A stretch of 64,000 nt of DNA from Macrostomum lignano (Eukaryota): the NCBI GenBank assembly GCA_002269645.1, contig NIVC01002870.1, positions 1 to 64,000 on the forward strand. Direction: 5' to 3'. The notes under the pieces are model-generated. The model did not search any database. It was not told where the DNA came from and saw only the letters and a list, made by a program, of their open reading frames with translations. Positions 1 to 64,000 of this stretch are shown one piece after another. How positions within the stretch are numbered: position 1 is the first letter of the stretch; each line of letters begins with the position of its first letter. A program made the translations under genes and the position numbers.

Positions 1-296
1 GAATAGAGAGAGGGGACGGAACTATGCTGACAGCTGATAAATAATTAATAAGGAACTGTTTTCCGAATGCTGTTGGGTCTTCACCTCTTTGAGCTGTGCG
101 TGTGTGAGCGTTTCGTATGGTTGAAAATGAAATATAATTCCACAAATTTTGTAGAAATTCAACTCAAGAAAGTGCATATCGTAGTCTCGAAGCTCTACTA
201 CTAATCACAGATCAGTTAGTAGGATAATAAGGACATCCATCGCATCCACAGATACTAGAATAACTAGATGGGCCACTCAGCACATTTGCATGCAAG

Positions 297-594
297 CTAC
301 TTTCAGTTCAGTTGTAAGTTAAACTGAAGCATTTAATGTATTTTAAAGCCAAGGCTCATTTGTTGACTCTTACAACACTACCTTCCAACCGCGCCTTTCC
401 ACACTACCCCACCCCGCCCCAATTTTATTGCCTTTCTCGGTATTCCAGCCTAAAGCTGCTATGTACATTTCAGTGGACTGGCTAATGTACATTACTGCTG
501 AACCAATTAGCAAGCTGTTTACGCCTGCTTGGGCAGGCCTTTATTCTTATAAAATAGCTTATGTATTCCTTCTTTGCTACTGAACTGAAAGTAG
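297..594. mobile_element. Putative MITE-like element bounded by 16-bp perfect terminal inverted repeats
   Basis: ctactttcagttcagt (297-312) is the exact reverse complement of actgaactgaaagtag (579-594). The interior is non-coding. No clear target-site duplication. Confidence 0.4.
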
Positions 595-1180
595 AAAGCT
601 GTTTCACTAAGTATACGTTATAAATCTAAAATTGTCTGAATTATATCATAGAATAATTAATAGTTTTGCAGTACCTTACAGCTTACAAGCAGCAGTTAAA
701 CAGATATTTGAGCACCAGGAGGAGAGGCAGAGACCGAGGAGACGCCACCAGTCAGGCCCGCTATGTTTGTCTTTCTACTACGCAGTTCTACCTGCCAAAA
801 TTCTTGGCCCTCAACTTTACCGTCTCGAGACCGGAATTTCTTGGCGCGAGAGCGGCGACAACCTCAGACCCTGTTCAATGTGCAGCGAGCACGCGCGCTG
901 AGATCTACTCGCGAAAGGAAAAGTGTACACAGCCGCTCACCCACTAGCTGGCAGGCAATAGCCAGAGAGAAAGCAGAGACAGGCAATGTAAAAAAACACA
1001 CTCAGCGCTCTCAACAGCTGCCCTGCCCCTGCACCCAAACTACCCCTGGCAGGTAACTCAGCCACCGAGCTCATAACTTATAAAACACTGGCCTGTTTAG
1101 CAAACTATTTGCTCCCGCTCTCAACACACTGCGCGTAAAGTCAGTCACCCGGCTTGCTGCTAGAAGCAACAGAGAAAAAA

Positions 1181-6983
<5,803 letters not shown>

Positions 6984-7097
6984 TTGGAAATTTCCTTCGA
7001 CCATCAAGAGTTTTGAAAGTTACTCCACGTTATGTAATGATTTGAGCAAACTTGCTTTCTTATTTATCAGATTGTATTCTGAGGAGCACATCTTATT

Positions 7098-7320
7098 GGG
7101 ATTTCCCCGATCCTCTCGTCTCATTGGCTAGTGGTTTGGTGTGACCTTGGCACTTCCAGGGATTTCCCCTATCTGCTTGTCTTATTGACTAGTGACTTGG
7201 TATGACTTTGGCACTTCCAGTTGGATTTTCCCAATCCGGCCGCTCGTCTCATTGGCTAGCGGAATTGGTGTGACCTTGGCACTTCCAGTTGGAATTTCCC
7301 AATCCGCTCGTCTCATTATC
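7098..7320. repeat. Diverged ~65-bp tandem repeat, about 3.5 copies, downstream of the NPH3-like stop codon
   Basis: Recurrent ctcgtctcattggctag...gtgaccttggcacttccag. Confidence 0.75.
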
Positions 7321-8321
7321 AAGCGGCTTAGCGTGGCCTTGAAAGTTAGACATTCTTCTTTCCGTCCATTTTTACTACATTTTAGAACACGCTCGTAGTT
7401 TTAGGTGTTACAAAAATGCGACATACTGAAAAGTGCACTGTGTACTCAGAGCTTGGATGCGTCAGAAAACGCAACGATAGTGTTCACTGGCTGAGCGCTT
7501 GTTGCTACATTTATTAATACTTTATAGCCATACATTTTTATAATACGAGTATTTAGGTTTTATATTTTATAGCACAGGCGATGCGTTTTACTACTTATTT
7601 ACTTTCGCTTCAGTAGTATATACCGATACAAGATTTATTTTCAACAGTTCATTCTGCTGCTGCACTGATAGAAATCCATTAATAGCGTCTCTTCTTAAAA
7701 TTTCACCCCAATTCTTCTTTTCCATGAATTTTAGGATCTATTTTTCAAGTAAAGGAAGTCAGTGAATAATCAATTCAATGCAGTTATACATTAATTTTGT
7801 TGGTCATTTCACACGCTAAATATTGATTAGTTTGATTAGTTTAAACAGCACCCATGACTGAAGCTGTGCAGTGTTCTTGCAATTTTGATATTATTAATAA
7901 TATTTCCATTGAATTTTCATCATCCTTCAATATTCACAATTTAACAGGTGCAAAGAAAAAATAATTTTCAACTTAAAACAAGCTCTAACAAATTGCTAAA
8001 TTTAAATAAATTTTGTACTTTTAATGAAAAAACAAGTTTATAACAAACTCAGCCGTTATCGTGTATTTTCTCGTGTTTCATCAGCAAACAACATCTGAAA
8101 AATTTAATGAAACAGACATGTTTTACTGCGGACCGTAGGAAGCGAACAGAAAATTAGAAAATTATAATCCAGCCAGCTAATTATAGTCTCAGTCGTTGCT
8201 GATTGAATTAAAACAAATTTACCGCATAAAAATCGCGCGCATCAAACAATCCTTTTCAAGTTGAAGAAAGCATTTTTTAATCAAAATAATAACAAAAAAA
8301 CTGTCGATCTTTGAAGCTTGC

Positions 8322-16925
<8,604 letters not shown>

Positions 16926-18239
16926 TTTGCAGACTGCAATGATTCCAGTGGTGTTATAAGTGAATATATAAATACAGAATAAGTAGTAGTCAACATTTTA
17001 ATGAGTTGCCAATTAGGATCTGATCAGTAATATAATTTTGTTCTAAACATTATTAAATAATTTTTTTAAATAAAAGTCTCATTGTCAAAAAAATGACCTT
17101 CAATTGTCAAAAAATTAAAATTAAAAAGTGTAAAATGTAATGTAAAAATGTAATGTAAAAAATTTAAATTTTATGTGCCTAATTTTCGAGCATACTGAAC
17201 ATTAACTCATAATAGAGGATCTGTGGATCTGCACTAAGTAAGCAAGTTAGTATCTTTAGTAACTAAATAGCTAGTTCAATGTATCTTTATACAGCAGTAT
17301 TCGTATTTGATTCCATTTTGACTCAAAACATTATTTGACCTTCTATTGATTTTACAGCTTCTATATTCTATAAACAAACTGTCTAGAAGTGTAGTCTTGA
17401 AAAATTGCTTTGCGGTTTGACAATGATCTATTAGTGTGCTAACTTGAATAATATAATGGACATATAGCCATCTATTGGCATGAACAACATGCATAAAGGT
17501 GTCTTACTGTATTTTTTTACTATATGTGTTTTTGTTTGCAATAATCTTTGTTTTAGGAATGTCAAAATATCTATCAGAATAGTTACACTCTTTCTATTAT
17601 TATCGAGGACTTTGATTCTAAAAAGACGTTAAACTCTGTTAAAATGTAAGGAAAGAAGGGATTCCGATGCATTCTGATTTGCTTGATGCCCTGACTGGCT
17701 GTAGTGTGTGTAGTCTTTTGTGTAGGCAAAAGACAATCAACAAATTGGCCTTTAAACAATAGACAAATCGATTTATGCAACAGAGATCTATTTATAACAT
17801 AACTGAACAAGAAGTTCTCAGACATAAAAAATTAATTACAACAAGAAAACAAGGTAACCAATCTCAAAAGAACTTTTTAGAATAAATTTTCGAAATATTT
17901 ATCGCACACGTTTCTTAAAAATCAATTTTATAGACTCGCGTTATAAAATTCTCTACGCTGTCGTCATGGTAAAAGCGGCTATAACAAAGTATTTCAGACA
18001 ATTCCTTTATTTTTTACCGTACGGCAGTTTAGGTATTCAATATGATCTAAGAATACTTTATTTGTCGATCTTATGTTTAATATGCAGTAATATGATTGTT
18101 AAACTGTAAACAATTCTCAAAGACAAAGTCAAGCCTTTCGCAGATTTTTTAATGAATCCTTGCGAGGTTCCAGACAAATTCGAATTAATAATTACTCTTT
18201 ATCCGTTTTCTTTAGATATTCAGGAAGTCTTGCTTAGCC

Positions 18240-21640
<3,401 letters not shown>

Positions 21641-22254
21641 GTGCTAAGATGCTCCCCTATTTGGACATTGGATAATAATATATACGTATTTTTAGACTAC
21701 TATTAGTAAGCAGCAAGCGTTTGTTATGTAGCTTCGCTAATAAAATCAAATTGAACCCGTAGTTATGAGCAGACATTTTTTATTATAGAATTTGTGCCTC
21801 CTAGCAATTGACATCGCTTTCTTAACAGACAGTATGCAAAAAACACCCAGTGAGTTTTTTGATTTTGCACCCATCTATGTCTGCTCACCATAGACTACTG
21901 TTTAAGTAGGCACAACAACGTTTTACTCGTGTTTGTAGATTTGTTGTCAATTTTTCTCCCTTAGATATGAAATCGATTTTTTTAATTAGCAGTTTCTCCT
22001 CTGGTGTTGTTTTCAATTTTTTTGTTTTAGTTCCCTCCATGTACTACTTAATACACAGATAGTAAATTAGTAGTAAATAAAGTATATTATTGCCCATATT
22101 AGCTCTTTGTTTAGGTTTAAGAAAATACACAGAGTTAAAAAAATTTGATCCTGTTTTTTAGTACACCGCTTCAGTGTCCAACAATCAGCGTGAACACCTT
22201 GCACTCTTCATACTGTTGCTTTTAATTTGCTTCAGCTTGACCTTCTGTGCAGTG

Positions 22255-22705
22255 GGCTCTGAGTTTCCTTCGGAGGGCTGTCACCAACTCTGAGTTTCCT
22301 TCGGTGGGCTGTCACCAACTCTGAGTTTCCTTCGGTGGGCTGTCACCATCCGGTGGTCGATCTGTCACCATCCTTCGGTGGTCTGTCACCAACTCTGAGT
22401 TTCCTTCGGTGGGCTGTCACCATCCGGTGGTCGATCTGTCACCAACTCCGAGTTTCCTTCGGTTGGCTGTCACCAATAATCAAGCATCACCCAGCGGGCT
22501 GTCACCAATTACCTGTCACCATCCTTCAATTACCAAGCATCACCCAGCGGGCTGTCACCAATCACCTGTCACCATCCTTCAATTACCAAGCATCACCCAG
22601 CGGGCTGTCACCAATTATCAAGCATCACCCAGCGGGCTGTCACCAATTACCAAGCATCACCCAGCGGGCTGTCACCAATTACCAAGCATCACCCAGCGGG
22701 CTGTC
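22255..22705. repeat. Composite tandem repeat: ~31-bp (gggctgtcaccaactctgagtttccttcggt) and 32-bp (gggctgtcaccaattaccaagcatcacccagc) units
   Basis: Two related units share gggctgtcaccaa. Confidence 0.85.
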
Positions 22706-23080
22706 ATTATTTAAAAGCAGCACTGGGAGAGTATTAAAGCACTTCTAAATGTACAATTTGTTATCTAAAAAGTAATTAATTAAATCGGTGTTTCGAGGAC
22801 GAAACTGACACGTAAAAAATCTAAAATCGCCAGCTTCAAAGCGCAGCGGTGTTCATTGAAAAGCTGTCAGTTCTCGAGCTCGCTGCAGTCATTTGTCAGT
22901 TTAGTCTCTGGCCCAGCCTCCCTGCTCAGTTGGATTGCTTCCTTAACGCAACGCACAGAGATTTCAGAAATCTACTAGAAGCATCAAAGGCGGTGTTTCG
23001 GTCTCTGCTGCTTATGGAATTGTAGGTTGATAGAAGTCAGGCCAGAAGTCGCTTCTACAGCAGCAGATCGGGGAGCCGCC

Positions 23081-24076
23081 ATGTCCGCAGCCGACAGCAA
23101 GAACACGGTCTTCTGCACCCCGGGATTCGGAACATTCGGCTCCGTGATCGACCTGGGCGTGGACCTGGCACCGGTGCGGGACCGGATCCAGGCCTGCAAG
23201 CTGCGCTACCACCGCGAGCTCTGGGAGATCATCTGCGACCGCGGAATTCAGGGAGGCGAAGATGGCGGCGGCGGCGAAGATGGCGGAGGCGAAGGTGGTG
23301 AGGGTGGCGGCGAGAGCGGCGGCGATGGCGGCGGCGAGAGCGGCGACGAGGACGGTAATCAGAGCAACGCGCCCTCGCCTCCGCGACAGCGGCGGCAGCA
23401 GCAGCCACCGCAGAAGCCGCCTCAACCCCTCCGCCCAATGAGTCGCGGCCACAATGCCTCAAACACTGCCGGGCCGACCAAAAAGACTTTTCAAATGGGG
23501 AGCGGCGGCTTCCAGGCCACGACAGCTCCGCTACCGCCTCCGCATGCTGTCAGGTTCCAGCAGCCGACACTGCTGCCGCCGCTGCAAACGTCAACCCTGC
23601 AGCCTCCGCCGCTGATGCAGCCGCGGCCTCCTCAACAGCCGCGGCCTCCGCAACAGGCCCAGGCGCCCCCAGACGGCAGGAACCAGCGAATTGCCTGCCT
23701 GATGCACGCGAAGGCCAAGCTGCCCCGGCCCTGCCCCAGCATCGCAGCCGGATACCTCAGCACCACCAGCCCCATCAGCAGTCCCAGCAGCCTGAGCAGC
23801 TGCAGCAAGACCAAAGTGAGCAGCTGCGCCGAGGCCAGCGTCTCACTTGTTGAGCACCGCAACAAGCTGGCGCCGCCGCCGTCCACCATCACGGCTGACG
23901 ACGTGTCTCCGGCTCTCAGCGACGACTTCGTGCCGCTCCGCTGCGGCGACTGGTCGCTGGGCGGCGGCGGTAAATCGGCCAAACCCGGCTCGAGCAAGAA
24001 GAAGCCGGCCGCCGCCAGCAAGCAGCAGTCAAAGCAGAAAAAGCAACAGACGTCTTCCAGTGCTGCGCTTAAATAA
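23081..24076 (+). CDS. Intronless hypothetical protein (~331 aa) with a compact N-terminal segment and long low-complexity, likely disordered tail
   Basis: gccgccATG context, GC-rich codon usage like neighbouring exons, open for ~1 kb without tandem repeats. N-terminus MSAADSKNTVFCTPGFGTFGSVIDLGVDLAPVRDRIQACKLRYHRELWEII. Family not recognised. Confidence 0.7.
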   Translation: MSAADSKNTVFCTPGFGTFGSVIDLGVDLAPVRDRIQACKLRYHRELWEIICDRGIQGGEDGGGGEDGGGEGGEGGGESGGDGGGESGDEDGNQSNAPSPPRQRRQQQPPQKPPQPLRPMSRGHNASNTAGPTKKTFQMGSGGFQATTAPLPPPHAVRFQQPTLLPPLQTSTLQPPPLMQPRPPQQPRPPQQAQAPPDGRNQRIACLMHAKAKLPRPCPSIAAGYLSTTSPISSPSSLSSCSKTKVSSCAEASVSLVEHRNKLAPPPSTITADDVSPALSDDFVPLRCGDWSLGGGGKSAKPGSSKKKPAAASKQQSKQKKQQTSSSAALK

Positions 24077-24472
24077 CAGCTCGCTGCGCTGAGCTTTAAG
24101 TTAATGAAGTTGATATTCGCCTCGTTATTAATAATTTTGCGCTGCAGACCTACTACCTGTACGTACGCCACCTTAGCTGAAGTGGAGGGCCAGAAGGTCT
24201 CGCCAGACCACAATACCCTGTGTGTGTATTGATTTTTCAAAATGGTCCCACAATGTTGCACCACAAGAGCAATTATAACCCGTATGCACTGCATATTTCT
24301 ATATGATGCACTATTTTGTATACAAGCCATGAAGCCCTACGGGTAGCTAAAAACGTCTTTGTGTTTTTTAATTTGATTTTTTAAATTTCATTTCTTCCCG
24401 CAAGTTAAGCAAAATCGGTTTTGATTAGTCATCTTTAAGGCATCAAGACTGGTGATCAAGGCATTTAATTGA

Positions 24473-24742
24473 GACTCGCCCATCACATTACCTGAGAATC
24501 GGCCATCACATTACCTGAGAATCGCCCATCACATTACCTGAGAATCGCCCATCACATTACCTGAGAATCGCCCATCACATTACCTGAGAATCGGCCATCA
24601 CATTACCTGAGAATCGGCCATCACATTACCTGAGAATCGCCCATCACATTACCTGAAAATCGCCCATCACATACCTGAGAATCGCCCATCACATACCTGA
24701 GAATCGCCCATCACATACCTGAGAATCGGCCATCACATACCT
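24473..24742. repeat. Second array of the gagaatcgcccatcaca(t)tacct minisatellite, about 12 copies
   Basis: Same unit and orientation as the array in GOT1 intron 3. Confidence 0.92.
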
Positions 24743-25470
24743 GCGAAAATGCAGAGAGCACGAGAGGATGACAAAAACCCGGGCTAGGGATCAGCTTTCC
24801 TATAAAAGCGTCCCAATTGAACTGGGGGAGGCTTCCACAAATCACAGTTAATCCTCAAGGCAGCCAGCCAATGGGAGCGGTTGCAGCGCTGATCCCATCC
24901 GCCCGGGCCCCCTGCCAGCCGCAGCTACAAAGCGACCGCACGGAAGTGGCCAGCAGCGGAGATCCCCACTGGAAAGAAGCAGAGTTTTTGCAAAGCTTTA
25001 TCGTTTTTTTTGACTGACAGGTCCGAAGGCCGCTTGGAACTGAAACGAAAGCCAAGTGCTGCCGGGGTTGCGAGCCGCTTCTGGAAGCAACTGCAGACAA
25101 AACGACCAACTACCGGTGCCTCAATGGTTGCAGAAATAACAAAACCGACTTGGCCACTGCCGCTACAGTTCGAGTAAGTTGCCGAACTGATGATGATGTG
25201 TGCTTTTGCACCCCTGGCTGGGACTATTTACGCAAGATTCTGGGGGTGCCGCCCCCCCCCCCAAGCCGGGCTGCGTAGAAAGTGTCCCATGGAGTTATTG
25301 AATTGTGATTCTGCTGGAAGTCAATGGCTGATGGTCCCGGCTGGCGCGCTAATGCATCCGGGTTGGCACCCCGCTGTGAGGACCGCGGCGCGGCCAGTTC
25401 TGAGATGGAAAGGGGAGCTTCTTGTCTGGCCCGTGCTGCATTTGGACTGGAACATCTTGCGAGCGATTAG

Positions 25471-27081
<1,611 letters not shown>

Positions 27082-28267
27082 TAGTTAAATTACAGTTAAA
27101 TTTATTCTCAGGAAGGCATGTGTTGGGAAAAAGAAAATGCAAATCAGCATATCAATTTCTGGAGTTCAATTTCACTGAAAAAAGATTAAAAATTCAATTC
27201 GCATAAAAGAGCCCATGTGACCAGAGTGCTGTGTCCATCCGCCCGACCCAGCCCCAGTTCGAATCAATAATTTAGCCAATTCCTTGACTTTTCTGCTTCA
27301 ATGAGTTCCCTGCTCGTAAACTGACCGAACTCAACGGAATCCCCCCCCCAGCAGGCCAGCTGTTTCTGTTTACTCATCATAGCTATTAAAGGAACAAGAA
27401 AGAAATTTGAGCGCTTCGGTGCTCAGCTCAAGCATTTCAGGTGCTCGTTCAGGTGCAAGGGAGATCAGCTTGATGATGAGCAATGCGCGGTGCAGATGAA
27501 GCTGGGCAGGGGATGCTGAGGAGAGCCTCACCCAGCTGTGAGTCCCGTAGTTTTTGCTGAATCGTGGCAGCGACGAGACAGACAGAGACAGGGGAGCGAG
27601 CGAGGCCAAGGATTTCTAGATGCAGCACCTGGATTGGAAAGCGAGGCTATAAGCAAGGCTTGCTGCATTTCTTTCAATTGTTTTTCAATCTTCTTTCGGC
27701 AAGATCGTCCCAGAACCGGCGCTTTCGTTCGCTCACAAGCCTCAAATGAATTTGGCCATTCATCCCTGCCTCGGCCATTCAAACGCTTTAGTTTGCTCAG
27801 GCAGCTGGCTTCCTCTCCAGTCTCTGCATCACTGGGAGCTCCACGGCCGGGCCAGACTGGAGCCACTGGGAGTGGCGGCGGCATGCAGGGTGGCGGGGGC
27901 TGCCCGCGGCTTGAAATTCAAGTGAATTTCTTAGCGTGAATCGGCGGTCGCGTCTCCTTCTGTCTGTCTGGCTGGCGCGGCAGCTGTTGAAGCCCTAGCT
28001 GGGGATGATGGGGGGGGGCTTTGAGCGCTTGGGAGGCTGGGGAGCGAAAGGAGATGCTTATCGCTGTGACCGCGAGGGGTTTCGCTACACTGCTAATTGA
28101 AGGCAGCTCTGCCCGGTGAGGCAGTCCGTCAGTTCCGCCCCTGTTAGCAGACCCCTGCGCCTCGGCTGGGTGGATGGAGTGAATTTATTTGGGAACAGCA
28201 CTTGCGGCTTGAAATCTAGTCGAGGAGGGGGTGAAAATATTTCCAATTGAGACCGGAAATAGAGGGG

Positions 28268-28530
28268 ACAATATCAATAGAGAGAGTGACAATATCGCTA
28301 GCGAGAGTGACAATATCGATAGCGAGAGTGACAATATCGCTAGCGAGAGTGACAATATCGATAGTGAGAGTGACAATATCGCTAGTGAGAGTGACAATAT
28401 CGCTAGTAAGAGTGACAATATCGATAGTGAGAGTGACAATATCGCTAGTGAGAGTGACAATATCGCTAGCGAGAGTGACAATATCGCTAGCGAGAGTGAC
28501 AATACGAGAGTGACAATATCGATAGCGAGA
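28268..28530. repeat. 21-bp minisatellite (gagagtgacaatatcgctagc), about 12 copies
   Basis: Direct periodicity. Confidence 0.92.
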
Positions 28531-28666
28531 GTGCCGCCTGGACTGACAGCAGAGAACTTGCATCAATTTGCAAGTTTATATTCCGCAGAAGCCGGTGCGT
28601 TGGCTTGAGCGACTGCTGCAGAAAGGCATTACTAATGCCATGCCAGGAGAAGCTCTTTAAAAACTA

Positions 28667-45619
<16,953 letters not shown>

Positions 45620-46754
45620 CCGCCCTGCCCTGCACTCTGAGCGCGCAGTTTACTTGTACAAAGTATACGTTTCGTTGTTTTAATGCTTTTTTGATTGGAG
45701 AATTCCAATTGGTTAATGACATGATAGCTTCTGATTGGCTGCATGGACTGGGCACTCGAGATGTAGAGTAGCATCTGATTGGCTGAATGGTCAGATCCGA
45801 TATCGCTTTTGATTGGCTACTTTTCATTCTACTTCTACTTCTAGTCTACTTTTAATACACTAATCAATCAATGCTTATTACAGTGTACATATGCCTTCCC
45901 AGCTTACCAAACTTTTATACCAAGTAACTGTAGTACTTACTGCATGCTACAACAGAAGAAAAATCAATTTGTCAAATAAAAAATTGGCGTTTCTAAAAGG
46001 GAGTCTGCTGTCTGACAAAGTCAACTGACACTGACTGTCTAGTCTGTACTTGGGACCGCATAGCATTCAGGTGAATTCGATTGTATTCGCTCCGTTTATC
46101 CAACTACTAAAGCCAGGCAAAAGGCAGGCAGAGAGAGATAAGCAGACGGCGATCCTCGCCATGACCTGGCCGAGTCTGGTTGCTGTCCAGGCCTTGCGCA
46201 ATTTGACCGATTATCAGGAGCAGACTGTGTATGACTAAACAGCTTCCAGCCCCCAATGTCCTGCCGGATATCTAGTGAACCATATCGCTGCAGGAACTGC
46301 ATGGGAGCAACCACCACTTGAAACCGACGGAGGCACAGGCTTCATTAATGCTTGCTAAGTTTTATCCAGCCTCCCGTGTGCCTCCTCTCTGTCCAGTCTC
46401 CCACTCCATCAGGCGCACAAGTAAAATGAATCTGTTTGACCGAAGAGACCCCTAGTGGACCGCCACGGTGCTTCGGTCACTCGCAAATTTCTCCTGCAAA
46501 ACACCTACTAGCCTACTGTAAGTAATACGCATACGAGTTGAAGAGTTTTCCGATCAAACCGATTGCAGTAGGTTTTATAAGAATAGAAAAATCAGGAATA
46601 TGATTATCAAATATATTATTAGCAGTGAAAACTGGTTGCAATAAACAAAGTCGTTTAGCGCAGACAAAAATATTTTTCACACTGTACGAGTTGACTGCTG
46701 TCTGTGCTGATCTGATCTCGTGTTTTCAAATTTGTTGGTGAATCGTCACTGGGG

Positions 46755-47265
46755 AGTGTACACTGGGGATAGAAAAGCAAATCTCAACCTTGCAGCTCGC
46801 TAAGCCAATCAGCAAGCAAAATGACCGTCCAAGTGTACACTGGGGATAGAGATGCAAATCTATCTAACCCTCGCTAAACCAATCAGCGAGCAGAATGACC
46901 GTCCAAGTGTACACTGAGGATAGAGATGCAAATCTATCTAACCCTCGCTAAACCAATCAGCAAGCAAAATGACCGTCCAAGTGTACACTGAGGATAGAGA
47001 TGCAAATCTATCTAACCCTCGCTAAACCAATCAGCAAGCAGAATGACCGTCCAAGTGTACACTGAGGATAGAGATGCAAATCTATCTAACCCTCGCTAAA
47101 CCAATCAGCAAGCAGAATGACCGTCCAAGTGTACACTGAGGATAGAGATGCAAATCTATCTAACCCTCGCTAAACCAATCAGCGAGCAGAATGACCGTCC
47201 AAGTGTACACTGAGGATAGAGATGCAAATCTATCTAACCCTCGCTAAACCAATCAGTGAGCAGAA
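46755..47265. repeat. 74-bp tandem repeat, about 6.5 copies
   Basis: Unit aagtgtacactgaggatagagatgcaaatctatctaaccctcgctaaaccaatcagcaagcagaatgaccgtcc. No spacers. Confidence 0.93.
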
Positions 47266-47569
47266 TGGCATTAAGTGAGAAGCGCTCTTCTAAACCAGGT
47301 ACCACTCAGAAAAGACACATTCCAGTGGCATGATTATCAACTTACGGACAAAAAGCGAAGAAGGAAACTCGGATCGTAAACTTACATTACAGTTTAGAGT
47401 AAAAGCAGAATCATGAAAATATTCGCTAAAACAAATACAGCTAAGCTACCAGTAACGCGTATTTGTACCTAACTGATTGAATAATAAAAAATCAGCTTAA
47501 AAAGTAAAGCACTGTTATTAATGACTGTCGTGTTGCCCTAGTTCGTTCTATCGAAAAGTTCAGGCTGGA

Positions 47570-49172
47570 TTATTCCTTCGGCTGGTTGATGCGGCCGGCA
47601 AACAGCACACTGTTCGTGGCCTCATCCTTGATCAGCACCAGGAATGGCTCGGTGACAAAGAACGGCATCATCATTGGCATGCTGAAGCAGGCGATGGCAA
47701 CGGCGGTGGCCGCAGCGGCCTCGGCGCCCTCCTCGTTCACCTCCAGGCAGGCCTTGTGCACCACCTTGGACACGAACAGGTTCTCGGCGGTGCTGATACC
47801 GCTCAGGTCGGCGTGGCCGCGCTCGAACAGGCGCTTCACGCCCATGGCCGGCAGGTACTGGGGATCGCTCAGCGAGAACTGCGTCTCCACCTGCAGAGGC
47901 AAATTTTATTTTATTTAATATTCCTCTAGATCGATAATTAAGTTTACGCATAAACTTCCCACTGAGCCAGTGGGTCAGGTTTGTTATTCTGGGTCAGGCT
48001 AGGGTCATTCTTCATGTATTTTTAGGTCAGACAAGGTCATTCTGGGTCAGGCTAGGGTCATTCTTCATTTATTTCTAGGTCGGACAAGGTTATTCTGGGT
48101 CAGGCTAGGGTCATTCTTCATGTATTTCTAGGTCAGATAAGGTCATTCTGGATCAGGCTAGGGTCACTCTAGTTCAGGTTAAGCAGCACCAACAAAAGCA
48201 ACCCACCTTGAACCTGGGCAGATGCAGGTCGACCTCCTGCTCAGTGGCGGAGCCAGCAAGAGCCAGGATGTCCTCCAGACTGCCAACAGCTTGGAGAGCG
48301 GCGGACAGACCGTGGCGCTCAAACGGCAGCACGATGAGCATGCTGCAGCTGCCGCCGGCGAACGGCAGCTGGACAATTCTCAGACCGCGACCTTCGGCGT
48401 AGGGAAACTGCTGCGTCTGCTGCATCATCCGAACGGGAGACTGGCTGCCTGGCGCCGATTCAAACTGTCCATCGTACGTGCTCTCCGGGTTGAAGGTGTG
48501 CTTCCAGTCGCCTTTGAAATAGATGGCGTTCACCAGCACTAGGCGAGTGTTGGAGTCCAGGGAGCCTCTGTCGGGTACAATAGTTAATGCGAGCGCAGTT
48601 GTAAAGTGCATTTAGAGTACTAATAAGCTGACGAGGCAAATTTCGTCTATTACTCGAATACTTTATTATCCCTTTTTAACGCAAAATAAACGCACAAAAC
48701 AATAGCACTTTTTCTGGCCTTACTGAGCGAGCAGCTCCCGGATCTTGCTGCTGGTCTGCTGCTCCACCCACTGGTTGATGGCCTCTCTAGCAGCTTCGCA
48801 CTGCTGCTTGAAGTCCACACTGCCCAGCTCGGCTCCGTAGCTCTTGGCCAGGGTGCCGCTGAACTCCCCCTCGATGGCGAAGCTTCTCTCCGCGAACAGC
48901 CGATTGGCCACCGCCAGCTTCACGCCCTGACGTCCGCTGTTCAGCGCCGAGATCAGCCGGCCCATGTCCGAGTGCGGAGACTTCAGCTGGCTCAGATGCA
49001 GAGCCTGCGACAGCTCCGCCTCGGTCTCGGTCTTGGCTCCGGCCAGGGTCATAGCGAGGGCCACCTGCACAGAGGCTGGCGACAGAAACACATTCTCAGA
49101 CTTGTGCTGCTCGATCACCTGGTTCAGCAGCGACCAGGCGAAGCGGACGGCGCTCTCAGTTAGGCTGGACAT
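47570..49172 (-). CDS. Intracellular (clade-B/ov-serpin-like) serpin, copy A; reactive loop ...AIACF-SM
   Basis: Exons 49172-48724, 48567-48207, 47890-47570. Motifs ENVFLSPASV, VANRLF, INQWVEQQT, LVNAIYFKGDW, LPRFK, VNEEGAEAAAAT, EPFLVLI...LFAGRI. No signal peptide. Confidence 0.95.
47975..48170. repeat. 53-bp tandem repeat, about 3.7 copies, in serpin A intron 2
   Basis: Recurrent tctgggtcaggctagggtcattcttcat. Confidence 0.88.
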
Positions 49173-50293
49173 TCTCGGGATTGCTGCTGAGAAGAGGGAC
49201 GCTCTGAGCTTTAAAAATGCGATTGTTTAAGCAGATGCAGATTTTTTAAGTGGAGAACCGCACCTACAGAGGGGCTACATATATATTGTTTTGCCTAATG
49301 CCTATAACCAGACCACGCATACGACACGACGCCAAGTCTGGCTTGGTCCAGTCCAGTCCAGATTAGATATGCCTCCGCCGCCGCCCATGCCTTAAAAAAA
49401 CACAGTTATCCCTCCCTAGTCAAGTCAAGACAGTGCCAGGGCGAATGGAAAGAAAATAGGGGTTGGGGTTTCGGGTAGAAGGAAAGATAAGCGAGGCGCA
49501 AAGGCTTGGTTGGGTTGGCTGGGGTGGGGTGGGGCACACACGCCCGCCCCGTACACGGGAAATGTACATTGAGGCCGAATAGCCAACCCCCCACTATACG
49601 ATTCCACTCCTCCACTTTGCTAACACTGGCTGGACAATTTTAATCTTAACCCTATACTACGGTTGGGCGGCCCGTTAGAAAAGCCAGCTGGGACAACAGC
49701 AAATGAAATGAATTGAATGCCAATTTAAAGTCGCGTCTATTTGTCTGCCAGCCAGGTCCAGGTGACCATGCGCCTGCCTGCTTTCAAGGGTCTCTTTCAT
49801 ATTAAAAGAAGGCAATAAAATAAATTCTTACGAGTACGGAGTTACCATAATGACCAGTCATTTCATTTCACCCCGACCCCAGTGGAGATGATTAATTGCT
49901 TAATACTAACATTTATCTCAGTCTCTCCGAATTTCGAAACACCGTCAGAGAAACTGAAAGTAATAAGTTAAAGTACTCGAATAGATTGAGCAAACAGAAG
50001 GCAGCTGATTCTGCCTAATTTCTGCTGCTATTCTTTGTCGCCACCTGTGTATTTAAACTGTAAAATACAGCAAAATATGAGACTATATATAATACGTTTC
50101 TTTATGCACCATTGTTTAAACGTTATGAATATGAATTACTAGCTCGTAGCTACTTCAGTATCTTATTCAGTTGTTTAGAAAACGGTATATTTAAATTTTA
50201 CGGTGTGAAGTCAACACCACACCGTCAGCTAGTGAGCGATTGCCAAATCTCTAACGCTACAGTTTCAAATGGCAAAGTGTACTTAAGTTTAGC

Positions 50294-53200
50294 TTATTCG
50301 CTTGGCTGAGTAATTCTACCAGCAAACAGCACACAGCCCGTGCTTCTGTCCAAGATCAACACCAAGAAAGGTTCATTAACATTGAAGGTCACGCTGTCAT
50401 CCTCCAGTTTCGCGCAGTCTACAACACAAGTGGCGGTGGCTGCAGCAGCCTCGGCGCCCTCCTCGTTCACCTCCAGGCAGGCCTTGTGAACCACCTTGGA
50501 CACGAACAGGTCCCTGGAAGACTGGCTGATACCGCTGAGGTCAGCGCAGCCCTCCGTGAACAGGCGCTTCACGCCCATGGCTGGCAAGTACTGGGGATCG
50601 CTCAATGTAAACTGCGTTTCCACCTGCAAAGGAGAGGAAGGATTGGTTGCAGATGTGAGCTTGGCTTGGACTGAGCCAAATCTGGTTACGATGTGTCGGA
50701 ATCGGTCATTAACGATCATACCGCTGGGTCATGAAGTAGGCTAAATGCATACTGAACTTTGGGTGAATTGGATTTGATCTATTCAGGGTACATTACATCA
50801 ATTTACGATGATAACAGCATTACGGATACTTGCTTATATAAGCTATTTTTTCGGTAAGTTCTGTACACCCACTAGCTAATAAAGGCACTATCAATTGTAG
50901 GTAGCTGTATATGTGATCCAAATACATGTCTGTCAGAGAGCTCATGTTGCGATAAAATCCTGTTTGTAAGTTGTAACCATGCACGAGGGGAGATGTAACT
51001 CTCTTCTTTACGAGTACTGGCATTTTTTACGTAGAAACTAGTAAATAATTTGTCGACTGTATTATAGCAGTAAAAAGTTCATTAAAACCTCACTCCACTA
51101 TAGAAATTTAGTAAAGTAACGATACAGCTTGCTGAAAAGCCTTTCACAATATGTTTTCGTTGCTGCTTCTGCTGATCTTCTTGGCACGGAGCTCAATCAA
51201 TAGACTCATCAGCTGAGCAGCCCAACTACAACTTAGTGCACCATATGAGCATGAACAAGGATCCTGGTTTTGTACAGGTCAGTAAGACTGGAGTAAGACC
51301 GTCATTGGCCACAAGGAAAAATCTTATTGCTCTTCTGCCAGACCGAGTCCCGCTGCAACGCCTTAATCGGATGCCACAAAGACCCGGTGACTCTCTCGTG
51401 CGGCCTGCTGCAGATCAAAAGCACCTACTGGATTGACGCCTCAGACTTGCCGGAAAACCTATTAGAGAAGGTCTGCGTAATTTATGAGTCTATAACATTC
51501 CGACCATAAACCCTGACCCTAACCTAAATTGTCGGCAGTCAAATGGCTGGTAGTCAAATGCTTGACAGTCAAATATCGGGCTCCTGCAGTCTATAGGACT
51601 TAAATAATTCATTTTAATATCCATATCCTTGCTCCGTTCTTATTCCCAAACCAAACCAGACTGGATGACCTGCACTACTGGGTTACAGAGTCTGCTTGTG
51701 CTCTGCTATATGGCAAGGTATGGCAAATATTGCCCAGGCGGAAGACAGCCAACCGATGAGTTGAAGAAAATGGCTCTTTGTTCAAGTGTGTTCGACCGAC
51801 GGTGTGTTTGACCATTTTTGCGAAGCTTCTTTATGGTTTAAAGATACATTTAGCTACGGGTCCATCGATGAAGAAATGTCGCTTTAGCACAACCGCTGAA
51901 TTCACAGGACTATGCTCGCGTTCACAATGGCGGTCCACTAGGTAAGACAAGAATACCTCACTAATGTGAATTTCAGTGGTTGTGTTAAAGTGGCATTGCT
52001 TCATCGATGGCTACTGGAAGAAGAAATGTTTAGGAATTCGTCTGCCTTGTGGACAAACACTTTGGCGTCGCAAGTATCAGTTTGATGTGCCCTCACTGCA
52101 ATTCAAGATACACTCGGTATCTGCCGATTCAATAGAATCATGCAACTCTCTTCGGATGCTGCAGCCTGATAATTGTTATCCAAGTTTCTGATTAGTTAGT
52201 CTTTATAATTCCAACTCTTTTTTTGTTAGTAAACCGTTTCTAACATATGCAGCCAATACGCTCGTAATGAAAATTTACATGCATTCTTTATTCAAAATTT
52301 TATTAGTAAATTTAATATTTTTGACATCAAATCCTGCATTTTGTTAAGCTTTTCCGAGTTACCAGAATGGTAAGGAACATCTGAGTGAATTCAAATGGGT
52401 TTCCAATTCATCGTCAGAGCCGACAAAGCCTTTTTGCTCGTTTTATTCACCCGCGGGAATTATACACATTTAGTGCCAACCGATTTTTCATTTAAAGACA
52501 ACAGAGGCTTCCTTGTTAGAACGGAAAGACCTCCGTTCCTTGTCTGCTCCGGCCCTGCCGTTGTTGACTCTGCAGCTTTAGCCCTCCCCTCGATAGAATT
52601 GAGTCTCATCAGCTCAGTCCAGTAAGGTTGAGTTGATCTGAATAAACAGCTTCACTAAAACTGACTAAATTTTATCGGGCGGACGTCATTAGAAGCATGC
52701 GTGTGTTGCCTTTGCGTTCGTTCTTTGGGACAGACCAGCCATTTGGAACAGACAGACCTGTGCGTTCGTGCGACCCTGGTTGTCGGCCTTACTGCCAGCA
52801 TGTGTAGTGCGAAATTTTGAACCTCACTAATCATTCAGAGCGCGGACAAAGCCGGCTGGTCCATCTCGGGACACAATTTCGTTGTATAGGTCATAAAGTC
52901 AACCAGAAATACTCACCTTGAATCGAGGCAGGTGTAAGTCAACCTCTCGCGCCATAGCCTGACGCGCCAACTCCAAGATGTTGTCTAACCGAGCTTCAGA
53001 CTTTAGAGCCGCGTCCAGCTGGTGCCGCTCCTGCGGCAGGACTATTACCATGCTGCAGCTGTCACCAGCGAACGGCAGCTGGACAAGACGCAATCCGCGA
53101 CCTTCAGTGTAGAGAAAATCGCGTTTGTTCTGCATCATCCGCACGGGAGACTGGCTGCCCGGCACCGACTCGAACTGTCCATCGTAGGTGTCATCTCGGT

Positions 53201-54089
53201 CGAAGGGGTCCATCCAGTCGCCTTTGAAATAGATAGCGTTCACCAGCACAAAGCGAGAGTTGGTATCGAGAGAACCTCTGAAAGTGTTACATTGTTAGCT
53301 ATCTGTGATTAATTGAACCTACTTAAAAAGTTTTAAAATCAAAAAACGTTAACTTACTGCTTACTACTTAAGTTAATGACTTGAAAGACGTAATCAGGTT
53401 TTTTAAAGCATTTAAAAATCTTTACTGAATACACAGCCGTATTGAGAATATTCTGTGGTTTTGTATACAGTACGAAGTCGTGTCCTAAAGATTGAAGTAA
53501 CATGAAGGAGACATTGATTTACCTATTAGCTATTAGCTTAGCTAGCTTAGCTTAGCATTAGCTATTTACGGCTACAAGACCAATCTAACTGAGACGTTCT
53601 AAATCCAAGAGGTTAAATTTTCTAGCTTAGCTTAACTCACCGTGCGAGCAGCTCCCGGATCTTGCTGCTGGTCTGCTGCTCCACCCACTGGTTGATGGCC
53701 TCCCTAGCAGCCTCGCACTGCTGCTTGAAGTCCACACTGCCCAGTTCGGCTCCGTAGCTCTTGGCCAGGGTGCCGCTGAACTCCGCCTCGATGGCGAAGC
53801 TTCTCTCCGCGAACAGCCGGTTGGCCACCGCCAGCTTCACGCCCTGACGTCCGCTGTTCAGCGCCGAGATCAGCCGGCCCATGTCCGAGTGCGGAGACTT
53901 CAGCTGGCTCAGGTGCAGAGCCTGCGACAGCTCCGCCTCGGTCTCGGTCTTGGCTCCGGCCAGGGTCATGGCGAGGGCCACCTGCACAGAGGCTGGCGAC
54001 AGAAACACATTCTCAGACTTGTGCTGCTCGATCACCTGGTTCAGCAGCGACCAGGCGAAGCGGACGGCGCTCTCAGTTAGGCTGGACAT
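50294..54089 (-). CDS. Intracellular serpin, copy B; reactive loop ...TATCVVD-CAK
   Basis: Exons 54089-53641, 53277-52917, 50623-50294. Same intron positions and phases as copy A. Confidence 0.95.
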
Positions 54090-55464
54090 TCTCGGGATTG
54101 CAGTTTCTGCTGAAATGCACCGAGAAAATACAGTCAGTACAGCAGTCTTCGAAAATCGAAATTTCAGAAAATCACAAATGTACTTTCAACAGTTGCCCTA
54201 TCCATGGCCATGCACTTTATCATACCCATTTTATCGCATCTCAGTAACAAATAGGCAACTAGCTACTGGTTCCCTTGTTGGTCCCACTTACATTAAGTTA
54301 TGAAACCATTATGGAGTATTCCATTTTTTAAACAACAGATATCCTTTGGGGTATCCCTTAACCAACACCAAGTCTGTTTTAATCAACACAAAGTTCTAAA
54401 AAATTCGTCTATAAGTTCCCTGCACTTGTTGCTACTCGTAAACGACTTTGTTGGTCGTAAATTTTCGGAAAGCAGTCTTCAGTAAAATTTATTCATCGCT
54501 GACTTCATTCGTACACGGAATCATTATCAAGCATAGTTGCATGTCACCAGATGCATGAGTTCAGTTTCTAGTAGTTCACAAAGCTAATTCACGCTCTTAA
54601 TGCATTCGATGCGCACTGAATCTTAATGCATGGCGTTACACGTACGCGGCAGCTTTCAATCGAAGCGTTTTGCTCAGTCGTTGCTTTTTTGGCTTATTAG
54701 ACATCAAATACTATGACAACAATTGTGCATTGTTCTCACACTCTTGCTCGCCCTGACGCATTTAAAGTGAGGCATTTCGGTTTGGCGTTTGGCACCTTTG
54801 CGTGTATCCGCTTCAGGTCTATATACAAAAGTAATTAACTGGAAAGTCGATCTGTTGTTGAGTTCTGCTGATTTTTTGTTAATGAAGCAATTCGACTTCG
54901 AGTAGCAAACTGGCTGCCACCTTCACTACAGGGATACAGTGTCTGCCCGGCCATATTCCCGATTTCCAATGCACGTTGAATCACGCTGATCTGTGAGTGA
55001 ACACTGACTAGTTTATCGGTTCTCAAATTGTATGTCGTGTTTCTCAACGCCCAAAATCTGGACTAACGTGACTTAGCAAATTATTAAAAGTTTTCTTACG
55101 ATGCTGTAGCTAAAACCAAGACAAGGCGCCAAGCATGCAAAGGCGCCAAAATGCTAAATAGGTAACAAACAAAATGGGCACCGAAATGCCTGGTAACCGA
55201 TGTTTTCGACTCAAACCCTGATGCTGAGTACTTCCGATATACAATCTACCGCAATAGTACATTGTTTAGTCAAGGACTACTCAAGTTGAGTCAAGTATGA
55301 ATAGTACAAAAGTCTAGGATGCAGGTTTTACCGAAAATACAGTAAAAATACAGGAGAATAGAGGTTTTCATTTTTTCAGCACAAAATTTGTTATTGCTTT
55401 TGATAGAAGGTAGACCCAATGCTTATCTTTTGATATGTCTTGCCTTTTAGTACATGTTGGGTGC

Positions 55465-55604
55465 CTAAAAATCATTTAAATGGCACAGCTTGACTCATGG
55501 GTTTCATGAATATATTTTGTCATTCTTATTTGACTGTGCAATAAAATGTGTAACAGAGCGATAAAATGGATTCTTAAAAAAACCAATGAGTCGAGCTGTG
55601 CCAT
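55465..55604. mobile_element. MITE-like element, copy 2
   Basis: atggcacagcttgactcatgggtttcatgaat (from 55480) pairs with attcttaaaaaaaccaatgagtcgagctgtgccat (to 55604). The interior is homologous to 15612-15665. Confidence 0.6.
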
Positions 55605-58050
55605 TCTTTATGAAATGAAAAGCCGTCCTTCTACTTGAGTGGTCCTTGTGTTTAGTATGCACCACAGATACTAGAATAATATGATATTTATTAATTAGTT
55701 ATTCTAGCCTTTTAATAGCTATACTTAGCATTTTAAGTATTGCCTTCAATCGATTTATACGTCGAGGCTGGAGAGAGCTGGGAAAGGCTTTTTATCACTT
55801 TGGTTGGCTTTTGCAGTCTATGGCCCACAGACTTAGGCAAGACGCAGCCAAGGCCCCTCGTCACTTCAGCATTTGATTTCGTCCATTGATACACGAAAGC
55901 CATAGAATAGGATCGTGTGCCACTAAAAAGGCACACTGCGTTTAATTTCGTCAACATTACGAAGCCATAGCCATAGAACATGAAATGACAAACACTAACT
56001 TGTAAGGAAGCAGCAGTCTGAACAGAGCAGAAAGTTTCCGGTAATTGACGGCAACCATTCAGCGATGCTTTTCACGTTGAGCCATGGATAGTTTCTTAGA
56101 CGAAATCTAAGGCAGTTTTTCCCGAAATCCATTTCTTGTCTCTTCATTTATCCCACACTGCTTTGGCTATTTTGTTTTCCCAAAATCCCTATTTGCAATG
56201 AATGAAGCTTGAAAAAATCAAACGCTGAAGTGACGAATTCAATCGTAAATGGTATAGCATAAAGGTATAGTATAGTTATAGCTTATTTCCTTATCTGTGC
56301 TATGACCTTGATTTAAATATCGGGCAAAGCACGAGCGCGCGTGTTTTCTGGCAATTGTTTAACAAAGCTACACACTATAGACAAGTGTATTGTATAATAT
56401 ATCATATTTGCCCGGCACAGATGTCATTTTTCCACACTAGAGAGAAAAATAAGAAGGGTCGAAACCGTCTAATAGATGATAAAGTTGGGAAAATAGTCAC
56501 GTGATAGGCACAAGGGAGGAAAAAGCCCGTTGAAAACGATACCGTGCAGACAAGAATTGCTGAATACTTGTTGCAAACAGCTCTCTAGTGACTCTTTAAC
56601 GACTCAAACACGTCTAATACGATGGAAAGGCGACTGTTAGCGCGTCACGTGAATTGTAGAATCGTATAGTCGCGAAATAATCGTTCTAAGAATCCTTGTG
56701 CCAGTGCTTAACTTTCGCTTTCTAATAACTGACTCTAAGTCACCAAGCGACGCAAATGCGCTTCAAACACAACTCAGTGACTCTAACAGGTCTCAAATAC
56801 GACTCAACGGCCCTAAAGTCACTGGTATGTGCAAAGAAACTTCAAAGCACATACCAGTTAGTTACTGAACCCATTTCCGTTCATACGATTTCGAACGAAT
56901 AGGAAGTGATACTGCCATCTGACTGCCGATGATTTAGGTTTATGGGCTTAGGGTTAGGTTCGGGTCAGGTTTAAGGTTGGAGTTGTTTTTTTTTGGAGCT
57001 GCCGAACGTCTCATAAGCCTAATTAACAGTTCCATTAGAACCAACAAAAGTACGCAAAAAATCTCATGCATTTGACTAGACGATTGCTATGGACTAAAAT
57101 CGGTTGTAAAATTGAAAAAAATGCAAGGCATTAAAAAGACGTGCAGAAAAATTGGTAAAAAACGCAACAATAGGTTAGAGCAGAATCTCTAGGGCTAGAA
57201 GACAAATATATTTTACTAGTGTAATACCAGTATTCATCCAGGCCCCAGCAAACAATCAAAGCTTTTTAAGAAGAAAAGTTATTTTTTACAGAACGGGATC
57301 AATCAAGCTACTAATAGAATCGAGAAGTTGTTTGAGAAATCACTTGTACTTGTAAGTTATTAATAAATTTATCATTTGTGATAGAATACAATTTTATATA
57401 AGTGATACGCGTATAGGCTTGGCCTATTTTTTGGCGGCAATCATTAGCAAGAACACAGAGAAAGTCACTTTTAACTACAAGATTTATTGGGAGGGGCTAC
57501 AGACCCAACCGCAAAGCTCGAATCTAATGATTCCCTGACTGTTAACACTGGAAAATGATTTCAAATTTATTCAATACAATTTAATTCATTTTGTCATCAC
57601 TCGGATTAACCATTGGGTGGCATTAAAGCACAGGGAAAGGTGGGCGAACGCCCCCGACTGAAGGCAGTCCCGTGAGGATGTCCCTTAATCCCTCCCCCAC
57701 CCTCCGCTCCGCACAAACCCAGATCTCTTTAACGTTTTCAGGTCCGAGAATTTCATCCGCTACCTAAGGTCTACCGGGCGAGCGACCATCCACCTCCTGG
57801 ACTCTCCGGAAGTGCTCCCCCTCTGCAGCTGAGTCAAGAAAGTTGATGATTGGTCTTCAATTATATCGACTTTGATTTGGCAATTAATCAACAATTGATT
57901 AATAATCGCAGCTTTTCCTACCGCTTGAAGAGGATTTTTCGGCAGGTTAAGTCCCTCATCTTTGCCAGTCTCCAATAGAATTTCGGATTTCCAAGAGCAT
58001 TCATAACTCGCTCTAATGCCTAGTTCATGCAAGCTCAACAACCAATTGAT

Positions 58051-59550
58051 TTAAAACACTGGCGACTCCTGCTGCTCCAACTGCAGCTTCCTGCCGCCGT
58101 CTGCTACTCCTCGGGCGTCACCTTCGCCGATGTCGCCGCGAGTGGGTTTTGGCGGCCTGGCCAGCAGCTCCACCAGGGCTTCCAGAGCCGCCTGACTCTC
58201 CACGAAGCCGGCATCGGCGGCGCTGGCCAGCTCGGCAGCCAGATGGCCACAGCGGAGCCGGTCAGCCTGGCGCAGGGCCCGCACCGTGTCGCAGCTGCCG
58301 TCGCTGCCGCCACCAGCAGCTTCAGAAGCAGCTCCCGCTGCAGTGCCGCCGCCGCGCTGCGGGGCCAGGTGGGTCCGGCAGACCGGCAGCACCTCCATAG
58401 GCAGGCATTCCATAGCGCCGCCGGAGACACCGCCGGAACCCGGATGCAGCTGCAGCGCTGTTGTGTCCGTCACCAGAGCCTGAAGTAGGTAAATGTACGC
58501 TGCATTGGAACTCATGGCACACTCTCCCGATATACACGGTGCCCAGGCCAAGAAGTGTCCCAGAGTGACTTGCATCGCCCCAGAGTCGTTGCAGATGACA
58601 CAGGTAAAATAGGAAAAGACTCTAAACGACTCTAAAATGACGAGATGTCACGGTACAAGTCGCCAAAAAGTCGTCAAAGACTCGCCCAATAATCACTTTG
58701 AAGTGTTTTATTATCTGCGACTCCAAAATGACTCTGAGGCGATGGTATAACGACTCTGCCGGCCGTAGACTAGTCACTGATTAGTATTTGAAGCACTCTA
58801 ACTAGCCTGCTGAGTTAGTAGACAGTTAAGCGCCAGCACAACGATTCTTTAGATGACTCTTTTAAGCATGCATTCATAGCCCTGAGTTTCTCATTGTGCC
58901 ATTTTTCCGGAATCGAACCCGGGACTTTGGTGCTAGATCAAGTCGAATTAAATTGACAGAACCACTCATTTGCCCTCTTTTTTCCAGTAATATGAAGCGG
59001 TGCCCAGAAGCTGACCACTCAGCCCCAATAGCCAAGAAGAGGGTCCACTCCAGCCCACCTGAGTAGTGGCATCCCTGGCGTGCTGCACCAGCACCAGCAG
59101 CAGGTCGGGCTGTTTAAACTCCTCGCACAGCCGCCTGTGAATGTGCGCCTCCTTGGCTGACAGCTGCACCAGCTGCGGCTGCTGCTCCGGCCGAAGGCAG
59201 TCGCCGATCCGGCGGCGATACCAGCCGATAACGGCGCCGTCGGTGGCTTCGGCGGCGGCCCGAGCGGCGGAAGCGGCGCCGGAGACGGCCAGACGGGGCA
59301 GCGGCGCGAGCGACACGACCCGGTAGCGCCGGCTGGCCGTGGTGGCGGCCTCCGCCTGGTCGGTCCTGACGGTGCGAGACTCCAGCTCGCGGCTGCCGAG
59401 CAGGAGGCCGTCAGGCGGATCGAGCTGGGCGCACAGGGAGGCAAACTGCGACGAAGGCAGCGAGACGTTGCCGGCAGTCGCCGCCGCAGCGGTCGTCGAT
59501 GCGGGGGCGCTGAAGCCGCCATTGGTGAATTCACCGCCTGGGCTGAGCAT
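58051..59550 (-). CDS. ABRAXAS1: BRCA1-A complex subunit Abraxas 1-like (MPN- domain), 2 exons, ~307 aa
   Basis: Exons 59550-59059 and 58479-58051. DGLLLG..RTDQ..VIGWYRRR..LSAKEAHIHRRLCEEFKQPDLLLVLV aligns with human [46 protein letters not shown]. The C-terminus ESPVF* mirrors human SPTF*. Confidence 0.8.
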
Positions 59551-59631
59551 GGAGAGTCCGCAGCGACATCAATTAACAAATTGGATTTGCAGTTCAAGTG
59601 AAATATTTTAAACTACGGCCAGATCTAGTTA

Positions 59632-59925
59632 GCTCATCACGTGATTAAGATGACGGCATCACGTGACTGAACACAATTGCATCACGTGTTAGATAGCGAC
59701 ATCATGTGACTAAAGAAAATGAAATCATGTACCTAAAAAAGTGACATCACATGACTAAAGAAAGTTACATCACGTGACTATAGAAAATGACATCACGTGA
59801 CTAAAGTTACGCGGCATCACGTGACTAAAGATAGTGGAATCACGTGACTAAAGACAGTGGAATCACGTGATTAAAGACAGTGGCATCACGTGACAAAAGA
59901 AATGGCGTCACGTGACTAAAGAAAA
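59632..59925. promoter_or_regulatory. 22-23-bp tandem repeat carrying a cluster of TCACGTGA E-boxes just upstream of ABRAXAS1
   Basis: About 13 units: 9 with perfect TCACGTGA, 1 CACGTGT, 2 CATGTG/CACATG variants. A regulatory role is inferred. Confidence 0.5.
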
Positions 59926-60527
59926 TGATATCAATATGAGAGCGATTATGAAGAACACGAACTCCACTTCAATCAAGGCAGTTTAGAGGTGATTAATATA
60001 ATAGAATATACAGAACCTTGTGTTGACAACTTCTTACTTAGAGAATCGTCAGGGGGCTCAAAAGTCAGTCTTCTCTTCTTATTAAAATCTAAATTCTACA
60101 CTGAAGTAATTGAGCAAAGATATTTTCAAAAATTCATAAAAACAGAATGAAGACCAACAGAAAAGTTCAAGTATATTAAAGCTCATGAAGTTTAACAACA
60201 ACATAAAATCTGATTTGAAAAAACCAATCAGACTACTCGCGAATGACAGTGAGATGCGCAAAATGGCCTACTGATTGCCAGTAGTATCGAACAAAATGAA
60301 TATTGCTACAGCAAAAAGTCGTGCTGAAAATGCATTGAACGATATATTGTTTAATTCTTGATAGAAATTGATTAAAAATCATCGATGATAACAAATTTTT
60401 TTATGATTATTGCAACGGCAAAAAACGACAAAAACACGAAAGAGCAACTTTAAGTCCCACAAGTTTTAACTTTCATTTTGTTTTTAAATGAAAAAATACA
60501 TGCGATAGTGTAAAATATTCGAATCTA

Positions 60528-60640
60528 ACTGTACATTGTCTCCCGCGCTAACCATATGTCTCCACTCTGTCCCAATGTACATTGTCTCCCGCGCTAACCA
60601 TATTTCCACTGTCCCAATTTACATTGTCTCCCGCACTAAT
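60528..60640. repeat. Short ~45-bp triplicated repeat (t(g/t)tacattgtctcccgc(g/a)ctaa)
   Basis: Three copies visible. Confidence 0.75.
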
Positions 60641-60867
60641 ATTTCCCCGTAAAATTGCCTGAAAATCAAAAGAAATGTAAGGACACGAAGAGTCCGATCT
60701 CGAATGCCCTCGAATAACCTAAATCGAGCTATTTTGTTCCTGATCAATTGCTGAAATTCTGAAACAGCTACTGAAAGTAGAAAAAAAGAACTTTTTTTCA
60801 CAAAACAGACAACCGGAACCGGATTAACTACTAGCGGTTAGTCGCATCTGATTATAACAATTTTGTG

Positions 60868-61752
60868 TCAGAACTCGCCGCGTCTGATCGGGCCAGCAGC
60901 CATGTCGGCGCAGTGGGCGGGCGCGCCCGGATCGGTCGGGTCGTAGGCCAGACAGGCGGACCAGAGCGCCGCAGGCAGCAGCGCCAGCAACGACAGGGCG
61001 GCGAGGAGAGCCAGCATGCCGGCTGGGCCGCAGGCGGAGCCGAAGCGAGCCAGGCAGAGCTGAGCAGCCAGCCAGACTGACACAAGCAGCAGGCCGGCCG
61101 CTTCTCGGCCCTCCTCGTGCGCCAGAGGATTTCTAGCTAACAACGACTGCTGATGTTGGTTGCCATGGAGACTAGTTGGTAGCAGGGCAGACTGGAGCAG
61201 GTAAGCGAGGCCCGACAGGCAGATGGCAGAGTGAGCCAGCATTAGCCAGCGGGTTGCGTTGTTGGCTGTTAATAAGGGAATAAAATACAGGTGAAATGTC
61301 TGCATCAGCCTACTAGCAGTAGAAATGCGAGAAAAAGAATAGTTTTCAAGAGTCTGACTCACTTAAAAGCGAAGGCTTCAAGGCAAGCGCCAGCGCCAGC
61401 AGACAGGGTAACGCGTAGATGGGCTGAAGTGCGGGATATTAAAAACAATAAATACGCTATAGCTGCCTACTATTAGTAGTCTGATGCCAACAATTACTCA
61501 ATTTTTTGCTGACAAACTCACAATCCAAACCACTGGGTCGGGATCGTTGGTCTGCACAGCGGCGCACATGAAAAACAGGCAGCTGGCCAGCACGTTGGCG
61601 CAGCGCCAAATCCAGAACCGACCGCCGGCGCTTCCGAGCGGCTGAGAGGGTACATCATGCCCTTGCTGCTGCTGCGGCTGGCTTGAGTGCATACTGATGA
61701 GGCGAGAGTCTGGCGCTCCAGATGATGACGATGATGAATGTCGCCTAATCAT
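60868..61752 (-). CDS. TMEM220: Transmembrane protein 220, 3 exons
   Basis: Exons 61752 (or 61692)-61522, 61423-61363, 61265-60868. IWRCANVLASCLFFMCAAVQTNDPD matches human [41 protein letters not shown] matches HEEEGRELSGLVIITAW. PAHC matches PTHC. Confidence 0.88.
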
Positions 61753-61839
61753 TTTTACACAGCAATTTCATCAAGTTTTGCTTGTTTGTCCGACTTTAAT
61801 ATGAGAGCCATTTGCAAGAGGCGAGGGCGATCGTAGAAG

Positions 61840-62250
61840 GGGGATTAGGGGAATTCTAGAAGGGGATTGGGGGAATTCTAGAAGAGGATAACCGGCGATT
61901 CTAGAAGGAAATAAGGGGCGATTCTAGAAGGGGAATCGGGGAATTCTAGAAGAGGATAAGGGGAATTCTAGAGAGAGATAAGGGGAAATTCTAGAAGGGG
62001 ATTAAGGGAATTCTAGAAAGGGATAAGGGGAATTCTAGAATGGGATTAGGGGAATTCTAGAAAGGGATAAGGGGAATTCTAGAAGGGGATTATAGAAATT
62101 CTAGAAAGGGATAAGGGGAATTCTAGAAGGGGATTATAGAAATTCCAGAAGGGGATAAGGGGCGATTCTAAAAGTGGATTAGGGGTGATTCTAGAAGGGG
62201 ATAACGGGCGATTCTAGAAGGGGATAACGGGCGATTCTAGAAGGGGATAA
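61840..62250. repeat. ~22-bp minisatellite (ggggaattctagaaggggataa)
   Basis: Direct periodicity. Confidence 0.9.
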
Positions 62251-62548
62251 AGGACCGATTGCTAAGCTTCGATACTGGAAAAGGCTCCAGATTCCAGAAG
62301 TAAATTTTGATCAGAGCTGAACATGCGTTGTAAACCAAGGCAAGCAAAATCATGCAAATCGGCAATGTATTTTTATATGTAGAAATATTTGCAGTACTTA
62401 GCAGTACCAAAAACTGAGTAATGACAGCGAAATGCGGAAACTGGAGAAAGAAAAAAAACAACAGAAGAAAAATGCACTGTAATTAACCGGTATGAACAGA
62501 TATTGGAAACAGGCTACTAAAAGTAGACAGTTAGACATGTGACACCCA

Positions 62549-62877
62549 TCAGCCAGACAGACCATCATCCCAGTCGGCTAAAAACTCGTCATCTTGAGCA
62601 GCCAGTCCAGCCTCCTGCTGCCGGCCGCCCAGCCGTTCTTGAGCCTTCCTAGCCCGGACCCGACGTCGCAGAGCATCGACATCGGCTTGAGTGACGCAGC
62701 GGAAGCGAATCGCCGTGGCCGTCTCCTGCCGGATGTCGAATGCCAGCAGGAACAGGCCGGCCATATTGGCCAGCTGCTGCTGCATCTCCAGCAGAGCCGC
62801 TTGGCAGCGGGCCAGGGTGCCCGAGTCTCCGGAACGGCGGGCGGCATCGGCCTCGGCCGCTGTGAAGCCCAGCAGAT
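62549..62877 (-). CDS. Probable terminal exon of an unidentified gene whose 5' part lies beyond the window
   Basis: ccccgcag acceptor at 62878, GC-rich open frame LLGFTAAEADAARRSGDSGTLARCQAALLEMQQQLANMAGLFLLAFDIRQETATAIRFRCVTQADVDALRRRVRARKAQERL...DDEFLADWDDGLSG*. Confidence 0.6.
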
Positions 62878-63029
62878 CTGCGGGGGATGGAGCCAGCTGG
62901 GAGATTTGAGAGGCTGAGCGCGACTCGAATCCCGGTCACAGTTCATCAATATTGAGCAAATTTTAGAAGCCCCGAATTCCGACTTGAATATGAGAGCCAT
63001 TCGCAAGAGGCGAGGGCGATCCTAGAAAG

Positions 63030-63270
63030 GGGATTATCATAATCCTCCATCTAGGAACCATGATCCCACACTTAGTAATCATAATCCCCCACCTAGGAAC
63101 CATGATCCCACACCTAGGAATCATAATCCCCCACCTAGGAACCATGATCCGACACCTATCAATCATGATCCCACCTCCCACACCTAGGAATCATGATCCC
63201 ACACATAGGAATCATAATGCCCTACCTAGGAACCATGATCCCACACCTAGGAATCATGATCTCTAGGATC
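63030..63270. repeat. 21-22-bp minisatellite (cacctaggaaccatgatccca)
   Basis: Direct periodicity. Confidence 0.88.
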
Positions 63271-63280
63271 TAGGACCTAG

Positions 63281-64000
63281 GATCTCTGGGAAAACGACGC
63301 CCTCGATATCAAAGTCGAGGCGATTCGAAACCCCAACGGCAGCGTCATTCTCGCCTTCCAGGACGAGGCCCAGCTTGAGCTCGCGCTGGCAAACCTTGTG
63401 TCCATCTCCTGGGACACCTGCGCGACCGCTCTCCCACCTATGGTCGTTGAGCGTGCCCGACCACCGCCGCCCTGCAGGCGCTACCGAGCCTTCTACTCTG
63501 GCTCGAGAAGCATCGAGGAGATCCGCGCCCGGCTCCTTAGTAAAAACCCCGACCTACCTCAGGACGGTATCCCGGCAAGCGCTCCCGGCAAGACCCTGTA
63601 TATGGGTTTCTCCGCGGAGTGGGAAGACGCCCTCAAGAAGGACGATTTTGCCGCCTACATCGGAGCGTCGAAGATCGTCTTCCACCTGCTGCCCAGGCGT
63701 CGTCCAGCCTGTATCCTTCAGGAGGCGCTAAAGCTGCAAAGTTTTGCTGATTCTCTCTCTAAATTACTTGTTGACTGTTTTACTACAGGTTACATTCCCA
63801 CAATCTGGAGAATGTCCAGAGTCGTGCTCATCCCGAAACCCGCCAAGGGTGACTACACCAACGTGAAATCCTTCCGGCCAATCAGCCTCACCTCCTTTTG
63901 TGCTAAGCTGATGGAGAGGCTCATCCTGTGGAGGCTTCGAGAGTGCGACCTGCGCTCCGACCCCGTCAGTAAGTACCAGTACGCCTTCCAGCTTGGGAAC
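63281..64000 (+). mobile_element. Non-LTR retrotransposon (LINE) fragment: ORF1-like segment continuing in frame into reverse transcriptase; runs off the window end
   Basis: Open frame from 63281 to the window end. The C-terminal part [46 protein letters not shown]...QYAF is the canonical start of a non-LTR RT. Confidence 0.9.

What the first reader, a model, noticed from the sequence alone, without database searches (positions are those of the whole stretch)
50385..50470. Serpin B reactive loop aligns register-for-register with the viral caspase inhibitor CrmA (Asp-Cys-Ala)
Seen: the loop reads VNEEGAEAAAATATCVVD-CAKL, with the Asp codon at 50417-50419. Known: cowpox CrmA reads VNEEYTEAAAATCALVAD-CAST; its P1 Asp is the 16th residue from the first hinge Glu, and it inhibits caspase-1/-8 and granzyme B. 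Here the Asp is also the 16th residue and is followed by the same Cys-Ala. The protein has no signal peptide, so it is cytosolic, where caspases act. The paralog has a conventional F-S loop. Inference: a candidate endogenous, independently evolved caspase-inhibiting (anti-apoptotic or anti-inflammatory) serpin in an invertebrate. Caveat: the standard 17-residue count makes Cys the P1 residue.
Basis: partly seen in the sequence, partly recalled or inferred. Interest (0 to 1): 0.8.

Follow-up and report, generated by a model that had tools for sequence, protein, structure and literature searches.

The report
Flatworm serpin with Asp-Cys reactive loop
The site is the bait loop of an intact, signal-peptide-less protease inhibitor (serpin) gene of the flatworm Macrostomum lignano, and its aspartate sits exactly where poxvirus caspase-blocking serpins carry theirs, so a caspase-inhibiting role is plausible but rests on sequence alone.

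Summary
Window 50294-54089 (minus strand) holds a 3-exon, 379-aa serpin gene ("B") of Macrostomum lignano. A 376-aa paralog ("A", 47570-49172) lies next to it in tandem.

- **Loop position.** B's loop has Asp339 (GAC, 50419-50417) as the 16th residue from the hinge Glu324, followed by Cys340-Ala341. A has Cys-Phe-Ser at the same positions.
- **CrmA register.** Tool output confirms that the Asp of CrmA (PDB 1f0c_A) is also the 16th residue. Two CrmA-family serpins on poxvirus-sized viral contigs read Cys-Val-Ala-Asp at positions 13-16; B reads Cys-Val-Val-Asp.
- **Rarity.** Among 272 loops of cellular relatives, Cys at position 13 occurs 0 times and Asp at position 16 occurs twice.
- **Convergence.** B's body is clade-B-like (best hit human SERPINB1, about 40% identity), not CrmA-like, so the likeness is convergent.

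Against the caspase reading:
- The canonical 17-residue count makes Cys340 the P1 residue, aligned with SERPINB1's P1 Cys344.
- No ortholog of B outside M. lignano was found. The three genomic copies are nearly identical, so conservation is untested.
- The loop peptide alone has no significant database match.

Verdict: a real inhibitory, intracellular-type serpin. The caspase-type (Asp-P1) reading is about 0.4, the canonical Cys-P1 reading about 0.3. It is a new member of a known kind.

The parts
53641..54089 (-). Serpin B exon 1 (Met1 to the first two bases of codon 150); the ATG is at 54089-54087
   Evidence: Donor GTGAGT lies after 53641. The joined exons give an uninterrupted 379-aa ORF. 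The upstream in-frame sequence has a stop and no earlier ATG.
52917..53277 (-). Serpin B exon 2
   Evidence: The acceptor (CAG) and donor (GTGAGT) were read. tblastn gives 100% identity to B residues 151-270.
50294..50623 (-). Serpin B exon 3 (strand s5A, hinge, reactive-centre loop, C-terminus, stop codon)
   Evidence: The Pfam Serpin domain PF00079 covers residues 8-377 with E 3.5e-109.
50387..50470 (-). Hinge plus reactive-centre loop of serpin B (Val322 to Thr349); Glu324 (P17) is at 50464-50462
   Evidence: The distal loop 337-350 has pLDDT below 50 in the AF2 model, so it is flexible or exposed.
50417..50419 (-). Asp339 codon (GAC), 16th residue from the hinge Glu; candidate P1 in the CrmA-type 16-residue register
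   Evidence: Identical in all three M. lignano loci. Same register as the Asp of PDB 1f0c_A and of L007/L009.
50414..50416 (-). Cys340 codon (TGC), 17th residue; P1 by the canonical count
   Evidence: Aligns without gaps to Cys344 of human SERPINB1. Cys occupies this position in 24.6% of 272 relatives' loops.
50396..50407 (-). Leu343-Glu-Asp-Asp346, a second acidic motif on the prime side of the loop
   Evidence: Its significance is unknown.
47570..49172 (-). Serpin A, the tandem paralog. Exons 49172-48724, 48567-48207 and 47890-47570 encode 376 aa. Its loop has Cys338-Phe339-Ser340 (47689-47681).
   Evidence: The loop is fully conserved in a transcript ortholog from another species (P0002).
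53636..54101 (-). B side of a 466-bp tract that is 97.9% identical to A 48719-49184 (exon 1 plus 12 bp upstream and 5 bp of the intron)
   Evidence: blastn of the two gene regions. dS is 0.03-0.07 in exon 1 against 0.64-1.0 in exons 2-3.

Best explanation
Serpin B is an intact, intracellular-type (clade-B-like, signal-less) inhibitory serpin of Macrostomum lignano. It would work by the standard serpin suicide-substrate mechanism. A protease cuts the exposed loop, the hinge (Glu324-Glu-Gly-Ala-Glu-Ala4-Thr) inserts into beta-sheet A, and the enzyme is trapped as an acyl intermediate.

The most likely reading of the loop is the 16-residue register. In that reading Asp339 is P1, Cys-Val-Val occupy P4-P2 and Cys340-Ala341 occupy P1'-P2'. 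This would make B an endogenous inhibitor of an Asp-specific cysteine protease, most plausibly a caspase, that arose by convergence with the poxvirus CrmA/SPI-2 loop.

Shown: the gene, fold, hinge, register, rarity of the loop and absence of a signal peptide. Inferred: the scissile bond, the target and the biological role.
For: - **Serpin identity.** Pfam Serpin E 3.5e-109. AF2 model pLDDT 90.8 with a flexible distal loop. The hinge is identical in type to the inhibitory SERPINB3/B4 and SERPINB1.
- **CrmA register.** Asp339 is the 16th residue from the hinge Glu, as is Asp303 of PDB 1f0c_A 'ICE inhibitor'. It is also the 16th in two CrmA-family minimal serpins on viral contigs (L007, L009), whose positions 13-16 read Cys-Val-Ala-Asp against Cys-Val-Val-Asp in B.
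- **Literature on loop length.** crmA, C1 inhibitor and alpha2-antiplasmin use 16-residue loops (PMC4493575).
- **Precedent for the 16th residue as P1.** In the closest scaffold, serpin B1, the 16th residue (Phe343) serves as an alternative P1 next to Cys344 (PMC11327461).
- **Rarity.** Among 272 loops of non-M. lignano relatives, Asp at the 16th position occurs in 0.7%, Cys at the 13th in 0%, and any acidic residue at the 16th or 17th in about 1-3%.
- **Compartment.** There is no signal peptide and two loop cysteines, which fits a reducing cytosol.
- **Candidate targets exist.** M. lignano and other flatworms encode caspases (PMC11463336).
- **Selection on B.** dN/dS is 0.2-0.37 against A in exons 2-3, and the ORF is intact at all three loci.
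Against: - The 17-residue rule holds for nearly all serpins. It makes Cys340 the P1 residue, in the same column as the P1 Cys344 of SERPINB1.
- Position P3 carries Val, not the Glu that most caspases prefer (my own knowledge of caspase substrate preference, not checked here). The CrmA family also has Val at P3.
- B's loop is two residues longer than CrmA's on the prime side.
- The loop peptide alone finds nothing in the PDB at E <= 10. CrmA is not among the top 60 sequence hits or top 50 structure hits.
- There is no cross-species conservation evidence. The three copies differ by dS 0.00-0.05, and no ortholog was recovered.
- The match at positions 13-14 to L007/L009 was noticed after the fact.
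Confidence: 0.4

Rival explanations
1. Canonical register. Cys340 (17th residue) is P1 and Asp339 is only P2. Serpin B would then be a SERPINB1-like cytoprotective inhibitor of elastase-like or other serine proteases that accept a small P1 residue, and the Asp would be incidental or would tune selectivity.
For: - The best PDB hit is human SERPINB1 (4ga7, E 7.6e-78), and its Phe343-Cys344 aligns without gaps to Asp339-Cys340.
- Cys is at the 17th position in 63 of 130 loops of the top word-index hits and in 24.6% of 272 loops overall.
- The loop length up to P1 is 'almost always 17' residues (PMC4493575).
- Cys344 is the P1 residue of serpin B1 for elastase-like enzymes (PMC11327461).
Against: - An acidic P2 residue is very rare in relatives: 2 Asp among 272 loops at the 16th position.
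- The Cys-rich sample is dominated by vertebrate SERPINB1 orthologs, so the shared Cys may be coincidence.
- This reading does not explain the Cys-Val-x-Asp likeness to CrmA-family loops.
Confidence: 0.3
2. Cross-class inhibitor of papain-like lysosomal cysteine proteases (SERPINB3/SRP-6-like cytoprotection). A cathepsin would bind Val338 or Val337 in its S2 pocket and cut after Asp339 or Val338.
For: - Intracellular serpins that inhibit cathepsins K, L and S or calpain are established: SCCA1/serpin B3, hurpin and C. elegans SRP-6 (PMC7863939).
- B's hinge (Gly-Ala-Glu-Ala4-Thr) is identical to that of SERPINB3/B4 in the alignment.
- Two valines precede the Asp.
- From my own knowledge, unverified here: flatworms are rich in cathepsins, and SCCA1 is cut by cathepsin S one residue before its canonical P1.
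Against: - From my own knowledge: Asp is a poor P1 residue for most papain-like enzymes.
- No specific sequence likeness to the SERPINB3 distal loop was seen.
Confidence: 0.12
3. The distinctive loop has no dedicated target. B would be a drifting or redundant duplicate, or a non-inhibitory serpin, and the Asp would be a chance outcome of fast loop evolution after duplication.
For: - No B ortholog was recovered, although the A ortholog was.
- Serpin loops diverge fast between paralogs. The A and B loops cannot be aligned at the nucleotide level beyond the hinge.
- Direct expression evidence for B was not obtained.
Against: - The ORF and splice sites are intact at three loci.
- dN/dS is 0.2-0.37 over exons 2-3, at a dS of 0.64-1.0.
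- The hinge is of inhibitory type.
- Public gene models with a 5' extension before the ATG suggest that transcripts exist (inference).
Confidence: 0.08

Closest known systems
Human SERPINB1 (leukocyte elastase inhibitor, MNEI; PDB 4ga7, and horse 1hle)
   Same: - It is the best-scoring solved relative (E 7.6e-78, about 40% identity, end-to-end alignment).
- It has no signal peptide or N-/C-terminal extensions.
- It has the same hinge type.
- It has Cys at the 17th loop position.
- It has two adjacent candidate reactive residues at the 16th and 17th positions (PMC11327461).
   Different: - The 16th residue is Phe in SERPINB1 and Asp in B.
- B's loop is two residues longer on the prime side.
- B has a 3-exon flatworm gene structure.
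- Orthology is not implied.
Cowpox virus CrmA and the poxvirus SPI-2 family (PDB 1f0c, 1c8o, 1m93; viral-contig serpins L007 and L009)
   Same: - Asp is at the 16th position from the hinge Glu (PMC4493575).
- Val is at the 14th position.
- Cys is at the 13th position in L007/L009.
- Small residues follow the Asp, with Ala at the 18th position in 1c8o_B.
- Both act inside cells.
   Different: - CrmA-family proteins are 'minimal' serpins of 334-341 aa, whereas B is a full 379-aa serpin.
- CrmA has Tyr, not Gly, at the third hinge position.
- Whole-protein identity to L007/L009 is 28-29%.
- CrmA is not among B's top sequence or structure matches.
- B's prime side is two residues longer.
- Caspase inhibition is shown experimentally for CrmA and is untested for B.
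Human SERPINB9 (PI-9; PDB 8zcr)
   Same: It is an intracellular clade B serpin and a solved relative (E 1.9e-58). It has an acidic reactive centre and is an endogenous inhibitor of granzyme B and, more weakly, caspase-1 (PMC2213432, PMC11222584).
   Different: From my own knowledge, its acidic P1 is Glu in the canonical 17-residue register. It is a vertebrate immune-cell protein.
Invertebrate or parasite serpins with predicted or shown P1 Asp: Myxobolus cerebralis Mc-S3/4/5 and Nosema bombycis NbSPN14
   Same: They are non-viral serpins whose loop Asp was read as P1 and linked to caspases. For Mc-S the evidence is in silico only (PMC8007001). For NbSPN14 there is cell-based evidence against the silkworm caspase BmICE (PMC11741654).
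   Different: They are parasite proteins aimed at, or discussed in relation to, host processes. NbSPN14 has a signal peptide. B is an endogenous gene of a free-living flatworm. Sequence relatedness to B was not tested.

Membership tests
Serpin superfamily (Pfam PF00079), inhibitory type | Serpin domain over the full length | tested here: met
   PF00079 E 3.5e-109, residues 8-377 matching 3-370 of the 370-position profile. There are 195 PDB serpin hits at E <= 1e-10.
Serpin superfamily (Pfam PF00079), inhibitory type | Serpin fold with an exposed, mobile reactive-centre loop | tested here: met
   The AF2 model has pLDDT 90.8 and pTM 0.88, and residues 337-350 fall below 50. TM-scores to solved serpins are 0.85-0.92. 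The model came out loop-inserted, so it says nothing about the native loop conformation.
Serpin superfamily (Pfam PF00079), inhibitory type | Inhibitory hinge: Glu at P17, Gly at P15, small residues at P14 and P12-P9 | tested here: met
   Glu324-Glu-Gly-Ala-Glu-Ala-Ala-Ala-Ala-Thr. The type is the same as in the inhibitory SERPINB3/B4 in the alignment.
Serpin superfamily (Pfam PF00079), inhibitory type | Formation of a covalent complex with a target protease | not testable with these tools
   This needs observation of the protein itself.
Intracellular (clade-B-like / ov-serpin-type) serpins | No cleavable N-terminal signal peptide and no N- or C-terminal extension | tested here: met
   Met1 aligns with residue 1 of SERPINB3/B4, and the alignment runs to residue 377 of 379. 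The upstream frame is closed with no earlier ATG. No signal-peptide predictor was available.
Intracellular (clade-B-like / ov-serpin-type) serpins | Closest relatives are clade B serpins | tested here: met
   The top named hits are leukocyte elastase inhibitors (SERPINB1) at 39-43% identity. The top PDB hits are SERPINB1, B3/B4 and PAI-2.
Intracellular (clade-B-like / ov-serpin-type) serpins | Phylogenetic membership of vertebrate clade B | not tested
   No phylogeny was built. Clade B is defined for vertebrates (PMC4136820), so only 'clade-B-like' is claimed.
CrmA/SPI-2-type caspase-inhibiting serpins | Asp at the reactive centre in a 16-residue register | tested here: met
   Asp339 is the 16th residue. 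It is also the 16th in 1f0c_A and in L007/L009. Whether the bond after it is the one cut cannot be tested here.
CrmA/SPI-2-type caspase-inhibiting serpins | Minimal serpin architecture (about 334-341 aa) and closest sequence relation to poxvirus SPI-2 | tested here: not met
   B is 379 aa with a full-length clade-B-like body. Identity to L007/L009 is 28-29%. BFVD viral serpins share 12-26% identity. CrmA is absent from the top PDB lists.
CrmA/SPI-2-type caspase-inhibiting serpins | Inhibition of caspases | not testable with these tools
   No tool addresses activity.

The most novel reading that the evidence does not exclude
A free-living, highly regenerative flatworm encodes an endogenous cytosolic serpin. 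Its loop would have converged on the poxvirus CrmA/SPI-2 solution: Asp P1 in a 16-residue register with Cys/Val at P4/P3. The serpin would restrain its own caspases. It might do so with a second, adjacent reactive residue (Cys340) for serine proteases, as in SERPINB1, and with redox control through the loop cysteines.
Probability: 0.35. Interest if true: 0.7.

Novelty: new member of a known kind. Interest (0 to 1): 0.45.

Why it matters
Serpins that block caspases are known from poxviruses and a few pathogens. In animals the endogenous examples are weak or indirect (PI-9, SERPINB1). Caspase control in animals is otherwise attributed mainly to IAP-type proteins (my own knowledge).

A dedicated, endogenous Asp-P1 serpin in a flatworm would be a clear case of convergent loop evolution between a host-type serpin and viral serpins. 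It would also add a candidate regulator of cell death in a stem-cell and regeneration model.

If Cys340 is instead the reactive residue, the gene is an ordinary SERPINB1-like cytoprotective inhibitor. The finding would then have only annotation value, because the public gene models of this locus are fused or chimeric.

Tried and rejected
1. **P0123 as a counter-example.** The public protein P0123 (B body with the A-type loop) seemed to show that the Asp loop is missing at a third locus. This was rejected. The model spans both genes in L001, where a separate B exon 3 with the Asp loop is present. A 41-nt identical run at the hinge probably explains the chimera.
2. **Orthologs of B, to test conservation.** The word-index search and the exhaustive representative search returned only M. 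lignano copies or fusions (P0001, P0121-P0127) and one A-type ortholog (P0002). No B ortholog was found.
3. **CrmA as a named hit of B.** It is not in the top 60 for the whole protein or for the C-terminal 70 aa. The 24-aa loop peptide found nothing at E <= 10. CrmA is not in the top 50 structural matches, and the viral fold library gave only generic serpin matches. CrmA letters were obtained only indirectly, with the viral-contig serpin L007 as query.
4. **Horizontal transfer between poxvirus and flatworm.** Rejected, because the body of B is far closer to animal clade B serpins (39-43% identity) than to viral ones (28-29%).
5. **Alternative loop-cassette exons.** No mutually exclusive loop exons of the kind I recall from some insect serpin genes are present. 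tblastn finds only one exon 3 per gene.
6. **Literature.** The primary CrmA structure, CrmA loop-length and SCCA1 cleavage-site papers are not held. No paper mentions the three Mlig gene identifiers. The only Macrostomum serpin mention is a single sequence used in a helminth serpin tree (PMC7437470).
Full report
**1. What is at the coordinates**

The window is genomic DNA of the flatworm Macrostomum lignano. The encoded proteins match GenBank entries BOX15_Mlig023593g1/g2 apart from a four-residue 5' extension in those models.

On the minus strand lie two tandem three-exon serpin genes with GT-AG introns:
- Serpin B: exons 54089-53641, 53277-52917 and 50623-50294, encoding 379 aa.
- Serpin A: exons 49172-48724, 48567-48207 and 47890-47570, encoding 376 aa.

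Both match Pfam Serpin over their full length, with E 3.5e-109 for B and 8.2e-113 for A.

The peptide quoted in the finding is encoded exactly as stated. V-N-E-E-G begins at 50470, and the Asp codon GAC is at 50419-50417. Counting the first hinge Glu (Glu324) as residue 1, Asp339 is the 16th, Cys340 the 17th and Ala341 the 18th. Serpin A has Cys338, Phe339 and Ser340 at these positions.

**2. Is it a working, intracellular, inhibitory serpin?**

- The hinge (Glu-Glu-Gly-Ala-Glu-Ala4-Thr) is of the inhibitory type. It is the same as in SERPINB3/B4 in the alignment.
- An AlphaFold2 model built on 56 homologs has pLDDT 90.8, and only residues 337-350 fall below 50.
- The model superposes on solved serpins with TM-scores of 0.85-0.92. 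It came out in the loop-inserted state: the best matches are latent or cleaved serpins, and residues 326-337 form a strand. It therefore does not inform on the native loop.
- Met1 aligns with residue 1 of signal-less clade B serpins, and the alignment runs to residue 377 of 379.
- The upstream reading frame closes 33 codons before the ATG with no other ATG. No signal peptide or terminal extension is encoded.
- The loop carries two cysteines (336 and 340), which fits a reducing compartment.
- 'Cytosolic' is therefore likely. However, signal-less serpins of parasitic flatworms are found in secretions and vesicles (PMC7437470).

**3. Copies, age and selection**

The same B-A pair occurs at two further M. 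lignano loci, L001 (NIVC01000264) and L004 (NIVC01000052), downstream of RMI1 and TMEM220 genes. B's loop is identical at all three loci. The copies differ by dS 0.00-0.05, so this identity carries no information on constraint.

One public protein, P0123, appears to join a B body to the A loop. Its model spans both genes, and a normal B exon 3 lies inside it. The two genes share a 41-nt identical run at the hinge. It is an annotation or assembly chimera, not a locus that lacks the Asp.

Between A and B the exons differ sharply in divergence:

| Region | dS | dN/dS | Note |
|---|---|---|---|
| Exon 1 | 0.03-0.07 | not quoted (too few changes) | lies in a 466-bp tract of 97.9% identity that ends 12 bp before the ATG and 5 bp into the intron |
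| Exons 2-3 | 0.64-1.0 | 0.2-0.37 | no such tract |

An A-type transcript from another species (P0002; Logan runs SRR28338164/5) is closer to A than B is in exons 2-3. Its loop is identical to A's, with exon 3 dN/dS 0.04. The duplication is therefore older than that species split. Exon 1 has been homogenised since, and B has stayed under purifying selection.

No B-type ortholog was recovered in either protein search.

**4. Which residue is the reactive centre?**

*For Cys340 (canonical register)*
- The length from P17 to P1 is 'almost always 17 residues' (PMC4493575).
- The best-scoring solved relative is human SERPINB1 (4ga7, E 7.6e-78). Its Phe343-Cys344 aligns without gaps to Asp339-Cys340.
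- Cys344 is the P1 of SERPINB1 for elastase-like enzymes (PMC11327461).
- Cys occupies the 17th position in 24.6% of 272 loops of relatives.

*For Asp339 (16-residue register)*
- The same paper lists crmA, C1 inhibitor and alpha2-antiplasmin as 16-residue exceptions.
- I tested the CrmA comparison without the finding's letters. A scan of viral contigs with the alignment of B's relatives returned two 334-aa serpins, L007 and L009, on contigs of 144,575 and 134,721 bp.
- L007 aligns from residue 1 to the loop with PDB 1f0c_A and 1c8o_A, 'ICE inhibitor', that is CrmA (E about 1e-55).
- In that tool output, CrmA's Asp303 is the 16th residue from its first hinge Glu.
- In L007 and L009 the Asp is also the 16th, and positions 13-16 read Cys-Val-Ala-Asp. 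B reads Cys-Val-Val-Asp.
- In 272 loops of non-M. lignano cellular relatives, Cys at position 13 occurs 0 times, Asp at position 16 twice (0.7%) and Val at position 14 in 20.6%. Acidic residues at positions 16 or 17 are rare in both surveys.
- SERPINB1 shows that the 16th residue (Phe343) can act as P1 in this scaffold.

*Limits of the likeness*
- The crystallised CrmA chain reads Asp-Ser-Ala. Only the Ala after the Asp is confirmed as shared.
- B's prime side is two residues longer than that of CrmA or L007.
- The hinge-to-Asp identity between B and CrmA (11 of 17 residues) is no higher than the hinge-to-Cys identity between B and SERPINB1 (12 of 18), by my count.
- The loop peptide alone has no PDB match at E <= 10.
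- CrmA does not appear in the top lists for B by sequence or by fold.
- The match at positions 13-14 was seen after the fact.

**5. Mechanism and weights**

The serpin trap mechanism itself is well supported (about 0.85 that B is a functional inhibitor). For the target I weigh the readings as follows.

| Reading | Weight |
|---|---|
| Asp339 as P1, Asp-specific cysteine protease (most plausibly a caspase) | about 0.4 |
| Cys340 as P1, SERPINB1-like serine protease inhibitor | about 0.3 |
| Papain-like cathepsin inhibitor, with a Val in S2 | about 0.12 |
| No dedicated target | about 0.08 |

- **Caspase reading.** An Asp at that position is roughly a hundred-fold rarer under the canonical reading. 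The non-prime side mirrors CrmA-family loops, and M. lignano has caspases (PMC11463336). The low prior for caspase-directed serpins keeps this well short of certainty.
- **Cathepsin reading.** Precedents are SCCA1, hurpin and SRP-6 (PMC7863939).
- **Both sites.** Asp339 and Cys340 could both be used, as the adjacent pair is in SERPINB1.

**6. Comparison with what is known, and novelty**

B is a member of the serpin superfamily and is clade-B-like. It is not a member of the CrmA/SPI-2 family, because the body architecture and sequence relation tests are not met. Any functional likeness is convergent.

The idea of non-viral serpins with a P1 Asp aimed at caspases is already in the literature:
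- Myxozoan Mc-S3/4/5, predicted in silico (PMC8007001).
- Nosema NbSPN14 against the silkworm caspase BmICE (PMC11741654).
- PI-9, a weak endogenous caspase-1 inhibitor (PMC2213432).

I file the finding as a new member of a known kind. It has moderate interest (0.45) because the hypothesis is specific and can be checked with descriptive data.

**7. Unresolved points**

- The scissile bond, the target, expression of B, and conservation of the Asp outside M. lignano.
- The identity of the species behind P0002.
- The identity of the two viral contigs. I take them to be yatapoxviruses from their lengths, which is my own recollection and not a tool result.

Noticed in passing
window 48719-49184 and 53636-54101: The two serpin paralogs share a 466-bp tract of 97.9% identity. 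It coincides almost exactly with exon 1 (12 bp before the ATG to 5 bp into the intron), while promoters and introns cannot be aligned. dS is 0.03-0.07 in exon 1 against 0.64-1.0 in exons 2-3. This looks like exon-limited gene conversion.
   Followed up: partly
L001 10001-16333; proteins P0123, P0125, P0126, P0127: Public gene models of this locus are chimeric or fused. P0123 joins the B body to the A loop, and the 724-782-aa models join B and A. The genome has two separate genes. A 41-nt identical run at the hinge (aa 316-329) may be the crossing point.
   Followed up: yes
window 1-47300 (e.g. 40200-42679, 43503-45142, 25505-27031, 30538-31727, 5499-6533): There is an extraordinary density of minisatellite arrays: about 30 arrays, mostly with periods of 14-23 bp and up to 2.5 kb long, plus long (GACA)n/(ACAG)n tracts. 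They account for the blocks of extreme GC and AT skew in the composition profile.
   Followed up: no
window 31732-32868 and 35485-36507 (+): Two long ORFs carry cadherin domains (Pfam PF00028, E 1e-10 and 2e-27). They are probably exons of one cadherin gene whose introns hold the satellite arrays.
   Followed up: no
window 50396-50407 (-): A second acidic motif, Leu343-Glu-Asp-Asp346 followed by Ser, lies 4-7 residues after Asp339 on the prime side of serpin B's loop. This gives four acidic residues within eight positions. Its role is unknown.
   Followed up: no
L002 25-1155, L003 25-1155 (Logan SRR28338164/5): An intron-less transcript from another species encodes an ortholog of serpin A. Its reactive loop is identical to A's (exon 3 dN/dS 0.04), whereas no ortholog of serpin B was recovered from the same or any other source.
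   Followed up: partly
serpin B model mb30d07817ecb, residues 326-337: AlphaFold2 placed the hinge and proximal loop as a beta-strand. The model's best PDB matches are latent or cleaved serpins, for example cleaved horse LEI at rmsd 1.4 Å. The prediction therefore shows the relaxed state, not the native stressed state.
   Followed up: no
window 50624-52916; L004 11190-13205; L001 11192-13089: Intron 2 of serpin B is 2293, 2016 and 1898 bp at the three M. lignano loci, against 316 bp in serpin A. A 53-bp tandem repeat sits in A's intron 2 (47986-48170), and a 74-bp repeat array (46755-47267) lies just downstream of A.
   Followed up: no
PDB chain 1c8o_B / 1m93: The crystallised CrmA chain reads Asp-Ser-Ala at loop positions 16-18, so it has Ser where the finding expected Cys. 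Whether this reflects an engineered construct could not be checked with the tools.
   Followed up: no
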